Sequence record: MH359124
Direction: 5' to 3' (one strand)
Length of the DNA: 64,000 nucleotides
DNA from: Escherichia phage SF
Shown: positions 1-64,000 of the stretch, in pieces
Layout of the letters: each line of letters opens with the position of its first letter
How positions within the stretch are numbered: the first letter of the stretch is position 1
Notes under the pieces: model-generated
The model's database searches: none
Seen by the model: only the letters and a program-made list of their open reading frames with translations
Told to the model about the DNA's origin: nothing
Made by a program: the position numbers and the translations under genes

Positions 1-91
1 ATTTGAATGTCATGAACAAGGCATAAAAACTGCCAGACAATTTGCCGAGTTCATGAAAATAAAATTAGAGCCTACATCTATCTAATTTACT

Positions 92-120
92 AGCCCCTTC
101 CGAAAGGTTGGGGCTTTTTT
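92..120 (+). terminator. Rho-independent terminator (GC stem followed by T6)
   Basis: Seen in sequence: AGCCCC...GGGGCT stem followed by TTTTTT. Confidence 0.6.
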
Positions 121-130
121 GCATTTAGCA

Positions 131-182
131 GTTTACTTCTCCTCAGGTTGTGTTATAGTAGACCTTACTTACTAGAGGAGAA
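131..182 (+). promoter_or_regulatory. Early promoter cassette (GTTTAC -35, TATAGT -10) embedded in an 8-bp inverted repeat TTCTCCTC/GAGGAGAA that overlaps the SD
   Basis: Motifs read directly; same architecture recurs at 37926-37976 and 50631-50681. Confidence 0.55.
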
Positions 183-186
183 CGTT

Positions 187-366
187 ATGTCACGTAAAGA
201 AAAAATTTCTAAGTTAATGTTTTTAATTGAAGAGTACGCTAACGCTGTATCCGATTGGGAAAATGCCCACGGGTGTGAAGACGGTGATATCGATATCAAT
301 AAGGCAATGAAAAAGATGGCTGAAGCCCACACCGAATTGCAAATGTATGTTAACGAGATTATGTGA
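187..366 (+). CDS. Hypothetical protein (60 aa)
   Basis: ORF with GAGGAG SD 6 nt upstream of ATG at 187. Confidence 0.5.
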   Translation: MSRKEKISKLMFLIEEYANAVSDWENAHGCEDGDIDINKAMKKMAEAHTELQMYVNEIM

Positions 367-373
367 GGACATT

Positions 374-580
374 ATGCTTTACGATTATACCGGAAAATCT
401 GAAGACGGTGTACTTGAACTTTTACCTGAAAGCGCTGAAGATGATGATATGGTGGTGATGTTTTGTAAAAATGGTCCTGGGGATAAGGGATGGATTTATC
501 TTCGCCAAGAAAATGACTTAATTGTTTTGGACCCTAAACAAGTTGAAGAACTTTATCAACATTTAAAACACAATCGGTAG
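374..580 (+). CDS. Hypothetical protein
   Basis: ORF; internal ATG at 374 follows upstream stop, alternative start 347. Confidence 0.45.
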   Translation: MLYDYTGKSEDGVLELLPESAEDDDMVVMFCKNGPGDKGWIYLRQENDLIVLDPKQVEELYQHLKHNR

Positions 581-744
581 TTTACGACTTGGTAGGACTA
601 TGATATAGTAATCCTACCAAAACAAATGGAGAACAAAATGAAACTTTTGCTTATCGCTTATGTTGTAGTACAATACAATTATCCGATGTTTACTTATAAC
701 ATGGTAAACAGCATAGTGAATCTTATTGAAACGAGTATGGTAAA

Positions 745-924
745 ATGACACGTGAACAAGCTAATAAATTGATGGACCTTATCCGTGACTTACGTGAAGC
801 TGATTCAGATTTGAATGATGTAGCTTATCATGCGGTAAATGATAGCGGAGACTTTTACGAAAATCAGGTTGATGCTTGCCAGAATGCTTTGGTGAATTTT
901 GTTGAAACTTTAATTGGTGAATAA
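745..924 (+). CDS. Hypothetical small protein (59 aa, below ORF-track cutoff)
   Basis: Hand-translated MTREQANKLMDLIRDLREADSDLND... Confidence 0.4.
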   Translation: MTREQANKLMDLIRDLREADSDLNDVAYHAVNDSGDFYENQVDACQNALVNFVETLIGE

Positions 925-925
925 T

Positions 926-1456
926 ATGAAAACTGTAATTGAAACAACCGAGTTGTTTGGTGATTTATGTATTGAAAAACGTGGTTATGCTTACGTTCTG
1001 ACACAAGAAGACGATGCGGTTACTATTCTTCCTATGGAACTCGACAAGATTTTGAAACTCAATCCACCCGGCCATGCATCTGTAATTAACATTAACGAAG
1101 ACCTTCAAGTTCGTTTTTATCATGGACTTTATAGTGGGGTTAATATCGAAACTGAAGACGAATGTTTTTCTATTAATAATTGGAAAACATTCGTCACTAA
1201 GGTGAAAGAATTAATGGAATCTGAAACAGCCAAAAAGGCCAAACTTCAATGGGCTAAATGCCGTAATGCTTTTATTACAAATCAGGACCGCCCTGACTAT
1301 ACAACAGTCCTAGGCGTTAATCCTTCTTATGAAGATGGTGATGTCGTAGTTATTCGTCAAATTGATGACCTTCGTCAACATATCATTACATTAGACAAAG
1401 ATGAAGCAGTTGCTCTTAAAGCTTATCTTGATTCTATTATCCCGACTTTGAAATAA
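926..1456 (+). CDS. Hypothetical protein
   Basis: ORF; ATG at 926 preferred over TTG at 914. Confidence 0.55.
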   Translation: MKTVIETTELFGDLCIEKRGYAYVLTQEDDAVTILPMELDKILKLNPPGHASVININEDLQVRFYHGLYSGVNIETEDECFSINNWKTFVTKVKELMESETAKKAKLQWAKCRNAFITNQDRPDYTTVLGVNPSYEDGDVVVIRQIDDLRQHIITLDKDEAVALKAYLDSIIPTLK

Positions 1457-1465
1457 GGAATTATT

Positions 1466-1939
1466 ATGATTATCAATGAAAACTCTTGGCACTTTAAAAT
1501 TTATGCCGCGTTCAATAGTACATGGAATCGCCCGAAAACGTTGTGTGCTTATTTTTGGAAAACGTTAATCCCGGTATTGTCTGTTTCAATTATCGGATTT
1601 GCGATTTTAGCAGCAGTCGTAATCATTGGCCAGGAAATTTTAACTAAATTCTTTGTTTTTAGCAGTTTATGGACATTAGTTCCAGCCTCAATTGGCGTAG
1701 GCGTTTTAATGGTAGCAGTCATGGCTTTTATTGCTACCGGGTTGGTAATTGGTCCGTCTTGGTTGTTAGACAAATATAACGACAGAAAATATTATAAAGA
1801 AATTGAGTTCATTGCGCAAAACCAAGAACGAATTAAAAATGGACTTGAGCCTATTGAACGTAAGAAATCATTAATAGGCGAATACCTTAAAGCTCGTAAA
1901 GAAAAAGTCTGTCCTACTCTTGAATATAAGGCTAAATGA
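1466..1939 (+). CDS. Hypothetical integral membrane protein
   Basis: Several hydrophobic segments in translation. Confidence 0.55.
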   Translation: MIINENSWHFKIYAAFNSTWNRPKTLCAYFWKTLIPVLSVSIIGFAILAAVVIIGQEILTKFFVFSSLWTLVPASIGVGVLMVAVMAFIATGLVIGPSWLLDKYNDRKYYKEIEFIAQNQERIKNGLEPIERKKSLIGEYLKARKEKVCPTLEYKAK

Positions 1940-2925
1940 TGAAAACAATTATGAAAGGCTACTTTGGTAGCCACCTTTATGGAACGTCTACTCCTGAATC
2001 TGACGTCGATTTTAAAGAAATTTATGTCCCTCATGCTCGTGATATCTTGACCGGTAACGTTAAAGAACACATGAGCAAGAACACGAATAACACATCTTCT
2101 AAGAACACAAAAGACGACGTGGACCACGAGTTGTATAGTCTCAAATATTTCTTTAAACTAGCTATGGATGGTGAAACTGTCGCATTAGATATGCTTCACA
2201 CTCCGCAAAGTCTAGTAGTTAAATCTGATTTGCCTGACATGTGGAAGTATATTCAAGACAACAGGTCTCGTTTCTATACCACTAACATGAAATCTTATTT
2301 AGGGTATGTCCGTAAGCAAGCTTCTAAATACGGTGTCAAGGGTTCTCGACTGGCTATTCTTCGTCAAGCCCTTAAACGTTCTAATGAATGGGGTCAATAC
2401 TTTGATAATGGTGCAGTAATTCGTTTATCACATATGAAGAATGTTCTGCCCGTAGGTGAATTTGCTTCGTGGGTTGAAACCGAAAACGAGAAAACAGGTA
2501 AGCAAACGTTCTATAATCTGTTAGACCGTAAATTCCAAGACACATTAACCAATAAAGAGTTCAATGCCATCCTGGTTAAACTGGAAGAGAACTATGGCGA
2601 ACGTGCTCGTAAGGCAGAAGCTAACGAAGGTATTGACTGGAAAGCATTGAGTCATGCATGTCGTGGTGGACTTCAACTATTAGAAATTTATAAAACCGGC
2701 GACCTGGTTTACCCACTTCGGGATGCTCCATTTATTCTAGATGTTAAGCTTGGTAAACATACGTTTAAAACTGTACAAGAATTCCTAGAAGATATCGTTG
2801 ACCAAGTTGAACAAGCATCAGAACAAGCTGCCAAGAACGGTATGCAACAAAAAGTAGATATGAGTTTCTGGGATGATTTCCTTGAGCAAGTCTACTTAGA
2901 AAACCACAATTCGTACTATAAATGA
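1936..2925 (+). CDS. Predicted nucleotidyltransferase-fold protein (GS-x9-DxD motif)
   Basis: N-terminal GSHLYGTSTPESDVD resembles the Pol-beta-type NTase signature; rest unassigned. Confidence 0.45.
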   Translation: MMKTIMKGYFGSHLYGTSTPESDVDFKEIYVPHARDILTGNVKEHMSKNTNNTSSKNTKDDVDHELYSLKYFFKLAMDGETVALDMLHTPQSLVVKSDLPDMWKYIQDNRSRFYTTNMKSYLGYVRKQASKYGVKGSRLAILRQALKRSNEWGQYFDNGAVIRLSHMKNVLPVGEFASWVETENEKTGKQTFYNLLDRKFQDTLTNKEFNAILVKLEENYGERARKAEANEGIDWKALSHACRGGLQLLEIYKTGDLVYPLRDAPFILDVKLGKHTFKTVQEFLEDIVDQVEQASEQAAKNGMQQKVDMSFWDDFLEQVYLENHNSYYK

Positions 2926-2926
2926 T

Positions 2927-2947
2927 AAGGGCCTTCGGGCCCTTTAG
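2927..2947 (+). terminator. UUCG-tetraloop hairpin (GGGCC-TTCG-GGCCC), terminator or RNA stability element
   Basis: Seen in sequence. Confidence 0.5.
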
Positions 2948-3031
2948 GGGGTCAAAATATTTTTAAAAAGTAGTGTACATGCTTTTAGGATATGTTATTA
3001 TAGACATATCAAAACAAGAGGAGAAAACAAA

Positions 3032-3250
3032 ATGAAAACCAAAATGTTAGAAATGATTCGTGAAGCTGGTGATAAAGGTCTTATGGTTAACACTCGTGAT
3101 GCAGACCAACGTCAAGCATTCGGTGAACTGAAATCCAAAGGTCTGGTTAAAGCATCCTTGGGAATCGGTAATGCATTACGAGTCACTTTGACTCCTGCTG
3201 GTAAAGCAGTGTTCTTTCAACCTCTTACCAAAAAATCTCGTCGCAAATAA
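3032..3250 (+). CDS. Hypothetical protein (72 aa)
   Basis: ORF with GAGGAG SD. Confidence 0.5.
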   Translation: MKTKMLEMIREAGDKGLMVNTRDADQRQAFGELKSKGLVKASLGIGNALRVTLTPAGKAVFFQPLTKKSRRK

Positions 3251-3252
3251 TT

Positions 3253-3284
3253 GTTTACTTTTGCTTTAAACGTGTTATTATAGA
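3253..3284 (+). promoter_or_regulatory. T4-type early promoter (GTTTAC -35, TATTATAG -10)
   Basis: Consensus-like motifs; member of repeated ...tattatagacctatc... cassette family. Confidence 0.55.
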
Positions 3285-3320
3285 CCTATCGAAACGAAAT
3301 GAGTAAATTTGGAGAATAAA

Positions 3321-4301
3321 ATGTTCAACGTTCAAATCAAAAAAGGTATCTATCGTAATAACGAAATCTCTGGTTCTTATGTTGCCACAAAGACCTGGTT
3401 CCCGGCAAAGCTTAATCCTGAATGTTCCCACTTAGGTGATGGTAAAATTTTCGTTATGATTGATGGTTCTGAACGTGGAGTATGGGTCTTCAAATCAGAC
3501 ATCGTAATGGAAGGAGCTGAGACATCACCAGTTGCAGTTGTTGAAAGCACTGAAGATATGAAAACTCGTATCAACAAACGCTTTAAAGTAATGAGCATGA
3601 TGACGAATGGCATTATCGATGGCAAAATTCGTTCACTCATTATTTCAGGTGCAGCTGGTATTGGTAAGACGTATTCTCTGGATAAAGCACTTAATAATGC
3701 TAATGATAACGGTTTCATCAAATACAAAAGCATTAATGGTAAAATCTCTGGTATTGGCCTTTACGAACAACTTTGGCTCAACCGTGATGCAGACAGCGTT
3801 CTCTTAATCGACGACGTTGATGTATTCTCGGATATGGACATCTTGAACCTTCTTAAAGCAGCATTAGATACCGGTGATAAACGCAAAGTTTGTTGGAGCA
3901 CTGCGTCATCTTATCTCGATGATAAGGGTATTGATAAAGAATTTGAGTTTGAAGGTACTATCGTTTTCATTACAAACGTTGATATCGATAAAGAGTTAGA
4001 ACGCGGTTCGAAACTTGCTCCGCACCTTCAAGCTTTAGTATCTCGTTCAGTGTATCTCGACCTTGGAGTACACTCTAATGAAGAGATTATGGTTCGAGTT
4101 GAAGATGTAATATTATCTACTGACATGATGCAGAAACGTGGTCTGACGGATGCAGAAACGTATAAAGCATTGTCCTGGATGAAGGCTAACGTATCTCGTC
4201 TTCGCAATGTATCATTACGTACGGCTCTTTATGTAGCAGATTTTATTTCAACTGATAAAGACGGTTGGGAGGAAATCTCTGAAGTTACACTTCTGAAATA
4301 A
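3321..4301 (+). CDS. Predicted P-loop NTPase (Walker A GAAGIGKT, Walker B LLIDDVD)
   Basis: Motifs in translation; ATG at 3321 with GGAG SD. Confidence 0.5.
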   Translation: MFNVQIKKGIYRNNEISGSYVATKTWFPAKLNPECSHLGDGKIFVMIDGSERGVWVFKSDIVMEGAETSPVAVVESTEDMKTRINKRFKVMSMMTNGIIDGKIRSLIISGAAGIGKTYSLDKALNNANDNGFIKYKSINGKISGIGLYEQLWLNRDADSVLLIDDVDVFSDMDILNLLKAALDTGDKRKVCWSTASSYLDDKGIDKEFEFEGTIVFITNVDIDKELERGSKLAPHLQALVSRSVYLDLGVHSNEEIMVRVEDVILSTDMMQKRGLTDAETYKALSWMKANVSRLRNVSLRTALYVADFISTDKDGWEEISEVTLLK

Positions 4302-4311
4302 AGGTGAAATT

Positions 4312-4653
4312 ATGTTTGAACAATTTATTTACAATCTTTATAACGCAGGTCAGACTTTTTCCAAAGCTATGAAACAATCCGTCGAGGACTATGATAAAGA
4401 AGTTATCAACGGATATACCAATAGAGTTTATAAAACCGATTGTGAAGAAGGAGACTACAAGAGACTGCTCTTGGCCGCGAAGACTCAGGCCTTAATAAAT
4501 CTAGACCGAAAGCAGGTAAAGTTGGCAGGCGACTTCCGAGGTGAACTCTGCGCCATCAGGAATGAATATCGCATTCGTATCGAACACCAACGGAAAAATA
4601 CTACCCAATCCGCTTGGTTCAGTGGAAAAAATACCGAAAAAAGTTTCTTTTAG
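4312..4653 (+). CDS. Hypothetical protein
   Basis: ORF. Confidence 0.5.
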   Translation: MFEQFIYNLYNAGQTFSKAMKQSVEDYDKEVINGYTNRVYKTDCEEGDYKRLLLAAKTQALINLDRKQVKLAGDFRGELCAIRNEYRIRIEHQRKNTTQSAWFSGKNTEKSFF

Positions 4654-4655
4654 TT

Positions 4656-4686
4656 GTTTACAAGGTCTATGGTTATGTTATTATAG
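4656..4686 (+). promoter_or_regulatory. T4-type early promoter
   Basis: GTTTAC ... TATTATAG spacing. Confidence 0.5.
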
Positions 4687-4711
4687 ACCTATCAACTACT
4701 GGAGGTAAAAC

Positions 4712-5239
4712 ATGAACGCTAAAGATATTTTCAACCTGGTAAATTATAACGACGGTAAATTTAAATCTGAAGCACAAAGCAAGTTCTTTAATGACGTTGC
4801 TTATGGTAACGAGATTACCGTGGACGGAGGTCAGATTTTCAAATCTCGTTGGAATTGGATTGCTATCATCGATTCAGTTGGAATTGTGGAAGTCTACAAA
4901 AACACTAACAAAAAACGTACATTATTCTGGTCTCGTGAAACTAACGAGCAGTACAAAAAGGATAAAGCATCTCGTTTATCCAAAGTAACCCAGGAAGATA
5001 TCGAGTTTATCAAGAAAGATATCGAGATGTACGAAAATTTAATCGCTGAAGACCAGGCAGTACTCGATAAGTTTGATGAAATTAAAGCTTCTCGTGAAAT
5101 CCCTGACTTCATGAAAGAAACAGTAAACGAACGATACGCTCTCACTTCAGAACGTATTGCAAACTATACAAAACAGAAAGCAGAACGTATTAGTACTCTT
5201 CGGAAATTTGAAGAACGTTTAAAGACGGTTCACGCATAA
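4712..5239 (+). CDS. Hypothetical protein
   Basis: ORF with GGAGG SD. Confidence 0.5.
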   Translation: MNAKDIFNLVNYNDGKFKSEAQSKFFNDVAYGNEITVDGGQIFKSRWNWIAIIDSVGIVEVYKNTNKKRTLFWSRETNEQYKKDKASRLSKVTQEDIEFIKKDIEMYENLIAEDQAVLDKFDEIKASREIPDFMKETVNERYALTSERIANYTKQKAERISTLRKFEERLKTVHA

Positions 5240-5301
5240 ACGCTTTACCCAAGGACGGGTTATAATGGTTTTGAGTTCTAATTCAATCTGAGGAAATAGT
5301 T

Positions 5302-6297
5302 ATGAGCATTACATCTGATGCGGTAAAACATGAAATTAACGGTTTATGTGCTTCACAGATTAAAGTGTGGTTTAAAGACCATAATGATCGCAGAGCACTT
5401 AATTATGAGCAAATTGCTATCCAAGTTCATCAATTACTGACTAGTAAATTTGATTTTCATATGCCGTCTGAAATCTATACTAATCTGCCGCGAGCACTTA
5501 TTAAAGCGTGTAAAGGTTACGGAAAATCAATGGCCGATGGAATCTTCAGCGCGCTGAATAAACTTAACGTTCTGTCGATGATTAACTCTAACAACATTCT
5601 GCGTAATCTAGGACGTACCGATTTGTTCGGTCGTGAACAGTGTAAAATGCCTTTGAAATGGATTGTTGCTCATCTTAACGAGAACCAAACACGTTTTATG
5701 GCCGTATCAGCACGCTTACAAATGGGCCTAGATCGTCAGATGAACTTTAAAACTCATCCACGTTATTCAGGTTCAACAGACTTTTATAAATGTGAGCTTC
5801 AAAAGGTTGGTGGCAAAACTGTCTTAGTAGTTCGTGTAACGTTTGAAGGACGACGTCAAGGATATTTTGACATAATCGGCTCTGGACTTAAACATTGTGG
5901 ATTTATCGACGAAGTTGATATCAAGCGAGACGGCATTGGATACCGTATTGGATATGTTTGTACTCTTAAAGAAGAGATTTCAGGGCCAGCACCAGGACTA
6001 AAAGACGTTAGATATAAAGACGAGCTCGTTGAAGAAATAAAAGAAGTTGAATATGATATCAACCAAGAAGATGCTCTTAAAGACCTTATTGATGAACTGA
6101 ACCAAGACGTTATTCCTGTTCAGAAATTTGAATCAAAACATGCTGAGCAAATCAAATATTTTGAAGCTTTGATTAACGAACTTAATGTAACTATTCAACA
6201 GACTGACGATGAAATCTCACGATTAGCAGGCTTAAACGGTAAAAATAAAACAGAACGAGCTAATCTTATTCAAGTAGTAAAACTTCTTAAGGAATGA
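5302..6297 (+). CDS. Hypothetical protein with C-terminal coiled coil
   Basis: ORF; heptad-like C-terminus. Confidence 0.55.
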   Translation: MSITSDAVKHEINGLCASQIKVWFKDHNDRRALNYEQIAIQVHQLLTSKFDFHMPSEIYTNLPRALIKACKGYGKSMADGIFSALNKLNVLSMINSNNILRNLGRTDLFGREQCKMPLKWIVAHLNENQTRFMAVSARLQMGLDRQMNFKTHPRYSGSTDFYKCELQKVGGKTVLVVRVTFEGRRQGYFDIIGSGLKHCGFIDEVDIKRDGIGYRIGYVCTLKEEISGPAPGLKDVRYKDELVEEIKEVEYDINQEDALKDLIDELNQDVIPVQKFESKHAEQIKYFEALINELNVTIQQTDDEISRLAGLNGKNKTERANLIQVVKLLKE

Positions 6298-6352
6298 TGT
6301 ACAACCAAGGATGGTTAGAGTATAATAAATTTTTCAACATGAGGAATATAAA

Positions 6353-7312
6353 ATGGCTTCTATTACACGTAGAGAACTTATCAAAGAATTTACCTCGAAC
6401 GCATATACCCCAGGTCCTAATCCTATCCGTATGCCTGTAAAGACTCCTGAAGAGATTGAGGAAGTCTGTTCATATTATGGGATTACTTCTCGTAAGTTTA
6501 CTCAATTTGAATGCGTTACTAACACACCCGTTAAAGAGTTCATTAAAAATGGTGAGTTCAGCCGTTTATTAGCCAAACAGAAACTTCGTAATTTTTGTAT
6601 CGGCGGCTACGGACAATATTTTGCTAAACAGTTCAGAAATAACCTTAACAATCTGATGGCCATTGCTTCTCGTATTCGTCCTCAAGCAATTAACATGAAA
6701 CGTTTGAAATATACTTACGATAAGTTAGAAATCATGGTTATCAGCGAGAACGAGTTCACTCTTACGTATAAACCTAAGAATGATAACGTTGCTCGTGTAT
6801 TCCACCAAGCGTTGGAAGTGTTAGGTGATAATATCCACCAGATTAAAGCAATTTATTCTCGTGAGCTTAATATTATCGACCCTATCAAGAATAAGGGCCA
6901 TATCGCTATCCAGGCTCGTGTATCTATTGGTAAAAAGGTTCCTGCGCCATGGTGGCACAAAGACTCTGAATACTATCAAAATCTTAAAAAGGAAAATGCA
7001 TTGTTTGAAGCATCGCTTACTGGGACCCCAATTGAACAGGCCGAAGTCCTAAGTGCTTATTCTACTTCGGGTAAATCAATGTTTAAAGGTTTGCCAAATG
7101 TGTGCAAACTGTCTGCAGTAAAACTAAATGTTTCTAATGACCTTCTTCCGGCCGAAGATTACCATTACAATCAAATCAAGGCCACTGTGGGCCAACTGTC
7201 TGTTGAACTTGACAAAGCACAAGCTAAGCTTCGTGATGCTCAACAAGTAGTTACCAAGCTCCAGTTGCAGTACTCTAAACTTTTTAACGCAATGAATGCA
7301 TTAAAATCATAA
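6353..7312 (+). CDS. Hypothetical protein with C-terminal coiled coil
   Basis: ORF; heptad-like C-terminus. Confidence 0.55.
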   Translation: MASITRRELIKEFTSNAYTPGPNPIRMPVKTPEEIEEVCSYYGITSRKFTQFECVTNTPVKEFIKNGEFSRLLAKQKLRNFCIGGYGQYFAKQFRNNLNNLMAIASRIRPQAINMKRLKYTYDKLEIMVISENEFTLTYKPKNDNVARVFHQALEVLGDNIHQIKAIYSRELNIIDPIKNKGHIAIQARVSIGKKVPAPWWHKDSEYYQNLKKENALFEASLTGTPIEQAEVLSAYSTSGKSMFKGLPNVCKLSAVKLNVSNDLLPAEDYHYNQIKATVGQLSVELDKAQAKLRDAQQVVTKLQLQYSKLFNAMNALKS

Positions 7313-7360
7313 ATCAGTTTACAACCAAGGACGGTTGGAGTATAATCTTTCTATCTTAAC
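7311..7360 (+). repeat. 50-bp promoter cassette (PeSL-like), identical copy at 49117-49166
   Basis: Base-by-base comparison of both loci; contains GTTTAC and TATAAT. Confidence 0.8.
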
Positions 7361-7374
7361 GAGAGGAAAATATT

Positions 7375-8319
7375 ATGACACGTTCACATTACATTGATTA
7401 TTTTGCAGGTCTTATCGCTAACGTTCATGCCCAACGTGCTTCTGGTTCATTAGGATTTGATGTTCCACACAGAGTTGTAGTAAGTGACATTCTTCGCGAT
7501 TTTGGTACATACACAGGCCAAGAAAATCATATCTGTAAAGATACTCAGAATGCATATTCTCATTCATTAGGGACACTGCTTCAATGGTTTAAACGTTCTC
7601 GTTTATTATCTTCTACTGTAGCTCGTGATAACATTAAAAACTTTATGAAGCCGAGCTTTATTAAATCTGTGACATCTAAAATTGATTTAGTTGAATTTAC
7701 TATTATTAACGATGTTAAAAAGACTCATTTGGCTGATTGGTTATCTACCATTCCTGAAACTAAATTTGCTGATAAATTTGCTTGTGAATTCAATAACCAA
7801 GTGAATATGCTTTTTAAACATTCACGTAAATTATTCACAGGCGGTGATGGACGCACAAATAAAGTTCATGTTAAAGATTGGGTTACTGCAGTATTCAAAC
7901 CAACTGGTAATGGTAACGCATCATTGTCAATTGATATCCAGGTTCCTTATTACTACTCACGTAATCTCGGTACCATGAAAGCCGAAGAAATTAATAAGCA
8001 CAACAAAACTATTCGTTCGTTGTCTTATAAACTTCGTATGATGTTACAGACTATGGATGTTGTTGAAATGTTCAGCGAAACCGAAGATAACGGTTCAATG
8101 TTATTCAGTTCTCGTATTCAAATTAAGCTGAAGAACCCTAATGTGTTTAAGCCTATTAAAGAACCTAAAGCAGAAAAGGTTGATATCATGGCTGAAGAAC
8201 GTGAGTACCTCAAATCTCGTCTGAAAGAAGTCGAAGCCCAGATTGCAGAACAAACTAAATCGTTAAAAGCTCTGAATGCGAAAGCGGACGGTTTACGAAA
8301 TGCCATTGAGGTTTTATAA
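7375..8319 (+). CDS. Hypothetical protein with C-terminal coiled coil
   Basis: ORF. Confidence 0.55.
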   Translation: MTRSHYIDYFAGLIANVHAQRASGSLGFDVPHRVVVSDILRDFGTYTGQENHICKDTQNAYSHSLGTLLQWFKRSRLLSSTVARDNIKNFMKPSFIKSVTSKIDLVEFTIINDVKKTHLADWLSTIPETKFADKFACEFNNQVNMLFKHSRKLFTGGDGRTNKVHVKDWVTAVFKPTGNGNASLSIDIQVPYYYSRNLGTMKAEEINKHNKTIRSLSYKLRMMLQTMDVVEMFSETEDNGSMLFSSRIQIKLKNPNVFKPIKEPKAEKVDIMAEEREYLKSRLKEVEAQIAEQTKSLKALNAKADGLRNAIEVL

Positions 8320-8624
8320 TGAAACTACGTCTTTTAGAGGATATTGACATGAGCACTAATCATGGCTTGGTTAAGTTTATTGACGATAGTTCAAAGATTG
8401 AATTTGTTCAGCGAGATAAAATCCACGGTGAAGAAGAGTTCGTTCCTCCGGCATGGAACGAAATAATGAAAATGGTTGAACGACGTGAAAATGCTGCCAA
8501 ATCGGCAGCAAAACATCCATGCCCGGAATGTGGAACTATCCAAGTCCAACTGGTTAACTGGACCACTGATAACTTGAAATTGAAATGCCGTAAATGCTTC
8601 CACAAATTTGAGAGAACATTATAA
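8319..8624 (+). CDS. Hypothetical zinc-ribbon protein (CPEC...CRKC)
   Basis: Two CxxC pairs in C-terminus. Confidence 0.5.
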   Translation: MKLRLLEDIDMSTNHGLVKFIDDSSKIEFVQRDKIHGEEEFVPPAWNEIMKMVERRENAAKSAAKHPCPECGTIQVQLVNWTTDNLKLKCRKCFHKFERTL

Positions 8625-9037
8625 TGAGATATAGCCTTCGTTGTTTTATTATAGCTTTAGTTTTTGCCATCATTCCATTCATTTGGAACAGCCAGAATAC
8701 TTACATGGAAACTAAAGTAATTCCTGTGGAGGTAGTGGAATTAATTTCAGGACAATCTACAGGAAAATATTCTAAATTAGAATTTATTGCCGTCTATAAA
8801 GATGAGCAAGGACGAGTTTTTGACAGGCATGTATCACCGTCGTTTTATACGCTTCTGAATAAAGGTGATACGATAGCTATAGAAATTCGTGAGATGGATA
8901 TCAAACAAACTACTAAAAATAACTTAATTTGGTTCTTTGGTACAGTGTTGTTGGTTTCTATCTGTATCACAGGTTTTATTACATGTATTGTATTTGGCGT
9001 TGCATATTTAATCGATGAAAGGAAAAATAATGTTTAA
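8624..9037 (+). CDS. Hypothetical membrane protein (N- and C-terminal TM segments)
   Basis: Hydrophobic segments. Confidence 0.5.
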   Translation: MRYSLRCFIIALVFAIIPFIWNSQNTYMETKVIPVEVVELISGQSTGKYSKLEFIAVYKDEQGRVFDRHVSPSFYTLLNKGDTIAIEIREMDIKQTTKNNLIWFFGTVLLVSICITGFITCIVFGVAYLIDERKNNV

Positions 9038-9293
9038 AGTGTACGGGTATGACTCTACTATTCATAAATGCATTTATTGTGATAATGCGAAACGATTGCT
9101 GACTGTTAAGAAACAACCATTCGAATTCATTAATGTTATGCCGGAAAAAGGTGTGTTCGATGATGAGAAAATTGCTGAGCTTCTGGTTAAGCTTGGACGT
9201 GAATCACAAGTCGGATTGACTATGCCTCAAGTGTTTGCTCCTGATGGAAGTCACATTGGTGGATTTGACCAACTACGAGAATATTTTAAATGA
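9030..9293 (+). CDS. nrdC: Glutaredoxin/thioredoxin NrdC
   Basis: MFKVYGYD...CIYCDNAK... closely matches T4 NrdC as I recall it; CxxC active site. Confidence 0.9.
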   Translation: MFKVYGYDSTIHKCIYCDNAKRLLTVKKQPFEFINVMPEKGVFDDEKIAELLVKLGRESQVGLTMPQVFAPDGSHIGGFDQLREYFK

Positions 9294-9586
9294 ATATCGA
9301 TTTAACTTTCCCAGGCCCTTATGACCGGAACGAATTAGAAACTTTGTTATATCAAGAAATGTGCTCTCGTGCTAAGAACGATATTCAGTATGCTATTGAT
9401 AATCCATGGGGCGAATTTCGGGTAATGATGGGTAATAGAATCATCGGTGTCCAATGGCGATTCGTTGGCCTTGAGCCTGAGGACTATGAAGAAAACGAGC
9501 ATGGTGACTGGATTCCTGTTGGTGAATACCACTGGGAATACGGTGGTCCTGACTTCGAAGTTTCCTGTGCATGGGTAGAACAATAA
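9290..9586 (+). CDS. Hypothetical protein
   Basis: ORF, start overlaps upstream stop. Confidence 0.5.
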   Translation: MNIDLTFPGPYDRNELETLLYQEMCSRAKNDIQYAIDNPWGEFRVMMGNRIIGVQWRFVGLEPEDYEENEHGDWIPVGEYHWEYGGPDFEVSCAWVEQ

Positions 9587-9604
9587 CCTGCGAGAATATT
9601 TTAA

Positions 9605-9961
9605 ATGACATATTCATTAAATCTTAAAGATTTCCAAGATGTATACGAAGTTTGTGCCAATGAACTTGGTCCTGATGCTCCAACTATTATTGAAGTTTTA
9701 AATGTGCTCCCTTCATCATTAGCTTACGAAGCCAAATCATGGGGTTGGAACGACACTGTCGTTCGTGATGACCTTTACGTCCTGATGAACGATATGATGG
9801 TTAAAAAGGCAGAACCGGTTGCACCAATGGTTACCATTACCGTTGAAGAATATAATCGCCTGCAAGCCATTGAAGAGCTTCTGTGGAACATTGAATGTGA
9901 CCTGCCGTCAGGGCTAGAATCCTGGATTGATTATGAAGAGCTCAATAAACTCCGGGGTTAA
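9605..9961 (+). CDS. Hypothetical protein
   Basis: ORF. Confidence 0.5.
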   Translation: MTYSLNLKDFQDVYEVCANELGPDAPTIIEVLNVLPSSLAYEAKSWGWNDTVVRDDLYVLMNDMMVKKAEPVAPMVTITVEEYNRLQAIEELLWNIECDLPSGLESWIDYEELNKLRG

Positions 9962-10062
9962 ACCGTGGTATTCGGCTCGATGGGAGACAGTCGAGCCAGA
10001 CGTCGAAACAGTTTACAATGACGAAGAAACGTGTTATGATGAACCTTCAATAAATGAATTAA

Positions 10063-10491
10063 TTGATATGGAGTATGGTTATGAATATTTCTGAAACTCG
10101 CGGTAAATGGTTCAAGATCGTTAAAGAAGATGAAGAACTACAAGTCAAGTTTCCTGAATTAAAGAAAGGAACAATCATCAAGGTAATTGGTATTTCAACA
10201 ACGGCTGACCTGGCGAGCGGCATCGTTGAAGTGATGCTGTCTACCGGCGAGAAACTTTGCATCCACGACCGTGATATTGGTTTTTGGTGTTTCTGGGAAT
10301 CCAATTCAATAGATGAACTCGAAGAAATTGACCAAGTAGTTTGTGGCAGTGAACTTGGTGAATTCGAAGGGGAACGTATTTCTTATGCTTTAGCTAAATT
10401 AGCCGCACAAGAAAATAATGACGGCTATGAAGGTAATCTGATGCAAGCCGCAGCTGAATACATTGAATATTTAGAAAGACGTTTAAGTTAA
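10063..10491 (+). CDS. Hypothetical protein
   Basis: ORF; start ambiguous (ATG at 10063, 10075, 10081). Confidence 0.45.
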   Translation: MIWSMVMNISETRGKWFKIVKEDEELQVKFPELKKGTIIKVIGISTTADLASGIVEVMLSTGEKLCIHDRDIGFWCFWESNSIDELEEIDQVVCGSELGEFEGERISYALAKLAAQENNDGYEGNLMQAAAEYIEYLERRLS

Positions 10492-10500
10492 AGGTTTATT

Positions 10501-10680
10501 ATGAAAACTGAATTATTTTATGGCGAAAGAACAAACGGCCAAAAATCTTGGAAATTTGTTATAATTGGCGCTCCAAACAATCCGAACATGAGGACTTCAA
10601 TCATTTCGGTAACACGTCCTACTAAAAGAATGATTCGCCAATACAAACGTTTCCATCGTGACTTTTATAACGTTTACTAA
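10501..10680 (+). CDS. Hypothetical small basic protein (59 aa)
   Basis: Hand-translated; below ORF-track cutoff. Confidence 0.35.
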   Translation: MKTELFYGERTNGQKSWKFVIIGAPNNPNMRTSIISVTRPTKRMIRQYKRFHRDFYNVY

Positions 10681-10682
10681 AT

Positions 10683-10690
10683 TATAAATA
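10683..10690 (+). promoter_or_regulatory. T4 late promoter core TATAAATA upstream of gene 49, followed by CCCTTA/TAAGGG leader hairpin
   Basis: Exact TATAAATA; T4 gene 49 is known to be expressed from a late promoter. Confidence 0.55.
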
Positions 10691-10719
10691 CCCTTATCTA
10701 TTTAAGGTAAGGGTTTATC

Positions 10720-11193
10720 ATGTTATTATCAGGCGCAAAATACAAAGAAGAAAAACAAAAATTTTATGATGCACAGAATGGTAAGTGTCCTATTTGCCAC
10801 CGTGAATTAGACCCTGATGTTCAAGGTAACCATCTTGACCACGACCACGAATTAAACGGGCCAAAAGCAGGTAGAGTTCGTGGGTTACTCTGTAATCTGT
10901 GCAACGCAGCAGAAGGCCAAATGAAGCATAAGTTCAACCGTTCCGGTCTTAAAGGACGTGATGTCGACTACCTCGAATGGCTTGAAGCTCTTCTTGCTTA
11001 TTTGAAACAAGATTATTCTGATAATAATATCCATCCTAATTTTGTTCCAGACAAAACTAAAGAGTTCTCAAGACTAGGTAAAGAGGAAATGATGGCTGAG
11101 ATGCTTCAAAGAGGATTTGAATATAATGAATCTGATACCAAAACACAATTAATAGCTTCATTCAAAAAGCAGCTTAGAAAGAGTTTAAAATGA
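10720..11193 (+). CDS. 49: Endonuclease VII (Holliday junction resolvase)
   Basis: 157 aa, CPICHRELD...HLDHDHELNG...CNLCNAAEG matches T4 gp49. Confidence 0.92.
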   Translation: MLLSGAKYKEEKQKFYDAQNGKCPICHRELDPDVQGNHLDHDHELNGPKAGRVRGLLCNLCNAAEGQMKHKFNRSGLKGRDVDYLEWLEALLAYLKQDYSDNNIHPNFVPDKTKEFSRLGKEEMMAEMLQRGFEYNESDTKTQLIASFKKQLRKSLK

Positions 11194-13007
11194 AAATTGA
11201 AAAAGAAATTGAAGGATTAATTCATAAAACTAATAAAGATCTTTTGAACGAGAATGCTAATAAAGATTCTCGTGTTTTTCCAACTCAACGGGACCTTATG
11301 GCTGGTATTGTGTCTAAGCACATTGCCAAAAATATGGTCCCGTCTTTTATTATGAAAGCACATGAAAGCGGAATTATCCATTTCCATGATATTGATTATT
11401 CCCCTGCACTTCCATTTACTAATTGCTGTTTAGTAGATTTAAAAGGAATGCTTGAAAACGGATTTAAGCTAGGTAACGCTCAAATTGAAACGCCTAAATC
11501 GATCGGTGTTGCTACTGCAATTATGGCACAAATTACTGCACAGGTTGCTTCTCATCAATATGGCGGAACGACTTTTGCGAATGTAGATAAAGTACTTTCT
11601 CCTTATGTTAAACGCACCTATGCAAAACATATTGAGGATGCAGAAAAATGGCAAATCGCTGATGCGTTGAATTATGCTCAATCCAAAACAGAAAAAGATG
11701 TCTATGACGCGTTCCAAGCTTATGAATATGAAGTAAATACTCTCTTTAGTTCAAACGGACAAACGCCTTTTGTAACAATTACATTTGGTACTGGAACTGA
11801 CTGGACTGAACGAATTATTCAGAAGGCAATTCTTAAAAACCGCATTAAAGGCCTTGGTCGTGATGGAATAACTCCTATTTTCCCTAAGCTTGTTATGTTC
11901 GTTGAAGAAGGCGTTAATCTTTATAAAGATGATCCAAACTATGATATTAAACAACTTGCGTTAGAATGTGCAAGCAAAAGAATGTATCCTGACATTATTT
12001 CGGTTAAGAATAATAAAGCTATTACCGGTTCTTCAGTTCCTGTTTCTCCAATGGGTTGCCGTAGTTTCTTGAGCGTATGGAAAGATTCGACTGGTAATGA
12101 AATTCTTGATGGACGTAATAATCTCGGTGTTGTAACACTGAATCTTCCTCGTATCGCATTAGATTCTTATATTGGAACACAGTTCAATGAACAGAAATTT
12201 ATTGAATTGTTCAATGAACGAATGGATTTGTGTTTTGAAGCATTGATGTGTAGAATTAGTTCTTTAAAGGGTGTTAAAGCGACTGTTGCTCCTATTCTTT
12301 ACCAAGAAGGTGCATTTGGGGTTCGTCTTAAACCTGACGATGATATAATTGAGTTATTTAAAAACGGTAGAAGTTCAGTGTCTTTAGGATACATTGGTAT
12401 TCACGAATTGAATATTCTTGTCGGTCGTGATATTGGACAAGAAATTTTGACTAAAATGAATGCTCGTCTTAAGCAGTGGACTGAAAGAACTGGATTTGCT
12501 TTTAGTTTATACTCTACTCCTGCTGAAAACCTTTGTTATCGCTTCTGTAAACTTGATACTGAAAAATATGGAAGTGTAAAGGATGTTACTGATAAAGGCT
12601 GGTACACTAATAGTTTCCATGTTTCAGTAGAAGAAAATATCACTCCGTTTGAAAAGATTTCTCGCGAAGCCCCATATCATTTCATTGCGACAGGCGGTCA
12701 CATTTCTTATGTTGAACTTCCTGATATGAAAAATAACTTAAAAGGTCTTGAGGCTGTCTGGGATTACGCTGCACAACATTTAGATTATTTTGGTGTTAAT
12801 ATGCCAGTAGATAAATGTTTTACATGTGGAAGTACACATGAAATGACTCCTACTGAAAACGGATTTGTTTGTTCTATTTGTGGAGAAACTGATCCTAAAA
12901 AGATGAACACCATAAGAAGAACATGCGGTTATCTTGGAAATCCGAACGAACGTGGATTTAATCTCGGCAAAAATAAAGAAATCATGCATAGGGTTAAACA
13001 CCAATGA
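11190..13007 (+). CDS. nrdD: Anaerobic ribonucleoside-triphosphate reductase, uninterrupted
   Basis: 605 aa, T4 NrdD-like throughout; C-terminal glycyl-radical and Zn-Cys region. Confidence 0.92.
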   Translation: MKIEKEIEGLIHKTNKDLLNENANKDSRVFPTQRDLMAGIVSKHIAKNMVPSFIMKAHESGIIHFHDIDYSPALPFTNCCLVDLKGMLENGFKLGNAQIETPKSIGVATAIMAQITAQVASHQYGGTTFANVDKVLSPYVKRTYAKHIEDAEKWQIADALNYAQSKTEKDVYDAFQAYEYEVNTLFSSNGQTPFVTITFGTGTDWTERIIQKAILKNRIKGLGRDGITPIFPKLVMFVEEGVNLYKDDPNYDIKQLALECASKRMYPDIISVKNNKAITGSSVPVSPMGCRSFLSVWKDSTGNEILDGRNNLGVVTLNLPRIALDSYIGTQFNEQKFIELFNERMDLCFEALMCRISSLKGVKATVAPILYQEGAFGVRLKPDDDIIELFKNGRSSVSLGYIGIHELNILVGRDIGQEILTKMNARLKQWTERTGFAFSLYSTPAENLCYRFCKLDTEKYGSVKDVTDKGWYTNSFHVSVEENITPFEKISREAPYHFIATGGHISYVELPDMKNNLKGLEAVWDYAAQHLDYFGVNMPVDKCFTCGSTHEMTPTENGFVCSICGETDPKKMNTIRRTCGYLGNPNERGFNLGKNKEIMHRVKHQ

Positions 13008-13474
13008 ATTATGATAGATTTTATCCTTGCGATTTTGTGAATGGCCCTGGATGCAGGGTCGTTCTTTTCGTTACAGGTTGTTTGCATAAATGCGAGGGGT
13101 GTTATAATAAATCAACATGGAATGCTAGAAACGGTATTCCATTCACTGGTGAAACACTAGAACAATTAATTGAATGTTTGAATAATGATTATATAGAAGG
13201 ATTAACTATAACTGGAGGAGACCCTCTCTATCCTGATAACCGAGATGTTATTCACTCTGTAGTTCAAACAGTAAAAAATCTTTATCCCAATAAAAGCATT
13301 TGGTTGTGGACAGGATATAAGTTTGAAGATATTAAACAACTAGAAATGCTTAAATATGTTGATGTTATTATTGATGGGAAGTATGAGAAAAATCTTCCGA
13401 CTAAAAAACTGTGGCGAGGATCAGATAATCAGCGACTTTGGTCAAATACCGATGGGGTGTGGAAACATGATTAA
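13004..13474 (+). CDS. nrdG: Anaerobic RNR activating protein (radical SAM)
   Basis: 156 aa; Cys cluster CLHKCEGC; position after nrdD. Confidence 0.88.
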   Translation: MNYDRFYPCDFVNGPGCRVVLFVTGCLHKCEGCYNKSTWNARNGIPFTGETLEQLIECLNNDYIEGLTITGGDPLYPDNRDVIHSVVQTVKNLYPNKSIWLWTGYKFEDIKQLEMLKYVDVIIDGKYEKNLPTKKLWRGSDNQRLWSNTDGVWKHD

Positions 13475-13588
13475 ATTGAATTATATTATGGATACTATAA
13501 ATGATATGATTTTTCATTTTGGTCCAGAATTTTATTCCCAATATAGCTTAGTGTTTATCAATGTTTGGTTAATTAATTAAGGGTAAAT

Positions 13589-13804
13589 ATGTATAAATTT
13601 CGTAAAGGTTTAGCTGATTTTCTTACAACTGTAACGTTCTTTTTGTTTATGGCAGTTGGAGCTATTTTTCTTATTCCTTTTACTGTTGTATTTTTCGTGA
13701 TTAGTTTAATTTCTCCTGAAAAGGGTTTATCCTCCAGCGAATTCAACGAACGTTTGGACAAAATTACTAATAAACTGAATTCTGTTCTTGATAAAAAGGC
13801 TTAA
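13589..13804 (+). CDS. Hypothetical membrane protein
   Basis: Hydrophobic 71-aa ORF. Confidence 0.45.
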   Translation: MYKFRKGLADFLTTVTFFLFMAVGAIFLIPFTVVFFVISLISPEKGLSSSEFNERLDKITNKLNSVLDKKA

Positions 13805-13806
13805 TT

Positions 13807-14124
13807 ATGATTAGTTTTGAGCAGTATGTGGTAGAGAGTTGGAAGGGGTTTGATATGTTCGGTAATGACTATTATTTTTACGAATGTGATCTAAATCCTA
13901 GTTTTTGGGCTGGACGTGAACGAGATCTCGAAGAAATTAATGCTCGTGCCGAATTGTTAGGTGAATTACCTACGGTTTATTTTACCTTTGATGCATCCGG
14001 ATTTGTTATCCAGGTTTATTTTCCTGAAGAAAATTCTGGTGATGATTCTGTTAACCCGCCATATTGGGCTTACCAAGGAATTATTTCTCGTGGAACAAAA
14101 CTCGAACTTAAAGAACAAGATTGA
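13807..14124 (+). CDS. Hypothetical protein
   Basis: ORF. Confidence 0.45.
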   Translation: MISFEQYVVESWKGFDMFGNDYYFYECDLNPSFWAGRERDLEEINARAELLGELPTVYFTFDASGFVIQVYFPEENSGDDSVNPPYWAYQGIISRGTKLELKEQD

Positions 14125-14413
14125 AATTTATGGCATCCCTGAAGAAGTAGGACGTTGTCCAGGATGTTATACTGTTACAAAACTTTTAAAGGAGCTCAAT
14201 GCTCCTTATACATTTTATAAAGTCCTCACTAATAATGGTAAGATTGAATATGACCGTCCTTTAATCGTATCTCTTGCTAAACGTGCAGGATTCACTTCAC
14301 TTAATATTCGTTATCCTGTCATATTTTTAAATGGTAAGAAACAAAAGAATATTGCAGAGTTTAAAAAGTCCTTGATTTCATTAGGATACGACTCTGATAT
14401 CATAGAAGATTGA
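14090..14413 (+). CDS. nrdH: Glutaredoxin-like protein (NrdH-like), start uncertain
   Basis: IEIYGIPEEVGRCPGCYTV redox motif; no in-frame ATG nearby, GTG at 14090 with AAGGA SD is candidate. Confidence 0.6.
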   Translation: MEQNSNLKNKIEIYGIPEEVGRCPGCYTVTKLLKELNAPYTFYKVLTNNGKIEYDRPLIVSLAKRAGFTSLNIRYPVIFLNGKKQKNIAEFKKSLISLGYDSDIIED

Positions 14414-14437
14414 CCAGGTGCCGCCTGGTCTTCTTTA
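14412..14437 (+). terminator. Hairpin GACCAGG-TGCCG-CCTGGTC followed by T-rich tract
   Basis: Seen in sequence. Confidence 0.5.
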
Positions 14438-14581
14438 TCCCATTTCTAATATAATCTATTGGAATCTTTACTTCACCATCTCCTTGTGCCCCTCTCAAAT
14501 CAAAAATATTTTCATAAAACAGTTTACATCCTCAATAGATGTGTTAAGATTAAACCATCTTCTACTATAGAGGAAAATAAA

Positions 14582-14764
14582 ATGACAATTGAAGATAAAG
14601 AAATTAAGGTCGACCAGTACTATTCTGTCAACGGTAATGCCGTACAGATAACCAGAGTTTCAAGCCTGGATGTTTGGTACCGTTCAATCAAATATCCAGA
14701 AATTGGTGAAATGCTTTGTGACCGTGGTATCTTCTGTTCAATTGCGAAGGAAATTAAGCCATGA
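14582..14764 (+). CDS. Hypothetical protein (60 aa)
   Basis: ORF with AGAGGAAA SD. Confidence 0.45.
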   Translation: MTIEDKEIKVDQYYSVNGNAVQITRVSSLDVWYRSIKYPEIGEMLCDRGIFCSIAKEIKP

Positions 14765-15009
14765 TTAGTTTAGATTCAAAGAAAGTTGTTCTAACCCTTA
14801 AAGTTAATGACGAGCGACTGGTATTCATTACCATTTCCGATTTGCATGTTGAAATTGCTAATGGCGTTCGTACTTATCAAGCAAATAAAACTCAATGGGA
14901 TTATATCCCGATGTTGACGCTTACTCAGCGTTTAGAATCAATCGGTCTTAAAGACCTTTCAGTAAGTGAAGTGAATTTTATCAAACGCATTGTATCAATC
15001 AATCTCTGA
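14761..15009 (+). CDS. Hypothetical protein
   Basis: ORF. Confidence 0.45.
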   Translation: MISLDSKKVVLTLKVNDERLVFITISDLHVEIANGVRTYQANKTQWDYIPMLTLTQRLESIGLKDLSVSEVNFIKRIVSINL

Positions 15010-15016
15010 GGTACTT

Positions 15017-15310
15017 ATGGGTAAAACATATCGTCGTAAAGATTTGAAAGTTCGTGATTACGACTATTTTGGTAAACGTAAAGCTCCTGACGGTGTTAGC
15101 CACAAAGACATGGTTGAAAATATTTTCCGCTCAGATAAATGGAAACGTATGAAAGGCGTTGATTCTGAAGTCAAGAATGAAATGAATCGACAACTCCGCA
15201 AAGAAGTTCGTAAGTTGAAAAAAGATGTTTACAGTAAAGAAGATTATGATTATAATACTTCTCATACTGAAGCCAAACGTAAAGCTAACGAATGTTATCG
15301 TTACAGTTGA
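15017..15310 (+). CDS. Hypothetical basic protein
   Basis: ORF with GAGG SD. Confidence 0.45.
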   Translation: MGKTYRRKDLKVRDYDYFGKRKAPDGVSHKDMVENIFRSDKWKRMKGVDSEVKNEMNRQLRKEVRKLKKDVYSKEDYDYNTSHTEAKRKANECYRYS

Positions 15311-15317
15311 GGAAATT

Positions 15318-15452
15318 ATGAATATCAAACGAATGCTTTTTAAGCAGGGATTATATACTTTAAATGTTAATCCAAAGGGTGATACAACTAAATGGTCTGT
15401 AAATGACTGGATTAAGTTCATCGATGAAAATGGGGCGTGGAACACAAAATGA
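15318..15452 (+). CDS. Hypothetical small protein (44 aa)
   Basis: ORF with GAGGAAA SD. Confidence 0.35.
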   Translation: MNIKRMLFKQGLYTLNVNPKGDTTKWSVNDWIKFIDENGAWNTK

Positions 15453-15649
15453 ATCCTGAAAATATTGTGTCATGGCAACTTCGTGAAGAACGTGCCGAAT
15501 TCTTTGCCAATATGAAACTCAACGGTATTGAGGACGAAGACTTTTTACGTTGGTTCTGGATTTACAAATACAAAGAATGCCAACATGCTGTGCTATTGAC
15601 TTGCGCAGTTATGTACGAAGGCTGGAAAGGTGCCAAAAAGTTCGGTTAA
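15449..15649 (+). CDS. Hypothetical protein
   Basis: ORF. Confidence 0.4.
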   Translation: MNPENIVSWQLREERAEFFANMKLNGIEDEDFLRWFWIYKYKECQHAVLLTCAVMYEGWKGAKKFG

Positions 15650-15712
15650 TAGTTTACGATGGTAGGAAGATAATAACAGGTCTTCCTATCGTCTTAAAAT
15701 GAGGAAAATATC

Positions 15713-15952
15713 ATGGCCCAAGAATTAGATTTTATCAAATTCAAAAAACACCTCGACGTTAAAATTGGTGATTCAATTGTTAGGATTGAGTATGACATTT
15801 TAACAGATGCTATTACTGTTAGATGTGATGGAAATAGTTTCAGCTTCGATACAACCGAAAACAAATACCCGATCTATAAAGGCATTTTTGATATGGGTGT
15901 TGATATTACTCCACGTGATACAAATTACTTACTTTTCATGCTTAAAAAATAG
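15713..15952 (+). CDS. Hypothetical protein
   Basis: ORF with GAGGAAA SD. Confidence 0.5.
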   Translation: MAQELDFIKFKKHLDVKIGDSIVRIEYDILTDAITVRCDGNSFSFDTTENKYPIYKGIFDMGVDITPRDTNYLLFMLKK

Positions 15953-16013
15953 TATACAAACTCTTGAGAGTATAATTCTCTCATTGGATAATAAAATAAC
16001 CGAGGAAAATAAT

Positions 16014-16346
16014 ATGTCTACTAAAATCAAAAACGTAGTTAATTCTTTCGCTTTCGATAAAGTTGTTGCTCTTCTGGAATCTGGCAATATTGTTACTCCT
16101 CAAGTTCTTGACGCGTGGGAATTCCGTCTTTATGAAATCATGCAAAAACACGACCAGAAAATTGGACGTAATTCTATTCGTGAAATTCTAGTACAATATA
16201 TTCTTTCTGAATTTGACGTTGCCGCATTTGGTGTTGAATCTAAAGCTTATCAGAAACATGAAATCTCTGAAAAGACTATCCGTCGTATGAAAAAACAACG
16301 TAAGAAAAAATTTGTTGACCTGAAAATTGTTAAGGCGGTAAAATGA
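16014..16346 (+). CDS. Hypothetical protein
   Basis: ORF with GAGGAAA SD. Confidence 0.5.
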   Translation: MSTKIKNVVNSFAFDKVVALLESGNIVTPQVLDAWEFRLYEIMQKHDQKIGRNSIREILVQYILSEFDVAAFGVESKAYQKHEISEKTIRRMKKQRKKKFVDLKIVKAVK

Positions 16347-16570
16347 GCGTATTAACAGAAACTTTGATTAATGACCTGCGTCTAGCTGGTTACGAAGTTG
16401 GTACAAATAGTCTAGGTCTTCCTCAGATTGAAGGGCCTGGATTTATTTTGGAATACGAATTCAAACAATGGTGGTTATATGCTACGGTTGACGATGCGTT
16501 GAATATTGATTTCGTTGACCAATTTGATTCGCTGGATGCTGCTCTTGAAGCAGCAAAGGAACTAGAATGA
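16343..16570 (+). CDS. Hypothetical protein
   Basis: ORF, overlapping stop/start. Confidence 0.45.
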   Translation: MSVLTETLINDLRLAGYEVGTNSLGLPQIEGPGFILEYEFKQWWLYATVDDALNIDFVDQFDSLDAALEAAKELE

Positions 16571-16836
16571 AATTAACTCGAATCAGTATAACTGAAGAAA
16601 AGCTGGGCGAATTTTATGTTGACGAATACATGAAAGTCACGTATTTTCCATTCGTTAAAGGTGTTGGTTTTTGGGAAACTCATGTATCTCAATTAAACGA
16701 AGGCGACTATAACGAAACACATGAGAACTTTTTAGATTTTCTTTATAATGCCGGTCTTACTGAGCTTTATATCGATATCCATGAGTTCAAACGTTTAATG
16801 GAAAAAGTGTTTCAGGCTTATTGTTTGCTCCGATAG
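16567..16836 (+). CDS. Hypothetical protein
   Basis: ORF, overlapping stop/start. Confidence 0.45.
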   Translation: MKLTRISITEEKLGEFYVDEYMKVTYFPFVKGVGFWETHVSQLNEGDYNETHENFLDFLYNAGLTELYIDIHEFKRLMEKVFQAYCLLR

Positions 16837-16842
16837 TATCTC

Positions 16843-16880
16843 GTGCTTTAAGATAGGTCTCTAAATATTATGATATAATA
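16843..16880 (+). promoter_or_regulatory. Promoter region upstream of gene 55 (MotA-box-like TGCTTTA plus TATTAT/TATAAT -10 elements)
   Basis: Motifs read directly. Confidence 0.4.
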
Positions 16881-16908
16881 GACCTATGAATTGAGCTAAG
16901 AGGTACTT

Positions 16909-17466
16909 ATGACTGAACAAAAACCTAAAAATAACTATGTGAATAATAAAGAGCTTCTCGCCGCTATAATCGAGTGGAAAAAGGAGCTCTTAAATAATAA
17001 AGACCCAAACAAAATTATTCGTCAGAATGATACCATCGGTTTAGCAATTATGCTTATCGCCGAAGGCCTATCCAAACGTTTCAACTTTTCAGGATATACC
17101 CAATCTTGGAAGCAGGAGATGATTGCAGATGGGATTGAAGCCTCTATTAAGGGACTTCATAATTTCGACGAAACCAAGTACAATAACCCACATGCATACA
17201 TAACTCGAGCTTGTTTTAATGCTTTTGTCCAACGTATCAAAAAAGAACGTAAGGAAGTTGCAAAGAAATATAGTTACTTCGTTCATAACGTCTACGACAG
17301 TCATGACGATGATATGGTAGCGTTGGTAGATGAAACGTTTATTCAAGACATCTACGATAAAATGACGCATTATGAAGAATCCGCTTATAAAGCTCCTGGG
17401 GCTGAAAAGAAGGAAGTTGTTAGCGATTCGCCTAGTTTGGATTTTTTATATGAGGATGACAATTGA
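16909..17466 (+). CDS. 55: Late-transcription sigma factor gp55
   Basis: 185 aa, near-identical to T4 gp55 as I recall it. Confidence 0.93.
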
Positions 17467-17665
17467 CATCTCTAACTACTTAGAAGAACCTTTTGACGAA
17501 GCAATCCCTTATTTGGTAAAACTGTTGGGTCGTGAATTTAAAATTAATTTTGACATCGACCCTTTGAACCCACATGACGTGTCATTTTCGATAAATGGGA
17601 CTCCGGTTGAGTATGAGTTCTGTATTGAAGAGGATGGACGTTTTTATTTTAATTTAATGAGATAA
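17450..17665 (+). CDS. Hypothetical protein (start uncertain)
   Basis: ORF overlapping 3' end of gene 55. Confidence 0.35.
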
Positions 17666-17666
17666 T

Positions 17667-17990
17667 ATGACTACCGAGATTATTGAAAATAAAGAAGCGG
17701 AAGATGCAGTAGCTAAAATGCTACAAGAAATCCAAAAGAAAAATGAAGCTGAAGCACGTAAAAAATCCGAAAAGATTCTTAAAAAGAATCGTTTTGAACT
17801 AAACCGTCTTTATGCTCATGCTCAAGAAGCAGCAATTCAAAACAACTTCGAAGCTTATGAATATGCTATTAAGAAATCTCGGGATATTCTACGACAACCA
17901 TATAATGACAAGTTAATTAAAATCCAGTGGGTTACTACTCGTCAGGCTATTGAGGACATCATTAATGGCGCTAGTTCAAACAAAGTTTAA
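17667..17990 (+). CDS. Hypothetical protein
   Basis: ORF. Confidence 0.45.
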   Translation: MTTEIIENKEAEDAVAKMLQEIQKKNEAEARKKSEKILKKNRFELNRLYAHAQEAAIQNNFEAYEYAIKKSRDILRQPYNDKLIKIQWVTTRQAIEDIINGASSNKV

Positions 17991-18171
17991 ACGTCTTAAT
18001 CTGAACGCAGGATTCACCCTTAAATTGGGAGGTCCTCTTTGTGTTAAAATTTCCGAAAAGGAATATCACGACGGTTCTATTACAGAAATTTGTCCGCCTA
18101 TTGTAAAGGCAGACCCAAAACAACTCGTGTGGGTTGATTCATTTCAAGTTAAGAAATGGTGGAAACGATGA
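17965..18171 (+). CDS. Hypothetical protein
   Basis: ORF. Confidence 0.4.
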   Translation: MALVQTKFKRLNLNAGFTLKLGGPLCVKISEKEYHDGSITEICPPIVKADPKQLVWVDSFQVKKWWKR

Positions 18172-18210
18172 GAGAAATCGATTTAGGTATTTTCTGAGAG
18201 GTGATTATGC

Positions 18211-18384
18211 ATGACGAACGACCCGACCTCTGAAAATTTCGATAAAATCCGTAAAGGCAAAGCAGAAAGAATGAGACGTTTTAAAGAGTCTTATGATAAA
18301 GCTAAAGCCGAAGGAACTATTACATACAAGCCCATTCGATTTAAAAGTTCAAATGAGCCTCTGTACGGTGTACTATGTGGATAG
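18211..18384 (+). CDS. Hypothetical small protein (57 aa), followed directly by terminator
   Basis: Hand-translated MTNDPTSENFDKIRKGKAERMRRFKE... Confidence 0.35.
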   Translation: MTNDPTSENFDKIRKGKAERMRRFKESYDKAKAEGTITYKPIRFKSSNEPLYGVLCG

Positions 18385-18410
18385 GAACTCTTCGGAGTTC
18401 CTTTTTTTTT
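18383..18410 (+). terminator. UUCG-tetraloop terminator (GGAACTC-TTCG-GAGTTCC followed by T9)
   Basis: Seen in sequence. Confidence 0.7.
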
Positions 18411-18433
18411 GCTTTATAAACGGATGATAGAAT
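18410..18433 (+). promoter_or_regulatory. MotA-dependent middle promoter (TGCTTTA box, 12 nt, TAGAAT) for gene 47
   Basis: Same box/-10 arrangement recurs upstream of 39 and 56. Confidence 0.55.
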
Positions 18434-18456
18434 GAATTAACTAATGAGGAAATAAT

Positions 18457-19476
18457 ATGAAAATTTTGCACTTAGGCGACTTCCATATCGGAGTCAAACA
18501 AGACGACCCATGGGTTCAAGATATTCAACGTGATGGTATTCGTCAAGCAATTGAATACTCTAAGAAACACGGGATTAAAACTTGGATTCAATACGGTGAC
18601 TGGTTTGACGTCCGTAAAGCAATAACACATCGTACAATGGAATTCAATCGTGAAATCGTTGATATGATTTCTAAAGCAGGCATTCACGTTCATGTCACGA
18701 TAGGAAACCATGACATGGCGTTTAAGAATACAATAACACCTAACACTGTTTCCGAATTGTTAACTCAATTTGAAAACTTTACTATTTACGAGCATCCAAC
18801 TACTGTAGATTTTGACGGATGTCTGATTGATATCGTTCCATGGATGTGTGAAGAAAATACAGGTGAAATCTTAGAGCACATCAAGACTTCTTCCGCAGCG
18901 TATTGTGTTGGGCACTGGGAACTGAATGGCTTTTATTTCTATAAAGGAATGAAGTCTCATGGGCTTGAACCTGATTTCTTAAAGACTTATAAACAAGTCT
19001 GGTCCGGCCACTTCCACACAATCTCTGAAGCTGCTAACGTCAAATATATTGGGACACCATGGACCCTTACTGCAGGTGATGAGAACGACCCGCGCGGATT
19101 CTGGGTATTTGACACTGATGTTGAACGTATGGAATTTATTCCTAATGAAACAACATGGCATCGACGAATCACTTATCCGTTTAAAGGCAAAATCAATTAT
19201 TCTGATTATACTAATATAGCCTTACGTGTTATAGTATCAGAAATTGATTCAGAGTTGACTAAGTTTGAATCTGAACTTGAAAAAGTAGTTCACTCTCTTC
19301 GTATGGTTTCTAAAGTTGATAACAGTGTTGAATCTGATGACGACCAGGAAATCGAGATTAAATCACTTCAAGATATCATTAAAGAATATATTGACGCGAT
19401 TCCAGATATCTCAGACGAAGACAGAGAAGTGCTGGTCAAATATTCCAACGAACTTTATATTGAGGCAACACAATGA
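18457..19476 (+). CDS. 47: Recombination endonuclease subunit gp47 (Mre11-like)
   Basis: 339 aa, phosphoesterase motifs GDFH...GDWFD...GNHD. Confidence 0.92.
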   Translation: MKILHLGDFHIGVKQDDPWVQDIQRDGIRQAIEYSKKHGIKTWIQYGDWFDVRKAITHRTMEFNREIVDMISKAGIHVHVTIGNHDMAFKNTITPNTVSELLTQFENFTIYEHPTTVDFDGCLIDIVPWMCEENTGEILEHIKTSSAAYCVGHWELNGFYFYKGMKSHGLEPDFLKTYKQVWSGHFHTISEAANVKYIGTPWTLTAGDENDPRGFWVFDTDVERMEFIPNETTWHRRITYPFKGKINYSDYTNIALRVIVSEIDSELTKFESELEKVVHSLRMVSKVDNSVESDDDQEIEIKSLQDIIKEYIDAIPDISDEDREVLVKYSNELYIEATQ

Positions 19477-19730
19477 CTTTAGATGAATTTAACAATGCTG
19501 GGCTTGGGCTTGAAGTTGAAATGGACGTTAAAGATGATGATGGATTCGAGAACACTATCAAGTATTGGATTGAGCCATTACGCGTTGAAGGCAATGAAGT
19601 TAAAGCAGTTCATGTCTGCACCGACTGGGCTATTGAATTTAGCTTTAATATAATGGACAACGATACTCCTGGCTCTATTCTTAAAATGGCTGAAGCGTGT
19701 ATTGAGGATGCGTATAATGACGAAGACTGA
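19473..19730 (+). CDS. Hypothetical protein
   Basis: ORF. Confidence 0.45.
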   Translation: MTLDEFNNAGLGLEVEMDVKDDDGFENTIKYWIEPLRVEGNEVKAVHVCTDWAIEFSFNIMDNDTPGSILKMAEACIEDAYNDED

Positions 19731-19956
19731 TTATGAAATCCATCGTCATGAATTTAGTATTGGTGACGGTTATATTGGTATTGTTGAATGGACTGAGAAT
19801 TACGAGGAATCAACTCCTCGTTTCTTTGGAACAATGTATGTTACCTGTGAGTACGCGCCGGGTGTTGTTATGTATGCAGAACTAGATGAATATTTTGCTG
19901 ATAGAGATGACATGTTAAAATATGTAGAGGACTTCATTCGAAGAGAATACATATGA
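19717..19956 (+). CDS. Hypothetical protein
   Basis: ORF. Confidence 0.45.
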   Translation: MTKTDYEIHRHEFSIGDGYIGIVEWTENYEESTPRFFGTMYVTCEYAPGVVMYAELDEYFADRDDMLKYVEDFIRREYI

Positions 19957-21641
19957 AATCATTTAAATTAAATCGTGTTCGTTATCAAAACATCATGTCG
20001 GTAGGTGGGAATCCTATTGACATCCAATTAGATAAAGTCCAAAAGACATTAATCACTGGTAAAAATGGTGGTGGTAAATCTACGATGTTAGAAGCCATTA
20101 CTTTCGGACTTTTCGGTAAACCATTTCGTGATGTTAAGAAAGGACAAATCATTAATAGCACGAACAAGAAAGAGCTCTTAGTTGAGCTTTGGATGGAATT
20201 CGATGGTAAAAAATACTTCATTAAACGCGGCCAAAAGCCCAATATTTTCGAAATCTCCGTTGACGGTGTTCGTCTTGATGAATCTGCCAGCAGTCGTGAC
20301 TTCCAAGAAGAATTTGAACGTAGCATCGGAATGTCATACGCGTCTTTTAAACAAATCGTTGTGCTTGGGACGGCAGGGTATACCCCTTTCATGGCTCTTA
20401 GCACCCCTGCTCGTAGAAAACTTGTCGAAGACCTTTTAGAAGTCGGCACACTCGCTGAAATGGATAAAATCAATAAGTCTCTAGTTCGAGAACTTAATTC
20501 CCAGGGGCAAGTTCTCGATGCCAAGAAAGATGGTGTTATCCAACAAATTAAGATTTATAACGAGAATATCGAACGTCAAAAGAAATTATCTGGCGATAAT
20601 GTAGCGCGTCTACAGAATATGTATGACGACCTAGCCAAAGAAGCTCGTTCATTAAAAGCAGAAATTGAAGAAGCTAACGAGCGTCTACTTAATATCGTTC
20701 TTGATGAAGACCCTACTGAGGCATTCAACAAGATCGGACAAGAAGCATTCTTGATTAAATCTAAAATCGACTCATATAACAAAGTTATTAAGATGTATCA
20801 TGACGGTGGTACATGTCCTACTTGTGCATCACAGTTGCACCAGGGTGATCCTATTGTCTCTAAGATTACCAATAAGCTTCAAGAATGTAATCACTCATTC
20901 GAGCAACTTACATGTCACAGAGATAATCTGAGTGTCCTAGTGGACGAATATAGAGCTAATGTTAAGACTAAACAGGACCTTGCATCTGATATTCGTACCA
21001 AGAAACAAGCAATGATTGCCACTATTGATAAAGCTAAGAAAGTTAAAGCTGCAATAGAACAAGCCTCAGCTGAATTTATCGACCATGCTGATGAGATAGC
21101 TTTGCTTCAAAAAGAACTTGATAAAATCATTAAAACAAAATCGGATATCGTTCTTGAAAAATACCATCGTGGTATTATCACAGATATGTTAAAAGATTCT
21201 GGTATTAAAGGTGCTATCATTAAAAAATATGTGCCTCTGTTCAACAAGCAGATTAACCATTATCTTAAAATCATGGAAGCTGATTATGTGTTTTCTATTG
21301 ACGAAGAATTCAATGAATCTATAAAATCACGTGGTCGTGAAGATTTTAGTTATGCTTCATTTAGTCAAGGTGAAAAGGCCCGTATCGATATCGCGTTGTT
21401 GTTTACATGGCGAGATATTGCTGAAAAGGTCTCTGGTGTTAAAATCAACACTCTGATTCTTGATGAGGTTTTTGATGGTGCTGTCGATTCTGAGGCTGTT
21501 AAGGCTATAGATACCATTCTTGGAAGTTTACAAAATACTAATGTGTTCATTATCTCTCATCGAGACCATGACCCTCAACGTTATGGACAACATCTTCAGA
21601 TGAGCAAAGTTGGACGATTTACTGTAATGACCGTTTCATAA
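19953..21641 (+). CDS. 46: Recombination endonuclease subunit gp46 (Rad50/SbcC-like)
   Basis: 562 aa, Walker A GKNGGGKST, coiled-coil middle with CPTC zinc hook, C-terminal signature and D-loop LILDEVFDG. Confidence 0.92.
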   Translation: MKSFKLNRVRYQNIMSVGGNPIDIQLDKVQKTLITGKNGGGKSTMLEAITFGLFGKPFRDVKKGQIINSTNKKELLVELWMEFDGKKYFIKRGQKPNIFEISVDGVRLDESASSRDFQEEFERSIGMSYASFKQIVVLGTAGYTPFMALSTPARRKLVEDLLEVGTLAEMDKINKSLVRELNSQGQVLDAKKDGVIQQIKIYNENIERQKKLSGDNVARLQNMYDDLAKEARSLKAEIEEANERLLNIVLDEDPTEAFNKIGQEAFLIKSKIDSYNKVIKMYHDGGTCPTCASQLHQGDPIVSKITNKLQECNHSFEQLTCHRDNLSVLVDEYRANVKTKQDLASDIRTKKQAMIATIDKAKKVKAAIEQASAEFIDHADEIALLQKELDKIIKTKSDIVLEKYHRGIITDMLKDSGIKGAIIKKYVPLFNKQINHYLKIMEADYVFSIDEEFNESIKSRGREDFSYASFSQGEKARIDIALLFTWRDIAEKVSGVKINTLILDEVFDGAVDSEAVKAIDTILGSLQNTNVFIISHRDHDPQRYGQHLQMSKVGRFTVMTVS

Positions 21642-21695
21642 ACGCTTTAACACGATGTGGTTATAATGACCACATCAAATTAAATGGAGAACAAC

Positions 21696-21884
21696 ATGGA
21701 GTATTCAACCGGTCAACATCTTCTCGTTGTCCCTGAAATTAAAAAATATGTTTTGACCAATACGTTTTCAGGTGAAGAACATATTGTTACTGAACAAATG
21801 CTCAAATCTGCTTTTAAAGATGAGTATAATAAAATAATGTCTAATCGCAATTCCGCATGGACAGTTACCGACTTCTACGAATAA
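21696..21884 (+). CDS. Hypothetical protein
   Basis: ORF with GGAGAA SD. Confidence 0.45.
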   Translation: MEYSTGQHLLVVPEIKKYVLTNTFSGEEHIVTEQMLKSAFKDEYNKIMSNRNSAWTVTDFYE

Positions 21885-21896
21885 GAGAGAAATAAT

Positions 21897-22313
21897 ATGT
21901 TTACTACTGCTAAAGGTTTCACTGCTGCTGATCTGAAAGTTACTTCTATCCGTACTGACGCTAACCCACATAACCATAATCGTGTTCGTAAAGCATGGGT
22001 CCTGCATTGTGATGACGCAAGTGCTAAAAAACTCCAATCTTTGCCGCAAGAAACTCGTTTTATGATTTATGGTTTTATTGATAACGATGTATCTGATATG
22101 TGGATTCATCTGATGCGTAAGCACTATAAAGATTCTATTGAAGCCGGCGGAAAAATCGTTCTTGATAAAGATGGTTCTGAGCGTCTGGAAGATTTCTACT
22201 GTGTTGATGCCGACGAACAACTAATTGCAGCTGGCGAAATTGTTGCTTCTAAAATTCCAGAATATATTGAATCACTGCCTGAAGCTATTAAAAAGCAGAT
22301 GGTTTCTGCTTAA
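21897..22313 (+). CDS. rpbA: RNA polymerase-binding protein RpbA (by position and size)
   Basis: Synteny between 46 and 45. Confidence 0.55.
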   Translation: MFTTAKGFTAADLKVTSIRTDANPHNHNRVRKAWVLHCDDASAKKLQSLPQETRFMIYGFIDNDVSDMWIHLMRKHYKDSIEAGGKIVLDKDGSERLEDFYCVDADEQLIAAGEIVASKIPEYIESLPEAIKKQMVSA

Positions 22314-22355
22314 TAAATTTGTTATAAACTTTGAATTGTCTTGAAAGGAAATAAA

Positions 22356-23042
22356 ATGAAACTGTCTAAAGATACTATCGCTATTCTGAAAAACTTTGCC
22401 TCTATTAACTCCGGCATTCTGCTGAGTCAAGGTAAATTTATTATGACTCGTGCAGTTAATGGCACCACTTATGCGGAAGCAAATATCTCTGATGAAATTG
22501 ATTTTGACGTAGCACTTTACGATTTGAATAGCTTCTTAAGCATTTTGAGTCTAGTGTCTGATGATGCTGAAATTTCAATGCACACTGATGGCAATATTAA
22601 AATTGCAGACACACGTTCCACAGTTTATTGGCCTGCCGCTGACAAGAGCACCATTGTTTTTCCTAATAAGCCAATTCAATTCCCAGTGGCTTCTGTGATT
22701 ACTGAAATTAAAGCTGAAGACCTTCAACAATTGCTTCGAGTTTCACGTGGTCTTCAGATTGATACAATTGCTATTACAAATAAAGATGGTAAAATTGTTA
22801 TTAATGGCTATAATAAAGTTGAAGATTCTGGACTAACTCGTCCTAAGTATTCTTTGACTCTTACCGATTATGATGGTTCTAACAATTTTAACTTCGTAAT
22901 CAATATGGCTAATATGAAAATCCAGCCAGGTAACTATAAAGTAATGTTGTGGGGAGCTGGTGATAAAGTTGCAGCCAAGTTTGAAAGCCCTCAAGTAAGT
23001 TATGTTATTGCGATGGAAGCCGATTCTACTCACGACTTCTAA
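22356..23042 (+). CDS. 45: Sliding clamp gp45
   Basis: MKLSKDT...ALEADSTHDF matches T4 gp45; ATG at 22356 preferred over TTG at 22341. Confidence 0.93.
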   Translation: MKLSKDTIAILKNFASINSGILLSQGKFIMTRAVNGTTYAEANISDEIDFDVALYDLNSFLSILSLVSDDAEISMHTDGNIKIADTRSTVYWPAADKSTIVFPNKPIQFPVASVITEIKAEDLQQLLRVSRGLQIDTIAITNKDGKIVINGYNKVEDSGLTRPKYSLTLTDYDGSNNFNFVINMANMKIQPGNYKVMLWGAGDKVAAKFESPQVSYVIAMEADSTHDF

Positions 23043-23117
23043 GTCAAAGCTTTACGTTTAATGTAGTACTATTATGGAGGAGAAATCCTCCAGTTTAATG
23101 ATAATGAGGAAAATTAC

Positions 23118-24080
23118 ATGATTACTATCAATTCCAAAGAACACATTCTAGAACAGAAATATCGTCCTTCTTCCATTGACGAATGTATTCTGCCTGCATA
23201 TGACCATGAAACATTCAAGTCTTTAGTATCTAAAGGAAAACTTCCTCATATTATTTTACACTCTCCATCTCCTGGTACCGGTAAAACAACCGTGGCAAAA
23301 GCATTATGTAACGATATCAACGCTGAAATGATGTTCGTCAACGGTTCTGATTGTAAAATTGATTTTGTACGCGGTCCGTTAACTGCATTTGCTCGTTCAG
23401 TCTCAATGGAAGGCAAGCCGAAAGTTATTGTTATCGATGAATTTGACCGTAGTGGCCTCGCCGAATCACAACGGCACCTTCGTACATTCATGGAAGAATT
23501 CTCTAGTAACTGTTCTATTATTATTACTGCTAACAACATCGATGGAATTATTGAACCATTACGTAGTCGTTGTCGAGTTATCGAATTCGGACGTCCAACT
23601 GAAGAAGATAAAATCTCGATGATGAAGAAAATGATTCATCGTATGGTTGAAATCTGTAAGAACGAAAATATCGAAATCGCCGATATGAAAGTTGTTGCAG
23701 CTCTGGTTAAAAAGAACTTCCCGGACTTTCGTCGTACAATTGGTCAATTAGACCAGTACTCGTCTAAAGGTGTTCTTGATGCAGGTATTTTGTCTATCGT
23801 AACTAATGACCGTGGCACAGTCTCTGATGTTATTGAAGCAATGAAGAACAAAGATATCAAACAGCTTCGTGCATTAGCTCCAAAATATGCCGCAGATTAT
23901 TCATGGTTCATCGATAAATTAGTTTCAGAATGTTATGACCAAGTTACACCTGGTAAAAGTATTATTTCGCTTTATGAAATTGCAGGCGAAAACAATAAGT
24001 TTCATGGATTAGCAAGTAATATTGAATTACATGTTATGTATATGCTTCTTCAACTGACCTGCGAACTGACTTGGAAATAA
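23118..24080 (+). CDS. 44: Clamp loader large subunit gp44 (AAA+)
   Basis: Walker [18 protein letters not shown] motif. Confidence 0.93.
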
Positions 24081-24081
24081 T

Positions 24082-24645
24082 ATGAACTTATTCGATGATG
24101 ACGTCCGGCTTAACGAGCACCAAATTGCATGGAAGTCTAATGACGCTGATGCGATTCAAAAATGTGCTGATATGTTTAAAGAAAAACCCGAGAATGAATT
24201 CTTTAAAATCATTAATGCTATTAATGAAAAGAAATCTATGTCAATTGCTCAGGTCGACTACTCAAAATTTATGGTTGAGAACTCATTATCCCAGTTCCCA
24301 GAATGTATGCCAGCTGTTTACATGATGAACTTAGTCGGTTCTGAATTAAGTGATGAAGCGCATTTCAACTATATGATGGCGGCAATTCCGCGTGGTCGTC
24401 GATTCTCTAAATGGGCTAAACTAGTCGAAGACACTTCAGAGTTACTAGTTATCAAACTGTTGATGAAACATTACACAATCAACATGAATGATGCTACTGA
24501 GTATAAGCGGCTCCTTGAAAAAAATAACAAGTTGCCAATAGTCCTTAAAGAACTGAAGGCCATGGTCACTGATGAATTTCTCAAAGAAGTTACAAAAAAT
24601 GTGAAAGAACAAAAACAATTTAAAAAATTAGCATTGGAATGGTAA
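24082..24645 (+). CDS. 62: Clamp loader small subunit gp62
   Basis: 187 aa, synteny after 44. Confidence 0.85.
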
Positions 24646-24647
24646 AA

Positions 24648-25016
24648 ATGATTGAAATTAAATTGAAGAACCCTGAAGATTTTCTGAAAGTCAAAGAGAC
24701 TCTGACCCGTATGGGCATCGCTAATAACAAGGATAAAGTCCTTTACCAATCTTGTCATATCCTCCAAAAGCAAGGTAAGTACTATATCGTCCACTTTAAA
24801 GAAATGTTGCGTATGGATGGACGTCAGGTTGATATTGACGGTGAAGATTATCAGAGACGTGATTCGATTGCTCAGTTGCTTGAGGACTGGGGATTGATTG
24901 TTATTGAAGACTCTGCTCGTGAAGATCTATTTAGCCTGACTAATAACTTCCGAGTTATCTCTTTTAAACAGAAAGATGACTGGACTTTGAAAGCAAAATA
25001 TACAATTGGTAATTAA
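24648..25016 (+). CDS. regA: Translational repressor RegA
   Basis: MIEIKLKNPEDFLKVKETLTRMGIANNKD... matches T4 RegA. Confidence 0.9.
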   Translation: MIEIKLKNPEDFLKVKETLTRMGIANNKDKVLYQSCHILQKQGKYYIVHFKEMLRMDGRQVDIDGEDYQRRDSIAQLLEDWGLIVIEDSAREDLFSLTNNFRVISFKQKDDWTLKAKYTIGN

Positions 25017-25020
25017 AGCA

Positions 25021-25041
25021 ATGGGACTTCGGTCCCATTTG
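25021..25041 (+). terminator. UUCG-tetraloop hairpin (GGGAC-TTCG-GTCCC) after regA
   Basis: Seen in sequence; short T tract only. Confidence 0.4.
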
Positions 25042-25068
25042 GAGTATAATAAGTTCATCAACAAACAA

Positions 25069-25097
25069 AAGACAATAACTCGTCTAAAGGAAATTAA
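25069..25097 (+). promoter_or_regulatory. Candidate gp43 translational operator: 4-bp stem AGAC/GTCT with 8-nt loop AATAACTC immediately 5' of the SD
   Basis: Hairpin plus SD architecture; T4 gp43 is known to autoregulate via a hairpin operator. Confidence 0.45.
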
Positions 25098-27809
25098 ATG
25101 AAAGAATTTTACTTAACGGTTGAACAGATTGGTGATTCAATTTTCGAACGTTATATCGATTCTAACGGACGTGAACGTGTTCGTGAAGTAGAGTATAAGC
25201 CCTCGTTGTTTGCACATTGTCCAGAAAGTCAGGCCACGAAATATTTTGATATCTATGGTAAACCTTGTACTCGTAAACTGTTCGCTAACATGCGTGACGC
25301 GTCTCAATGGATTAAACGCATGGAAGATATCGGACTTGAAGCACTTGGCATGGACGATTTCAAATTGGCGTATTTGTCTGACACTTATAACTATGAAATC
25401 AAATATGACCATACAAAAATTCGTGTGGCTAACTTCGACATCGAAGTAACATCTCCGGACGGGTTCCCTGAGCCGTCACAAGCAAAACATCCGATTGATG
25501 CTATTACCCATTATGACTCAATTGACGACAGGTTCTACGTATTTGATCTATTGAATTCTCCATATGGTAATGTAGAAGAATGGTCTATCGAAATTGCGGC
25601 TAAGCTTCAAGAACAAGGTGGTGATGAAGTTCCGTCTGAAATTATCGATAAAATCATTTATATGCCGTTCGATAACGAAAAAGAATTGTTGATGGAATAT
25701 CTCAACTTCTGGCAACAGAAAACTCCTGTCATTTTGACTGGATGGAACGTTGAGTCATTTGATATTCCATATGTGTATAACCGAATCAAGAATATTTTTG
25801 GCGAATCTACCGCGAAACGTTTATCACCACATCGTAAAACTCGTGTTAAAGTTATCGAAAACATGTATGGTTCTCGTGAAATCATTACATTGTTCGGTAT
25901 CTCTGTTCTTGATTACATTGACCTTTACAAAAAATTCTCTTTTACCAATCAACCGTCATATTCTCTGGATTACATTTCAGAATTTGAATTGAACGTTGGT
26001 AAACTGAAATATGACGGCCCTATTTCTAAGCTTCGTGAAAGCAATCACCAACGATATATTTCTTATAACATTATCGACGTGTATCGTGTATTGCAAATTG
26101 ATGCTAAGCGTCAGTTCATCAACTTGAGTTTGGACATGGGTTATTATGCTAAGATACAGATTCAATCTGTGTTTAGTCCAATTAAAACATGGGATGCTAT
26201 TATTTTTAATAGCCTTAAAGAGCAGAACAAGGTGATTCCACAAGGTCGTTCTCACCCGGTTCAACCTTATCCTGGCGCTTTTGTTAAGGAACCTATTCCA
26301 AATCGATACAAATATGTAATGAGTTTCGACCTTACATCTCTGTATCCAAGTATTATTCGCCAAGTGAATATTAGCCCGGAAACAATAGCAGGAACGTTTA
26401 AAGTAGCTCCACTGCATGATTATATTAATGCAATCGCTGAACGTCCTTCTGATGTGTACAGTTGCTCTCCTAACGGCATGATGTATTATAAAGACCGTGA
26501 TGGTGTAGTTCCAACTGAAATCACTAAGGTCTTTAATCAACGTAAAGAACATAAAGGTTACATGCTTGCAGCTCAACGTAATGGTGAAATAATTAAAGAG
26601 GCATTGCATAATCCTAATCTTTCTGTTGACGAACCATTAGATGTTGATTATCGTTTCGACTTCAGCGATGAGATTAAAGAAAAGATTAAAAAGTTGTCTG
26701 CTAAATCTCTTAATGAAATGTTGTTTAGAGCTCAACGTACTGAAGTTGCAGGTATGACTGCACAGATTAACCGTAAATTGCTCATCAACTCGCTTTATGG
26801 TGCACTTGGAAACGTTTGGTTCCGTTATTACGATTTGCGTAATGCTACTGCAATCACAACATTTGGTCAAATGGCTTTACAGTGGATTGAACGTAAAGTT
26901 AATGAATATCTGAATGAAGTTTGTGGTACAGAAGGCGAAGCTTTCGTTCTATATGGTGATACAGACTCCATTTACGTATCTGCAGATAAAATTATTGATA
27001 AGGTTGGTGAATCTAAATTCCGTGATACCAACCATTGGGTAGACTTCTTAGATAAGTTTGCACGTGAACGTATGGAACCTGCTATTGATAGAGGTTTCCG
27101 TGAAATGTGCGAATACATGAATAATAAGCAACATTTGATGTTCATGGACCGAGAAGCTATCGCTGGGCCTCCACTCGGTTCTAAAGGTATTGGTGGATTC
27201 TGGACTGGTAAGAAACGTTATGCCTTAAACGTGTGGGATATGGAAGGTACTCGTTACGCTGAGCCTAAACTCAAAATCATGGGTCTAGAGACTCAGAAAT
27301 CTTCGACTCCTAAAGCAGTACAGAAAGCTCTTAAAGAATGTATTCGTCGTATGCTTCAAGAAGGTGAAGAATCATTACAAGAATATTTTAAAGAGTTTGA
27401 AAAAGAATTCCGTCGATTGAATTATATTAGCATCGCGTCGGTATCTTCTGCGAATAACATTGCTAAATATGATGTAGGTGGATTCCCTGGTCCCAAATGC
27501 CCGTTCCATATTCGTGGAATTCTGACGTATAACCGGGCTATCAAAGGTAATATCGATGCACCGCAAGTTGTAGAAGGTGAAAAAGTATATGTTCTGCCTT
27601 TACGTGAAGGAAACCCATTCGGTGATAAATGTATCGCATGGCCTTCTGGTACTGAAATCACAGATTTAATTAAAGACGACGTACTTCATTGGATGGACTA
27701 CACTGTTCTCCTTGAGAAGACATTTATTAAACCACTTGAAGGATTCACATCAGCAGCGAAACTCGATTATGAGAAGAAAGCATCTCTGTTCGATATGTTC
27801 GATTTTTGA
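25098..27809 (+). CDS. 43: DNA polymerase gp43 (family B)
   Basis: 903 aa; exo motif FDIEV, YGDTDS polymerase motif. Confidence 0.96.
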   Translation: MKEFYLTVEQIGDSIFERYIDSNGRERVREVEYKPSLFAHCPESQATKYFDIYGKPCTRKLFANMRDASQWIKRMEDIGLEALGMDDFKLAYLSDTYNYEIKYDHTKIRVANFDIEVTSPDGFPEPSQAKHPIDAITHYDSIDDRFYVFDLLNSPYGNVEEWSIEIAAKLQEQGGDEVPSEIIDKIIYMPFDNEKELLMEYLNFWQQKTPVILTGWNVESFDIPYVYNRIKNIFGESTAKRLSPHRKTRVKVIENMYGSREIITLFGISVLDYIDLYKKFSFTNQPSYSLDYISEFELNVGKLKYDGPISKLRESNHQRYISYNIIDVYRVLQIDAKRQFINLSLDMGYYAKIQIQSVFSPIKTWDAIIFNSLKEQNKVIPQGRSHPVQPYPGAFVKEPIPNRYKYVMSFDLTSLYPSIIRQVNISPETIAGTFKVAPLHDYINAIAERPSDVYSCSPNGMMYYKDRDGVVPTEITKVFNQRKEHKGYMLAAQRNGEIIKEALHNPNLSVDEPLDVDYRFDFSDEIKEKIKKLSAKSLNEMLFRAQRTEVAGMTAQINRKLLINSLYGALGNVWFRYYDLRNATAITTFGQMALQWIERKVNEYLNEVCGTEGEAFVLYGDTDSIYVSADKIIDKVGESKFRDTNHWVDFLDKFARERMEPAIDRGFREMCEYMNNKQHLMFMDREAIAGPPLGSKGIGGFWTGKKRYALNVWDMEGTRYAEPKLKIMGLETQKSSTPKAVQKALKECIRRMLQEGEESLQEYFKEFEKEFRRLNYISIASVSSANNIAKYDVGGFPGPKCPFHIRGILTYNRAIKGNIDAPQVVEGEKVYVLPLREGNPFGDKCIAWPSGTEITDLIKDDVLHWMDYTVLLEKTFIKPLEGFTSAAKLDYEKKASLFDMFDF

Positions 27810-27849
27810 TATAATGACATGGACGGTAAACTAATTAAATGAGAGAAAT

Positions 27850-28485
27850 ATGAAAACTACTCCTATTACTATCGCTATTGACGCAATCATAAAACAAGCT
27901 TCTTCTTTGGCCGCTATGGCCAAAGTAATTAGTCAAAACCCTGCTCGTTATAATGCTATTTTAGAAACTCTTCGACGCCCGGGACTTAGTAATTATGAAA
28001 GCCGAGTAATTATTACAGGTGTTGGTAAGAACGCTAATATCGCAACTAAAGCTTCTGAGACTTTTGCTTCACTCGGTATACCGAGTATGTACTTGAACAC
28101 TGGGCATTATTCTCACGGTGATGCAGGATTCATTGCGCCTAATGATGTGTTGATTCATATTAGTCGTTCTGGTAAAACTGAAGAAATGATAGGTGTGGCT
28201 AAGCATCTTAAAATGATTCGTCCGAACGTCAAACAGATTCTGTTGCATTGTAACCCAGACATTCCGCAAGAAAATGAAGCCCTTTTTGATTACTCTTTCT
28301 GTACAGGCATCGCTGTAGAAGTTGACGAGAACTCTTTAGCTCCGACTATGTCCACTACATTGTTGTTAGCGCTTATCGATACGTTTGCTATCAACCTTTC
28401 GTCTGAACGTGGATTTACCTCTAATGACTTCCTTAAGTTCCACCCTGGTGGTGCACTAGGTGCCATGTTACGAGGCGAACAATGA
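27850..28485 (+). CDS. SIS-domain sugar-phosphate isomerase, arabinose-5-phosphate isomerase (KdsD/GutQ) type, no CBS domains
   Basis: ITGVGKN, HGDAG, ISRSGKTEE, APTMSTT, FHPGGALG match the KdsD-type SIS signature. Confidence 0.8.
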   Translation: MKTTPITIAIDAIIKQASSLAAMAKVISQNPARYNAILETLRRPGLSNYESRVIITGVGKNANIATKASETFASLGIPSMYLNTGHYSHGDAGFIAPNDVLIHISRSGKTEEMIGVAKHLKMIRPNVKQILLHCNPDIPQENEALFDYSFCTGIAVEVDENSLAPTMSTTLLLALIDTFAINLSSERGFTSNDFLKFHPGGALGAMLRGEQ

Positions 28486-28625
28486 AAGCAATAACAATAG
28501 GACTTTTACTATTGATGCTTGTCATGACTATCTACTGGAGCTTAACGGCTCCAGTAATGGTCCCGACTCTTATAATCGGATGGATTATGATTGGACTACA
28601 AGCAAAGTATGAATGCTTTAACTAG
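28482..28625 (+). CDS. Hypothetical small membrane peptide (47 aa)
   Basis: Hand-translated MKAITIGLLLLMLVMTIYW...; ATG overlaps upstream stop (ATGA). Confidence 0.35.
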   Translation: MKAITIGLLLLMLVMTIYWSLTAPVMVPTLIIGWIMIGLQAKYECFN

Positions 28626-28666
28626 AATAGTGTACAATACTCCTACTTACCAATGAGGACCACAAC

Positions 28667-30352
28667 ATGAAAAAAGCTGTTATTCTTGGTGCTGGACTGG
28701 CAACTCGTTTGTATCCAATAACGCATCATATTCCTAAGGTGCTTGTTAACTATAAACAAGACACTATTCTGAGCAATTTGTATACAATCTATTCTGACCT
28801 TGGCGCAGATGAAATTATTGTAGTAGTTCATTCAAAATTTGCTGAAACCGTTCGAGCTTATTGTGAGCAAGAAGGGTTCAATGTGACTATTCGTACAGTT
28901 GATGAAGCGTATGGTTCTGCTTATGCTCTTGCTAAATTACACAAAGATTTAGACGGCCATAATGTAATTGTTAACTGGTGTGATATTATTCCCGATTTTG
29001 GTTCATGGTCTTGGAATGTTAACGCAATCTATGTTAAGGGTGACGAATGTCGATATAATTTCGACGGTGAAAATATCACTAACGTAGGTTCAACAGGTGG
29101 TAATGTTGTAGGAATTTATCAGTTCAAAGACTGGGAATTCTATATGGGTTCTACTGATGAGGAAATTCATGAATACTGCAAAGGACGCGATTTCGTAGAA
29201 TTCCTTTACGGCAGTGCATTCAATAAATCAGAGCTTATGAATCTAATTGATTTAGGTGATATGCCTAAACTTGAAAAAGCTCATGAAGTTCGTGAACTTA
29301 ATCGTAGTTTTAATGCAGTTGAAATTGGTGAAGAAACTGTAACTAAATTCGCATTAACCGAACAGGGTCGAGCTCTTCAGAAAGATGAGATTTCGTGGTA
29401 TCTTAAAGTGAAATCAGATTCAGTTCCTCAGTTAGTTTCTGTTAATGAAAATAACTTTGAAATGGAACGCATTAAAGGTAAGCCGGCATTTGAATATATT
29501 AAATCCAAATCAAGTCTTGCTCGACCACAAATTGTTGATGCAATCTTAGATGCACTGAAATTCAGCACAGACACTTATTTTGTAAGTCCTGAAACTGTTC
29601 GTCGTGATTTCACTAAAGAATTCTATACTAAAGTTATTGATCGTTGCGAAAGTATTCAACCATTGATTGATTCATTTGGTAAAATCACACATGTGAACTA
29701 CACTAAGATCGGACGTCTGAAGCCAATGTTGAAACAAGCTTTAGAACACCTTATTCGTTATCATAACCGTTCTCAGGGACAGTACTCTGTTATTCATGGC
29801 GACCCGAACTTCAGTAATACTATGATTACTGATAATGGTGAAGTCAAGTTTATCGACCCTCGTGGATATTTTGGCGAAACCAAGATTTACGGACCAAAAT
29901 TGTATGATGAAGCTAAAGTGCTTTACGCCGTTTCAGGTTATGATGAATTCAACGCTAATCCGACCTGGGGGCAGTTTACTATTGATGAAACAACTTGTAA
30001 TGTGACTATTAACATCAATCCATTAGTTTACAAATATGGAAAGATGAGTTCGTTTAACGAGTATCATCATTTGGCAGTGGCAATTATCTGGATTGCATTA
30101 GGTGGTTATTTCAAGAATAATCCACTTAAAGCGGTAGCCGCATATTATAAAGGTATGGAACTTCTGACTAAGCAATTACGTAACATGGGCCGTGTACTTC
30201 AGGACGGCTCTATTAGTTACGACGTAGCAGAACCTGTAACGGCTACTCTGATTACAAAAAATCCTGGTAAATGGGTACTAACTGATAAAGAAACTGGTGT
30301 TTCTTATCGTCCAATCGGTGGCGATATCACTCATCAATGGGAACGAATCTAA
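28667..30352 (+). CDS. Bifunctional sugar-1-phosphate nucleotidyltransferase (N-terminal) / APH-type sugar kinase (C-terminal)
   Basis: N-terminus ILGAGLATRL (NTP-transferase G-x-G-x-R loop); C-terminus IHGDPNFSN...FIDPRG (APH/ChoK catalytic loop and metal-binding D). Confidence 0.75.
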   Translation: MKKAVILGAGLATRLYPITHHIPKVLVNYKQDTILSNLYTIYSDLGADEIIVVVHSKFAETVRAYCEQEGFNVTIRTVDEAYGSAYALAKLHKDLDGHNVIVNWCDIIPDFGSWSWNVNAIYVKGDECRYNFDGENITNVGSTGGNVVGIYQFKDWEFYMGSTDEEIHEYCKGRDFVEFLYGSAFNKSELMNLIDLGDMPKLEKAHEVRELNRSFNAVEIGEETVTKFALTEQGRALQKDEISWYLKVKSDSVPQLVSVNENNFEMERIKGKPAFEYIKSKSSLARPQIVDAILDALKFSTDTYFVSPETVRRDFTKEFYTKVIDRCESIQPLIDSFGKITHVNYTKIGRLKPMLKQALEHLIRYHNRSQGQYSVIHGDPNFSNTMITDNGEVKFIDPRGYFGETKIYGPKLYDEAKVLYAVSGYDEFNANPTWGQFTIDETTCNVTININPLVYKYGKMSSFNEYHHLAVAIIWIALGGYFKNNPLKAVAAYYKGMELLTKQLRNMGRVLQDGSISYDVAEPVTATLITKNPGKWVLTDKETGVSYRPIGGDITHQWERI

Positions 30353-30738
30353 TGCACCGTGTAGAAAACATGCTTAATCTTTGTTTTGATGTCGATGATT
30401 GTATAACAGAGTGGAATAACAATCGTGATTACGTGAACTTCAAACCAGACGTCGAAATGGTGTCTGCCATTAATGCCCTGTATGATGCAGGGCATACCAT
30501 AACGCTTTACACTGCTCGCGGTATGAAGTCAGTCGGTCCTGGTCGTATAGCAATTGACATTCTCCCAAGTCTGATTCAGAACTTGTCAAACATTGGATTG
30601 AAGTACCATAATTTGCTAACACATAAACCAGTATATGATTGGATTATCGACGACAAAGCTATGCGTCCTGACGAATTCAAAGCTCTTATGAATAAAGGCG
30701 AATTCGAAACATTTAAATCATATAAACCGAATCTATAA
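30352..30738 (+). CDS. HAD-superfamily phosphatase (KdsC-like motif DVDDCIT)
   Basis: DxD nucleophile motif near N-terminus, DDK motif near C-terminus; TAATG coupling to upstream gene. Confidence 0.6.
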   Translation: MHRVENMLNLCFDVDDCITEWNNNRDYVNFKPDVEMVSAINALYDAGHTITLYTARGMKSVGPGRIAIDILPSLIQNLSNIGLKYHNLLTHKPVYDWIIDDKAMRPDEFKALMNKGEFETFKSYKPNL

Positions 30739-30798
30739 TAATTTAAGTAAGACCTGCAAAAACCATCGCGTCAATTAACGTGAGATGCAAAAAAAAAA

Positions 30799-31959
30799 AT
30801 GAATACTTTTAAAATCGGAACGAATTTTGATTTAGCTCTTCTTGATAAAATCGTAGAGCTCAATAAAACTTATCCTAATAGCTTGATAAACGAAGTATAC
30901 GGCTCTACAAGAGAAATGGCTTTTGTAGCAGCCAGACCTGATTTTAGGCTTCCTGACGTTGACAAAAAGATGTTAGAAGATTACGTTAAACGTTGTAACG
31001 AATTGGGTATTTGCTTTAACTATACACTCAACACGATAAATCCTGGTTCAAAAAGAGAACTAGTTGAGTGGAAGAAGAAAGCTATTCAGGATTATGTTCA
31101 GTATCTTTGGTCAATAGGTGTATGGCGTATTACTATCGCTAACCCTGTTGTTATGGAAATTGTTCGTGAAGTCAATAAAGACATTGAGATTGAAGTTTCA
31201 ACAATTCTACATGTCGATGCTGTAACTCAAATCAAATACTTGCATGACCAATATAATATCAAAAAGGTCTGCTGTGGAATTCATAAGAACCGTTCAGTTT
31301 CTTTCCTGAAGCGTGCAGCAGAGTTTTGTAATAAGAACAATATAATATTTGAAGTTCTCGTAAATGAATTCTGCTCTAATGCTGGTAAAGGGTATACAAC
31401 ACATTGTAGCTATCGTGACTCTTGCTATATTTTCCATAGCACCGATGTTACAGTAGATGATGCCAAATCCTTAAATGGATATCCAATGCAACACTGTATT
31501 AAAGCTCGTGATACAGATCCATTTAACTGGTTGAGAACTCGTTTTGTTCGTCCTCAAGATTTGAAACTTTATAATGATATTGGTATCACTCAATTTAAAG
31601 TTTCGGGACGTACAGGTAGCACAGACTACATTTTGAAAGTTCTTGAAGCTTATGCTTCTGAAAAGTTTGAAGGTAATTTGTTAGAACTGTGGAAGCCTTT
31701 AGAGACCATTTTCACTCTTGAAAATGAGACCGAGTTTTCACATACGGTAAATATTGAAACCTCTTTGTTAGATGGCTTTTTAGAAAAAAGGTGGTTCAAA
31801 CATCCGGATTTCGATTGTGCTAATGAAATCTGCGGGACGACGTGTACATATTGTGAAAGATATTATAAACGTCAGTTATCTAAAAATGGGTTATCAGAAA
31901 ACTCTATATCTATTATTGATATAACTAACTCTGATGACGCTTTGAGGTACCCAGAATGA
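30799..31959 (+). CDS. Cys-rich protein, possible peptidase-U32-family / Fe-S enzyme
   Basis: YTLNTI, EIEVSTILH, EVLVNEFCS...HCSYRDSC resemble U32 blocks; C-terminal CGTTCTYC (CX3CX2C). Confidence 0.4.
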   Translation: MNTFKIGTNFDLALLDKIVELNKTYPNSLINEVYGSTREMAFVAARPDFRLPDVDKKMLEDYVKRCNELGICFNYTLNTINPGSKRELVEWKKKAIQDYVQYLWSIGVWRITIANPVVMEIVREVNKDIEIEVSTILHVDAVTQIKYLHDQYNIKKVCCGIHKNRSVSFLKRAAEFCNKNNIIFEVLVNEFCSNAGKGYTTHCSYRDSCYIFHSTDVTVDDAKSLNGYPMQHCIKARDTDPFNWLRTRFVRPQDLKLYNDIGITQFKVSGRTGSTDYILKVLEAYASEKFEGNLLELWKPLETIFTLENETEFSHTVNIETSLLDGFLEKRWFKHPDFDCANEICGTTCTYCERYYKRQLSKNGLSENSISIIDITNSDDALRYPE

Positions 31960-32040
31960 TTTCTAGAAAAAACTTTTAACCACCAACTTAACGAAGAGAT
32001 TTTGACTATGAAAATTAACAGCAACGAACAAATTCTTAAA

Positions 32041-32061
32041 AAGGCCCTTATGGGCCTTTTT
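32041..32061 (+). terminator. Hairpin GGCCC-TTAT-GGGCC followed by T5
   Basis: Seen in sequence. Confidence 0.55.
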
Positions 32062-32237
32062 GAAACTAAAGCGGCTAAAGTGATTAAAGAGCCTGTTCAA
32101 TTGTAATACTACGCTGATGCATTTCTTCATAGCGTTCTTGGAAGTATCGATGCTGAAGCTTTACGTTATATCAACATCGCTAAGAAATTCAAATAAGCTT
32201 TATGAATTGAGTATATAATAACTGTATTGAGGTAAAC

Positions 32238-32954
32238 ATGGGAAAACATAACACAATGAAATATATTAAAGCCGCAGATTTTCAATCCGCATTTAAAGCT
32301 GTCAATCGTGAAATTTTAGAAAATCCACAGTTCGTTACTGATTCTCGTATTGGACGTTGTAATGAAATTGGGTCTATGACAGTAGTTGTTGATACCCCTT
32401 CATCATTCAAAATGACCGACCCACGTATTAATCGCATCTCTTATGAATATGCTGAAGATTTCTGGAAATTTATGATTTCTGGTGGTACTGATGCAGAAGA
32501 AGCATTTAAGGCATATCCTAATGTCGCTAAATTTATTTCTAAACCAAAATCAGATGCTTTGCCTACGAACTTCAACACTTTCTATGGTCCTCGCATTGCG
32601 GCCCAGTTACCAGCTCTTCTCAAAGAACTTAAAGAGAAACCTAATTCACGAAGAGTTGTGTTCCAAATTCTAGAAAGTTCAGATCAGGCTTTGCTTGATT
32701 CAGACGAAACACTTGAATATCCATGTACTGACTCAGTGACTTATTATATTCGTGATGGTAAGCTTTATACCCACTGTCATATGCGTTCTCAGAACTGTGC
32801 TGTTGTTATGCAGTTGGATTTTTATCTCCAAGGAAAATTACTTCATTATATCGCTAACGAATGTGGTGTAGAAGTTGGTGATTATACTCATACCATGGTA
32901 AGTGCCCATGTGTTTGAACGTGATTTTGATTATGTTAAAGGATTCCTTGACTAA
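32238..32954 (+). CDS. 42: dCMP hydroxymethylase (thymidylate-synthase fold), divergent from T4 gp42
   Basis: NSRR, PCTDS (nucleophile Cys), YIRD, HMRSQN...QLDFY align with T4 dCH catalytic blocks; syntenic between 43 and uvsX. Confidence 0.7.
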   Translation: MGKHNTMKYIKAADFQSAFKAVNREILENPQFVTDSRIGRCNEIGSMTVVVDTPSSFKMTDPRINRISYEYAEDFWKFMISGGTDAEEAFKAYPNVAKFISKPKSDALPTNFNTFYGPRIAAQLPALLKELKEKPNSRRVVFQILESSDQALLDSDETLEYPCTDSVTYYIRDGKLYTHCHMRSQNCAVVMQLDFYLQGKLLHYIANECGVEVGDYTHTMVSAHVFERDFDYVKGFLD

Positions 32955-33853
32955 TGGCTATTTTCCGCGTACCTATCTTGAGTATGCGGTCTTATGAAAC
33001 TGGACAGTATGCTATCCTTAAGGATGGCAACTTCCAACTTCATTTGCACCGTGCTAATCCAGGTGATGTGATTACATATCCACGTAATGCATCTGATATT
33101 AAAGAATGTGAACGTCTTTTCCCGGAATTTAAGTTTGTTCCATTATGGTATAAAGATAACGCATATAACACTCGTAAATATTTCTGGTCTGAAAATGAAT
33201 TTGTGGTTGATTCATTAATTGATTATTATGATTGTGATTTTCTAATCACAGATATCACTGGATATGACGGCACTTTTGACGTAGAATTCAATTTCAATAT
33301 CACTGCGGACCCTAATAAACCACGTTTTTATATTGACGAATTCTTAAAAACCGACATGTTGTCTGTTAATCGTTCACTTCAAACTACTGTGTTGAATGAA
33401 CGTCAAAAAGAAGTGCTGGTTAACGCAGGTGCAGATGGTAATAAGATTATCGTAACCCGGAAAGTTATACGTCCTTCCATCATGCAGCGTCTTGTAGGTG
33501 ATTTGGCTCCTATTCATCTAGATGGTATTTTTCATCCATTTCGAATTAGTGACCCGTGTTATCGTTTTGAACAAGTGGTTGAATGTGCAATTCAATTAGG
33601 TCAACCGCTTTATATAACCGATCCAAATAATAGCTTCGACAGAAATAAGTATCCTGAAGAAGCGCTGATTCGAATTTTTAATCCAACTAAAACTGAGTAC
33701 TATCAAATTCTTAAAGGACGGCCGAAGATTCAATATTTCGAAAATCCTGAAGAAGTATTCCATCCAGGTCTTGGCGAGTTCATCTACTTTAACGCTTTAA
33801 TTTCTTCACCGTATAATATACCTAAATATGAAGATGTCGTAATCGAGGAATAA
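32954..33853 (+). CDS. Hypothetical protein (299 aa) at the position of T4 beta-gt
   Basis: ORF; no motif recognised. Confidence 0.5.
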   Translation: MAIFRVPILSMRSYETGQYAILKDGNFQLHLHRANPGDVITYPRNASDIKECERLFPEFKFVPLWYKDNAYNTRKYFWSENEFVVDSLIDYYDCDFLITDITGYDGTFDVEFNFNITADPNKPRFYIDEFLKTDMLSVNRSLQTTVLNERQKEVLVNAGADGNKIIVTRKVIRPSIMQRLVGDLAPIHLDGIFHPFRISDPCYRFEQVVECAIQLGQPLYITDPNNSFDRNKYPEEALIRIFNPTKTEYYQILKGRPKIQYFENPEEVFHPGLGEFIYFNALISSPYNIPKYEDVVIEE

Positions 33854-33854
33854 A

Positions 33855-34403
33855 ATGGCTAAAATTATTTTAGTAGATGGCCCGGATAATGCTGGTAAAA
33901 CAACTTTCATTAATGACATAATGGAAATTAGTGAAAGATATGTAAAGATTGATTTCCCTAAACGAACAGTTGATGGACGTTTCGACGTTAAGTCTCGAAA
34001 TGAAGTTGGCTGTTTCGAAACGATGTTGAATTATTTAGACCCTACTAAGATTTATCTGTTAGACCGTGGATATATTAGTAACTGGGTTTATGGACGTATT
34101 CGACAAGATGCGGACTCGGTTCTTGACGTTTATGAACAGGATTATGTTCGTCTTTGCCAAAACCACGATGTGTTCACAATTATTTTAACACGTAACGAAA
34201 TGACTGAAAGTTTTGAAGACGACCTTATTACTTTGTCTTCATTCGGTTTTAATACAGTAATTTCATATTTTGAAGAGTTTGCAATCCATAACGAAATCCA
34301 AACGTATCAATTACTTAATCATGATGGTGCTAACAAAGTTATAGGATTTAATGCAAGCGAACGTAATAATTTGATTACAGAAATCATCAAATGGGCTCGT
34401 TAA
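33855..34403 (+). CDS. P-loop nucleotide kinase, thymidylate/dNMP-kinase-like
   Basis: Walker A GPDNAGKTT and DRGY motif resembling the TMPK DRY motif. Confidence 0.55.
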   Translation: MAKIILVDGPDNAGKTTFINDIMEISERYVKIDFPKRTVDGRFDVKSRNEVGCFETMLNYLDPTKIYLLDRGYISNWVYGRIRQDADSVLDVYEQDYVRLCQNHDVFTIILTRNEMTESFEDDLITLSSFGFNTVISYFEEFAIHNEIQTYQLLNHDGANKVIGFNASERNNLITEIIKWAR

Positions 34404-34423
34404 GAGCCTGTTTAAAGTTTTTA

Positions 34424-34450
34424 AATGCTGTATAACCATTAGTATATAAT
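34424..34450 (+). promoter_or_regulatory. Candidate middle promoter for uvsX (TGCTGTA MotA-like box, 12 nt, TATAAT)
   Basis: Motifs read directly. Confidence 0.4.
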
Positions 34451-34503
34451 CATCTTATCTTTTAAACATGAGTAAAATATAATGATGCCTATGGAAAAAT
34501 ACA

Positions 34504-35676
34504 ATGTCTGATTTAAAATCTCGTCTGATTAAAGCTTCTACTTCTAAAATGACCGCAGACTTGACTAAGTCTAAGTTGTTTAATAATCGCGATGAAGTCC
34601 CTACTCGTATTCCGATGTTGAATATTGCATTAGGTGGTGCACTGAATGCTGGGTTGCAATCAGGCTTAACTATTTTTGCTGCTCCTTCTAAACACTTTAA
34701 AACGTTGTTTGGACTGACCATGGTTGCAGCATATATGAAGAAATATAAAGATGCAATTTGTTTGTTCTATGATTCTGAATTTGGTGCTTCAGAATCTTAT
34801 TTTCGTTCAATGGGTGTTGATTTAGACCGTGTAGTTCATACTCCGATTCAATCTGTCGAACAACTTAAAGTTGATATGACTAATCAGCTTGATGCTATCG
34901 AACGCGGTGATAAAGTTATTATCTTTATCGATTCAATCGGTAATACTGCATCTAAGAAAGAAACTGAAGATGCATTGAACGAGAAAGTCGTAGGTGATAT
35001 GTCTCGTGCTAAGGCACTTAAATCTCTTTTCCGTATTGTGACTCCTTATCTGACTATTAAAGATATTCCGTGTGTTGCAATCAACCATACAGCAATGGAA
35101 ATTGGCGGATTGTATCCTAAAGAGATTATGGGTGGTGGTACAGGTATTCTTTATTCTGCCAACACGGTATTTTTTATCTCTAAACGTCAGGTTAAAGAAG
35201 GTACAGAATTGACCGGTTATGACTTCACGTTGAAAGCAGAAAAATCTCGTACGGTTAAAGAAAAATCTACTTTCCCAATCACGGTTAATTTCGATGGTGG
35301 TATTGACCCATTCAGTGGCTTGTTAGAAATGGCAACTGAAATTGGTTTTGTAGTTAAGCCTAAAGCTGGTTGGTATGCTCGTGAATTCCTTGACGAGGAA
35401 ACAGGCGAAATGATTCGTGAAGAGAAATCATGGCGTGCTAAAGCTACTGATTGTGTAGAATTCTGGGGACCGTTGTTTAAACACAAACCTTTCCGAGATG
35501 CAATTGAAACTAAATATAAGCTAGGTGCTATCTCTTCTATTAAAGAAGTTGATGACGCTGTTAACGACCTTATTAATTGCAAAGCAACAACTAAAGTTCC
35601 GGTTAAAACTTCTGATGCTCCGTCTGCAGCAGATATAGAAAACGACCTTGACGAAATGGAAGATTTCGATGAATAA
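34504..35676 (+). CDS. uvsX: Recombinase UvsX (RecA-like)
   Basis: 390 aa, matches T4 UvsX. Confidence 0.95.
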   Translation: MSDLKSRLIKASTSKMTADLTKSKLFNNRDEVPTRIPMLNIALGGALNAGLQSGLTIFAAPSKHFKTLFGLTMVAAYMKKYKDAICLFYDSEFGASESYFRSMGVDLDRVVHTPIQSVEQLKVDMTNQLDAIERGDKVIIFIDSIGNTASKKETEDALNEKVVGDMSRAKALKSLFRIVTPYLTIKDIPCVAINHTAMEIGGLYPKEIMGGGTGILYSANTVFFISKRQVKEGTELTGYDFTLKAEKSRTVKEKSTFPITVNFDGGIDPFSGLLEMATEIGFVVKPKAGWYAREFLDEETGEMIREEKSWRAKATDCVEFWGPLFKHKPFRDAIETKYKLGAISSIKEVDDAVNDLINCKATTKVPVKTSDAPSAADIENDLDEMEDFDE

Positions 35677-36010
35677 TCTCGATGATTTAAATCTAGAAAT
35701 CGTTGATGAATCCCCTTCTTCGGAAGGGGAAGACATTCGCAAAGAACGAGTGTTTAATGAATCTCTTAAAATTATCCGTTCAGCAATGGAAAATGTCATT
35801 CAAGAGATTCTGATTACGCTTGAAGATGGTTCTCATCATATAGTCTATATTACAAAACTAGACTGGGTTGATGGTAAAATCGTAATGGACTTTGCAGTTC
35901 TTGACCAGGACAGAAAAGCAGAACTTGCACCACATGTTGAAAAATGTGTTACAATGCAAGTACAACAAGCTTTTAATGAACGGACCAAGAAAAAATTTAA
36001 ATTCTTTTAA
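35669..36010 (+). CDS. 40: Head vertex assembly chaperone gp40
   Basis: Synteny between uvsX and 41; start overlaps uvsX stop. Confidence 0.65.
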   Translation: MNNLDDLNLEIVDESPSSEGEDIRKERVFNESLKIIRSAMENVIQEILITLEDGSHHIVYITKLDWVDGKIVMDFAVLDQDRKAELAPHVEKCVTMQVQQAFNERTKKKFKFF

Positions 36011-36019
36011 GGAGTTATC

Positions 36020-37462
36020 GTGGTAGAAATTATTTTGTCTCATCTAGTATATGACCAGGCTTATTTTTCTAAGGTCTGGCCTTATATGGATTCTGAGTAT
36101 TTTGAGCGTGGACCGGCAAAAAACGTCTTTAAAATTATAAAGAGCCACGTTAACGAATATAATGCAATGCCATCTATCAATGCGTTAAAGGTGGCTTTAG
36201 ATAACAGTTCTTTAACTGAAGCCGAATACAAAGGAACTTCAGACCTAATTGAAAAATTGGCTGATACTCCTGAAGACCACGAATGGTTGGTTAAAGAAAC
36301 TGAGAAATATGTCCAGCAAAAAGCGATGTATAATGCTACATCAAAAATCATTGAGATTCAGTCTAATGCTGAACTACCTCCAGAACAACGTAACAAGAAA
36401 ATGCCTGACGTAGGAGCTATTCCTGATATTATGCGTCAAGCACTTTCAATTTCGTTTGATAGTTATGTTGGGCATGACTGGATGGAAGACTACGAAGCAC
36501 GCTGGCTTTCTTATCTGAACAAAGCACGTAAGGTCCCGTTCAAATTAAACATTCTGAATAAAATCACTAAAGGTGGTGCTGAAACTGGTACACTGAATGT
36601 TTTAATGGCTGGTGTTAATGTTGGTAAATCTTTAGGCCTTTGTTCACTTGCTGCAGATTATCTTCAAACAGGTCATAATGTTCTTTATATTTCCATGGAA
36701 ATGGCTGAAGAAGTTTGTGCTAAGCGTATAGATGCAAACATGCTTGACGTATCACTTGATGATATTGATGATGGTAACGTATCTTATGCCGAATATAAAG
36801 CCAAGATGGAAAAATGGCGTTCAAAAACAACATTAGGACGTTTAGTAGTTAAACAGTATCCTACTGGTGGAGCTAATGCTAATACATTCCGTGCATTGCT
36901 TAATGAGTTAAAACTTAAGAAGAACTTTGTGCCATCTGTAATCATGGTTGATTACTTAGGTATTTGCGGGTCTTGTCGTATCAGAGTTTACACTGAAAAT
37001 AGTTACACATTAGTTAAAGCTATCGCAGAAGAACTTCGTGCATTAGCAGTAGAATCTGAAACAGTTCTATGGACTGCAGCTCAAGTAGGACGTGCAGCAT
37101 GGGATGCTTCGGATATGAACATGAGCGATATTGCAGAATCGGCAGGTTTACCAGCAACGGCAGATTTCATGTTGGCCGTAATTGAAACCGAAGAACTTGC
37201 ACAAGCTGAACAACAACTTATCAAACAAATCAAATCACGATATGGTGATAAGAATAAGTGGAATAAATTCCTGATGGGTGTACGTAAAGGCAACCAGAAA
37301 TGGATTGAGATTGAGCAAGAAGGCATGAACACACCTAACACAGTAAATGAAAACGCAGGTGCTCAGATGCGTCAGGCAGAGGTGAATCGTACGGAACGCG
37401 TAGGTAAAGCCAAAGCAACACGTGCTGACCTAGATAGCTTAGCCAACGAGTTAAAATTTTAA
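36020..37462 (+). CDS. 41: Replicative DNA helicase gp41 (DnaB-like), GTG start
   Basis: MVEIILSHLVYDQAYFSKVWPYMDSEYF; Walker A GVNVGKS; AAGGAG SD before GTG. Confidence 0.93.
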   Translation: MVEIILSHLVYDQAYFSKVWPYMDSEYFERGPAKNVFKIIKSHVNEYNAMPSINALKVALDNSSLTEAEYKGTSDLIEKLADTPEDHEWLVKETEKYVQQKAMYNATSKIIEIQSNAELPPEQRNKKMPDVGAIPDIMRQALSISFDSYVGHDWMEDYEARWLSYLNKARKVPFKLNILNKITKGGAETGTLNVLMAGVNVGKSLGLCSLAADYLQTGHNVLYISMEMAEEVCAKRIDANMLDVSLDDIDDGNVSYAEYKAKMEKWRSKTTLGRLVVKQYPTGGANANTFRALLNELKLKKNFVPSVIMVDYLGICGSCRIRVYTENSYTLVKAIAEELRALAVESETVLWTAAQVGRAAWDASDMNMSDIAESAGLPATADFMLAVIETEELAQAEQQLIKQIKSRYGDKNKWNKFLMGVRKGNQKWIEIEQEGMNTPNTVNENAGAQMRQAEVNRTERVGKAKATRADLDSLANELKF

Positions 37463-37467
37463 TAAAA

Positions 37468-37495
37468 AGGAGACTTCGGTCTCCTTTCGGGGTTT
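37468..37495 (+). terminator. UUCG-tetraloop terminator (GGAGAC-TTCG-GTCTCC)
   Basis: Seen in sequence. Confidence 0.6.
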
Positions 37496-37550
37496 ACATC
37501 TTCCTCTAGGCATGATATGATGTACTTACACAAACCAAGAGGAAAACATT

Positions 37551-37925
37551 ATGAATATGTCTCAAGCAATTTTTACTGCAATCACCGAAAACACAACTGT
37601 TGAAGTAGTTTCTCCGCTGGCAACCTACGTTATTCTTGCTCCTAAAACTATTGTATCTCGTATGGAAAACATGGGCAAACGTATCGTACAAATTGTTGGA
37701 GCTGGAAATCAAAAACTTGATTATCTGCGAACCATCAAAGCTTATGAACATTTCCAACTCGAAAAAGGTTCTCCTATCCAGGTAGAACTCGTAAATGGTG
37801 ATATCGTTCGAGCAATGTTCCATCATTTCTATGCATTGAATGACCCATCTAAAGCTGTTCGTTTAATTGCATACGACGCAAACCAAACCGAAATCAACGC
37901 AGATATATCTAAATTACATTTTTAA
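37551..37925 (+). CDS. Hypothetical protein
   Basis: ORF with GAGGAAA SD. Confidence 0.5.
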   Translation: MNMSQAIFTAITENTTVEVVSPLATYVILAPKTIVSRMENMGKRIVQIVGAGNQKLDYLRTIKAYEHFQLEKGSPIQVELVNGDIVRAMFHHFYALNDPSKAVRLIAYDANQTEINADISKLHF

Positions 37926-37976
37926 GTTTACTTCTCCAGTAGTTGTGTTATGATAGACCTATCAACTACTGGAGAA
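37926..37976 (+). promoter_or_regulatory. Early promoter cassette with perfect 14-bp inverted repeat TTCTCCAGTAGTTG/CAACTACTGGAGAA spanning promoter and SD
   Basis: Arms at 37932-37945 and 37963-37976 checked base by base. Confidence 0.6.
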
Positions 37977-37980
37977 CAAA

Positions 37981-38298
37981 ATGAAAACCATCGACTGTAA
38001 AGCAGAATTTAAGATTTTTTATCACGGATCAAGTAGTTCAGCTAACATAGAAAATATGCTTTGTCCTCCTGAGGAAACAGGAGTTCTGTCTGAAACTGGA
38101 CGTAAGAAAAACTTGGATCGTGTATTCTTTACTGAAGATATCGGTTTAGCAAAGATTTATGCAGGACGAGCAGCACGCTCTTGTGGAGGTGAACCACGTC
38201 TCTATCGAGTAATTTCTCCGGTAGACGTAGTTCAAATGAATAATACTAAAGGTGCTACAGTTTATCACGCTGAATGGGCATTTTGCGAGGAAATATGA
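37981..38298 (+). CDS. Hypothetical protein
   Basis: ORF. Confidence 0.5.
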   Translation: MKTIDCKAEFKIFYHGSSSSANIENMLCPPEETGVLSETGRKKNLDRVFFTEDIGLAKIYAGRAARSCGGEPRLYRVISPVDVVQMNNTKGATVYHAEWAFCEEI

Positions 38299-38483
38299 GC
38301 AAATTAACTAAAGTTACTTTTATCGGTTGGTTTAAAAGCGGCGAGATGTTCACTAAAGATATCATGTTATCAGGTGATCGCGAAGAAATCGAGTGGGTTG
38401 CGGTACAACTTGCCGAAGTGAACAACGCATTAGTTAAAGCATTTGTTAATGACGAGAAAGTTTTCGAAGCAGATTTTCGATAA
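38295..38483 (+). CDS. dmd: Dmd (61.5), antitoxin against host RnlA/LsoA-type toxins
   Basis: MSKLTKVTFIGWFKSGEMFTKDIML...ALVKAFVNDEKVFEADFR matches T4 Dmd. Confidence 0.85.
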   Translation: MSKLTKVTFIGWFKSGEMFTKDIMLSGDREEIEWVAVQLAEVNNALVKAFVNDEKVFEADFR

Positions 38484-38554
38484 TTTTAAAATAACCGTTT
38501 ACAAGCACCACATACTGTGTTACTATCTTTCTATCAACTACAGAGGAAATTGAA

Positions 38555-38923
38555 ATGAAAAAATTAATCGCTTTAGCAATGGTATTTGGATTAACCGGAT
38601 GTGGTGCCCATGGCTTTATCCCTAATAACGTTGGCCAACTGATTTACAATCCGAATGTTAAACAGTATGAACAACCTAAAGTTGAAGTGGAAGACCCGGT
38701 TACTGTAGGTAATCGAATGATTCAAGCTGATGCTCATGCTCAACGTTATCGTGATTCTGATACTGTGGCTGTGTCAAAAGAACAACGCGTTAAAGAACAT
38801 TGCTTACAGGCTACTGAAATCGCATTCATTCGCTATGTTGAAACAACTGGTAAAGAGCCTACCCAGAAACAAATCGCAAATAACTACGTCCAGTGTATTG
38901 AACGTTTAAACAAATTTAATTAA
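38555..38923 (+). CDS. Putative lipoprotein (lipobox LTGC)
   Basis: Signal peptide MKKLIALAMVFGLTGCG. Confidence 0.55.
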   Translation: MKKLIALAMVFGLTGCGAHGFIPNNVGQLIYNPNVKQYEQPKVEVEDPVTVGNRMIQADAHAQRYRDSDTVAVSKEQRVKEHCLQATEIAFIRYVETTGKEPTQKQIANNYVQCIERLNKFN

Positions 38924-38984
38924 TTGGTTTACGCCAAAGTTAAAACAAGATATTATAAACATAACAAATCAAGAGGAAATTAAC

Positions 38985-39233
38985 ATGGAATTATTCGTAG
39001 CTAGTTCAGTAGCGGTTTTAATCGCAGGTATTGGTTCAATCATCATTTACATGTTGCCTTGGGTAATCGCACTTATTCGTGGCACAAAAAGCACAACAGC
39101 AATCTTCTTTGTATCTTTACTCTTTAACTGGACGATGATTGGTTGGATTGGAACTTTAATTTGGTCTATCGTTGCCGAAAAGAAATCTGCCCAGCAGCCT
39201 CAACAAGTAATTATTATTCGCGAAAAAGAATAA
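38985..39233 (+). CDS. Hypothetical membrane protein
   Basis: Two hydrophobic segments. Confidence 0.5.
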   Translation: MELFVASSVAVLIAGIGSIIIYMLPWVIALIRGTKSTTAIFFVSLLFNWTMIGWIGTLIWSIVAEKKSAQQPQQVIIIREKE

Positions 39234-39296
39234 ACTTGTTTACATTATAGATGGACTATAGTATAGTAGTCCTATCAAATTAACTAAGGAGTTAAA

Positions 39297-39590
39297 ATGA
39301 AAAAGTTATCATTGGCAGCAATCTTACTTGCAGTATCATGTGCACCAGCTCCAGTTACGGCAGGTTATGATAAAGACCTCTGTGAGTGGTCAATGACTGC
39401 AAATCAAGAAGATGTTGAACAACAAATCTTCTCTGATATCATGAACATCACTAAACGAGACCGTCCTAATATGGTTAATAAAGTTGTTGAACAACTTAAG
39501 TCTGGCGGTATCATGCAGTACAATTATGTTTTGTATTGTGACCCTAATTTCGATAACAAAGATATCGTAACCGAAATCACAGGTGAATAA
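39297..39590 (+). CDS. sp: Spackle periplasmic protein (lysozyme inhibitor / superinfection exclusion)
   Basis: Signal peptide plus GYDKDLCEWSMTA...YVLYCD matches T4 Sp. Confidence 0.85.
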   Translation: MKKLSLAAILLAVSCAPAPVTAGYDKDLCEWSMTANQEDVEQQIFSDIMNITKRDRPNMVNKVVEQLKSGGIMQYNYVLYCDPNFDNKDIVTEITGE

Positions 39591-39591
39591 T

Positions 39592-40242
39592 ATGATTTAT
39601 TATATGCACAAAAATGCGCCGTTTAAATATGGTAAATTTCCTAATGCACAATGTTATAATATAACGCCTAATGAAAATAATAACGGATATCATATTGGTG
39701 TAATTTTTGTAATTGTTAAAGATAACGAAATCGTTGCCTGGGCAGATTTTAAAGGTACAACGTATGATGTTAATCCTGTGCCTTTCACATATTACAATAT
39801 AATGGATTTGGCATATGATTATAATTGGTTTAATCATGACGCGTTGGCTCATATTGAAGGTGTAGGATTTGACATCTCTTATTCTAGATATTCATTATGT
39901 CCTATGAGCCGAGCTCACGGTAAAGATGCATCATATCTTTCATTTCGGAAACGTGTAAACTTCAAACGTAGTACAGAGTATGTCGGTGGACTCTTTGTTA
40001 AAGATAATAAAATAACCCGTATTAGTTATCCTTTAAGTGTAGGTCAAAAAGATGTTGATGTTGATTTAGACTTAACTGAAAATAACATTAATCGTATTGC
40101 TTCTGTATATTTTGATATCGATGAAAAAATTGTAGTGTGTGGATACGAATTACCACCTGAAGAAAAGGCTGAAGCAATTGAAGTTGAATTAGAAATTTCT
40201 GTTGATGACCAAATATTTAATGCATTTATGAATCGAGGTTAA
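39592..40242 (+). CDS. Hypothetical protein
   Basis: ORF. Confidence 0.5.
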   Translation: MIYYMHKNAPFKYGKFPNAQCYNITPNENNNGYHIGVIFVIVKDNEIVAWADFKGTTYDVNPVPFTYYNIMDLAYDYNWFNHDALAHIEGVGFDISYSRYSLCPMSRAHGKDASYLSFRKRVNFKRSTEYVGGLFVKDNKITRISYPLSVGQKDVDVDLDLTENNINRIASVYFDIDEKIVVCGYELPPEEKAEAIEVELEISVDDQIFNAFMNRG

Positions 40243-40243
40243 A

Positions 40244-40441
40244 ATGACTACTGCAATTTGCACTGGTTCCAAAATTAGTGTTTTTACAAGTTTTGAAGAT
40301 TATGAAGTTGTTTCAAAACACCAATACCATATTAGCGTAAAAGCTAATGACGGTGTAATTTGGAATATTCCACAGTATGAAGGCACTACATATGAAGTCA
40401 AAGATATAAATGGTGACAAAGCAATCTTTGTAATTGATTAA
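40244..40441 (+). CDS. Hypothetical protein
   Basis: ORF. Confidence 0.45.
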   Translation: MTTAICTGSKISVFTSFEDYEVVSKHQYHISVKANDGVIWNIPQYEGTTYEVKDINGDKAIFVID

Positions 40442-40460
40442 ATATACTCAGGAGGTACCT

Positions 40461-40928
40461 ATGGGTATTATTAACACTGCAATAGATTCTGTTTATGCAT
40501 ATAAGTTTATTCGACTAATGCAAAAACCTTTTACCGAATGGAAAGCATACGAAGCCAAAATCATCGATGAACGTGGAAGTGTTCTTAAACGTCCTTCTAC
40601 TCCAGAAGAGAAAGCGGCTTATACACCTTTTCATGCTTCAGTTCGTTCAATGAAGCGAATGATGAGCACTGTTCCAGGTCTTAATGGAATGGCCTCAATG
40701 ATGTCTGCCTGGAGTGCTGTAGCTTCACGCTATAACATTACGGAAGAACAACAGAAAGAAATATTTAAAGAACTCCCTTTATTTGAGGATATGGTTGCTG
40801 GTGATTCAGGTGGCAGCCCTCAAGCTATTGCATCAGGAACAACTACAGGTGCAGTCGTAAATAAAGGCCCAGAACAAATTCCTTCCAAGAAAAGAAAGCG
40901 AATTAAAGTAAATATTAATAAGTTGTGA
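40461..40928 (+). CDS. Hypothetical protein
   Basis: ORF with GGAGG SD before ATG at 40461. Confidence 0.5.
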   Translation: MGIINTAIDSVYAYKFIRLMQKPFTEWKAYEAKIIDERGSVLKRPSTPEEKAAYTPFHASVRSMKRMMSTVPGLNGMASMMSAWSAVASRYNITEEQQKEIFKELPLFEDMVAGDSGGSPQAIASGTTTGAVVNKGPEQIPSKKRKRIKVNINKL

Positions 40929-40967
40929 TATGATGGCCTTATTAATTTAAGGCCTCTGGAGAATACT

Positions 40968-41990
40968 ATGGCTGAATGGATAGATAATGAATTTGCTTAT
41001 CGTGCGTTTTCTCACCTACCTCGTTTTAGACAAATCAATAATTCAAGCACATTTAAATTAACATTTCGTTGTCCAGTTTGTGGCGACTCCCAGACCGATG
41101 CAATGAAAGCTCGCGGATGGTATTATGGCGGTACTCCTGGTAATGTACATTGTTATAATTGTCAATACCACAATACAATTTCCGGATACTTAAAAGAGTA
41201 TGATGAAGAGCTTTATCGCGAATACCTAATGGAAGTTCGTAAAGAAAAAGCTAGAATGGAACCAAAGATTGAAAAGGTTCCTGAACATAAACCAGAACCG
41301 GAGAAAAAGACTATAAATTCTTTGCCGTCTTGTTCTCGTCTGGACAAGCTGCCTGAAGAGCATCCTATTGTGAAATATGTTAAGTCTCGATGCATTCCTA
41401 AAGAATCATGGAACAGATTATGGTTCACATTAGAATGGCCTAAATTGGTCAACAAGATTCAACCTGGTACGTATAAGAAAGAGATTCCCGAACCACGTTT
41501 AGTGATTCCTATTTTTAATAAAGACGGGAAGGCTGAGTCATTCCAAGGACGTGCACTTCGTAAAGATGCTCCTCAGAAATATATCACTATTAAAGCGTTC
41601 GAGTCTGCAACAAAAATTTATGGTGTTGAACGTGTTAAGGAAGGAGACGTCTGGGTAATGGAAGGCCCTATTGATAGTTTATTCATACCCAATGCAATCG
41701 CTATTACAGGCGGCTCAATAGATTTAGATGTGGTACCATTTAAAGAACGTCGGGTATGGGTAATGGATAATGAACCTAGGCATCCAGATACTATAGCTCG
41801 CATGAAGCGATTAGTTGATGCAGGCGAACGTGTTATGTTCTGGGACCGAGCTCCATGGAGATCAAAGGATGTGAACGATATGGTAATGAAAGAAAATGCA
41901 ACACCACAAGAAATTTTAGAATATATGAAACAGAATATTTCAAGTGGGTTGCATGCTAAAATGAGATTATCTCGTTATTCTAAGATTTAA
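40968..41990 (+). CDS. 61: DNA primase gp61
   Basis: 340 aa, zinc ribbon CPVCGDS...CYNC, TOPRIM-like region. Confidence 0.92.
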   Translation: MAEWIDNEFAYRAFSHLPRFRQINNSSTFKLTFRCPVCGDSQTDAMKARGWYYGGTPGNVHCYNCQYHNTISGYLKEYDEELYREYLMEVRKEKARMEPKIEKVPEHKPEPEKKTINSLPSCSRLDKLPEEHPIVKYVKSRCIPKESWNRLWFTLEWPKLVNKIQPGTYKKEIPEPRLVIPIFNKDGKAESFQGRALRKDAPQKYITIKAFESATKIYGVERVKEGDVWVMEGPIDSLFIPNAIAITGGSIDLDVVPFKERRVWVMDNEPRHPDTIARMKRLVDAGERVMFWDRAPWRSKDVNDMVMKENATPQEILEYMKQNISSGLHAKMRLSRYSKI

Positions 41991-42184
41991 ACAAGCCCTA
42001 TAATAGCAAATGCCAAATCAACTACGGTATCCAATGGAACAGAAGGAACCATAACACCATGGGCAACTAACAATGGCGCAATCCCGAAGTTCCATGAAAT
42101 AATGCCACCTACAACTATTGCAGCGATAGCAGTTTTCTTTTTATTGCCTTTAATAGCGTTGATTAACGATGGAAGTTTAAACAT
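41987..42184 (-). CDS. Hypothetical small membrane protein on the opposite strand
   Basis: 65-aa hydrophobic ORF with AAGGAG SD 5 nt before ATG. Confidence 0.45.
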   Translation of the reverse strand: MFKLPSLINAIKGNKKKTAIAAIVVGGIISWNFGIAPLLVAHGVMVPSVPLDTVVDLAFAIIGLV

Positions 42185-42215
42185 AATATCTCCTTAGTTA
42201 CCTATTATTTATTAC

Positions 42216-42239
42216 GCTTTATAAAATTAATGTTAGAAT
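42216..42239 (+). promoter_or_regulatory. MotA-box middle promoter (GCTTTA, 12 nt, TAGAAT) for gene 56
   Basis: Same arrangement as promoters of 47 and 39. Confidence 0.5.
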
Positions 42240-42273
42240 TAACTTCTCTTATACTGAATTGAAAGGAAAAATA

Positions 42274-42795
42274 ATGGCGCACTTTAACGAATGTTCACAA
42301 CTTATTTCTGGTGTTGATAAAGCAGAAGAAGCTTATTTTAATGCTCTGATTCATGAAGATAAAGACCCATTGCAGGTAATGCTTGATATGCAGAAATCTT
42401 TACAGGTTCGTCTGGCAAATGACAAGCCTGAACATAACAAACATCCTGATGAATTGGCCACTGCTGGCGATGTTGTTGATTGGCTGCGTAATCAGAAAGA
42501 TTATATCGATGATGAATTCCGTGAACTGCTGACTTCACTTGGTGGTATGAGCAATGGTGAAAAAGCCGCTAGCTCTGTATGGAAGCCGTGGAAAGCACAA
42601 CATGCTGAATATCGAAATCGACGTATCGATGAACTGTCTCCTGAAGACCAGCTTGAAATTAAATTCGAGATGATTGATATCCTCCACTTTGTTCTGAATA
42701 TGTTCCAAGGCCTAGGTCTTTCCGCTGAAGAAATCTTTAAACTTTACTACTTGAAAAACCAACACAACTTTGAACGCCAGGATAATGGTTACTGA
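42274..42795 (+). CDS. 56: dCTP/dCDP pyrophosphatase gp56 (MazG-like)
   Basis: MAHFNEC...matches T4 gp56. Confidence 0.9.
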   Translation: MAHFNECSQLISGVDKAEEAYFNALIHEDKDPLQVMLDMQKSLQVRLANDKPEHNKHPDELATAGDVVDWLRNQKDYIDDEFRELLTSLGGMSNGEKAASSVWKPWKAQHAEYRNRRIDELSPEDQLEIKFEMIDILHFVLNMFQGLGLSAEEIFKLYYLKNQHNFERQDNGY

Positions 42796-42802
42796 TTAGG
42801 GT

Positions 42803-42810
42803 TATAAATA
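42803..42810 (+). promoter_or_regulatory. T4 late promoter core TATAAATA upstream of soc
   Basis: Exact TATAAATA about 30 nt before soc ATG. Confidence 0.6.
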
Positions 42811-42841
42811 CACCTGTAATTAAACAACAAAGGAGTTAATT

Positions 42842-43078
42842 ATGGGTGGTTATGTAAACATCAAAACCTTTACACGTCCGGCTGGTGAAGGCAAAGAAGT
42901 TAAAGGTATGGAAGTTTCTGTACCGTTTGAGATTTATTCAAACGAACATCGGATTGCAGATTCTCATTACCAAATCTTTCCATCAGAAAAGGCAGCATAT
43001 TCTACTGTAGTTTCTGATGCAGCTGATTGGAAAACTAAGAATGCTGCAATGTTTACCCCTACACCAGTAAGCGGTTAA
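42842..43078 (+). CDS. soc: Small outer capsid protein Soc
   Basis: GYVNIKTF...HYQIFPSEKAAYSTV matches T4 Soc. Confidence 0.9.
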   Translation: MGGYVNIKTFTRPAGEGKEVKGMEVSVPFEIYSNEHRIADSHYQIFPSEKAAYSTVVSDAADWKTKNAAMFTPTPVSG

Positions 43079-43087
43079 ATAATTTAA

Positions 43088-43113
43088 GGAATCCTTCGGG
43101 ATTCCTTTTTTTT
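43088..43113 (+). terminator. UUCG-tetraloop terminator (GGAATCC-TTCG-GGATTCC followed by T8)
   Basis: Seen in sequence. Confidence 0.7.
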
Positions 43114-43180
43114 GTTTCTAGAGTTTACAACCACTAAAAACTGTGTTAAGATATTCTTACTTACTCAAGAGGAGAACAAT

Positions 43181-43408
43181 ATGTTAAATCGTTGGATTAA
43201 ACCTAATAACACATTAGGTGCTTTGATTGCTCAAGAAGTTTCGTTGAAATACGGTCTTGGATATTATGATGATGTAGTCGTACACTCGTTCATGATGGAT
43301 GGCGAAGACGTCAAATTTAATGCCGAAATCCGTTGGGACGATGGTGGTGTTCGTTTTGTTCGAGGAACAATTAATGCTTACGATGCTGAAGAAGTTGTTT
43401 GCTGTTAA
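43181..43408 (+). CDS. Hypothetical protein
   Basis: ORF with GAGGAG SD. Confidence 0.5.
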   Translation: MLNRWIKPNNTLGALIAQEVSLKYGLGYYDDVVVHSFMMDGEDVKFNAEIRWDDGGVRFVRGTINAYDAEEVVCC

Positions 43409-43419
43409 ACCAGGCGAAG

Positions 43420-43622
43420 GTATGATGCCTATTCCTGATACACACGAAAAAAGTTGGGAATATATCGGTGACGGAATGATGGAAGAAGTTGTTCGTCCAA
43501 AAACAAAACAGGTTAATGCTTCAAGCTCTTCAAGTTATAATCATTCATACGTATCATCTTGGCCTGGTGATTCCGGGTCAAGTTATTCTGATTGTGGTTC
43601 AAGCTCAGGGAGCTGTGAATGA
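43420..43622 (+). CDS. Hypothetical protein with Ser-rich C-terminus
   Basis: ORF with GAAGG SD. Confidence 0.4.
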
Positions 43623-43798
43623 ACAGAATAGTAAAATGGTTTAAAAGCTGGAATGATGGAGTCGGACCAGAAGATTGGTTAGATGTTTTTGAAGAGAAAA
43701 TGGTCAAAGAACTCCAGAAACATGAAGAGAAGCTCGTCGAAGATGAAGGCGAACGTATTGTAAAACTTTATATGGGTGAACCATCGAGGAAATTATAA
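43619..43798 (+). CDS. Hypothetical small protein (59 aa)
   Basis: Hand-translated; ATGA overlap with upstream stop. Confidence 0.35.
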   Translation: MNRIVKWFKSWNDGVGPEDWLDVFEEKMVKELQKHEEKLVEDEGERIVKLYMGEPSRKL

Positions 43799-44262
43799 TG
43801 GATGCTATGCTATTTAAAATGTATTTGCTTGAAGCCAAGTCGTTTAAACATATACCAGTAGAAGATAAGACTCCACTAGAAATAGCTATTCTCATTAACA
43901 AATGTCTAAATAATCCGCAATATATCGTAGAAGAATTCTGCAAATTGCAGATTCCTAAAGGTTACAAAATTCGTGTAGAGCGAGTTGGAGCTATTACTCG
44001 TTCTAAAAATTCTCCGTTTAGTCTTGAAGAAGGCATAAAGGACTTAGGTTATGAATCTACGGAAAATGCCGTTTATGTGAATCCAGAAAAGCGTTTAGAT
44101 TTGTTTGAAAAGCGAGACCATAAGTATTTTGCCAAAAAATACTTTATTACGTCATTAGCAGATTTAATCCATTTGCAACGAGCTATTTGGAAATTTTTTA
44201 AGACAAAAGGTGTAGCGCTAGAAACATTCTCCGAACCTGCTAGTTTTTATCTCGGTGAATAA
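43798..44262 (+). CDS. Hypothetical protein
   Basis: ORF. Confidence 0.5.
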   Translation: MDAMLFKMYLLEAKSFKHIPVEDKTPLEIAILINKCLNNPQYIVEEFCKLQIPKGYKIRVERVGAITRSKNSPFSLEEGIKDLGYESTENAVYVNPEKRLDLFEKRDHKYFAKKYFITSLADLIHLQRAIWKFFKTKGVALETFSEPASFYLGE

Positions 44263-44263
44263 T

Positions 44264-44443
44264 ATGGACTTGATGAGTATGTTTGATGAGCCTGAAGTTG
44301 AGGCTCCTAAAGTGCATCGTAGTGAACTTGTTGATGAACTAGATAGTATTATACAACGTCACGGCTTTAGTTTACCTGTTGAAGCCCTGAAAGACCTTGC
44401 CTCTTATTATGACGACCCTCCACCATGGAGTCCTTGGAAATGA
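44264..44443 (+). CDS. Hypothetical small protein
   Basis: ORF. Confidence 0.4.
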   Translation: MDLMSMFDEPEVEAPKVHRSELVDELDSIIQRHGFSLPVEALKDLASYYDDPPPWSPWK

Positions 44444-44659
44444 AAGAGAAATTTAAAGAGAAATTCTTACTAGAAATCAAGGAAAAAGACTTTGAGACAT
44501 GGTATCGAATGGTGAAAGGGTTGACATTGCTTTTTAAAGCATCCTTATTCATGTTAGAACAACCTGGTCCTGATGGACCTTTAGTAGGAAAGCTTAAAAA
44601 GTAGTTTACATTCCCTCCTCTCGTGTTATGATAGGCTTATCTTTAAATGGAGGTCTATC

Positions 44660-45241
44660 ATGACATGTCAATCTGAACTTCAAGAACGCGAATACCTAAC
44701 AAATCTGATTGATAGCAAATTCACCCGCCAAGAACAAAACATTCTCTGGGCTTGCACAGATTCTAAGGAAGACCCGGATTTCCACTATGAATTAGACCAT
44801 CTTGTTCGTAAGCATATGACTTCTACAGTACCAGTAGAACTCTACCGCGGTGTAACTCCAGAAGAAGTAGAACGTCTTTCCCTTCTTTCTGTTGGATGTC
44901 ATTGGTCTCCTGGACGAGTAACATCATTCACAACTGATTTCAGTACAGCTCGTCAATTCTCCGGGAGTTGGGAGTATCAGACGTACACTATTCTTAGTCT
45001 CAGGAATGCTCCATTCATTTTTGATTACTACCAAAACATGGTTAACATTGTACTTGCCGGAAAGAACCCTAAGCATGTTATGGAAGAAACACGTGTTGAC
45101 GTCCTAGATATGATTGAATCTGAACAAGAGTACATGGTCTCAGGTATCTCTAGATTTGAGATTGTGGAAATTGAAGACTTAGAATATGACCCTTTATCTC
45201 AGTTATACAAAATCATTCATTTAAAAATGTTGAATTTTTAG
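44660..45241 (+). CDS. Mod-family ADP-ribosyltransferase (ModA/ModB-like)
   Basis: R-S-E-type pattern: ELYRG, FSTAR, EQEYMVSG; synteny next to srd. Confidence 0.65.
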   Translation: MTCQSELQEREYLTNLIDSKFTRQEQNILWACTDSKEDPDFHYELDHLVRKHMTSTVPVELYRGVTPEEVERLSLLSVGCHWSPGRVTSFTTDFSTARQFSGSWEYQTYTILSLRNAPFIFDYYQNMVNIVLAGKNPKHVMEETRVDVLDMIESEQEYMVSGISRFEIVEIEDLEYDPLSQLYKIIHLKMLNF

Positions 45242-45298
45242 TGTACAAACTCTTCCGACGATGATACTATACTTTTATCAACCACAGGAGAAACCTAA

Positions 45299-45907
45299 AT
45301 GTTTATGCCGTATAATGAATGTGAAATTGAGGAAATGGTTCGACGTGCTCAATGCCTGGATTATCAAGATATGCTTCAGTACAAAATCGATGAGCAATTC
45401 AGTGACATTGAACAAAGTGTACTATGGCAGTGTATGGAAAACAAGCCTGATAGCATCCAACAAGATTTAAGTGCAATCGTTCGTAGAAATTGGTCTTCTT
45501 CAGTTCCTGAGACAATGTATCGTGGAATCTCTAAGAAAACTATGGCCACACTCGATGATAAAGGCATTGGTAGTATTATTAAATTTGACAGAGTAATGAG
45601 CTTCAGCCCAGTGTTCGGTGTAGCACGTAACTTTGCTTCATATAATTTTTACGGAACATTTAATATGTTCTGCATCAAAGATGCACCATTTGCTTTCAAC
45701 TTCCGTGAACATATGCTTAATATGATTCTGGCTGCACCATCTTGCGAGTTCAATGGAGCTTTCCCTGAAGCGACAAGACGGTCTAATGCTAGACTTATAT
45801 CTGACGAATGTGAATTTATGCTCCCTATAGGGACTACACTGCGTGTAGATTCTATTATTCAAGATGGACGTTATACAATCTGGAATCTGTCTATTGTCGG
45901 TTACTGA
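45299..45907 (+). CDS. Mod-family ADP-ribosyltransferase (ModA/ModB-like)
   Basis: TMYRG, FSPVF, ECEFMLP; paralogous to preceding ORF. Confidence 0.65.
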   Translation: MFMPYNECEIEEMVRRAQCLDYQDMLQYKIDEQFSDIEQSVLWQCMENKPDSIQQDLSAIVRRNWSSSVPETMYRGISKKTMATLDDKGIGSIIKFDRVMSFSPVFGVARNFASYNFYGTFNMFCIKDAPFAFNFREHMLNMILAAPSCEFNGAFPEATRRSNARLISDECEFMLPIGTTLRVDSIIQDGRYTIWNLSIVGY

Positions 45908-46059
45908 CTGGATTGGAATAACCGGATGGAACTCAGAACCATTATAACACATAAAAAATTAAAGCATTTTACGAAAAAAGTGTGTACACTACCTGAGGGC
46001 ATGATATTATAGACCTATCAGCTAAATGACCTAACGTCCGTAAGACAGAGGAAAATATT

Positions 46060-46806
46060 ATGTTATCAAATAATAAAATTAACAAAATCAATCGTCGTCT
46101 TGACCACACCAGAGCTTCTGCGAAGAGACGCTCTAAGGATTTTAACTTAGATTTTAATTACCTTAAAAACATCCTTGATCAAAAGGTCTGCGCTTACTCA
46201 GGTGAATCTTTCAATAACTCTGTTGAAGGTGAGAAATTATCCTTAGAACGTTTTAATAACGATATCGGCTACATTAAAGGTAATGTTATCCCGGTTAAGA
46301 AAAAATATAACACGGCTCGTTCTGATTTAACATTAGAAGAACTTATTGATAAACGTGATGCCATTGCAAGACGTATCGCTAATCCTTCTGCCCGTAAAGT
46401 AGAGAAACTTAATCTCGACGAGAAGAAATGGGCCCAAATTAAAAAGGTTTATGGTACTATTTTAAAAATCCGAGCAAAACGTGAAAATCGTGTTAAGCAT
46501 ATGGCGAACATGATGAAAAATCAACCTTTATCTAACGAATCTAAACTTAGAATTGTTGCTTTGAAAGCACGCATTAATGGCTCACATCAAGCAGAAGGCC
46601 ATGAACTTACTAAACTCAACGTTCTTCTTAAAGGCTCTGACTGGAAAACTAAAACTAAATTAACTGACGCTGAATCGCTTTTCGATACATATGATAAAGT
46701 TATCCAAGGTCTGCAACGTTTTGAAAAGATCGGTTTCATTGGTAAATTAAAATTGAAACGTGGCTTACCACTTAGCGCATCATTATTCCAACTGATTAAA
46801 GGTTAA
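46060..46806 (+). CDS. srd: Srd-like protein (by synteny and size)
   Basis: 248 aa between mod genes and dda. Confidence 0.5.
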   Translation: MLSNNKINKINRRLDHTRASAKRRSKDFNLDFNYLKNILDQKVCAYSGESFNNSVEGEKLSLERFNNDIGYIKGNVIPVKKKYNTARSDLTLEELIDKRDAIARRIANPSARKVEKLNLDEKKWAQIKKVYGTILKIRAKRENRVKHMANMMKNQPLSNESKLRIVALKARINGSHQAEGHELTKLNVLLKGSDWKTKTKLTDAESLFDTYDKVIQGLQRFEKIGFIGKLKLKRGLPLSASLFQLIKG

Positions 46807-46808
46807 TT

Positions 46809-47120
46809 ATGGTTTATGTATATGCAATAGTTTATCGAGATATGGAAGGATTTACTGTCCCGGTTCCACTTGATGAGCATCGTCCTGCAGTATTTTTTAG
46901 AAAGGATATTGCAGATAAAGTTTTCGATACTTTGAAAACACAGTATAAAACAGATTTAAAAATGGGAGTTCTAAGAATGGTCGAAACTCCGCGTAAGTTC
47001 TGGTTTAATAAGCTTGAAATGAAACACGTTAAACTAGATGCGGAGACGCAAAGATTGTATCAACGAATCCTGGATACAGGCCGTATTGTTAGTATTCCAA
47101 TTGCAGGGACTTTACGATGA
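46809..47120 (+). CDS. Hypothetical protein (dda.1 position)
   Basis: ORF. Confidence 0.5.
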   Translation: MVYVYAIVYRDMEGFTVPVPLDEHRPAVFFRKDIADKVFDTLKTQYKTDLKMGVLRMVETPRKFWFNKLEMKHVKLDAETQRLYQRILDTGRIVSIPIAGTLR

Positions 47121-48430
47121 CATTTGATGATTTGACTGAAGGTCAGAAAAACGCCTTCAACGTTGTTATGAACGCCATTAAAGAAAAGAAACATCACGTA
47201 ACTATTAATGGGCCTGCTGGCACAGGTAAAACAACCCTTACTAGATTCATCGTTGAAGCCCTTATTTCTTCTGGAGAATCAGGTATTATTTTAGCAGCCC
47301 CTACACATGCTGCTAAAAAGGTTCTAAGCAAACTTGCGGGTCAAGAAGCATCGACTATTCATAGCATTCTTAAAATCAACCCAACTACATACGAAGAAAA
47401 CGTATTGTTTGAACAGAAAAAGGTCCCCGACTTAGCCTTGTGCCGTGTACTGTTATTTGATGAAGCGTCAATGTGCGACCGTTCTCTGTTTAAAATAATG
47501 TTAGCTAGTATCCCTAAATGGTGTACAGTAATTGGAATCGGCGACCGATGCCAGATTCGTCCGGTAGACCCAGGCGAATCAACTGCGTATCTAAGTCCTT
47601 TCTTCACTCACAAAGACTTCGTGCAATGCAACCTTACAGAAGTTAAACGTAGCAATGCACCAATTATTGATGTTGCGACTGATATTCGTAATGGTAAATG
47701 GATTTACGATAAAGTAGTTGATGGACACGGTGTTCATGGATATACAGACCTTAAATCGTATATGATGAACTATTTTAACGTCGTTAAAACTCCTGAAGAC
47801 CTTTTCGAAAATCGAATGATGGCATTCACAAATAAGTCGGTGGACAAGTTAAATTCAATTATTCGCCGAAAACTTCTTGAAACAGAAAAACCGTTTATTA
47901 AAGACGAGGTCATTGTTCTACAAGAGCCATTTACTAAGACATATAAGCTAGATGGTAAAAATATGACCGAAATGCTTTTCAATAACGGCCAATTCGTTCG
48001 TATTCGAGATGCTGTAGAAACGTCTACATTCGTTAAAGCACGTGGTGTTTCAGGCGAATATATGATACGATACTGGAATCTTACAGTAGAAACATATGGG
48101 GATGATGAAGAATACATCCGCGAAGATATAAAGGTTATTTCTTCTGAAGAAGAGCTTTATAAATTCAATTTGTTTTTAGCTAAGACCGCAGAAACATACA
48201 AATTTTGGAATAAAGGTGGTAAAGCTCCATGGAGCGAATTCTGGGATGCTAAACGTATGTTCACTAAGGTGAAGGCACTACCAGTATCAACCTTCCATAA
48301 AGCCCAGGGTATGTCTGTTGACACAGCCTTTGTTTATACACCGTGTATCCATTATGCCGATTCAGAATTAGCTAAACAGTTATTGTATGTCGGCACAACT
48401 CGTGGTCGTTTTGACGTCCATTTTATTTGA
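47117..48430 (+). CDS. dda: DNA helicase Dda (SF1B)
   Basis: MTFDDLTEGQKNAFN..., Walker A GPAGTGKTT, matches T4 Dda. Confidence 0.95.
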   Translation: MTFDDLTEGQKNAFNVVMNAIKEKKHHVTINGPAGTGKTTLTRFIVEALISSGESGIILAAPTHAAKKVLSKLAGQEASTIHSILKINPTTYEENVLFEQKKVPDLALCRVLLFDEASMCDRSLFKIMLASIPKWCTVIGIGDRCQIRPVDPGESTAYLSPFFTHKDFVQCNLTEVKRSNAPIIDVATDIRNGKWIYDKVVDGHGVHGYTDLKSYMMNYFNVVKTPEDLFENRMMAFTNKSVDKLNSIIRRKLLETEKPFIKDEVIVLQEPFTKTYKLDGKNMTEMLFNNGQFVRIRDAVETSTFVKARGVSGEYMIRYWNLTVETYGDDEEYIREDIKVISSEEELYKFNLFLAKTAETYKFWNKGGKAPWSEFWDAKRMFTKVKALPVSTFHKAQGMSVDTAFVYTPCIHYADSELAKQLLYVGTTRGRFDVHFI

Positions 48431-48439
48431 GAGAAAATT

Positions 48440-49117
48440 ATGAGCACTGATGTTATTATAGATTTTGAAACATTCGGCAATACATCAAAAGCGGCTGTTA
48501 TTGACCTTGCGGTTATTGCATATAATTCCGACCCTGAAGTTGTTGAATCATTTGAAGAACTTGTTCAACGAGGTAAGCGAATTAAATTTAATCTAGCTTC
48601 TCAGAAAGGGAAGCGAGTTTTCGCTAAATCTACTATGAAATGGTGGAAAGAACAATCGGCTGAAGCACGTAAAAACTTGGCTCCGTCTGAAGACGATGTC
48701 ACTACGCTTGAAGGCATTAAAATCTTTTTAGATTATTGCCGAGCTAATAAAGTTGACCAATGGAAATCACAGATGTGGTGCCGTGGTATGAGCTTTGACT
48801 TCCCGATCTTGGTCGATTTGATTCGTGACCTCTATCGTGATGAAGGTGTTCCTGAACCAGAGATTGATACTGATAAATTAGAACCGGTTAAATTCTGGGC
48901 TCAACGCGATATTCGTACGGCAATCGAAGCTTACTCGTTGACACGAGGATTAAGTATGTGTCCATTACCGATAGGTACGCTAAAAGGATTCGTTGCCCAT
49001 GATAGTATTCATGATTGTGCTAAAGATATTTTGATGTTAAAATATGCTCAGCGTTATGCGCTTGGTCTTGAAGATGTCCCTGAGAATCCAGACCCGTTAA
49101 GTGTAAAACAGCGATAA
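48440..49117 (+). CDS. dexA: Exonuclease A (DnaQ-like 3'-5' exonuclease)
   Basis: Synteny after dda; N-terminal IDFETFG exo I motif. Confidence 0.85.
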   Translation: MSTDVIIDFETFGNTSKAAVIDLAVIAYNSDPEVVESFEELVQRGKRIKFNLASQKGKRVFAKSTMKWWKEQSAEARKNLAPSEDDVTTLEGIKIFLDYCRANKVDQWKSQMWCRGMSFDFPILVDLIRDLYRDEGVPEPEIDTDKLEPVKFWAQRDIRTAIEAYSLTRGLSMCPLPIGTLKGFVAHDSIHDCAKDILMLKYAQRYALGLEDVPENPDPLSVKQR

Positions 49118-49166
49118 AATCAGTTTACAACCAAGGACGGTTGGAGTATAATCTTTCTATCTTAAC
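49117..49166 (+). repeat. Second copy of the 50-bp promoter cassette identical to 7311-7360
   Basis: Base-by-base identity. Confidence 0.8.
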
Positions 49167-49183
49167 CAAACAGGAAAAACATT

Positions 49184-49678
49184 ATGAATATCAATACTAC
49201 GGCTACTTACATCCTGAAAGACGAAAAACAAATCAACTGGTACGGTGCTTCAGTGCGAGCTTATGAAAAGTTTTGTGAAATTTTAGGTGCCACTCAAGGT
49301 AATAGTTTCACTATTGTTAACTTCATTAAACAAGCTGAAGGCCCTTGGTTATTCTTAGAAATTAAAAATTCATATGGTACAATTTCTACTACTGCCATTC
49401 CAAGCACCGACTTTGAACTCTTGATTGAAGAAGTAGAACCCGTTAAAGACATCTGTATTGATATGGATATCGCTTGTATGTACGGTACTCTGATTAAGCA
49501 TATTGAGCCTACTGATTTATTGTGTAAATATGTTTCAATTCGACGCCCATTCGCTGGTCCAGTAAATGGATGGGTAACTGACCAATGGATTGAAGACGGT
49601 GTTGAACTTCTGAACGTTGTTCACGCAAGTGATTTTAGTGTAGTTCCACGTAGTGCTGTGGTTAATATCCTTAATTAA
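49184..49678 (+). CDS. Hypothetical protein, member 1 of tandem paralog triplet
   Basis: Shares C-terminal block DQWIEDGVELLNVVHASDFSVVP with the next two ORFs. Confidence 0.6.
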   Translation: MNINTTATYILKDEKQINWYGASVRAYEKFCEILGATQGNSFTIVNFIKQAEGPWLFLEIKNSYGTISTTAIPSTDFELLIEEVEPVKDICIDMDIACMYGTLIKHIEPTDLLCKYVSIRRPFAGPVNGWVTDQWIEDGVELLNVVHASDFSVVPRSAVVNILN

Positions 49679-49741
49679 TGTTGTACATCCAAGGACGGAT
49701 GGAGTATAATGAATTCAATTTAACAAAGAGAGAGAGAAATT

Positions 49742-50197
49742 ATGATTACTATTGGTGAAATTAAGCGTGTATCAATTGCATCCCGGTCTAAAGCCGCAGG
49801 TCGTCTGGTTGAAGTTATCGGACTTCGCACAAATGGCATGGGACGTATTAAAGAAGTTAAAGTTCGAATCATTCCTAGTTTTGGACGTCAGGATACTCAG
49901 TACGCTTACGTAAGTCCTAAATTCTTGGAAACTCCTGTGAGCGCTCATTTTGCTTCCACTGAACCTAATGTACAGTTCAAATGGGCCCTTTGCAAAGGCG
50001 TTGAATTCCAGACTGATAAAGAATTTGACTTCATCGATGAATACGGTTATCCAAGCAAAACTGATACTATGTGTGGCTTCATTAGTGACCAATGGGTTGA
50101 AGATGGTGAAAAGTTATACAATATCGTATTCTTAGGTGACTTCCGAGTTGTTAAAGAATCTGAAATCACTCGCTATGTGTCTCCTCGTAAAGCTTAA
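49742..50197 (+). CDS. Hypothetical protein, member 2 of tandem paralog triplet
   Basis: SIASRSKAAGRLVEV and DQWVEDGEKLYNIVFLGDFRVV shared. Confidence 0.6.
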   Translation: MITIGEIKRVSIASRSKAAGRLVEVIGLRTNGMGRIKEVKVRIIPSFGRQDTQYAYVSPKFLETPVSAHFASTEPNVQFKWALCKGVEFQTDKEFDFIDEYGYPSKTDTMCGFISDQWVEDGEKLYNIVFLGDFRVVKESEITRYVSPRKA

Positions 50198-50206
50198 GGA
50201 ATTATT

Positions 50207-50626
50207 ATGAATATTGTAAATCTCTCTACAAGTGATTACGTATATGTATCTGTTGCTTCTCGCTCTAAAGTTGCTGGGAAGTTGGTTGAAGTTCTTTCTG
50301 TAAGTTGTGGACTCTTTAGTCCACATCAAGTTAAAGTTCGTGATGCTGATGGCAACATTGGCTACGTCTCAAGCCAATTCATTGAACCAGAAGAAAAAGC
50401 GTTCAAATGGGGACTATGCAGATCGGTTTCTGTTGAAAAAGACCATGAATTCACTATTGCTGCGGCAACTGATGGAACGCCGTGGAAAACTAAGCAAATC
50501 GCCGGATTTATTAGTGACCGTTGGGTAGAAGATGGTGTTAAGCTTTATAACATCGTTTTCGCTGGACAGTTCATGGTAGTTCCTGAATTCCAAATTAAAA
50601 AATATAGCCCAGCTGCTTTCGCATAA
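50207..50626 (+). CDS. Hypothetical protein, member 3 of tandem paralog triplet
   Basis: SVASRSKVAGKLVEV and DRWVEDGVKLYNIVFAGQFMVV shared. Confidence 0.6.
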   Translation: MNIVNLSTSDYVYVSVASRSKVAGKLVEVLSVSCGLFSPHQVKVRDADGNIGYVSSQFIEPEEKAFKWGLCRSVSVEKDHEFTIAAATDGTPWKTKQIAGFISDRWVEDGVKLYNIVFAGQFMVVPEFQIKKYSPAAFA

Positions 50627-50630
50627 AGTT

Positions 50631-50681
50631 GTTTACTTCTCCTCTGGTTTTGATATTATAACCATATCAACCAGAGGAGAA
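50631..50681 (+). promoter_or_regulatory. Early promoter cassette with perfect 13-bp inverted repeat TTCTCCTCTGGTT/AACCAGAGGAGAA spanning promoter and SD
   Basis: Arms at 50637-50649 and 50669-50681. Confidence 0.6.
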
Positions 50682-50685
50682 TAAT

Positions 50686-51210
50686 ATGTTAGTTTACCGC
50701 GTAGAACGTAGTTTTTGTACTCAACGTGAATCATTACCAGGAATTGCTATCGAAGACGGTAAAGCCGTCAGAATTTGGGAAACCTCTTGGAATAAAGAAC
50801 CTCGTTCGCCATACGGTTGGTCGGGCACCGACAACTCTGAAGAAACATGGGAGTTCCTTGATAAGCATGGAATACTCTCAGGTAACTTCTACCATCATGG
50901 CGACAACTACAATGTCTCTAATCGTCCTACAGTAAATGAAGACAAACTCCTTGAACAAAATATCTTAAGATACTATAGAATTGAGCACACATTTGAATTG
51001 AGTGAAGATTGGGCTCAAGGGTTCTATTTTGGATTTGAAAGTGTTGACGCGGTTTATGCATGGTTTGATGACCAGGTGGATGTTGAACTCTTGAAAGCTA
51101 AAGGATACTACATAGCGGTCTATGAAGCACCTGATTTCATCCTCGGAAGTTGTCAATTAATGTTTAGACGTTCATTGGCAGAACAAGTTGATTTTATTTT
51201 GCTAAAATGA
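50686..51210 (+). CDS. Hypothetical protein (motB position)
   Basis: ORF; synteny only. Confidence 0.45.
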   Translation: MLVYRVERSFCTQRESLPGIAIEDGKAVRIWETSWNKEPRSPYGWSGTDNSEETWEFLDKHGILSGNFYHHGDNYNVSNRPTVNEDKLLEQNILRYYRIEHTFELSEDWAQGFYFGFESVDAVYAWFDDQVDVELLKAKGYYIAVYEAPDFILGSCQLMFRRSLAEQVDFILLK

Positions 51211-51267
51211 TGTACAACAACTATGGTCTATGATACTATAGACCTATCAAAACAAGAGGAGAATATT

Positions 51268-51495
51268 ATGAAACGTCAAATCATTAAAAACGTAACTACT
51301 GATTCAAACATCGATGAGTTTGAAGATGTTCTGTTTAATCCTGATTTAGTTGTTGTACAGAAAAACTGGACCGAATTTTTATGCTACACTGAAGTGGTTT
51401 ACGTTTACGAAAAACTCGGCGATGAAATGCCTATCTATGGTATCTTCCGTGAAATCACTGAAAATGGTACAACTTATTGGAAGGAAACTTACTAA
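51268..51495 (+). CDS. Hypothetical protein
   Basis: ORF with GAGGAG SD. Confidence 0.5.
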
Positions 51496-51905
51496 TGGCT
51501 AATAAATTCCGCGTTAACTCATGGTACCAATTTATAGATAAACGTGCCCAAGAAGAGTTTATTAAAGACCACACTGATAATGGGATTTATGCACGACGTC
51601 TTGGCATGGAACCATTTAAAGTATTAGATGTTGACCATCTTGGACGTCCTACTAAAATTGTGACATCTACTGGCACGGTTGGATACGCAACAGGCGGTGA
51701 TATCCTTGATGAAAACTTTATCTGGCTCTCCACGAATGAATCAGAGTTCTTTGACGAAGTTGAAAATCCATATCAAGCGTCCGAAGAGCAAGATTCTGGT
51801 AAACTTGACGAATTGTCTGAATTTCCAGTGATGACGATTACTATCGAAAATAACGACCAGGCATGGTCTTTGTATCAAATGTTGAAAGCACATTTTAAGG
51901 AATAA
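51495..51905 (+). CDS. Hypothetical protein
   Basis: ORF; TAATG coupling. Confidence 0.5.
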
Positions 51906-51907
51906 TA

Positions 51908-52087
51908 ATGCCATTATACGACTATAAATGTCAATCTGAAGATTGTGGCCATGAATATGAAAAAATTAAAAGAATTTCTGAACGAGAAAACGATGTTTGC
52001 CCTGAATGTCATCGTTTGTCTACTCGTCGGGTTTCTGCTCCTAAACATGTGAACGGTGGTTTTTACGACTTACTTAAGAAGGGATAA
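51908..52087 (+). CDS. FmdB-type zinc-ribbon protein (59 aa, below ORF-track cutoff)
   Basis: MPLYDYKCQSEDCGHEY...CPECH: two CxxC pairs. Confidence 0.5.
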   Translation: MPLYDYKCQSEDCGHEYEKIKRISERENDVCPECHRLSTRRVSAPKHVNGGFYDLLKKG

Positions 52088-52089
52088 TT

Positions 52090-52515
52090 ATGGCTTTTAA
52101 AGGTTTTGAAGTTGGTAAGAAATATCGTATTATCAAAGGACAGGAAGATAATTTCTTGAGAATTCTTAATACGACTGGTAAACGTCTTAATACTAATCTG
52201 CATACTACTTTATTGTCCAAAGATTTTATTGTGGAAGAGATGATTGGTTACGGCGTTTCGGTTATTGCCGTAGAAGCCGTAGGCGATTATGGCCGAACTA
52301 TTCATAGTATGCAAGGTGATATTCTGCTTTATGGTGCAGAATTTAAATTCTTTGAAGAAGTTCCGGAACCAGATACATCTGTCGATTTCAAAAAAGGCTC
52401 TGTAGAATTTGTTGACGGTTCGGTGATCGTATCAGGTGATGTGGTCATTACAGTTAAAAGTGAACAAGGGCGTTTGGCTGCAATTGATGCACTTCAGAAA
52501 ATTAAATTTAAATAA
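52090..52515 (+). CDS. Hypothetical protein
   Basis: ORF. Confidence 0.5.
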   Translation: MAFKGFEVGKKYRIIKGQEDNFLRILNTTGKRLNTNLHTTLLSKDFIVEEMIGYGVSVIAVEAVGDYGRTIHSMQGDILLYGAEFKFFEEVPEPDTSVDFKKGSVEFVDGSVIVSGDVVITVKSEQGRLAAIDALQKIKFK

Positions 52516-52532
52516 GGGCTTCGGCCCTTTTT
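52516..52532 (+). terminator. UUCG-tetraloop terminator (GGGC-TTCG-GCCC followed by T5)
   Basis: Seen in sequence. Confidence 0.65.
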
Positions 52533-52556
52533 GCTTTAGATTTCGGATGATAGAAT
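52531..52556 (+). promoter_or_regulatory. MotA-box middle promoter (TGCTTTA, 12 nt, TAGAAT) for gene 39
   Basis: Near-identical to the gene 47 promoter at 18410-18433. Confidence 0.55.
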
Positions 52557-52578
52557 ACCTTCATAACGAGGAGACGAC

Positions 52579-54396
52579 ATGATTAAAAATGAAATTAAGG
52601 TATTGTCAGACGTAGAACATATTAAGAAACGTAGTGGCATGTATATTGGTTCTTCGGCCAAAGAAGCCCATGAGCGTTTTTTGTTTGGTAAATATCAACA
52701 AGTTGAATATGTTCCTGGTCTGGTTAAATTAATCGATGAGATTATTGACAACTCGGTTGATGAAGCTATTCGTACATCATTTAAGTTTGCAAATAAAATT
52801 GATGTGCAAATTAAAAATAATCAAGTTTCGGTGGAAGATAACGGACGTGGTATTCCTCAAGGTTTAGTTACTGACCAAACAGGTGAACAAATTCCTGGGC
52901 CTGTAGCAGCCTGGACTATTCCAAAGGCTGGCGGTAACTTTGGTGATGACTCTGAACGTAAGACCGGTGGTATGAACGGCGTCGGGAGTAGTTTAACTAA
53001 TATCTTCTCTACGTTGTTTACAGGCATCACGTCAGATGGCGAAAATGAAATCACTGTTAACTGTTCAAACGGAATGGAAAACAAATCATGGTCTTCTAAG
53101 AAATCTAAAGGTAAAGGCACTAAAGTAATCTTCACTCCTGATTTCTCTTCATTTGAAGAGCATAATTTATCTCAAATTTATTTAGATATTACTTTAGACC
53201 GACTTCAAACATTGGCAGTCGTTTATCCTGATATCAAGTTCACATTTAATGGTAAAAAGGTTGATGGTAATTTTAAACGATTTGCTAAACAATTTGGCGA
53301 AGATAACATCATTCAAGAAAATGATAAAGTCTCTATAGCATTCACAACATCACCAGATGGCTTCCGTCATTTAACTTATGTGAATAACATCCATACTAAA
53401 AATGGCGGTCATCACGTTGAATGTGTAATGGATGATATCTGCGAACATCTTTTGCCTGGTATTAAAAAGAAATATAAGGGTATTGAAGTCACTAAAGCTC
53501 GTGTTAAAGAATGTCTCACAATGTTGATGTTTATTAGAGACATGAGCAACATGCGTTTTGATTCTCAGACTAAAGAACGTTTAACGTCAACGTATGGCGA
53601 TATTCGTAATCATATCCAATTAGATACTAAGAAAATTGCTCAGGCACTTCTTAAAAACGAAGCCTTGATTATGCCTATTGTTGAAGCAGCATTAGCTCGT
53701 AAATTGGCAGCAGAAAAAGCTGCAGAAACTAAAGCAGCTAAAAAGGCAACTAAAGCTAAGGTTCATAAGCATATTAAAGCTAACCAATGTGGTAAAGATG
53801 CAGATACGACATTGTTTTTAACAGAAGGTGATTCTGCAATTGGTTATCTCATTGATGTTCGTGACCGTGAACTACACGGCGGATTTCCATTACGTGGTAA
53901 GGTGATGAATAGCTGGGGTATGTCATATGCTGATATGATGAAGAACAAAGAGCTCTTTGATATCTGTGCTATCACAGGTCTTATTCTTGGTGAAAAGGCA
54001 GAGAATACGAACTATCGTAATATTGCAATTATGACCGATGCCGATCATGACGGTCTTGGAAGTATTTATCCGGCTTTGCTTGCTTTCTTTAGTAATTGGC
54101 CTGAATTGTTTGAACAAGGACGTATTCGCTTTGTTAAAACGCCTGTAATTATTGCACAAATTGGCAAAACTCAAAAATGGTTTTATACTGTAACTGAGTA
54201 TGAAGAAGCTAAAGATACACTGCCTAAGCATAGTATTCGATACATCAAAGGATTGGGCTCCCTTGAAAAGTCAGAATATCGTGAAATGATTCAGAACCCT
54301 GTGTACGACGTAGTTAAACTTCCTGAAAATTGGAAAGAACTCTTTGAAATGTTGTTGGGTGATGATTCAGAACTTCGTAAAGAATGGATGTCCTAA
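52579..54396 (+). CDS. 39: DNA topoisomerase II large subunit, contiguous gp39+gp60 equivalent (GyrB-like)
   Basis: 605 aa single ORF with ATPase N-terminus and TOPRIM C-terminus. Confidence 0.9.
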   Translation: MIKNEIKVLSDVEHIKKRSGMYIGSSAKEAHERFLFGKYQQVEYVPGLVKLIDEIIDNSVDEAIRTSFKFANKIDVQIKNNQVSVEDNGRGIPQGLVTDQTGEQIPGPVAAWTIPKAGGNFGDDSERKTGGMNGVGSSLTNIFSTLFTGITSDGENEITVNCSNGMENKSWSSKKSKGKGTKVIFTPDFSSFEEHNLSQIYLDITLDRLQTLAVVYPDIKFTFNGKKVDGNFKRFAKQFGEDNIIQENDKVSIAFTTSPDGFRHLTYVNNIHTKNGGHHVECVMDDICEHLLPGIKKKYKGIEVTKARVKECLTMLMFIRDMSNMRFDSQTKERLTSTYGDIRNHIQLDTKKIAQALLKNEALIMPIVEAALARKLAAEKAAETKAAKKATKAKVHKHIKANQCGKDADTTLFLTEGDSAIGYLIDVRDRELHGGFPLRGKVMNSWGMSYADMMKNKELFDICAITGLILGEKAENTNYRNIAIMTDADHDGLGSIYPALLAFFSNWPELFEQGRIRFVKTPVIIAQIGKTQKWFYTVTEYEEAKDTLPKHSIRYIKGLGSLEKSEYREMIQNPVYDVVKLPENWKELFEMLLGDDSELRKEWMS

Positions 54397-54418
54397 GCTC
54401 CTTCGGGAGCTTCATTTT
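54397..54418 (+). terminator. UUCG-tetraloop hairpin (AGCTCC-TTCG-GGAGCT)
   Basis: Seen in sequence. Confidence 0.5.
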
Positions 54419-54438
54419 AATTTTAATAAGGCTTAATT

Positions 54439-55539
54439 ATGAAAGTTATGTTTATCCCATCTCGTGCAGTCCCATTTAATCCTGACCGTGTACAAGGTGG
54501 TCTTGAAGCAGTACATTTAAATGTGCTGAAATATTTAGTTTCTATTGGTGCCGATATTGATTATATCGGTTTTGATAATGACACGTTTGGTGACTGGAAA
54601 GTTACACACCACCCTGTTGGACATCTGACTAAATTCAGTCTAGGTATGAGTTATACTATGGCTCGTAAGATTGTTGAACTAGCCGGCATCCATGAATACG
54701 ATTTTGTTGTTACTATGGAACCGACTAAACTAACCGTTCAGGCAATTAAAGACGCAGGTCTCTCTAAAGTTCATAAGAATTTTATGGCAACACCATTTGA
54801 ACCTGTATCTCGTGGCATTGTTCAAATTTGGGACCAGACTATTCAAATTCATAAGAATGGTGGTAAGAGTTATGCTCCTACTAAAGCCTTCCGTGAATTT
54901 GAACGCAAATATTGTTATATGACTTCAGGTCTGACTGACAAAATTGATTATGATTATTGGCGAGCAAATCCGTTGTTTGAAGCCGAAGATTATCCGGTTA
55001 TTTGTTTGAATGAGAAACCTGAAGTTCTTCCTGCGACTGATCTGATTATTAGTGCACAACGTTATGACACTAAAATGCGTCGTACTGATGTTGCTCTTGA
55101 AGCGATTAAAGCACTAGGCGAAAATGGTGTAGGATACTGTCCAAGCAAATGGGCACCACCAGCTAAATATCCTGTTATTATTGATGCTCCACACAGTGAA
55201 ATCATGGAACGTCTTAAAACAGCTAAAGCACTTATTAATACGTGTCCTGACACAGGTACGGTAGAGAATAGTTCTATTGAAGCCATCTCTAAAGGTGTCC
55301 CTGTAATCCAGTTAGTTTTTAAGGATTATCCTCATGCGACATTCGAATACGACCCAGATACTGTGCGTGTAGAAATTGATTCCTCTACTCCTAAGAAAGA
55401 AGTAGTTGCGCTTTACACAAAAGCTGTATTAGAATTCACTGACACATACGAAGCTCGAGTTAAACGTGCTGAAGCAGTATGGAAGAAGTATAACCGAGAT
55501 GCAGTTGTTGCGATGTGGGATAAAATCTTCACAGCGTAA
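54439..55539 (+). CDS. GT-B-fold glycosyltransferase (GT4-like), candidate DNA hydroxymethylcytosine glycosyl(arabinosyl)transferase
   Basis: C-terminal GTVENSSIEAISKGVPVI resembles the GT4 EX7E region; inserted between 39 and rIIA where T4 has only a small ORF. Confidence 0.6.
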   Translation: MKVMFIPSRAVPFNPDRVQGGLEAVHLNVLKYLVSIGADIDYIGFDNDTFGDWKVTHHPVGHLTKFSLGMSYTMARKIVELAGIHEYDFVVTMEPTKLTVQAIKDAGLSKVHKNFMATPFEPVSRGIVQIWDQTIQIHKNGGKSYAPTKAFREFERKYCYMTSGLTDKIDYDYWRANPLFEAEDYPVICLNEKPEVLPATDLIISAQRYDTKMRRTDVALEAIKALGENGVGYCPSKWAPPAKYPVIIDAPHSEIMERLKTAKALINTCPDTGTVENSSIEAISKGVPVIQLVFKDYPHATFEYDPDTVRVEIDSSTPKKEVVALYTKAVLEFTDTYEARVKRAEAVWKKYNRDAVVAMWDKIFTA

Positions 55540-55631
55540 ATCCTGAATAGCCTGAGGCACTATTACACATAAGATGATAGATTATATGGTCTTTAGTAAT
55601 AGTGCCCTAGGAATCTACTGAAGAGAATATT

Positions 55632-55832
55632 ATGAGAACATATAACGTGGACTTGGAACTTTTTGATAAAGCTGTGCTCCGGGAATTCCGGCTTATCCAA
55701 AGGTTTTTTGATATCGAGTCAGCTGAAGCCTTTAAAGAACGCTTTAAGGAAATTCGATATAAAATACAAACCGATACAGCTACTAAAGAAGAACTTCTTG
55801 AAGTAGCAGAAATTTTTAAACGTAACTTGTGA
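55632..55832 (+). CDS. Hypothetical protein (rIIA.1 position)
   Basis: ORF. Confidence 0.45.
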   Translation: MRTYNVDLELFDKAVLREFRLIQRFFDIESAEAFKERFKEIRYKIQTDTATKEELLEVAEIFKRNL

Positions 55833-55844
55833 TGAGAGAAAAAT

Positions 55845-58058
55845 ATGATTATTGAAACGGCTAAAGAAACGATTATCGGTTCAGGCGGTAAGAGCACAGC
55901 ATTTACTATTCAAGGCAATAGCAAAGTTTATAAGATTTTGTCTAATGACCTTTATACAAACAAAGAATTGGCTTGTGTACGTGAATTAATCACAAACTGT
56001 ATTGATGGACAAATTCTTAATGGTTGCACTGATAAGTTTATTGTTCAGGCTCCAGGTCGTTTAGACCCACGTTTTGTAGTTCGAGACTTTGGTCCTGGTA
56101 TGAGTGATTTCACCATTCGAGGTAATGACGAAGAGCCAGGAATCTATAACTCATATTTTGCTTCAACTAAAACATCGAGTAACGATTTCATTGGTGGATT
56201 CGGACTCGGTTCTAAAGCTCCACTAGCATATACTGATACGTTTAACATTACTTCTTATCATAATGGTGAAGTTCGTGGTTACGTAATCTACCAAGATGAC
56301 ACGGGTCCACAAATTAAGCCAACATTTGTAGATAAGATGGGTCCTGATGACAGGACCGGCGTTGAAGTAGTTGTGCCTGTTAACCCAGAAGATTTTGAAA
56401 AGTTCGCATCCGAAATTGCTTATGTTATGCGTCCTCTCGGCGATATTGCAGAAGTTCGTGGTGTTAAAGATATCAAATACTTCCCAGAATTTGATGATGT
56501 TTATTTAGCCAAGGAAGCTCCATGGGGTGAACGTGGTAATATCATGGCTGTTTATGGTGGTATTGTATATCCAATCGGAAGTGTTATTAAAGAACAAACA
56601 TGGATGATGACGCGATGCACTACAGCTTATATTAAATTCCCTATGGGTGAACTAGATGTAGCCCCGTCTCGTGAAGCATTGTCATTTGATAAACGTACAG
56701 TAGCAAATATCCATAAACGCGTTGCAGAAATCGATGCAAAATTATTTGCTGAAGATTCTAAGAAATGGATTGATTGTGAATATCCACGTCATGTATTCCG
56801 TGAAATCGATTCTCTTGGTTACTCTGCTCGTAAATACATGGAAAAAGCTGGTTCTAATATTGAATCACTGAAATATTCTAAAGAACAGCTAACTTATTCT
56901 GAGTTGTACAAACGTTTTAAAATGGGACCTGAATGGTGCAACCTTGGCGTTGTATATGATATCGTTTCAGACCCACGGCTTCGTCGTATTCGTGAAAGCG
57001 GAAGCTCGTCTTCAACTATTTCAATTAATAGCCTGCTAGGTATTAGTCGTAAGCATATTGATATTGTTATTGACGATGTGAAAGGCCGCGTACCAATGAT
57101 GCGTGCTCTGAACGATGCTTTGACTTCCACCGATGCATCAACACTCGTTGATAAGGTTCCTTCCGGATGGGGTAGTAGCGTATTATTCATTAACCCAGAA
57201 GACGAAGTTGCAATGAAACTTCTGGAACGATTAAAGGTTATTTTCGCTGGTGATAGCCTTAAATTTTATAAGACCTCCGAAATTCTTGCATTGGTTAAAC
57301 CGTGGATTGAAGTTAAAGAACGTTCATCACAGCCTCGTCCTAAATCACCGAGTGCTCATCGGTTCTTTAAGAATGAAAACGATGTTTGGGTATCAGAAGA
57401 TCTCTTTATTCCGGCCGGTAAAGCTGATGAGATTCAAGGTTATGTTGTAATTCGTAATCGTTCTAACGCTGAATGTCTTGACGCAGATAAAGGTTGGTTG
57501 AACTATGATTCTAGTTTCTTGACTCGTATTGCCGATTTGTCAGGTATTAAAGAGTTCACTGTAGTTCGCCCACAGATTGCTAAGAAAGTTCGTAAACTTG
57601 GTGAAGTAGAATGCTTGTTCGAAAAATCAATTAATGACTATATTATGCTAATCGATAAAGTAGATTATGATGAGTATGTATCACCAAGTCGTAGAGCACA
57701 GCCTTATTTGAATCATATTACTCGTAATGAAGAGCTTAACTTCCTCAGTAAGTATTTTAGCTCTAAGAACAAAGAAATCAGTAAAGATTTTGCAAAACTT
57801 TCAACAGTAAATAATCGTTGGGGATGGAATCGATTCGCAGGTGCTGATAACAGAGACCTGAACAGGAAGTTAGAATTGTGTGCTAAAATTTTCGATAAGC
57901 TTAAAGATAATGCTTACGATAATGATGATAAAATGGTTATTGAATTTGAAACCAATTATCATATTGTGTCAGAATACATGGGACGACGTGGTACTCTTTC
58001 TAAAGAACAGGTCGCTCAAATCGTTAAATTCATGAAGGCCGTGGAAGCGGCCAAATAA
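55845..58058 (+). CDS. rIIA: rIIA membrane-associated protector from prophage-induced early lysis
   Basis: 737 aa; N-terminal region matches T4 rIIA. Confidence 0.93.
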   Translation: MIIETAKETIIGSGGKSTAFTIQGNSKVYKILSNDLYTNKELACVRELITNCIDGQILNGCTDKFIVQAPGRLDPRFVVRDFGPGMSDFTIRGNDEEPGIYNSYFASTKTSSNDFIGGFGLGSKAPLAYTDTFNITSYHNGEVRGYVIYQDDTGPQIKPTFVDKMGPDDRTGVEVVVPVNPEDFEKFASEIAYVMRPLGDIAEVRGVKDIKYFPEFDDVYLAKEAPWGERGNIMAVYGGIVYPIGSVIKEQTWMMTRCTTAYIKFPMGELDVAPSREALSFDKRTVANIHKRVAEIDAKLFAEDSKKWIDCEYPRHVFREIDSLGYSARKYMEKAGSNIESLKYSKEQLTYSELYKRFKMGPEWCNLGVVYDIVSDPRLRRIRESGSSSSTISINSLLGISRKHIDIVIDDVKGRVPMMRALNDALTSTDASTLVDKVPSGWGSSVLFINPEDEVAMKLLERLKVIFAGDSLKFYKTSEILALVKPWIEVKERSSQPRPKSPSAHRFFKNENDVWVSEDLFIPAGKADEIQGYVVIRNRSNAECLDADKGWLNYDSSFLTRIADLSGIKEFTVVRPQIAKKVRKLGEVECLFEKSINDYIMLIDKVDYDEYVSPSRRAQPYLNHITRNEELNFLSKYFSSKNKEISKDFAKLSTVNNRWGWNRFAGADNRDLNRKLELCAKIFDKLKDNAYDNDDKMVIEFETNYHIVSEYMGRRGTLSKEQVAQIVKFMKAVEAAK

Positions 58059-58067
58059 GGAAACATT

Positions 58068-59003
58068 ATGTACAATATCAAATGCTTGTCCCAAGAAGAA
58101 CAGTTAGAAGCTTACAACCTGGTCAAATCAGGCAAATGGACCCGTAAAGAAATTGCCGATTACTTCGACATTTCAACAGATACTCTTCGTAAGATTGTTA
58201 AGAATTTTAAAGCTGAAGAGAAAGCAGCTAAATTTGAAGACGAAGAACAGGTCCCAGAAAATAATGAACCTATTATTACAGGTCATCGTCCAGAAATCGT
58301 ATGGAACGCGTCATCTAAATTTATTTCAATCATTGAAGGACGCGTAGCATACAATGCGACCCCATCAAGTCATGCAAATTTTGAAGAAATTAAAGCTAAT
58401 TTGGTCGCAGGAAACCTTAGTAAAGCTGTCGAACTTATTAACATCAAGAAAGCTATTACTAAGTTTGTTGACGGTAATGTTACTATTGAAGGTGGTAGTT
58501 TATTTTATCAAGGTATAGAGATTCGTTCAGGACTGGTTAATCGTATTATTGATTCCATGGAAAAAGGCGAAGACTTTAAATTCTATCTGCCGTTCCTTGA
58601 AAACCTGTTAGAAAACCCAAGCGAAAAAGCTGTACAACGTTTATTCGACTTCTTGGTTGCAAACGATATTGAAATCACTGAAGATGGGCATTTCTATGCG
58701 TGGAAAGTAGTTCGTAAAGACTATTTAGATTGCTATAGCGGTACATTTGATAACTCGCCTGGTAAAGTTGTTTCAATGCCTCGTACTCGTGTTAACGATG
58801 ATGATACTCAAACCTGCTCCCGTGGTCTACATGTTTGTGCTAAATCATATATTCGTTACTTTGGTTCTAGCTCAGATAAAGTTGTTAAGGTTAAAGTTCA
58901 TCCACGTGATGTTGTATCTATCCCAGTTGACTATGGCGATGCTAAGATGCGTACTTGTCGTTATGAAGTAATTTCAGACGTTACTGAATTATTTGCAGAA
59001 TAA
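58068..59003 (+). CDS. rIIB: rIIB
   Basis: MYNIKCL... matches T4 rIIB; follows rIIA. Confidence 0.9.
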   Translation: MYNIKCLSQEEQLEAYNLVKSGKWTRKEIADYFDISTDTLRKIVKNFKAEEKAAKFEDEEQVPENNEPIITGHRPEIVWNASSKFISIIEGRVAYNATPSSHANFEEIKANLVAGNLSKAVELINIKKAITKFVDGNVTIEGGSLFYQGIEIRSGLVNRIIDSMEKGEDFKFYLPFLENLLENPSEKAVQRLFDFLVANDIEITEDGHFYAWKVVRKDYLDCYSGTFDNSPGKVVSMPRTRVNDDDTQTCSRGLHVCAKSYIRYFGSSSDKVVKVKVHPRDVVSIPVDYGDAKMRTCRYEVISDVTELFAE

Positions 59004-59008
59004 TAATT

Positions 59009-59030
59009 GGGGACTTCGGTCCCCTTTTTT
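59009..59030 (+). terminator. UUCG-tetraloop terminator (GGGGAC-TTCG-GTCCCC followed by T6)
   Basis: Seen in sequence. Confidence 0.7.
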
Positions 59031-59044
59031 CTTTAGGGGTAATT

Positions 59045-59332
59045 ATGATTCATCCATTTGACGTATCAGAATCCAAAATTGCTAATCTTCGTGGTCATCA
59101 TAAGTGTAAATCAGTTTATTGCGCTAAATTGGTAAAACATCCTGGCGATGCACACTACGGCTGGTTAGAATGCGACGAAGTTGTTATTGAAATTCCGCCT
59201 GTAGATGCAGAATATCTTGAAGAAGGTGATCGCATTTATTTTGGCGAACTACACATCAGAGGTATCTATGGTAAAGACGAACTTGGGGCTGTTGAGACTG
59301 AAGAATCTTCCGACATTTATCCTGTCGAATGA
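59045..59332 (+). CDS. Hypothetical protein
   Basis: ORF. Confidence 0.5.
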   Translation: MIHPFDVSESKIANLRGHHKCKSVYCAKLVKHPGDAHYGWLECDEVVIEIPPVDAEYLEEGDRIYFGELHIRGIYGKDELGAVETEESSDIYPVE

Positions 59333-59348
59333 GTTTTTGACTAGTGAA

Positions 59349-59825
59349 ATGAAGGTGAAGATTGCTGACACTGCTCGGTATTCCCTGAGCCAAAATCCTG
59401 GCCAAAACAAAGAAGATGTAGTTCGACGTTGTAAGGTTGCGGTCTTTGCAGAGTATGTAGTAGCAAATTGGCTAGACGGATATGTTAATAAAGGTATTGA
59501 AGACGTAGAAGACCCATACACGTATGCATGGGACGTGTTAGCCCATCCCAAGTATTGCGGAATTCGTGTAGAAGTCAAGACACACCAGATAGATTCTAAA
59601 TGGATTTCGGTTACCACAGGATACAGTGGTGATTATCCGGGTGGTAATGGAATCAATATAGGGCCCTTCTTGAACCATCGAGTCGCAGACTGCATTATTA
59701 TATTAGATGTCAAAGAAACCTCACCTGACGTCTTCTCTTATTCTATAAAGTTCGTGGGAGACCATGAAGACCTAAAGAAAATCGTCCGCAAGAGCAACTA
59801 CAACGGGTGGTATCTTCATCTTTAA
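59349..59825 (+). CDS. Hypothetical protein (denB position; identity not established)
   Basis: ORF between rIIB and ndd; internal ATG at 59349 avoids overlap. Confidence 0.4.
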   Translation: MKVKIADTARYSLSQNPGQNKEDVVRRCKVAVFAEYVVANWLDGYVNKGIEDVEDPYTYAWDVLAHPKYCGIRVEVKTHQIDSKWISVTTGYSGDYPGGNGINIGPFLNHRVADCIIILDVKETSPDVFSYSIKFVGDHEDLKKIVRKSNYNGWYLHL

Positions 59826-59893
59826 TTTCATAAAAGTGTTTACAACTAAGTAGGACTATGATACAGTAGTCCTATCTAAAAGAGGATAGCATC

Positions 59894-60157
59894 ATGAAAT
59901 TTAAATTTTTCTACGCAAAACATAAAGTAACAGGCGAATTTGTTTCAATGTACAACACCGCAGATGATGAAGGGATGATTTATACCCATTTAGGCCTATC
60001 TCATTGGGACTCAGACGTGCCTTATATGTCATCTGAAGCCGAAATAACTCGTCTGGTTAATGGACATATGAACGACCATTTTAGTGTTATTCTTTCTAAA
60101 GACCTTAAAGAGGTTATCAACAAAGGATATATGGAACTCGCGGAAGTTGAGATATGA
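59894..60157 (+). CDS. Hypothetical protein
   Basis: ORF. Confidence 0.5.
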   Translation: MKFKFFYAKHKVTGEFVSMYNTADDEGMIYTHLGLSHWDSDVPYMSSEAEITRLVNGHMNDHFSVILSKDLKEVINKGYMELAEVEI

Positions 60158-60404
60158 GCTCTAAAATGTGGATAGGAATATGGTTTCTTAGTATCCCTAT
60201 GATTTGTATAATATTTTCAATTGCATTGAGGTACTTATGAAAAATGCACTTATTGTACTAAGAACAATTTGCGATACAGGTTTTTACATCGCATGTTCGT
60301 TCACTGGAACATGGTTGGCTTTAACATATTTTAATGTAATTTAATTGTTTACAACACAGTAGGATTATGGTATAGTAGTCCTATCAAAACACGAGGAAAA
60401 CAAA

Positions 60405-60605
60405 ATGGCTAAGCTTTTTAAAGATGTTGAAATTGGTGAAAAATTTGTCCTGAATAATGGTCAGCAGCTTATTCGTGTAGCTTCTATAGCCGGACAAACT
60501 CATAACTGCATAGCCCCAACGTGTTGGACCCGATTCTTTATTGAGGATGACACCGAATGTTTAACTGTTGAAGAGCTTTTTGAACGTTCTGATATAACCG
60601 AATAA
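60405..60605 (+). CDS. Hypothetical protein
   Basis: ORF. Confidence 0.5.
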   Translation: MAKLFKDVEIGEKFVLNNGQQLIRVASIAGQTHNCIAPTCWTRFFIEDDTECLTVEELFERSDITE

Positions 60606-60681
60606 AATTGTACAAACTCTTGAGAGCAGAGTATAATGCTCTCATGGATTACAAAAACATTAATCAATTGAGGAAATTAGC

Positions 60682-61128
60682 ATGTCCAAATATTTAACTC
60701 GTAAAGACCTTCTGGCAGTTGGCGGTGAAGTTGTTGCAGTAGTTCGTAATGGCGAATACGGTTCTGAAGTTTCTAAAGAGTTTCGTTCTCGTGAAGGTTT
60801 TTACTTCTTTGTTAAAGGTTCATCTGATTGGCGTCAAGTAGCAGCACGATTCTTTGTAGGACGTCAACGTTCTAAACAAGGGTTGGATGCAATTCTTTCT
60901 CACATTCGTCAAGGCCGTTCGCAACTAGCCCGTACTATGGGCACTAACAATATTGAATATGATGTAATCTTTGTTGCAGCTAAGAACATGAAACCACTGA
61001 CCACTGGTTATGGTAAAGGACAATTGGCTCTGGCATTCACTCGCAATCATACATCAGAATATCAAACACTCACTGAAATGAACCGTCTTCTGGCAGATAA
61101 TTTCAAATTCATTCTGCAGAGTTATTAA
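60682..61128 (+). CDS. ndd: Nucleoid disruption protein Ndd
   Basis: [11 protein letters not shown]...[13 protein letters not shown]...[20 protein letters not shown] matches T4 Ndd. Confidence 0.9.
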
Positions 61129-61180
61129 TTTATATAGGCCTATTAAGTTAGGCCTTTAATTTATTTTTGAGGTAATTAAA

Positions 61181-61330
61181 ATGGTAACATGGATTATTGC
61201 ATTGTTGTGTTGGTCGTTTTTATTCATTAACACTTTAGTTACAGGCGAAACAACAGTATTTCAACAGGCTGTATCACAAGGTACCTTAGCGGTCTTAGCT
61301 CTTTTTAACGTATTAAAAGGCGAGCAATGA
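61181..61330 (+). CDS. Hypothetical small membrane peptide (49 aa)
   Basis: Hand-translated MVTWIIALLCWSFLF... Confidence 0.3.
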   Translation: MVTWIIALLCWSFLFINTLVTGETTVFQQAVSQGTLAVLALFNVLKGEQ

Positions 61331-61468
61331 TTAAGAAAATCTTAGCAGGAGCCTTCGGGCTCTTGTTGTTGCTTACGGTCCTGTACTACGGTGTGATGTT
61401 TGGGCTAATCCAAGTAGTGCTTTTCATTTCAGATGTTATAATGGCTATTCGTTCATTAATATGGTGAA
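61328..61468 (+). CDS. Hypothetical small membrane peptide (46 aa)
   Basis: Hand-translated MIKKILAGAFGLLLLLTVLYY... Confidence 0.3.
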
Positions 61469-61471
61469 AAT

Positions 61472-62797
61472 ATGCAATTGAATTCTCGTAATCTAAAAAG
61501 TATTATTGATAACGAAGCCTTAGCATATGCGATGTACACCGTTGAAAACCGTGCAATCCCAAACATGATTGATGGATTTAAGCCGGTTCAACGTTTTGTG
61601 GTTCATCGTGCGTTAGATTTGGCTCGTGGTAATAAAGAAAAATTTCATAAACTTGCGTCAATTGCAGGCGGTGTTGCAGATTTAGGTTATCACCATGGTG
61701 AATCTTCTGCACAAGATGCAGGTGCATTGATGGCTAACACATGGAACAACAACTATCCACTGTTAGATGGCCAAGGCAACTTTGGTTCTCGAACAGTCCA
61801 AAAAGCTGCAGCATCTCGTTATATTTTTGCTCGTGTAAGTAAAAATTTCTATAACGTATATAAAGATACTGAATATGCTCCAGCTCATGAAGATAAAGAA
61901 CACATTCCACCAAAATTCTATCTTCCTATTATTCCAACAGTTCTTTTGAATGGCGTCTCTGGTATTGCAACCGGTTACGCAACAAATATTCTGCCTCATA
62001 GTTTTAAATCAGTCAAAAAGGCTGTATTACAAGCTCTTCAAGGTAAAAATGTCACTAAGCCAAAAGTTGAATTCCCGGAATTCCGTGGTGAAGTACATGA
62101 AGTTGATGGGCGTTATGAGATTCACGGAACATATAAGTTCACATCCCGAACTCAAATGCAGATAACTGAAATCCCATATAAATTCGACCGTGAAACGTAT
62201 GTGAGTAAGGTTCTTGACCCATTGGAAGACAAAGGTCTAATCTCATGGGAAGATGATTGTGGTGAACACGGCTTTGGGTTTAAGGTGAAGTTCCGTAAAG
62301 AGTACTCGCTTCCTGATGATGAAGAGCTACGTCATGAAAAAATCATGAAAGATTTTAGTCTCATCGAACGTCGTTCGCAAAACATCACAGTGATTAATGA
62401 AAAGGGTAAATTAGCGGTCTATGATAACGTAGTGGACTTAATCAAAGATTTTGTTGAAGTCCGTAAGACTTATGTTCAGAAACGTATTGACAACAAAATC
62501 CTTGAATCTGAAAAAGCATTTAAACTGGCTTTTGCTAAGGCACACTTCATCAAAAAAGTTATTACAGGTGAAATTGTGATTCAGGGCAAGACTCGTAAAG
62601 CTTTGACTGAAGAGCTAGCACAAATCGAAATGTATAAAGAACATGTCGATAAACTGGTAGGCCTTAACATCTTCCATATCACTTCCGACGAAGCACGTAA
62701 ACTAGCAGAAGAAGCTAAGGCTAAGAAAGAAGAAAATGAGTATTGGAAGTCTACTGATGTTGTGACAGAGTACACTAAAGACTTGGAGGCACTTTGA
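61472..62797 (+). CDS. 52: DNA topoisomerase II medium subunit gp52 (GyrA-like)
   Basis: 441 aa; N-terminal AYAMYTVENRAIPNMIDGFKPVQR. Confidence 0.92.
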   Translation: MQLNSRNLKSIIDNEALAYAMYTVENRAIPNMIDGFKPVQRFVVHRALDLARGNKEKFHKLASIAGGVADLGYHHGESSAQDAGALMANTWNNNYPLLDGQGNFGSRTVQKAAASRYIFARVSKNFYNVYKDTEYAPAHEDKEHIPPKFYLPIIPTVLLNGVSGIATGYATNILPHSFKSVKKAVLQALQGKNVTKPKVEFPEFRGEVHEVDGRYEIHGTYKFTSRTQMQITEIPYKFDRETYVSKVLDPLEDKGLISWEDDCGEHGFGFKVKFRKEYSLPDDEELRHEKIMKDFSLIERRSQNITVINEKGKLAVYDNVVDLIKDFVEVRKTYVQKRIDNKILESEKAFKLAFAKAHFIKKVITGEIVIQGKTRKALTEELAQIEMYKEHVDKLVGLNIFHITSDEARKLAEEAKAKKEENEYWKSTDVVTEYTKDLEAL

Positions 62798-62873
62798 GTG
62801 CCCTAGCCTTAGGATTTCTCGGTGCAATAGCTGCACTAGTGATTTGGCTGTATTGGTTGGACAAACATGATTA

Positions 62874-62893
62874 GGGAGCTTCGGCTCCCTTTT
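62874..62893 (+). terminator. UUCG-tetraloop terminator (GGGAGC-TTCG-GCTCCC followed by T-rich tract)
   Basis: Seen in sequence. Confidence 0.65.
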
Positions 62894-62984
62894 GTGCATT
62901 TTTTTCTCACAAAACAGTTTACTTTTGCTTCAAACATGATATTATAGACCTATCAAAACAAAACAACCAAATTGGAGAAATAAA

Positions 62985-63200
62985 ATGTCTAAAATGAAAT
63001 TAACCCAAAACACAACTACTCGTTTCGGTAAAGTTAAACCTGGTATGAATGCTCCCCGTAAAGCACTTGTTGAAGAATTAAATTTCTTAGAAGTTGAAAT
63101 CAATTCTTTAGTGGTTCGCGGTTCAAATGGACATCATTTAGAAAAGCTTCGTTCTAAAAAGGCAAAACTTATTGGCCTTATTAAAGAAATGAGTTTGTAA
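62985..63200 (+). CDS. Hypothetical basic protein
   Basis: ORF. Confidence 0.5.
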   Translation: MSKMKLTQNTTTRFGKVKPGMNAPRKALVEELNFLEVEINSLVVRGSNGHHLEKLRSKKAKLIGLIKEMSL

Positions 63201-63304
63201 ATTTTACCAGGGCTTTTGGAAAAAGAGCCCAAAATAAAGTTTACTTTTGCTTCAAACGTGATATTATAGACCTATCAAAACAAATACTAATTTGGAGAAA
63301 TAAA

Positions 63305-63937
63305 ATGTCTAAAGTTACTTACATCATCAAAGCTTCTGAAAACGCTCTGAATGAAAAAACTGCTGCAATAATGGTTTATGTCATTAAGAACAACTTCACC
63401 ACGGCTGCCAATGTCCGTGAAGCTCTGGAAGCGGAATACAATGCATCGGTTGTTAACTCTAACATTGGTGTATTGATTAAGAAAGGTTTAGTCGAAAAAT
63501 CCGGTGATGGACTTGTAGCAACAGGCGAAGCAATGGATATTATCCAAAAAGCTGCAGACCTCTTTGCCCAAGAAAATGCTCCAGAACTTCTTCAGAAACG
63601 TAACACTAGAAAAGCACGTGGAGTTACTCCTGAAATGCACGAATTAGCGAACTTTGTTTTTGAAAATATTAAAGATAAAGTTGAAGTTAAAGAAATTGGT
63701 GAAAACCGTAGTAACTTGGAAGTTCGATTTGCAAAACGAGTTCTAGGTATTCGTCAGATCGAAATTCGTCGAAATGGTTCTCTTAGAATCTTTGCATACA
63801 ACATGTCAGAAACTGAATCAAAGCTGTTTACTTCTCTTGAAAATGATGTTAAGATTAAGATCGGTGGTAAATATACATACATTGACTTCCCTAATGTGTC
63901 CAAAGAAATCATTACCCTTGTAACTAACGTACTGTGA
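63305..63937 (+). CDS. motA: Middle-transcription activator MotA
   Basis: MSKVTYIIKAS...SNIGVLIKKGLVEKSGDGL matches T4 MotA. Confidence 0.9.
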   Translation: MSKVTYIIKASENALNEKTAAIMVYVIKNNFTTAANVREALEAEYNASVVNSNIGVLIKKGLVEKSGDGLVATGEAMDIIQKAADLFAQENAPELLQKRNTRKARGVTPEMHELANFVFENIKDKVEVKEIGENRSNLEVRFAKRVLGIRQIEIRRNGSLRIFAYNMSETESKLFTSLENDVKIKIGGKYTYIDFPNVSKEIITLVTNVL

Positions 63938-64000
63938 GGAATACATAATGAATAAGCTGAATATTATTAACGAACTTCGTAAATGTGCAGAACCTACTCA

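Follow-up and report, generated by a model that had tools for sequence, protein, structure and literature searches.

In a 64,000-nucleotide stretch of DNA from Escherichia phage SF (sequence record MH359124; hereafter the window), the adjoining genes for a 299-aa protein, GT1, and a 182-aa kinase, KIN, are probably the second and third cistrons of an operon at the core of an RB69-like arabinosyl-5-hydroxycytosine hypermodification cluster, with the roles proposed below. The GT1/KIN gene cluster is already known from publications, and its presence here adds no new system: the gene module was noted in 2018 (Thomas 2018) and elucidated in 2025-2026 (Mahler 2025; He 2026; Lee 2026), and the orthologues of both GT1 and KIN have predicted roles in Table 1 of Lee et al. 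2026. A first-pass annotation of this DNA, which took the 299-aa protein for a possible transferase and hm-dCMP for a possible kinase substrate, is partly supported; it was right about the transferase and wrong about the base chemistry.

Phages that carry arabinosyl-5-hydroxycytosine, among them RB69-like and Acinetobacter phages, are shielded by it against DNA glycosylases, restriction enzymes, and CRISPR systems that target DNA, which bears on how therapeutic phages are chosen and on the enzymatic synthesis of glycosylated DNA. GT1 and KIN are the least-tested components of the pathway, and knowing what they act on would show whether glycosylation of phage DNA can take place at the nucleotide stage. 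In the literature no biochemical activity was found reported for GT1 or KIN, the work of Mahler et al. 2025 and He et al. 2026, reportedly on the arabinosyl-hydroxycytosine cluster, being outside our reach. A Tn-seq preprint on Bas46 holds no essentiality data for the GT1 or KIN genes.

Locus and operon anatomy

The ORF list gives both genes on the + strand (Table 1), with the coordinates and lengths claimed in the first-pass annotation. They are flanked by a ThyA-family gene on one side and by uvsX, followed by genes 40 and 41, on the other. The T4 gene order is 43, imm.1, imm, 42, β-gt, segA, uvsX, 40, 41, so that GT1 and KIN fill the β-gt/segA slot; the earlier placement of the pair at the T4 β-gt locus, between the ThyA-family gene and uvsX, is thus borne out. 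The region shares 98% identity with Mosigvirus genomes (e.g., PHB12, HX01, HY126), and the window is colinear with HY126 and RB69. The 299-aa ORF corresponds to RB69p047 plus RB69p046 at 99% DNA identity; one extra T in the RB69 reference record splits the GT1 gene, as Lee et al. 2026 also found.

GT1 and KIN are genuine genes, not chance ORFs, as follows from their PHROG matches, their many homologues in hundreds of phage records, and their low dN/dS. GT1 matched phrog_3891 (E 1e-154) and KIN phrog_761 (E 5e-45). Homologue clusters numbered at least 138 for GT1 and 27 for KIN, homologues occurred in 347 and 342 phage records, respectively, and hydroxylase, transferase, and kinase were found together in ~345 phage genomes, as well as in unrelated phage lineages. 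The dN/dS ratio against close relatives (Nei-Gojobori) was ~0-0.1 for both genes; summed over three close relatives, there were 54 synonymous and 16 non-synonymous differences in GT1, and 22 and 6 in KIN.

Together, the ThyA homologue, GT1, and KIN form a compact, translationally coupled operon that runs from a middle promoter to a terminator (Table 1). The stop codon of the ThyA homologue overlaps the GT1 start codon (TAATG), and the KIN ATG lies 1 nt past the GT1 stop, with its Shine-Dalgarno sequence (GAGG) inside the GT1 3' end. Upstream of the operon are the genes for sugar activation and for a U32-family protein; the latter has eleven invariant cysteines, including a C-terminal CX4CX3CX2C cluster.

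Table 1. Features of the hypermodification cluster and its surroundings in the window.
Feature	Position	Strand	Remarks
Arabinose-5-phosphate isomerase (KpsF/GutQ/KdsD family)	27850..28485	+	TIGR00393 E 2e-32; RB69p055 in Lee 2026
Bifunctional sugar kinase/UDP-arabinose pyrophosphorylase (AfhE-like; RB69 gp52:53)	28667..30352	+	Pfam NTP_transferase plus kinase-like C-terminal part; phrog_4098
HAD-type sugar phosphatase (AfhF-like; RB69 gp51)	30337..30738	+	TIGR01689 capsule biosynthesis phosphatase E 3.5e-13
Peptidase-U32-family Fe-S-type protein (RB69 gp50)	30799..31959	+	PF01136 E 6e-11
T4 middle-promoter-like site, GCTT(N13)TATAAT	32197..32219	+	18 nt 5' of the ThyA-like start codon; annotated T4 middle promoter in phage SA79RD
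ThyA homologue, 5-hydroxy-dCMP synthase	32238..32954	+	99% identity to PDB 9iqc/9ir2/9iqu; RSQN...D
GT1, minimal GT-B (GT4-like) glycosyltransferase, predicted first-arabinofuranose transferase	32954..33853	+	RB69 gp46:47 orthologue
Second middle-promoter-like site, GCTT(N14)TATAAT	33794..33817	+	Within the GT1 3' end; annotated middle promoter in SA79RD
KIN, thymidylate-kinase-fold P-loop nucleotide kinase	33855..34403	+	RB69 gp45 orthologue
Terminator-like hairpin plus T-run	34389..34413	+	Overlaps the KIN stop codon; rho-independent terminator annotated there in SA79RD
uvsX	34504..35676		
dCTP pyrophosphatase (gp56-like), supplies dCMP, excludes dCTP	42259..42795	+	Matches annotated HY126 dCTP pyrophosphatase
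GT2, 366-aa GT4-like glycosyltransferase (RB69 ORF003c/gp3), predicted second arabinosyltransferase	54439..55539	+	E 4.7e-251 to PDB 9iqz/9ir0

The ThyA homologue and the base chemistry

The gene upstream of GT1 had been labelled gene 42 in the first-pass annotation, a label that does not hold: the product is just 25% identical to T4 gp42, against 99% to PDB 9iqc, and carries the 5-hydroxy-dCMP synthase signature instead. This signature, RSQNCAVVMQLD at residue 183, has D169N plus N177D (E. coli ThyA numbering), and gives RSQN...D where T4 gp42 has RSND. The D169N plus N177D pair was defined, with experiments, as the mark of flavin-dependent 5-hydroxy-dCMP synthases, and the RB69 orthologue gp48 was demonstrated experimentally to make 5hodCMP (Lee 2026). 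Judged by sequence, the window ThyA homologue is a 5-hydroxy-dCMP synthase, not a dCMP hydroxymethylase. Because its product is 5-hydroxy-dCMP, hm-dCMP is absent from the phage, and the pathway product is arabinosyl-5-hydroxycytosine, not a glycosyl-hmC; the earlier suggestion that KIN acts on hm-dCMP falls with it, there being no such nucleotide here. The modified base of RB69 DNA is 5-hydroxycytosine bearing one or two arabinoses, rather than arabinosyl-hmC (Lee et al. 2026).

Predicted structure and role of GT1

That the 299-aa protein has no recognisable motif, as the first-pass annotation stated, is true at the sequence level: GT1 searches gave no match to Pfam or NCBIfam at E ≤ 0.1, and none to PDB sequences at E ≤ 10. 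Structure prediction, which the same annotation had proposed as a check, gave a GT-B fold of GT4-like type. The AlphaFold2 model (pLDDT 95.5, pTM 0.90, from an 87-sequence alignment) shows two Rossmann-like β/α/β domains with an inter-domain cleft, and is superposable on solved GT-B enzymes. Structural comparison scores were 17.4 for sucrose-phosphate synthase (6kih), 16.7 for BshA, 15.9 for PimA, 14.0 for the 366-aa HY126 transferase (9iqz), and 13.1 for T4 α-GT; T4 β-gt was absent from the best 60 structural matches. Profile comparison likewise detected no homology between GT1 and T4 β-gt (GT63; hhalign probability 0.3%), and the idea that GT1 is a diverged β-gt was rejected at the sequence level. 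On the modelled fold, GT1 is a non-homologous GT-B replacement of β-gt. Sequence-level paralogy between GT1 and GT2 was also rejected, since profile comparison showed no relationship.

Of an EX7E-like motif, just the first Glu is recognisable by eye in GT1 (HPGLGEF). In the family consensus HPGLxEF is conserved, H270, P271, and G272 are invariant, and the second Glu, eight residues on, is not conserved. Retaining chemistry of the GT4 type would fit the α linkage of the base-proximal arabinose. GT1 has a pI of 5.06 (family median 5.2); net charge was tried as a test of DNA binding and rejected because UvsX (pI 5.45) is acidic too.

The RB69 orthologue gp46:47 was predicted to have a GT-B-type structure and named putative first arabinosyltransferase, the reason for ‘first’ being that mono-arabinosylating phages retain, in GT1's position, that transferase alone (Lee et al. 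2026). GT1 has both marks of the 5-hydroxycytosine first-sugar transferase family, namely orthology to RB69 gp46:47 and an adjoining D169N ThyA homologue. By synteny and phyletic logic, GT1 is predicted to be the first, base-proximal transferase; the earlier guess of a ‘second transferase’ fared well as to transferase, given the predicted GT-B/GT4-like fold, and not as to second.

Sequence and fold of KIN

KIN was earlier described as a TMPK-like P-loop kinase, and this description stands: GPDNAGKTT is present at residues 9-17 and DRGY at residues 70-73, and the fold is TMPK-like. KIN has the fold, the P-loop, and the DR(Y/H/F)-type motif by which TMPK membership was judged, and gave no match to PF02223 (Thymidylate_kin) at E ≤ 0.1, i.e., it falls under the Pfam gathering threshold. 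The best TMPK in a PDB profile search was the vaccinia enzyme (E 0.0064, residues 4-42 alone), and the profile alignments of KIN with TMPKs span the P-loop to the FPKR segment and nothing beyond. A BFVD fold search returned KIN's own orthologue and generic TMPK/dNK folds, nothing else. KIN is 99% identical to RB69p045. A search of 1.84 billion proteins at E ≤ 1e-3 yielded 291 representatives of its family, whose invariant motifs are FPK, RNE, FET, DR, SN, and F-DDLI. The window protein has a pI of 4.7 and no DNA-binding domain.

The first-pass annotation also proposed that KIN takes the role of T4 gene 1. This is not simply so, since RB69 gp159, a T4 gene-1-type kinase, already phosphorylates 5hodCMP to 5hodCDP (Lee 2026). 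The alternative that it offered, a modified nucleotide as KIN substrate, is plausible, and its genomic association with 5-hydroxy-dCMP synthases speaks against dTMP being what it mainly acts on.

Comparative survey of GT1 loci

Viral loci encoding GT1 relatives, 51 in all, were scored with profiles. A ThyA-like gene lies directly upstream of GT1 in most of them; among the 48 loci found to have such a gene, it carries RS.N...D in 47. The gene right after GT1 is KIN, except in JS98-like and some other phages, where KIN precedes GT1 by a few genes. The synthase/GT1/KIN trio forms a lone cassette, with no arabinose genes nearby, in GC-rich contigs of non-T4 myoviruses. Elsewhere (L048, L051) the kinase, a GT1-like gene, and U32 stand beside a polymerase of DnaE type, and within 6 kb there is no ThyA homologue; a further set of loci (L054, L057-L060) has a ThyA-like gene (D169N) followed by a kinase with a fused HhH-GPD domain and next by a GT1-like gene. 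These fusions differ from the window KIN in the predicted NMP-binding segment. KIN and GT1 are an invariant pair across the three module architectures found; the pair is tied to the hydroxylated base, not to a particular sugar. A role for KIN in sugar activation was considered and rejected, because KIN persists in modules without arabinose genes nearby.

Proposed pathway

In the pathway that we favor, the dCTPase would supply dCMP, which the flavin-dependent ThyA homologue would hydroxylate at C5; the resulting 5-hydroxy-dCMP would be raised to 5-hydroxy-dCTP by nucleotide kinase plus host NDP kinase, and incorporated by the phage polymerase. UDP-arabinofuranose would come from the arabinose-5-P isomerase, the AfhE-like kinase/pyrophosphorylase, and the HAD phosphatase, which is the route reported for these three enzymes from HY126. 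GT1 would transfer the first, base-proximal α-arabinofuranose from UDP-Araf to the 5-hydroxyl, and GT2, which is practically identical to PDB 9iqz (‘phage HY126 glycosyltransferase’), would add the second arabinose. KIN would most likely be the module's own NMP kinase for 5-substituted dCMP, converting 5-hydroxy-dCMP to 5-hydroxy-dCDP. Because RB69 gp159 converts 5hodCMP, KIN would be redundant under this simple assignment, yet it is strictly retained.

The scheme combines genes, folds, orthology to RB69 gp46:47 and gp45, operon anatomy, co-occurrence, and purifying selection from the present analysis with DNA chemistry, synthase activity, the UDP-Araf route, and gene-1-type kinase activity on 5hodCMP from published papers; from these we infer the donor and acceptor of GT1, its action on DNA or nucleotide, and the substrate of KIN. 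Besides the gp159 result, two further published observations stand against it. Purified DLP3 transferases, each alone, gave no arabinosylation of 5hoC-DNA with UDP-Araf or UDP-Arap, and the GT1 homologue of phage Thanatos reportedly formed UDP-xylose.

Alternative explanations

The sugar might instead be added before replication: GT1 would arabinosylate 5-hydroxy-dCMP, KIN would serve the bulky arabinosyl-5-hydroxy-dCMP that a gene-1-type kinase would refuse, and the polymerase would incorporate the ready-glycosylated dNTP, so that DNA would at no point carry bare 5-hydroxycytosine. This base is a mutagenic DNA lesion that Endo III and Endo VIII excise, and never exposing so repair-prone a base would be advantageous. 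The pre-replicative route would also suit the fact that purifying selection still maintains KIN at each Straboviridae locus examined, even though the gene-1-type kinase already handles 5hodCMP, as well as the persistence of the KIN/GT1 pair whether it accompanies a ThyA-like hydroxylase or U32, or includes the KIN::HhH-GPD fusion. The acidity of GT1 points the same way, as does the inactivity of the isolated DLP3 transferases on 5hoC-DNA, the DLP3 authors allowing the first sugar to be placed on mononucleotide or DNA. On the other hand, to our knowledge all characterised phage DNA glycosylation is post-replicative; 5hodC enters DNA when the synthase and the gene-1-type kinase alone are expressed, and the later arabinoses are put on at the DNA level. 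Net charge carries little weight given the pI of UvsX, and the DLP3 negative may stem from unsuitable conditions or from the absence of a partner. We regard the pre-replicative route as unlikely; if true, it would mark the first case of a DNA precursor being glycosylated before replication.

Three other readings are weaker. KIN could be an ordinary thymidylate kinase, raising the supply of dTTP and having no part in cytosine modification, as would be expected from its TMPK fold, its P-loop, FPKR, and DR motifs, the name ‘thymidylate kinase’ given to phrog_761, and the same annotation in RB69p045 and several RefSeq/GenBank records. The failure of Pfam Thymidylate_kin to match and a best PDB profile TMPK of E 0.006 over ~40 residues make this improbable, as do the tiny size of the family and its near-confinement to the neighborhood of 5-hydroxycytosine modules; moreover, T4-type phages get dTMP phosphorylation from gene 1. 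It is still harder to see GT1 as a UDP-pentose pyrophosphorylase activating the sugar, a function claimed for TH1_063 of Shewanella phage Thanatos from an LC-MS/MS UDP-xylose peak obtained with UTP, xylose-1-P, and TH1_063. The GT1 fold is GT-B, not nucleotidyltransferase, the cluster has a genuine NTP-transferase domain (reported as the UDP-arabinose pyrophosphorylase in HY126), and GT1 occurs also in modules without sugar-activation genes within 6 kb; the Thanatos acceptor tests were made on unmodified C substrates, so that transferase activity was not detectable there. The least credible reading has KIN acting on DNA-level 5-hydroxycytosine or its sugar, like the 5-hmdU DNA kinases of thymidine hypermodification. 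It draws on the sub-lineage in which the kinase, flanked by a D169N ThyA homologue and by a GT1-like gene, is fused to HhH-GPD, a domain of the base-flipping DNA glycosylase superfamily, but these fusions depart from the window KIN as described above, and KIN itself is very acidic and lacks a DNA-binding domain. Further, the final base has no phosphate, and the acceptor of a UDP-sugar transferase must offer a hydroxyl that is free and not phosphorylated.

Comparison with known systems

Like T4 β-gt and α-glucosyltransferase, GT1 has a GT-B fold and, by prediction, glycosylates a phage DNA base with a UDP-sugar; it shares with β-gt the slot between a ThyA-family gene and uvsX. The best structural matches of GT1 are GT4-family retaining GT-B enzymes (6kih, BshA 6n1x, PimA 2gej), with 245-267 residues aligned at 7-12% identity; GT1 is ~60-100 residues shorter, and has no match to Pfam Glycos_transf_1 or Glyco_trans_4.

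KIN resembles thymidylate kinase (PF02223) in fold, in the P-loop GxxxxGKT, and in the FP(K/Q)R and DR motifs. Unlike thymidylate kinase, it has DRG-Y in place of DRY/DRH, nothing in TMPK evidently corresponds to its RNE, FET, and F-DDLI motifs, and its distribution is confined to 5-hydroxycytosine modules. With the T4 gene 1 dNMP kinase (RB69 gp159), KIN has in common that both are P-loop NMP kinases of a modified-cytosine pathway; KIN was not similar to T4 gp1 (PDB 1dek/1del) in structure or sequence.

The lone-trio cassette of the GC-rich myovirus contigs matches the situation in Pootjesviridae, where the first sugar is galactose (Lee 2026). GT1 shows no substantive difference from the ‘arabinosyl/galactosyl-transferase 1’ of 5-hydroxycytosine phages (phrog_3891; RB69 gp46:47, DLP3 gp79, Thanatos TH1_063, RL38JI gp215), whose function is a literature prediction, and KIN corresponds without difference to the ‘nucleotide kinase’ of the same kind of module (RB69 gp45, DLP3 gp78, RL38JI gp214).

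Synthase and glycosyltransferase genes

The gene upstream of GT1, the 299-aa GT-B glycosyltransferase, had been read in the first-pass annotation as T4 gene 42; it encodes a 5-hydroxy-dCMP synthase instead, identity to T4 gp42 being only 25%. Many GenBank records label this synthase gene as thymidylate synthase or dCMP hydroxymethylase. Comparison of GT1 with its RB69 counterpart showed that one extra T (alignment column 545) in the RB69 reference sequence breaks the transferase gene in two, RB69p047 and RB69p046, unlike in the window and every other relative compared, where the transferase is a single 299-aa ORF. For a homologue of GT1, TH1_063 of Shewanella phage Thanatos, in vitro activity as a UDP-xylose pyrophosphorylase has been reported (PMC12838424), a claim at odds with the GT-B fold and with the fact that the same cluster already encodes a genuine nucleotidyltransferase.

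The window encodes a further glycosyltransferase, of 366 aa, which is the homologue of RB69 ORF003c and presumably the second arabinosyltransferase. Its sequence is all but the same as that of the protein whose structure was solved as 'phage HY126 glycosyltransferase' (PDB 9iqz/9ir0).

Coordinates of features in the window and in related viral loci
Feature	Sequence	Coordinates	Remarks
Peptidase-U32-family protein (RB69 gp50)	Window	30799-31959	
5-Hydroxy-dCMP synthase	Window	32238-32954	99% identity to PDB 9iqc; D169N (E. coli ThyA numbering)
GT1 gene	RB69 NC_004928 (L055)	3098-3998	Compared with window 32954-33853
GT4-like glycosyltransferase, 366 aa	Window	54439-55539	Between topoisomerase gene and rIIA
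Example synthase-GT1-kinase cassette	L039	4865-7588	Plus strand
U32 homologue, GT1-like gene and TMPK-like kinase	L048	5466-8051	
U32 homologue, GT1-like gene and TMPK-like kinase	L051	4301-6865	

Gene neighborhoods of GT1 and kinase relatives

Seven relatives of the TMPK-fold kinase (P0179, P0180, P0185, P0187, P0189, P0195, P0196) carry a fused C-terminal HhH-GPD domain, a base-flipping domain of the DNA glycosylase superfamily. Such fusion kinases have a ThyA homologue with D169N on one side and a GT1-like gene on the other (L054, L057, L058-L060) and, in L054, also lie beside genes for an FMN reductase, an arabinose-5-phosphate-isomerase-like protein and an AfhE-like protein.

In GC-rich, non-T4 myovirus contigs (L029-L042, L047), the genes for synthase, kinase and GT1, which is about 350 aa long here, stand together on the plus strand as a cassette isolated amid minus-strand genes, and the arabinose pathway has no gene within 6 kb; these contigs are probably from Pootjesviridae-like phages with a different first sugar. 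In three other loci (L015, L024, L026), uvsX is detected as two pieces about 0.8-1 kb apart, which suggests that an element, for example a homing endonuclease, an intron or an intein, has been inserted. No such split was seen in uvsX of the window, unlike in these three.

A candidate second cytosine-5 hydroxylase

RB69 gp50 is listed by Lee 2026 solely as a 'sugar or heterocycle reductase', and a literature search found no paper combining U32, arabinosyl and phage. The window's U32 protein has 11 invariant cysteines, among them a C-terminal CX4CX3CX2C cluster. In two DnaE-type phage contigs (L048, L051), U32 homologues with 48-51% identity directly adjoin a GT1-like gene and a TMPK-like kinase, and there is no ThyA homologue within 6 kb. 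In E. coli, 23S rRNA acquires 5-hydroxycytidine only if RlhA is present, a U32 protein that needs both Fe-S clusters and prephenate (PMC5727448). By analogy with RlhA, and given the invariant cysteines and the ThyA-free GT1/kinase neighborhoods, the phage U32 protein may be a second, oxygen-independent cytosine-5 hydroxylase.

Follow-up and report, generated by a model that had tools for sequence, protein, structure and literature searches.

The DNA described here (the window) is a stretch of 64,000 nt from Escherichia phage SF (sequence record MH359124), an RB69-like, T4-type coliphage of the genus Mosigvirus; the region of interest shares 98% identity with RB69/HX01-type coliphages. Early transcription runs along the + strand of the window. 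On this strand the gene 41 helicase is followed by an early promoter (P37492), the RB69ORF041c homologue, a second early promoter at 37926, and the RB69ORF040c homologue, 3' of which lie, in order, dmd-like, imm, and sp genes (Table 1). The stem-loop between gene 41 and P37492 contains a UUCG tetraloop and a GGAG within the stem, and its U-tract is weak; it is labelled a terminator in a relative, and the -35 of P37492 lies directly 3' of it. The product of the RB69ORF040c homologue has no Pfam match, and its public labels conflict ("hypothetical protein," "ADP-ribosyl transferase," or "clamp loader subunit"). For the downstream genes at all three loci discussed below, Pfam and PHROGs returned just families of unknown function. 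A scan for cassettes composed of GTTTAC, 17-18 nt, TAnnnT, and then an SD, a start codon, and an ORF found 26 T4-type early-promoter cassettes on the + strand of the window.

Table 1. Features of the three cassettes and their surroundings (window coordinates)
Feature	Position	Strand	Remarks
Intrinsic-terminator-like hairpin and T-run	91-120	+	directly 5' of the 131 cassette; read from sequence
131 cassette	131-182	+	
-35 (131)	131-136	+	
5' arm (131)	137-144	+	TTCTCCTC
-10 (131)	154-159	+	TATAGT
3' arm (131)	175-182	+	GAGGAGAA
DUF7438 protein gene	187-366		59 aa; ATG at 187; served by the 131 cassette
Gene 41 helicase	36020-37462	+	
Stem-loop 3' of gene 41	37468-37491		GGAGAC-UUCG-GUCUCC, then UUUCGGGG
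Early promoter P37492	37492-37521	+	5' of the RB69ORF041c homologue
RB69ORF041c homologue	37551-37925	+	124 aa; upstream of the 37926 cassette
-35 (37926)	37926-37931	+	GTTTAC; T4-type early (σ70) promoter
5' arm (37926)	37932-37945	+	TTCTCCAGTAGTTG; anti-SD/anti-leader, in the promoter spacer
TGn extended -10 and -10 (37926)	37946-37954	+	-10 is TATGAT; inside the hairpin loop
3' arm (37926)	37963-37976	+	CAACTACTGGAGAA; holds SD GGAG (37971-37974)
RB69ORF040c homologue	37981-38298	+	105 aa; phrog_2110; downstream of the 37926 cassette
-35 (50631)	50631-50636	+	GTTTAC
5' arm (50631)	50637-50649	+	TTCTCCTCTGGTT
-10 (50631)	50654-50659	+	TATTAT
3' arm including SD (50631)	50663-50681	+	inner AUAUCA (50663-50668), then AACCAGAGGAGAA (50669-50681)
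Gene served by the 50631 cassette	50686-51210	+	174 aa; phrog_1106

The -35 at 37926 directly abuts the TAA of the upstream ORF (37923-37925), and from there the cassette reads GTTTAC, TTCTCCAGTAGTTG, TGT TATGAT, AGACCTAT, CAACTACTGGAGAA, CAAA, and ATG. As a promoter (GTTTAC-N17-TGnTATGAT), it is a good match to the T4 early, σ70-dependent type. In addition, the spacer between its -35 and -10 elements is complementary to the leader of the gene that it serves: the two arms pair perfectly over 14 bp around a 17-nt loop, and the 3' arm stops 4 nt short of the ATG. The 5' arm occupies promoter positions of about -29 to -16, with TTCTCC at -29 to -24, and this TTCTCC sits 33-39 nt 5' of the GGAG. 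From σ70 promoter geometry, transcription would begin at about 37961, 7 nt past the -10 element. Since the 5' arm lies between the -35 and -10 elements, by this geometry a transcript begun at this promoter should not contain it. The leader motif TATCAACTAC(T/A)GGAG that makes up the 3' arm is also found at 4690-4705, 38530-38545, and 45275-45290, each time 3' of an early promoter. Because this motif recurs and is kept in orthologues that do not have the 5' arm, the 3' arm represents a common leader consensus, and it is the spacer that creates the stem.

The original prediction placed the same arrangement at two other loci, 131 and 50631, and held that at all three the bases following the -35 and the SD region of the next gene are exact reverse complements, giving a stem of 13-14 bp. 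This description is accurate for 37926 (14 bp) and for 50631, where a perfect 13-bp pairing is extended in the predicted fold by six inner pairs past a 2-nt bulge to a total of about 18 bp. It does not hold at 131, where exact pairing is limited to 8 bp and extension gives 11 of 12 positions, at the cost of an A-A mismatch and a G-U pair. Similar but weaker cassettes are present at 37492, 14522, and 44604; in P37492, TTCCTCT (37501-37507) faces AGAGGAA (37538-37544). The identity of the gene served by the 50631 cassette as motB was considered and rejected, given that its product has no similarity to T4 MotB. Instead, the ORF at 50200-50626, which ends just 5' of the cassette, bears a MotB-like C-terminus, and the 174-aa gene occupies the slot between motB and cef.

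The combination of GTTTAC and TTCTCC (GTTTACTTCTCC) has three exact matches in the window, which are the three loci. When one mismatch is allowed, 0.27 matches are expected and 0 of 100 shuffles reach four; the one additional match, at 63826, is not followed by an SD or a start codon. Furthermore, no perfect inverted repeat with a loop of ≤40 nt anywhere in the 64 kb is longer than the stems at 37926 and 50631, which rank first and second in length; a first-order Markov null yields about one repeat of at least 11 bp per window. The third longest short-range repeat, a perfect 12 bp with a 15-nt loop (1157-1168/1184-1195, GACGAATGTTTT/AAAACATTCGTC), lies inside a coding ORF (914-1456). For 37926 and 50631, chance is rejected by this rank, by fold z-scores of about -5, and by the permutation of own and cross-pairings described below; for locus 131 taken alone, it is not rejected.

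A further element of the original prediction was that the SD would be free in RNA begun at the cassette's own promoter and sequestered in RNA that reads through from upstream. The predicted folds of the two RNAs agree with this at 37926 and 50631. At 37926, RNA that includes both arms (37926-38000) folds at -21.7 kcal/mol (z of -4.6, 0/200 shuffles), versus -1.1 kcal/mol, no better than shuffles, for RNA from the predicted start (37961-38000). At 50631, the corresponding values are -24.5 kcal/mol for positions 50631-50705 (z of -5.1) and -0.9 kcal/mol, again no better than shuffles, from the predicted start. The predicted helix covers the SD fully at both loci. Accessibility was assessed using partition functions with 60 nt of upstream context, taking the mean unpaired probability of the SD core. 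In read-through versus promoter-proximal RNA, this probability is 0.000 versus 0.698 at 37926 and 0.000 versus 0.597 at 50631. The same contrast is seen at 131 (0.002 versus 0.452), but there the hairpin by itself is matched by equally good shuffles (z of -0.98), and the feature is weak at this locus.

Several other identities for the stems were considered. An intrinsic terminator was rejected, as no U-tract follows the stems (CAAAAUGAAAACC and UAAUAUGUUAG are found there instead) and a terminator consensus scan called neither the 37926 nor the 50631 stem. A known RNA family was likewise rejected, since Rfam at the gathering score gave zero family matches in the whole window. Finally, a DNA cruciform or operator is unlikely, given that the loops are 17-19 nt and that the arm sequences differ between cassettes and so present no common operator.

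Within Mosigvirus, both arms are invariant. In the Dhaka-, Gapriver-, and Tegunavirus genera and in phage Mizar, the RB69ORF040c orthologue is present without ORF041c, and its cassette lies right after the gene-41 terminator. In these other-genus cassettes the 3' arm is kept and the 5' half is different, leaving 4-6 bp. Similarly, Mizar, UPEC01, and IME08/JS98-type phages retain the gene and the 3' arm, with the 5' half replaced and the pairing reduced to 4-5 bp. Orthologous cassettes situated behind a terminator have weak or absent stems. Covariation among the RB69ORF040c orthologues, which had been expected, was not seen, as the arms are invariant in Mosigvirus and elsewhere the stem has been lost by replacement of the 5' half; because the orthologues are uninformative in this respect, the test was moved to paralogous and independent cassettes.

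Homology to Mizar, UPEC01, IME08, and EP02SG begins inside the cassette, and in the comparison with relatives the breaks fall at query positions 80, 104-107, and 132. EP02SG (196-262, compared with window positions 37492-37983) has no RB69ORF041c homologue; there, the start of ORF040c follows directly on the 5' half of the P37492 cassette, with the junction in the SD (..CCAAGAGGA|GAACAAAATG), apparently the result of a deletion by recombination between two neighbouring cassettes. Within the window, P7317 (7317-7360) and P49123 (49123-49166) are identical over 43 nt although they are 42 kb apart, and P62917 (62917-62962) and P63239 (63239-63284) differ at 1 of 45 nt (also 3253). The latter two lie 322 nt apart and flank a 71-aa ORF, a layout like that proposed for the excision of mini-circles by promoter-early stem-loops (PeSLs), which are considered below.

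Complementarity between spacer and leader is a recurring property of T4-type early promoters. Anti-SD 4-mers (CTCC, CCTC, or TCCT) in the first 13 nt of the spacer are present in 6 of the 26 window cassettes versus a background of 5.1% (p=0.0017), and in 7 of the 27 cassettes of the T4 0-76-kb early region versus 4.5% (p=0.00015). Each spacer was also paired with the 22 nt before its own start codon, and the strength of this duplex was compared by permutation with pairings to the leaders of other cassettes. Own-leader duplexes are stronger than cross-pairings in both the window (p=0.0086) and T4 (p=0.00015). The T4 regB, motB.2, nrdC.8, and denV spacers form duplexes of -18 to -21 kcal/mol with their own leaders and have no better partner among 26 other leaders; the corresponding hairpins have energies of -18 to -24 kcal/mol (z of -4.2 to -5.8). 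The T4 reference record has no annotated promoter features, and a time-resolved omics paper on T4 yielded nothing decisive.

When 2.9 million viral contigs were scanned for GTTTACWTCTCC-N11-TANNNT, T4-type cassettes were obtained together with chance matches. The chance matches have complements of 3-6 bp placed anywhere, while the T4-type cassettes have stems of 5-14 bp that always end at the SD and have differing interiors (CCAGTAG/CTACTGG, CCTGTAG/CTACAGG, CCTCATG/CATGAGG, CCATTAG/CTAATGG, and CCTCTAG/CTAGAGG); at the outermost position, some cassettes have A-U and others U-A. Covariation was scored in a fixed register among 28 distinct cassettes of the WTCTCC class, whose interior pairs occur as UA, AU, CG, and GC. 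The score is 0.195 versus 0.102±0.015 when shuffled (0/500), and cells changed on both sides number 49 versus 26.8±3.7, statistics that overstate independence because the cassettes are phylogenetically related. However, scores in slid registers are 0.035-0.125, and this register control, together with the replication in two genomes, argues that the signal is real. Stems containing 9 or more Watson-Crick pairs number 33, of which 23 extend over the SD and 10 do not reach it. Interior mismatches are G-U in five cases and A-C in one, which is the direction expected for selection on the sense RNA and gives weak support to that selection over an operator, with counts too small to carry weight.

The strong stems also have a preferred genomic setting. 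For each of the six strongest in the window and T4, the distance past the stop codon of an upstream ORF is 0-6 nt. Duplexes of ≤-12 kcal/mol are found in 17 of 61 cassettes that abut an ORF versus 4 of 51 others (Fisher p=0.006), a difference that is significant only when loci picked by the TCTCC pattern are included; in the unbiased set from the window and T4, the counts are 6/28 versus 1/24 (p=0.076). As the other 22 of these 28 abutting promoters do not have such a stem, the hairpin is a gene-specific option rather than the rule. Scanning found no terminator-like sites between P37492, a likely source of read-through RNA into the 37926 cassette, and 37926, or between P49123 and 50631, while the weak locus 131 directly follows an intrinsic terminator. 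Strong stems at junctions that have no terminator are the pattern expected if the hairpin replaces a terminator as an insulator.

The sequestered SD is also a potential site for RegB, the T4 endoribonuclease that inactivates early mRNAs by cutting GGAG within SDs. Together with S1, RegB targets the 11-nt sequence GGAGRAYARAA in single-stranded RNA, and its activity is prevented by RNA structure (PMC1702504, PMC3014915). GGAGAACAAAA (37971-37981) matches this consensus exactly, GGAGAATAATA at 50676 is a near match, and GGAGAACGTTA at 177 is a poor one. Thus, the masked site fits the target located in early SDs; however, RegB/S1 sites are defined as unstructured, and here the site would be unstructured in only one of two transcript isoforms. 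Pairing in the read-through RNA should block the ribosome and RegB alike. In T4, the SDs of regB, motB.2, and nrdC.8 are cleaved by RegB in vivo and that of denV weakly (PMC1702504), which means that they are single-stranded in a large share of the RNA and fits with promoter-proximal transcripts being the substrates.

Given the anatomy, predicted folds, statistical excess, covariation, and association with context, all of which come from the sequence analysis itself, the cassettes at 37926 and 50631 are best described, with somewhat better than even confidence, as promoter-embedded anti-SD insulators. Each consists of a strong T4-type early promoter with a spacer that is reverse-complementary, from about -29 to -16, to the leader and SD of the promoter's own gene. 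Initiation at this promoter would begin about 2 nt before the 3' arm and would generate an unstructured leader of about 20 nt with the SD free. This short RNA would be translatable at once and, at 37971, would also offer the RegB target. In contrast, a polymerase arriving from upstream, that is, on transcripts from P37492 or through gene 41 in the case of 37926 and on those from P49123 in the case of 50631, would transcribe both arms, and a hairpin of 13-18 bp would form about 30 nt after the first arm emerges, burying the SD. The cistron on this long RNA would be poorly translated and would escape cutting by RegB at that position, although a degree of initiation might persist through standby binding or through ribosomes that translate the upstream ORF. 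The net result would be a gene whose translation is limited to the period in which its own immediate-early promoter is active and which is insulated from read-through where no terminator intervenes. The parts of this scheme that we infer are the start site, the existence and amount of the read-through RNA, and the effect on translation or on cleavage by RegB.

Other explanations for the repeats can be weighed against this evidence. The cassettes might simply be PeSL stem-loops, acting as recombination modules and/or attenuators of upstream transcription, with the masking of the SD incidental. Their anatomy fits this explanation, near-identical cassettes recur in the window, homology breaks fall inside cassettes, including the EP02SG junction within the SD, and there are the 10 of 33 strong stems that miss the SD. 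Against these points, the other 23 end exactly at the SD, with interiors that covary in register with it; no U-tract is present and the terminator scan is silent; strong stems are enriched where a terminator is absent; and the only PeSL stem that has been tested as a terminator, from RB49, is a G/C-rich one (PMC2839356). A role in recombination is compatible with translational silencing and is no substitute for it, and this explanation in its exclusive form is judged unlikely. About as unlikely is the idea that the pairing serves mainly to protect long transcripts from RegB at their intercistronic GGAG, with silencing of the masked gene being secondary. The exact and near matches to a consensus that must be single-stranded are in accord with such a shield, as is the presence of stems at regB, motB.2, nrdC.8, and the weakly cleaved denV. 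Good RegB-type sites are also more frequent in cassettes with stems (12/29 versus 24/119, p=0.03), but this enrichment is confounded because the sample was drawn with the TCTCC pattern, which implies GGAGA. In addition, the RegB site at locus 131 is poor, and an altered A-rich tract, as found in denV, would be a simpler means of escape. By sequence analysis the shielding and silencing effects are inseparable. Most likely, PeSL-type recombination is the way in which insulator cassettes are shuffled and sometimes broken, and shielding from RegB is a linked consequence.

Less probable still is that the repeats have no function. In this case, a preference for pyrimidines after the -35 element and a purine-rich SD would provide a seed of 5-6 bp, which templated mutation or recombination would extend and which would then drift. 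T4 is known to undergo templated mutation at quasi-palindromes. Runs rich in T/C do open about 40% of T4 spacers, the extension past CTCC/GGAG is bimodal (0 in 9 of 23 cases and at least 4 in 10 of 23), and orthologues lose the stem while keeping the gene. However, such drift is at odds with own-versus-cross pairing that is significant in two independent genomes, with stems enriched at terminator-less junctions, with several independent stem sequences sharing one end point, the SD, and, small as the counts are, with the interior excess of G-U over A-C. The geometry of the upstream stop codon also makes it very unlikely that the hairpin is a device for translational coupling, in which ribosomes ending the upstream ORF would melt the hairpin and pass to the downstream SD. 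The upstream stop codon is suitably close, 0-6 nt before the -35 and thus 6-12 nt before the 5' arm. Yet when this stop codon occupies the A site, the beginning of the 5' arm is about +13 from the first P-site nucleotide, which is at or past the point where the ribosome unwinds RNA (about +11). Consequently, opening would be limited to 3-4 outer pairs at most, leaving a stem of at least 10 bp in which CC still holds the GG of the SD.

Promoter-embedded anti-SD insulation extends established principles, and it would be the early-promoter counterpart of regulation already established at late promoters of T4. In T4 e, soc, 49, I-TevI/II/III, and segB, as well as Aeh1 mobE, the SD and/or AUG pairs with an upstream segment in RNA from a distal promoter, and a proximal promoter within the structure generates RNA that is missing the 5' arm and is translated (PMC3014915, PMC2988022). 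The likeness lies in a stable helix predicted over the SD and in a promoter sequence embedded in the structure. However, the proximal promoters in all of these cases are late promoters (gp55, TATAAATA) and delay translation, whereas the cassettes here carry early, σ70-type promoters with the 5' arm in the -35/-10 spacer; their predicted effect is the mirror image, confining translation to the immediate-early period. Without a late promoter, these cassettes are a variant of this type rather than strict members. No version with an early promoter appears in the reviews consulted on transcription and post-transcriptional control in T4. A 1986 NAR paper on the T4 58.3-65.5-kb region reportedly noted possible stem-loops before denV and orf61.9 (regB), so an earlier notice of the structures, not necessarily of the mechanism, is likely.

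The cassettes also conform to the description of PeSLs, the stem-loops associated with early promoters in T4-type phages (Arbiol et al. 2010; Comeau et al. 2014). A PeSL contains an AT-rich upstream region, a σ70-like promoter, a stem between the -35 and -10 elements or over the -10, an SD, and an ATG (PMC2839356, PMC4122927). The 26 window cassettes have an AT-rich upstream region, an early promoter, an SD, and a start codon, those with a spacer stem have the -10 in the loop or the inner stem, and recombination breakpoints lie inside; as with PeSLs, many copies are situated between small, non-essential genes. Unlike in the PeSL description, the 3' arm is the SD itself with no U-tract after it. 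The stem was read by the authors of that work as a terminator or attenuator and a recombination site, and the word "translation" occurs 0 times in PMC2839356. A third relative is found among bacterial σ54 promoters. In an oligo library, a CT-rich anti-SD motif in the non-transcribed part of such promoters silences read-through translation, pairing with the downstream SD in read-through RNA only (Levy et al. 2017, 10.1101/086108). Here too, an anti-SD motif lies in a non-transcribed promoter part near an SD. The σ54 insulators, however, are bacterial and use motifs of 3-5 nt, whereas the phage stems are 13-18 bp, and the cassettes contain σ70-type hexamers in place of the σ54 signature (GG-N10-GC). 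The original prediction missed the precedents at T4 late and σ54 promoters, the match to PeSLs, and the block of the GGAG to RegB.

If the hairpins work as predicted, the choice of promoter would be coupled to translatability for a subset of immediate-early genes, such that, without the help of any protein factor, one and the same cistron would be expressed from a short RNA but not from a long one. This would provide a cis-encoded reason why some early proteins stop being made while upstream early and middle promoters still transcribe their sequences. It would also add an isoform dimension to targeting by RegB and give PeSL stem-loops a function beyond recombination and termination. More tentatively, there might be a family-wide layer of control, a possibility that is considerably weaker than insulation at the two loci: some 15-25% of T4-type early promoters, including those of regB, denV, motB.2, and nrdC.8, would carry an anti-leader spacer that confers translation from the own promoter only, stands in for a terminator, and creates a read-through junction immune to RegB, thereby contributing to the rapid and incompletely explained shut-off of early protein synthesis. 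The predicted action of the hairpins is open to direct testing in T4 with these four genes, and the design represents a compact, natural insulator part for synthetic operons.

A second class of hairpin, to which the 10 of 33 strong stems that miss the SD belong, is also associated with early promoters. In these, the 5' arm is again in the spacer and the 3' arm is at about +1 to +10, so that the stem spans the -10 element and stops short of the SD (arms such as TTGGTAGGA/TCCTACCAA and TAGGACT/AGTCCTA). In the window, this class is found at 580-625, 4656-4700, 39238-39285, 59838-59880, and 60347-60390, and in T4 it is represented by ipII (14 bp) and by a cassette at about 57977 (13 bp).

Follow-up and report, generated by a model that had tools for sequence, protein, structure and literature searches.

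The closest described relatives of the small gene analyzed here are RB69ORF029w and RB32ORF030w (RB14ORF31), for which none of the sources gives a function or an expression class. The gene itself is already known: its annotation as RB69ORF029w goes back to the RB69 genome, it is catalogued as PHROG 2024, and it is found in hundreds of genomes. Our literature search found no paper naming ORF029w or ORF030w, nor any that applied ribosome profiling to unannotated ORFs in T4. The RI antiholin, Imm, Sp, Ac, gp52.1, and the class II holins and pinholins resemble its product in size class, in their location in the membrane, and plausibly in acting at the cell envelope, but no sequence or fold similarity between them and the small protein was detectable. 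What we add to the known gene is incremental and comprises the case for late expression, the range of phages that carry the family, an unannotated copy in T4, and a structured 3' end of the adjoining primase gene.

The window, i.e., the whole stretch of 64,000 nucleotides of Escherichia phage SF (MH359124), was identified as belonging to Mosigvirus, an RB69/HX01-like T-even phage. The 2.2 kb around the small ORF share 98% identity with Escherichia phages NHEP36, AV112, and HX01, and 153 phage records, nearly all of them Mosigvirus (RB69 group), align to at least 80% of this locus. The ORF encodes a protein of 65 aa, MFKLPSLINAIKGNKKKTAIAAIVVGGIISWNFGIAPLLVAHGVMVPSVPLDTVVDLAFAIIGLV, and is an orthologue of RB69ORF029w/RB32ORF030w with 95% identity to RB69ORF029w; gene, position, and orientation are the same, and there is no material difference. 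It lies between gene 61 and gene 56, which are separated by only 283 nt (Table 1). The ORF and gene 61 are convergent with zero intergenic space, and their stop codons overlap by 4 nt, an arrangement that is likewise annotated in T6, RB14, RB69, ESCO47, CkP1, Entb_45, and STML-198. On the other side, the predicted middle promoter of gene 56 consists of a MotA-box-like ttaCGCTTTA (42212-42221) and, 12 nt further on, TAGAAT (42234-42239). Its RB69 equivalent is the promoter 'Pm:16038' (15998..16038, -, score 21.6), which is listed in the supplementary data of Nolan et al. 2006 (PMC1524935).

Table 1. Features of the locus between gene 61 and soc (positions in the window).
Feature	Position	Strand	Basis or detail
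Gene 61 (DNA primase), convergent neighbour	40968..41990	+	PHROG 47, E 1.1e-101; annotations of relatives
U-rich tract, UUUCUUUCA	41887..41895	-	Directly after the hairpin; complementary to the MKE codons in gene 61; sequence and fold
Hairpin, candidate 3' end/terminator of the late transcript, arms AUGCAACCCAC / GUGGUGUUGCAU	41896..41954	-	Folds
Stop overlap TTAA	41987..41990		Gene 61 TAA 41988-41990 (+); small-ORF TAA 41989-41987 (-)
CDS of the small membrane protein, 65 aa, stop included	41987..42184	-	ATG start; ORF listing; PHROG 2024
Shine-Dalgarno sequence AAGGAG	42190..42195	-	5-nt spacer to the ATG at 42184; read from the sequence
Predicted gp55-type late promoter AATAAATA (-13 to -6)	42206..42213	-	Motif depletion and conservation
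Predicted MotA-type middle promoter of gene 56, divergent	42212..42239	+	Sequence
Gene 56 (dCTPase/dUTPase), divergent neighbour	42274..42795	+	PHROG 173, E 1.6e-45; annotations of relatives
soc	42842-43078	+	

The original prediction had described the ORF as the only gene on the opposite strand, and the comparison with RB69 agrees with this. In the curated RB69 record, the stretch equivalent to the window (1-60 kb plus 160.5-167.5 kb, about 130 features) has RB69ORF029w, there on the + strand, as the only CDS of that orientation. Other - strand ORFs of at least 60 aa do occur in the window, and each is overlapped by a longer + strand ORF. The absence of a dam gene from the interval between genes 61 and 56 was confirmed as well, given the small size of this gap and the tblastn search with T4 Dam, which found no homologue in the whole window (best E 0.85). 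No paralogue of the small ORF was found elsewhere in the window.

The predicted position of the ORF, which starts with ATG, and the hydrophobic character of its product (GRAVY +1.20) were reproduced, and so was the strong Shine-Dalgarno (SD) sequence in front of it. On the - strand, the sequence 5' of the ORF reads ...GCGTAATAAATAATAGGTAACTAAGGAGATATTATG. An AGGAG(G) SD and the ATG are kept at each of the 12 promoter-proximal loci that we compared; a weaker SD, GGAG only, precedes the second, internal gene of a tandem pair in ESCO47. The protein matched the profile of PHROG 2024 (unknown function) end to end (hmmscan, residues 1-65 against 1-65 of 65, E 2.6e-27). Using the Nei-Gojobori method on pairs of 97% to 53% nucleotide identity, we obtained dN/dS values of 0.05-0.45, most of them between 0.1 and 0.25. 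Between the window and ESCO47, 16, 3, and 32 differences fell on codon positions 1, 2, and 3, respectively, so that position 2 is far below position 3. Synonymous sites are saturated, and the amino-acid motifs are retained at 22-55% identity. The identical 65-aa protein was present in 156 public contigs, with the label "hypothetical protein" every time, and the window-type protein gave tblastn matches in 691 phage records. The small ORF is clearly a genuine, conserved protein-coding gene under purifying selection.

These results bear on an alternative in which the ORF is untranslated and a conserved late antisense RNA or promoter interferes with gene 61 or gene 56 late in infection. Such a role would suit the geometry of the locus, as the overlapping stops force any transcript of the small ORF to be antisense to gene 61, and the predicted late promoter abuts the middle promoter of gene 56, the upstream edge of which overlaps it. 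In T4, several sites are also known at which the two strands are both transcribed, though not at the same time (PMC2988020). However, the low dN/dS, together with motifs that persist while synonymous sites are saturated, reflects purifying selection at the protein level, and the conserved SD and ATG point in the same direction. This pattern of selection excludes a purely non-coding antisense role, and we find the alternative barely credible. An antisense effect on gene 61 that is additional to coding is possible.

According to the original prediction, T4 has no recognizable counterpart of the gene. This proved to be wrong. In the T4 reference sequence NC_000866.4, 309 bp between dam (16846-17625) and gene 61 (17935-18963) are without annotation, and a homologue of 66 aa (17738..17938, +; MVQKLMALVNAIKGNKKRIAF...GLI) with 55% identity to the window protein was found there. 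It is preceded by the SD AAGGAGG and, 28 nt upstream, by GATAAATA. Like the window gene, the T4 ORF has the TTAA stop overlap with gene 61 and a strong SD. In contrast to the window, dam is inserted in T4 between the promoter of the small ORF and gene 56, and the T4 protein is longer by one residue and carries another Met at position 6. In the RB14 record, this gene appears as RB32ORF030w, "similar to RB69ORF029w". No other virulent phage has been studied as well as T4, and still the PHROG 2024 gene is absent from its reference annotation.

Besides the window type, a profile search revealed two further, diverged types of the protein; tblastn matches to diverged types were obtained in 183 plus 138 phage records. 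The B type begins with MGTVFYQIWKL... and is encoded in ESCO47 by a paralogue in tandem, located immediately 5' of the window-type copy. The distant type (MSE...KGKLILVG...WNY...) is found in phages of Klebsiella, Citrobacter, Salmonella, and Enterobacter. When 1.84 billion representative proteins were scanned exhaustively with HMMER, just 14 clusters were returned, all from the same small family, and this search gave neither bacterial nor distant relatives from which a function might be borrowed. Therefore, the family is confined to T-even phages of enterobacteria.

We inspected the loci of the window, RB69, T4, T6, RB14, ESCO47, CJ20, YenP8, CkP1, PKO111, Entb_45, PM2, and STML-198. At every one of them, the gene meets gene 61 tail-to-tail and is on the other strand than the early genes; in most cases, the two stop codons overlap (TTAA). 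The genera covered directly in this way were Tequatro-, Mosig-, Gapriver-, Karam-, Jiaoda-, Kanagawa-, Mosuguk-, and Gelderlandvirus, in addition to a Yersinia phage. Further phages with tblastn matches are ones that we take to be Moonvirus, Dhakavirus, and Slopekvirus, so that the family spans at least 11 genera (eight read directly, and three through tblastn matches in phages taken to belong to them). A gene conserved to this extent is also the only one on its strand in about 60 kb. The flank away from gene 61 varies: T4 has dam, CkP1 and Entb_45 have an ORF of about 100 aa, and PKO111 has a 1.5-kb ORF and a methyltransferase gene. The labels 'Holin' and 'putative head morphogenesis protein', each attached to one homologue, are unsupported automatic names.

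Upstream of the SD, the original prediction had pointed to a late-promoter-like AATAAATA. The element is present as described, and its reading as a late promoter is well supported by conservation across genera, by depletion of the motif in the window, and by published data on A at -13. The element is located 21 nt before the ATG, which places the predicted transcription start near 42200/42199 and gives a leader of about 15 nt. In the 64-kb window, TATAAATA is present in two copies only, before gene 49 and before soc. The core ATAAATA occurs four times when both strands are counted, compared with 28.6 +/- 4.7 copies expected from shuffled sequences. This sevenfold depletion indicates that the motif is under strong avoidance in the window. 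Three of the four sites are found before gene 49, soc, and the small ORF, and the fourth is antisense inside gene 39. The small ORF thus resembles soc and 49, two T4 late genes within the early region, which likewise carry TATAAATA-type motifs where the motif is otherwise depleted. It differs from them in strand and sequence, as soc and 49 are on the early-gene strand and have the perfect consensus, whereas the small ORF is on the opposite strand and has the A(-13) variant.

When the loci were compared, ATAAATA was found 20-29 nt before the ATG at 11 of 13 loci, representing nine genera. The base at -13 was A, G, C, or T, the last of these in Entb_45, where it gives a perfect TATAAATA. CkP1 and STML-198 have ATTAAATA in place of ATAAATA. 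In ESCO47, the window-type copy comes second in the tandem pair and for this reason has no motif. In T4, 32 of 50 late-promoter sites are perfect and nine have A(-13), the commonest natural variant (Geiduschek and Kassavetis, PMC2988020), and in phages of the RB69 kind, i.e., RB69 and relatives, position -13 is commonly A or T (Nolan et al. 2006, PMC1524935). Judged from these sequence comparisons, the small ORF is most probably transcribed late from AATAAATA. A late assignment of the PHROG 2024 gene seems to be without precedent in the literature that we found.

We also considered early, middle, or constitutive expression from another promoter, for example of a superinfection-exclusion or anti-defence protein like Imm or Sp. 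The ORF has the surroundings of the early region, with imm, sp, and numerous small early genes. Moreover, Nolan et al. 2006 (PMC1524935) reported that novel ORFs seem to be expressed together with early genes, and none of the 31 late-promoter sites that they gave for RB69, soc and 49 included, is at RB69ORF029w. However, all early and middle T4 transcripts are opposite in polarity to the small ORF, while late transcripts, unlike these, are of either polarity (PMC2988020). No sigma-70-like site was found upstream of the small ORF on the - strand, and ATAAATA is conserved there at the correct spacing. We therefore regard expression from another promoter as quite improbable; Imm and Sp are early genes, unlike the small ORF with its probable late expression.

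The gene product had been predicted to be a small membrane protein, and the different methods that we used agree on this. In the 19-residue Kyte-Doolittle (KD) profile, residues 22-41 peak at 1.93 and residues 44-62 at 1.80, and AlphaFold2 (AF2), run with the family alignment, gave a model with a pLDDT of 83 and helices at residues 3-11, 15-41, and 51-62. For RB69ORF029w, a transmembrane (TM) segment was predicted at residues 21-41 (Nolan et al. 2006, PMC1524935). Residues 18-41, approximately, are predicted to form one long TM helix. The N-terminal 17 residues include five Lys (+5), no basic residue follows after position 17, and the positive-inside rule predicts a cytoplasmic N-terminus. The final 24 residues have a net charge of -2, and the C-terminus reads ...DLAFAIIGLV. 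Within this part, VMVPSVPLDTVVDLAFAIIGLV is hydrophobic enough (KD 1.80) for a second membrane segment. It contains two Asp and is for this reason possibly interfacial; it may lie at the periplasmic interface.

Across the aligned types, W31, N32, P37, and P47 are invariant, and G43 and the acidic residue at position 52 are nearly so. The resulting pattern, W-N-x4-P in the TM helix followed by G...(L)P...D/E, is also present in distant members. Classically, a conserved Asn within a TM helix drives the association of helices, and we read N32 as a likely sign of a specific contact. The small protein had no match in Pfam, NCBIfam, or PADLOC, and none in a sequence-profile search of the PDB (best E 1.8). 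Foldseek gave 0 matches against the PDB and only members of the family against BFVD. Accordingly, none of these searches, whether of Pfam, NCBIfam, PADLOC, or PDB sequences and folds, provided homology support for a function.

Small size, probable late expression, and two hydrophobic segments would also be compatible with a holin, a pinholin, or an antiholin-type lysis protein. In addition, the T4 version starts with MVQKLM, in which Lys is flanked by two Met codons, and one homologue, A0A482MZV5, bears the UniProt name 'Holin'. Yet this second Met is missing in the window, in Gaprivervirus, and in other types, and the single 'Holin' label has to be set against hundreds of 'hypothetical protein' labels. 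Of the two-TM architecture of class II holins, the protein shows the two KD peaks, but its second segment contains the two Asp, and the AF2 helix 51-62 is only 12 residues long. There is no adjoining endolysin or spanin gene; the neighbours encode the primase and the dCTPase. A holin proper is unlikely because the charged C-terminal tail of holins is absent (the protein ends in ...IIGLV and has its last basic residue no later than position 17), because no holin family was matched in Pfam at E up to 1 or in NCBIfam or PHROG, and because T-even phages already possess the holin T, the antiholin RI, and RIII. For lysis proteins of the holin, pinholin, or antiholin type taken together, we consider the assignment improbable.

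A small, hydrophobic protein with a basic N-terminus could also be a type I toxin-like peptide, the translation of which is held off by the antisense gene 61/56 transcript until late in infection. Indeed, an early/middle read-through transcript from 61 to 56 fully covers the ORF, and one family member matched the Pfam family Ldr_toxin with an E of 0.1. This match is not significant, though, and was obtained with only 1 of 18 members, and the conserved polar and proline motif points to a specific fold or contact and not to generic membrane damage. The chance that the protein is such a toxin appears to be very small.

Considering all this, we think it probable that the locus carries a conserved T-even gene for a 65-residue inner-membrane micro-protein, expressed most probably late. 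After the onset of replication, RNA polymerase with gp55, gp33, and gp45 would start at the variant promoter AATAAATA, about 15 nt before the ATG; the sequence shows a short leader with a strong AAGGAG SD, which drives translation. The Lys-rich N-terminus (+5) is predicted to stay in the cytoplasm, the helix of residues 18-41 or so to cross the membrane, and the C-terminal 24 residues to be at or in the periplasmic leaflet. W31-N32-x4-P37, together with G43, P47, and D/E52, could then make a specific contact, either by self-association or with another membrane protein. Through this contact, the protein would be more than a passive anchor, namely a small factor that modulates the cell envelope late in infection. 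The guess that we prefer, and it is a tentative one, is that it takes part in membrane events of the late phase, such as the timing of lysis or the integrity of the envelope. As a probable late membrane micro-protein gene, it offers a cheap and well-defined target for knockout or tagging.

Since the stop codons overlap, the late RNA of the small gene must run antisense into gene 61, to roughly the last 100 nt of which it would be complementary. The convergent layout with the primase gene is thereby a compact test case for transcript termination without intergenic space. Downstream of the ORF, RNAalifold found no common structure, as the stems are in different registers in the different lineages. 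For this reason, we used folds of the individual sequences together with controls in which synonymous codons were resampled and the primase protein sequence was kept. A simple terminator scan of the - strand, covering 6 kb downstream, found no canonical terminator, because its loop limit of 3-8 excludes hairpins with a large loop.

The individual folds gave a hairpin within the last 34 codons of gene 61. Its stem has 11 bp and one bulge, with 41954-41944 paired to 41907-41896, and it is followed by the U-rich tract. Equivalent hairpins, shifted in register, were found in T4, RB14, CkP1, Entb_45, PM2, and STML-198. In seven phages with abutting genes, the last 34 codons of gene 61 had an excess of structure compared with the controls (mean z -2.89), whereas all eight other 34-codon windows of the gene gave mean z values from -0.64 to +0.34. 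In the Mosigvirus lineage, this excess is only slight (z -0.4 to -1.4) and not significant against the synonymous controls. The hairpin energies are similar on both strands, so they do not tell the strand of action apart.

The structured end of gene 61 fits a terminator or 3' stabilizer of the small gene, for which the fold makes it a candidate. The late RNA would then probably be ended or stabilized by the hairpin and the U-tract 35-100 nt downstream, within the primase CDS. We consider unlikely the more far-reaching idea that the gene is a so far unrecognized late component of T-even envelope control, for instance by acting together with the holin/antiholin system or with a host inner-membrane complex, overlooked in T4 for want of an annotation in its reference genome, with an embedded terminator and a late antisense brake on gene 61. 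In PKO111 and YenP8, the end of gene 61 showed no excess of structure. PKO111 (z +0.7) has its own GC hairpin in an intergenic gap of 18 nt, YenP8 (z +1.6) has a homing endonuclease between the two genes, and CJ20 carries a textbook intergenic terminator.

The small ORF has a homologue of 66 aa in T4 (NC_000866.4 17738-17938), which is unannotated in the reference genome. Its site is the 309-bp annotation-free gap from dam to gene 61, and GATAAATA and AAGGAGG are found upstream of it. In Escherichia phage vB_EcoM_ESCO47 (OM386662), the window-type copy is immediately preceded by a diverged B-type tandem paralogue (22% identical), and the two genes overlap at the start of the window-type copy; ATAAATA is present only ahead of the first gene of this pair. 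PM2 and the SEA1/CGG4-1 phages have the B type as their sole copy. The stop-codon overlap, conserved otherwise, is broken in Yersinia phage vB_YenM_P8, where the insertion of a homing endonuclease gene separates the small ORF from gene 61 precisely at their junction.

When compared with synonymous-codon controls, the hairpin formed by the last ~34 codons of the primase gene 61 was more stable (mean z -2.9), while the remainder of the gene showed no excess stability against such controls. Only phages with the small ORF directly adjoining gene 61 showed this excess.

The window, as a whole an early region, strongly avoids the late-promoter core: ATAAATA was observed four times in the 64 kb (28.6 ± 4.7 expected) and TATAAATA twice (6.7 expected), one of these perfect copies being located upstream of gene 49 (10683) and the other upstream of soc (42803). 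Besides the small-ORF copy, a single ATAAATA is found on the minus strand, antisense within the topoisomerase gene 39, and neither an SD nor a plausible ORF was detected downstream of it. This copy is possibly a promoter for late antisense transcription, or else an accident of coding constraint (SIYP codons). The probable late promoter of the small ORF stands back-to-back with the predicted middle promoter of gene 56 on the opposite strand, with a 2-nt overlap; the latter corresponds to the RB69 promoter 'Pm:16038' (Nolan et al. 2006).

Coordinates of features in the window and in comparison loci
Feature	Location	Strand	Remarks
Small-ORF homologue	L004 (T4) 3239-3439	+	
B-type paralogue	L009 (ESCO47) 2305-2508	+	
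Hairpin, 3' end of gene 61	window 41887-41954	-	fold
Equivalent hairpin	L004 3475-3527		equivalents also in further loci L011, L013, L014, L015
Homing endonuclease gene	L007 (vB_YenM_P8) 2786-3553		
ATAAATA (GATAAATA)	window 54063-54069	-	
Predicted gene 56 middle promoter	window 42212-42239	+	MotA-box-like ttaCGCTTTA, then TAGAAT
Post-soc hairpin	window 43086-43107	both	perfect 9 bp, AAGGAATCC-TTCG-GGATTCCTT
Additional HX01 calls	L001 (HX01) 3807-3884, 5029-5106, 5113-5226	minus	RefSeq annotation

The hairpin just 3' of soc carries a T-run on the plus strand, and the records of NBG1 and its relatives annotate a terminator there. The RefSeq record of HX01 additionally lists minus-strand 'hypothetical proteins' of 25-37 aa near genes 56 and soc. 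These are probably over-calls, as they are absent from the annotations of RB69, NBG1, and S143_2.

Follow-up and report, generated by a model that had tools for sequence, protein, structure and literature searches.

Three consecutive genes lying directly 3′ of dexA in Escherichia phage SF very probably represent the MotB module of a T4-type phage of the RB69-like group (Mosigvirus), with ORF1 as motB.1, ORF2 as motB and ORF3 as a second motB that is old and divergent. The whole stretch of DNA that was analysed (64,000 nucleotides, hereafter the window) comes from a phage of this type and is 96–98% identical at the nucleotide level to Mosigvirus genomes that have the same gene order. One motB.1 and two motB genes are the set already published for RB69 in 2021, in a survey that lists two motB genes, one motB.1 gene and a 29-amino-acid fragment (PMC7827196). 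The cluster is conserved, old and already known, and by itself it adds little because both the gene family and its copy-number pattern have been published.

An earlier sequence-only reading of this region described three consecutive ORFs of 139–164 amino acids downstream of dexA. This description holds, with ORFs of 164, 151 and 139 amino acids, all on the + strand (Table 1) and all with plausible ribosome-binding sites. The gene order is that of RB69, where the corresponding proteins (MotB, RB69p011; the MotB-like RB69p010; and MotB.1) are 91–92% identical to those encoded here. The counterpart of the upstream neighbour in related phages carries the annotation exonuclease A, and the early-region position of the MotB genes between dexA and cef is retained in the loci compared (T4, PP01, JS98, RB69 and mobillu). 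A search of the whole window, by regular expression and by running profile HMMs against six-frame ORFs, yielded no copies of the shared domain beyond ORF1–ORF3.

Table 1 Features of the MotB gene cluster and its borders (window coordinates)
Feature	Coordinates	Strand	Basis or remarks
dexA (exonuclease A), upstream neighbour	48440..49117	+	Pfam PF16473 (Rv2179c-like exonuclease) E 4e-20; PHROG 255 exonuclease E 5e-81
Early-promoter cassette (PeSL-like) upstream of ORF1	49117..49166	+	TTTACA-N17-TATAAT, 11/12 vs sigma-70 consensus
ORF1, 164 aa, MotB.1 ortholog	49184..49678	+	PHROG 2333 full length; Pfam motB C-terminal part only
Second copy of cassette, upstream of ORF2	49675..49724	+	TGTACA-N17-TATAAT, 10/12 vs sigma-70 consensus
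ORF2, 151 aa, MotB; copy nearest T4 MotB	49742..50197	+	Pfam motB, full length
ORF3, 139 aa, divergent second MotB paralog (RB69p010 type)	50207..50626	+	Pfam motB 75 bits
Promoter and strong hairpin upstream of ORF4; 3′ boundary of cluster	50632..50685	+	TTTACT-N16-TATTAT
ORF4, 174 aa, T4 motB.2 homolog	50686..51210	+	PHROG 1106 E 3e-45

A shared C-terminal domain in three non-equivalent proteins

The sequence-only reading also proposed that conserved blocks near both termini are common to the three proteins. For the C-terminal block this is correct. ORF1, ORF2 and ORF3 all carry the pattern D-W-[VI]-EDG-x-L-x-N-[IV]-V...F-x-VV, far beyond chance expectation, and alignment confirms its significance, with BLASTP E values of 2e-09 (ORF1 versus ORF2) and 1e-09 (ORF1 versus ORF3) and a profile–profile match between the ORF1 family and MotB (hhalign probability 98.7%, E = 1.5e-16, 52 columns). 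In contrast, the N-terminal block ASRSK-AG-LVEV is limited to ORF2 (ASRSKAAGRLVEV) and ORF3 (ASRSKVAGKLVEV), and the N-terminal half of ORF1 is unrelated to that of the other two proteins. ORF2 and ORF3, which align over their full length (45% identity, E = 2e-32), are therefore full-length paralogs, and ORF1 is a domain-level relative. Thus, the proposed paralogy stands for ORF2 and ORF3 and does not extend to ORF1, which shares the C-terminal domain only.

All three proteins score above the gathering cut-off (25 bits) of the Pfam motB family PF17613, with 34, 126 and 75 bits for ORF1, ORF2 and ORF3, respectively. However, ORF2 and ORF3 span positions 2–157 and 7–162 of the 162-position profile, whereas the match to ORF1 is confined to positions 78–153. 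Comparison of the MotB.1 and MotB profiles by hhalign aligns the C-terminal domain alone, and the N-terminal part of ORF1 has no hhalign match to the MotB profile. Because both matches are confined to the C-terminal part, ORF1 is a C-terminal-domain relative of MotB, not MotB itself. The alternative that ORF1 is a third motB copy was rejected: ORF1 is instead orthologous to motB.1, a separate gene whose product joins another N-terminal domain to the shared C-terminal domain. The PHROG families represented in the cluster are 'MotB-like' and phrog_2333.

ORF2 resembles T4 MotB in its full-length sequence (48% identity), two-domain layout, basic N-terminal domain, early promoter and dexA–cef neighbourhood, and differs in having a linker about 10 amino acids shorter. 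ORF3 shares the same architecture and 36% identity with T4 MotB, but its linker is shorter by about 23 residues and its net positive charge is gone (pI of the N-terminal domain 5.6, compared with 9.65 in T4 MotB).

ORF1 is an intact motB.1

ORF1, which has 100% identity to a protein of Escherichia phage SF, matches phrog_2333 over residues 1–164 (E = 2.5e-81). This is the MotB.1 family, which corresponds to 'category 2' of Patterson-West 2021. The MotB.1 C-terminal core, DPTDLLC...GWVTDQWIEDGVELLNVVH, is found in ORF1, and its core residues are invariant in a 51-sequence alignment. T4 MotB.1 has this core, probably the same N-terminal fold class, and 42% identity to ORF1, which differs by a 20-residue linker insertion that is disordered in the model.

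In the T4 reference sequence, motB.1 is truncated to 119 amino acids because of one extra G that is absent from resequenced T4 genomes, and the real T4 protein has 143 amino acids. The disruption is missing from 13 other T4, RB55 and RB59 records, and the 119-amino-acid annotation leaves out the greater part of the conserved C-terminal barrel. In the RB69 reference, two 1-nt insertions break motB.1 into a 132-amino-acid ORF and a 29-amino-acid ORF, whereas ORF1 is intact here, as is its mobillu counterpart. Deletion of T4 motB.1 causes no phenotype, and T4 MotB.1 had no effect on the RNA reporter tested (mCherry) (PMC12152347). The protein in that assay is described as 13.8 kDa, which is the size of the 119-amino-acid truncated reference form. 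T4 MotB.1 is best studied as the 143-amino-acid protein.

The motB duplication is old

The cluster had been interpreted as a local expansion of an accessory gene family. Arms-race selection that had recently multiplied a gene of an accessory or anti-defence family would suit the tandem layout, the repeated promoter cassettes and the location in a region that is hyperplastic and non-essential, and motB copy number does vary among T-even phages (one in T4 and JS98; two in RB69, PP01 and the window). However, ORF2 and ORF3 are less than half identical, and synonymous divergence between them is saturated (dS 2.7, dN 0.53). In a neighbour-joining tree, the ORF3-type proteins split off on a long branch of their own, which is sister to ORF2-type proteins in only 1 of 50 bootstraps. 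The saturation of synonymous sites, together with this separate branch, indicates that the duplication is old, and a recent origin of ORF3 as a duplicate of ORF2 was rejected on the basis of the same dS value and tree.

The wide distribution of homologs likewise argues against lineage-specific amplification. About 201 phage records contain a close homolog of the ORF2 type and about 205 one of the ORF3 type (at least 80% identity), and across the latter records the ORF3-type proteins are 82–99% identical. In each locus inspected (RB69, mobillu, Tequatrovirus PP01 and the window), the two genes lie side by side. Purifying selection acts on ORF1, ORF2 and ORF3 alike (dN/dS 0.10–0.35), and the values for ORF3-type genes (0.10–0.19) indicate purifying rather than diversifying selection. 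With ORF1 being a different gene rather than a copy, the recent-expansion reading is largely refuted, and we consider it very unlikely.

The disrupted motB.1 genes of the RB69 and T4 reference sequences could suggest instead that one member of the cluster is a duplicate that has lost its function and is decaying. This is extremely unlikely, as the T4 disruption is not found in the other T4, RB55 and RB59 records, ORF1 is intact in both the window and mobillu with a dN/dS of 0.13, ORF3 is constrained as described above and each ORF has a plausible ribosome-binding site. Lateral transfer of the ORF2–ORF3 pair was first suggested by its low dS when the window is compared with PP01, but this reading was weakened by blastn, in which the block has 80% nucleotide identity and neighbouring genes have 69–78.5%. 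The mosaic pattern between the window and PP01 is compatible with either transfer or unequal rates.

Promoter cassettes and the 3′ boundary

ORF1 and ORF2 are each preceded by a copy of an early-promoter cassette. Its 22-nt core (CCAAGGACGGNTGGAGTATAAT) occurs upstream of both genes and at two other sites, such that four matches are observed in the window when none is expected (100 shuffles), and the ORF1 cassette is identical at 50 of 50 nucleotides to positions 7311–7360, located 42 kb away. The spacer of the ORF1 cassette carries the 5-bp inverted repeat CAACC/GGTTG, and that of the ORF2 cassette carries the stem CATCC/GGATG, a compensatory change relative to the ORF1 copy. Neither predicted fold (ORF1, dG −7.5 kcal/mol, z 0.06; ORF2, dG −9.4 kcal/mol, z −1.5) is distinguishable from that of shuffled sequence as a stable stem-loop. 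Given the 5-bp stem in the ORF1 copy and folds that are no more stable than shuffles, terminator activity is doubtful.

These elements resemble PeSL (promoter-early stem-loop) cassettes in that they are repeated, intergenic and carry a near-consensus sigma-70 promoter. They also place an inverted repeat between the −35 and −10 elements, which is one of five described PeSL subclasses, and reside in a hyperplastic region at the borders of genes whose order varies between phages. Unlike PeSL cassettes, they have a weak stem. PeSL cassettes were defined in RB49/phi1, PST/T4 and nt-1/KVP40 rather than in RB69-like phages (Arbiol et al. 2010, PMC2839356; Comeau et al. 2014, PMC4122927). Thus, the earlier claim that PeSL copies precede two of the genes is supported as regards the repeat and the promoter, but not as regards a stable stem-loop.

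The hairpin at the 3′ boundary of the cluster (50637–50681; dG −23.9 kcal/mol, z −5.5) encloses the −10 element of its promoter and carries the Shine–Dalgarno sequence GAGGAG in its 3′ arm. The same promoter–hairpin architecture, with another stem sequence, is found upstream of motB.2 in T4 (dG −23.7 kcal/mol, z −5.5), and the region here shares about 75% nucleotide identity with the post-dexA intergenic region of T4, PP01 and JS98. The motB.2 homolog and its promoter–hairpin follow ORF3 in the window and in RB69, where the counterpart of ORF4 is annotated as motB.2, and directly follow dexA in T4, PP01 and JS98. This placement fits a cassette-bounded rearrangement. Because some records call all four ORFs 'transcriptional regulator', ORF4 was also evaluated as a fourth member of the MotB family, and was rejected (hhalign probability against the MotB profile of 0.2).

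Domain architecture and charge

By sequence comparison and modelling, each protein consists of two small SH3-like beta-barrels with a flexible linker between them, and the C-terminal barrel is common to all three. The N-terminal barrel is KOW-like in ORF2 and ORF3, and is a different one in ORF1, probably of the GoF/Frd.2 'LSm-like' type. AF2 models accordingly show two beta domains separated by a disordered linker. Specifically, ORF1 (pLDDT 78.7) comprises an acidic N-terminal beta-barrel (residues 1–83, with strands at 8–11, 42–49, 55–61, 67–73 and 80–83 and a helix at 26–37), a disordered linker (86–106) and a MotB-type C-terminal barrel (112–164). ORF2 combines a basic KOW/SH3-like N-terminal domain with the C-terminal barrel. 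A PDB sequence search at E values up to 1 returned no solved-structure relative of ORF2. Likeness to small beta-barrel readers of nucleic acids or chromatin of the KOW/Tudor/SH3-like type (the NusG C-terminal domain, Spt5 KOW, 53BP1 tandem Tudor and KIN17 tandem SH3-like domains) is at the fold level only, with sequence identities of 10–19% and without a sequence-level relationship.

The three proteins also differ in charge, with computed pI values of 4.6 for ORF1, 8.5 for ORF2 (10.35 for its N-terminal domain) and 6.7 for ORF3, and a predicted pI of 9.23 for T4 MotB. A basic N-terminal domain like that of DNA-binding T4 MotB is retained by ORF2 only; ORF1 is acidic, and ORF3, with its shorter linker, is neutral and has no net charge.

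The N-terminal domain of MotB.1, a five-stranded bent beta-sheet in the family description, has been proposed to be related to GoF and Frd.2 (PMC12152347). In the window, hhalign gives the ORF1 domain a weak match to a GoF-family ORF at 52090–52515 (probability 60%, E = 8.5e-5), but the goF-like ORF at 51477–51905 gives none. An LSm-like barrel might mean that the target of ORF1 is RNA and not DNA, one example being a role in mRNA stability such as that of GoF(D25Y), and that ORF1 has only ancestry in common with MotB. This is unlikely. Its acidic surface does not favour RNA binding, Tudor, PWWP and SH3 matches score equally to Hfq-like ones, and T4 MotB.1 was inert in the mCherry reporter assay, albeit at the size of the truncated form.

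Proposed expression and function

As judged from the sequence, the cluster would be transcribed by the host sigma-70 RNA polymerase right after infection, from one early promoter before ORF1 and another before ORF2. ORF2 and ORF3, which are separated by a promoter-free gap of 9 nt, would form a single transcription unit.

The earlier suggestion of a host-interaction family is borne out by what is known of the founder. T4 MotB is an early, abundant and toxic protein that binds DNA non-specifically and cooperatively, co-purifies with H-NS/StpA, alters the H-NS footprint and has a 2-fold effect on burst size (PMC6070864, PMC7827196). By analogy, ORF2 most likely covers DNA irrespective of its sequence and remodels H-NS/StpA–DNA complexes, which would de-repress H-NS-silenced genes and raise burst size. 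This putative function is carried over from T4 MotB at 48% identity, and any assigned to ORF3 in this way would be carried over at 36%. Net charge is what suggests that ORF3 and ORF1 would not coat DNA. These two proteins are probably not redundant. They would most likely reach a common partner or complex through the shared C-terminal barrel, and each would add a different N-terminal activity.

A more specific proposal is that the C-terminal barrel is a putative oligomerization or partner-binding module, through which acidic ORF1 and neutral ORF3 tune or neutralize the toxic DNA coating by ORF2 in mixed complexes. In its favour, this domain is the sole part common to all three proteins and the best-conserved part of the MotB.1 family (72–82% identity against varied N-terminal domains), the charges of the paralogs are complementary, and the genes are co-located with predicted early co-expression. 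T4 MotB is toxic and cooperative on DNA, and T4 MotB.1 is partly a dimer when run (PMC12152347). However, AlphaFold3 yields no confident T4 MotB.1 homomultimers (PMC12152347), and motB has a single partner in many phages, leaving such complexes improbable. A fuller form of the proposal would have a docking or oligomerization barrel join interchangeable N-terminal heads (basic or neutral KOW-like, acidic LSm-like and others) to a nucleoid-targeting scaffold, with ORF1–ORF3 in one mixed complex whose acidic and neutral members restrain the toxic DNA-coating member. We consider this quite unlikely. Natural chimeras such as P0058, which carries a MotB-like N-terminal domain and a MotB.1-type C-terminal domain, support modularity rather than a mixed complex.

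Our preferred reading remains a conserved MotB module, which would have originated by old duplication and domain recombination rather than recent expansion. Its paralogs are not equivalent, in that the basic N-terminal domain of DNA-binding MotB is kept by only one of them. RB69-like phages therefore provide a natural experiment for assigning roles to the individual domains.

Composition of the cluster

By sequence, the window belongs to an RB69-like phage of the T4 type. Around the cluster, a 3-kb stretch shares 96–98% identity with Mosigvirus genomes, PHB12, PhAPEC2 and mobillu among them, and RB69 is 95% identical to the window across 6 kb.

Coordinates of the genes, cassettes and reference loci discussed
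Feature	Sequence	Position	Strand	Remark
331-aa ORF	window	5302-6297		ahead of the next two ORFs
319-aa ORF	window	6353-7312		preceded by cassette copy 6291-6340
314-aa ORF	window	7375-8319		preceded by cassette copy 7311-7360
dda	window	47117-48430	+	
dexA	window	48440-49117	+	
ORF1	window	49184-49678	+	164 aa
ORF2	window	49742-50197	+	151 aa
ORF3	window	50207-50626	+	139 aa
Hairpin before ORF4	window	50637-50681		
ORF4	window	50686-51210	+	174 aa
cef, goF-like gene, zinc-ribbon gene, 141-aa gene, gene 39	window		+	after ORF4
goF-like ORF	window	51477-51905		142 aa
GoF-family ORF	window	52090-52515		141 aa
Similar promoter-hairpin cassettes	window	4641-4704; 37911-37974		
ORF2 homolog	mobillu (L001)	3877-4395		extended start
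motB.1	T4 (L002, NC_000866)	3795-4151	minus	compared with window 49586-49600
motB.1	RB69 (L003, NC_004928)	2447-2943		132 aa plus separate 29-aa ORF annotated

The paralogy claimed by the sequence-only reading holds for ORF2 and ORF3: the two are paralogous along their full length, with 45% identity in 137 aligned residues (E = 2e-32). T4 MotB shares 48% identity with ORF2 (E = 7e-43) and 36% with ORF3, and RB69 MotB is 92% identical to ORF2. In RB69 the counterpart of ORF3 is RB69p010, the second 'MotB-like' gene there. ORF1 and T4 MotB.1 share 42% identity, and phrog_2333 covers ORF1 end to end (E = 2.5e-81). BLASTP matches of ORF1 to ORF2 and ORF3 span only its last 30–36 residues (E = 2e-09 and 1e-09), and a comparison of the family profiles aligns 52 C-terminal columns (probability 98.7%, E = 1.5e-16), with no alignment at all between the N-terminal halves of the MotB.1 and MotB family profiles. 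All three proteins pass the Pfam motB (PF17613) cut-off, ORF1 through its C-terminal part only. Two blocks had been assigned to all three ORFs; the C-terminal block is indeed common to them, and the ASRSK-AG-LVEV block is confined to ORF2 and ORF3. When every six-frame ORF of the 64-kb window was searched with profiles, the shared domain turned up in ORF1–ORF3 alone. ORF4, the T4 motB.2 homolog (phrog_1106), was ruled out as a relative, being unrelated to MotB.

The cluster is already known. Patterson-West et al. 2021 (PMC7827196) described a common C-terminal domain and differing N-terminal domains for MotB and MotB.1, and an RB69 gene set of two motB genes, one motB.1 and one 29-aa peptide, and our finding re-discovers that report. 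In several records, including mobillu, the ORF2 homolog is given an extended start (165–172 aa) that crosses the promoter cassette; a stop codon at 49721-49723 excludes this start in the window.

Age and constraint

Synonymous sites between ORF2 and ORF3 are saturated (dS 2.7, dN 0.53). Neighbour-joining analysis of 53 MotB proteins sets ORF3-type sequences apart on a long branch, and a clade uniting them with ORF2-type sequences appears in 1 of 50 bootstraps. A tblastn survey of 50,697 phage records found some MotB in 770–776, a close ORF2-type gene (at least 60% identity) in about 201 and a close ORF3-type gene (at least 80% identity) in about 205. The two types lie side by side in every inspected locus, including Tequatrovirus PP01; T4 and JS98 each carry one motB. 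Among the window, mobillu, RB69 and PP01, dN/dS is 0.13 for ORF1, 0.19–0.35 for ORF2 and 0.10–0.19 for ORF3, values that indicate maintenance of all three genes. The saturation, the separate branch and the record counts argue against the recent local expansion previously proposed, and the cluster is instead a conserved pair of long standing, accompanied by a relative at domain level.

Domain architecture

AlphaFold2 models of ORF1 and ORF2, built from family alignments, each contain two beta domains separated by a disordered linker: residues 7–57 and 86–145 in ORF2 (pLDDT 85), and 8–83 and 116–161 in ORF1 (pLDDT 79), in which residues 86–106 are disordered. The C-terminal barrel is the only part common to ORF1, ORF2 and ORF3, and within the MotB.1 family conservation is highest there (72–82% identity beside unrelated N-terminal domains). 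A sequence search of the PDB with ORF2 gave no related solved structure at E up to 1. In profile comparison, the ORF1 N-terminal domain weakly matches the 141-aa GoF-family ORF (E = 8.5e-5) and does not match the goF-like ORF. Both of these ORFs match phrog_622 and goF-related PHROGs, which points to a second small paralogous family in the region, a GoF/LSm-like group.

MotB.1-type C-terminal cores also occur on several unrelated N-terminal regions in homologs of 140–252 aa (P0058, P0030, P0041 and P0108), and the halves thus recombine among family members. P0058 (145 aa, Klebsiella-phage type) joins a MotB-like KOW N-terminal domain (VSTLSRSRLAGK...) to such a core.

Single-base insertions in reference motB.1 sequences

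The T4 reference (NC_000866/AF158101) carries one extra G in motB.1 (caatggattGgaag; caatggattGgaagat), which shifts the frame just ahead of the conserved C-terminal core and thus shortens MotB.1 to 119 aa; the +1 frame runs on as EDGVELLNVVHAGEYSVVPRSAVVAILN to a stop. The extra G is confined to these two records: 13 other T4, T4T, RB55 and RB59 records are 1 nt shorter, and resequenced T4 (MT984581) has MotB.1 annotated at 143 aa. The 13.8 kDa given for MotB.1 by Kim et al. 2025 corresponds to the truncated protein. In the RB69 reference, motB.1 is split by two 1-nt insertions that the window and mobillu lack, CCGTTTCGC and GACGGTTGTT; these account for the published '29-aa peptide' (category 3, Patterson-West 2021) and may be either sequencing errors or a disruption specific to that strain.

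Promoter cassettes and gene order

A cassette core, CCAAGGACGGNTGGAGTATAAT, lies upstream of ORF1 and of ORF2 and occurs four times in the window, with none expected by chance; the ORF1 cassette is identical at 50 of 50 positions to window 7311-7360. Each cassette is a near-consensus sigma-70 promoter (TTTACA or TGTACA, N17, TATAAT) with a short inverted repeat in its spacer, an arrangement described for one subclass of PeSLs, the promoter-early stem-loop cassettes of T4-type phages (Arbiol et al., PMC2839356). The ORF1 and ORF2 copies differ by a compensatory change (CAACC/GGTTG versus CATCC/GGATG), the ORF1 stem has only 5 bp, and neither of these two cassettes folds more stably than its shuffled counterparts (z = 0.06 and −1.5). 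Of the PeSLs that the sequence-only reading placed before two genes, the repeat and promoter stand and the stable stem-loop does not; these appear to be PeSL-like early promoters, and terminator function is doubtful. Only 9 nt, without a promoter, separate ORF2 from ORF3, so the two probably form a single transcription unit. The 331-, 319- and 314-aa ORFs near the further cassette copies look like another tandem set of similar gene sizes.

The order dexA, motB.2, motB.1, motB is found in T4, PP01 and JS98, followed in PP01 by the ORF3-type gene; motB.2 lies downstream of the MotB genes in the window, RB69 and mobillu. The motB.2 promoter-hairpin cassette moves together with its gene: window 50625-50706 is about 75% identical to the intergenic sequence that follows dexA in T4, PP01 and JS98. 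The change in position would fit cassette-bounded shuffling as proposed for PeSLs. The PP01 and window sequences are 80% identical from the MotB.1 C-terminal core through ORF3 (49567-50631), 69% in dexA and 75–78.5% in dda and cef-goF; such mild mosaicism is no proof of lateral transfer. The last ~110 nt of motB.1 (49567-49678) are about 90% identical in nucleotides to PP01 (L004, 2810-2921) and T4, a conservation across genera that takes in third codon positions, with the remainder of the gene barely alignable. This 3′ end could be a joint left by recombination, or its sequence could have a second function.

The hairpin before ORF4 (−23.9 kcal/mol, z = −5.5) holds the −10 element of the ORF4 promoter in its loop and a paired Shine-Dalgarno sequence, GAGGAG, in its 3′ arm. 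T4 motB.2 has a like hairpin upstream with a different stem sequence (−23.7 kcal/mol, z = −5.5); architecture is conserved between the window and T4, and sequence is not. Transcripts from the ORF4 promoter would lack the 5′ arm, and read-through transcripts from ORF1–ORF3 would have the ribosome site paired.

Proposed function

T4 MotB is an abundant early protein, toxic when expressed alone, that binds DNA irrespective of sequence, whether modified or unmodified. H-NS and StpA co-purify with it only if DNA is present. At proV it overrides the H-NS footprint; it also up-regulates 75 host genes (about one-third in the H-NS regulon) and doubles burst size (PMC6070864, PMC7827196). This biochemistry supports the earlier suggestion of a host-interaction family. 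ORF2 (pI 8.5, N-terminal domain 10.35) keeps the charge pattern of T4 MotB (9.2 and 9.65), from which we infer that it would have the same activity. ORF3, whose N-terminal domain has a pI of 5.6, carries zero net charge, and ORF1 is acidic (pI 4.6, as is T4 MotB.1), making it unlikely that either coats DNA in the manner of ORF2 and T4 MotB. As the best reading, we infer that the C-terminal domain would target a common partner or complex, and that the N-terminal domains would contribute differing activities.
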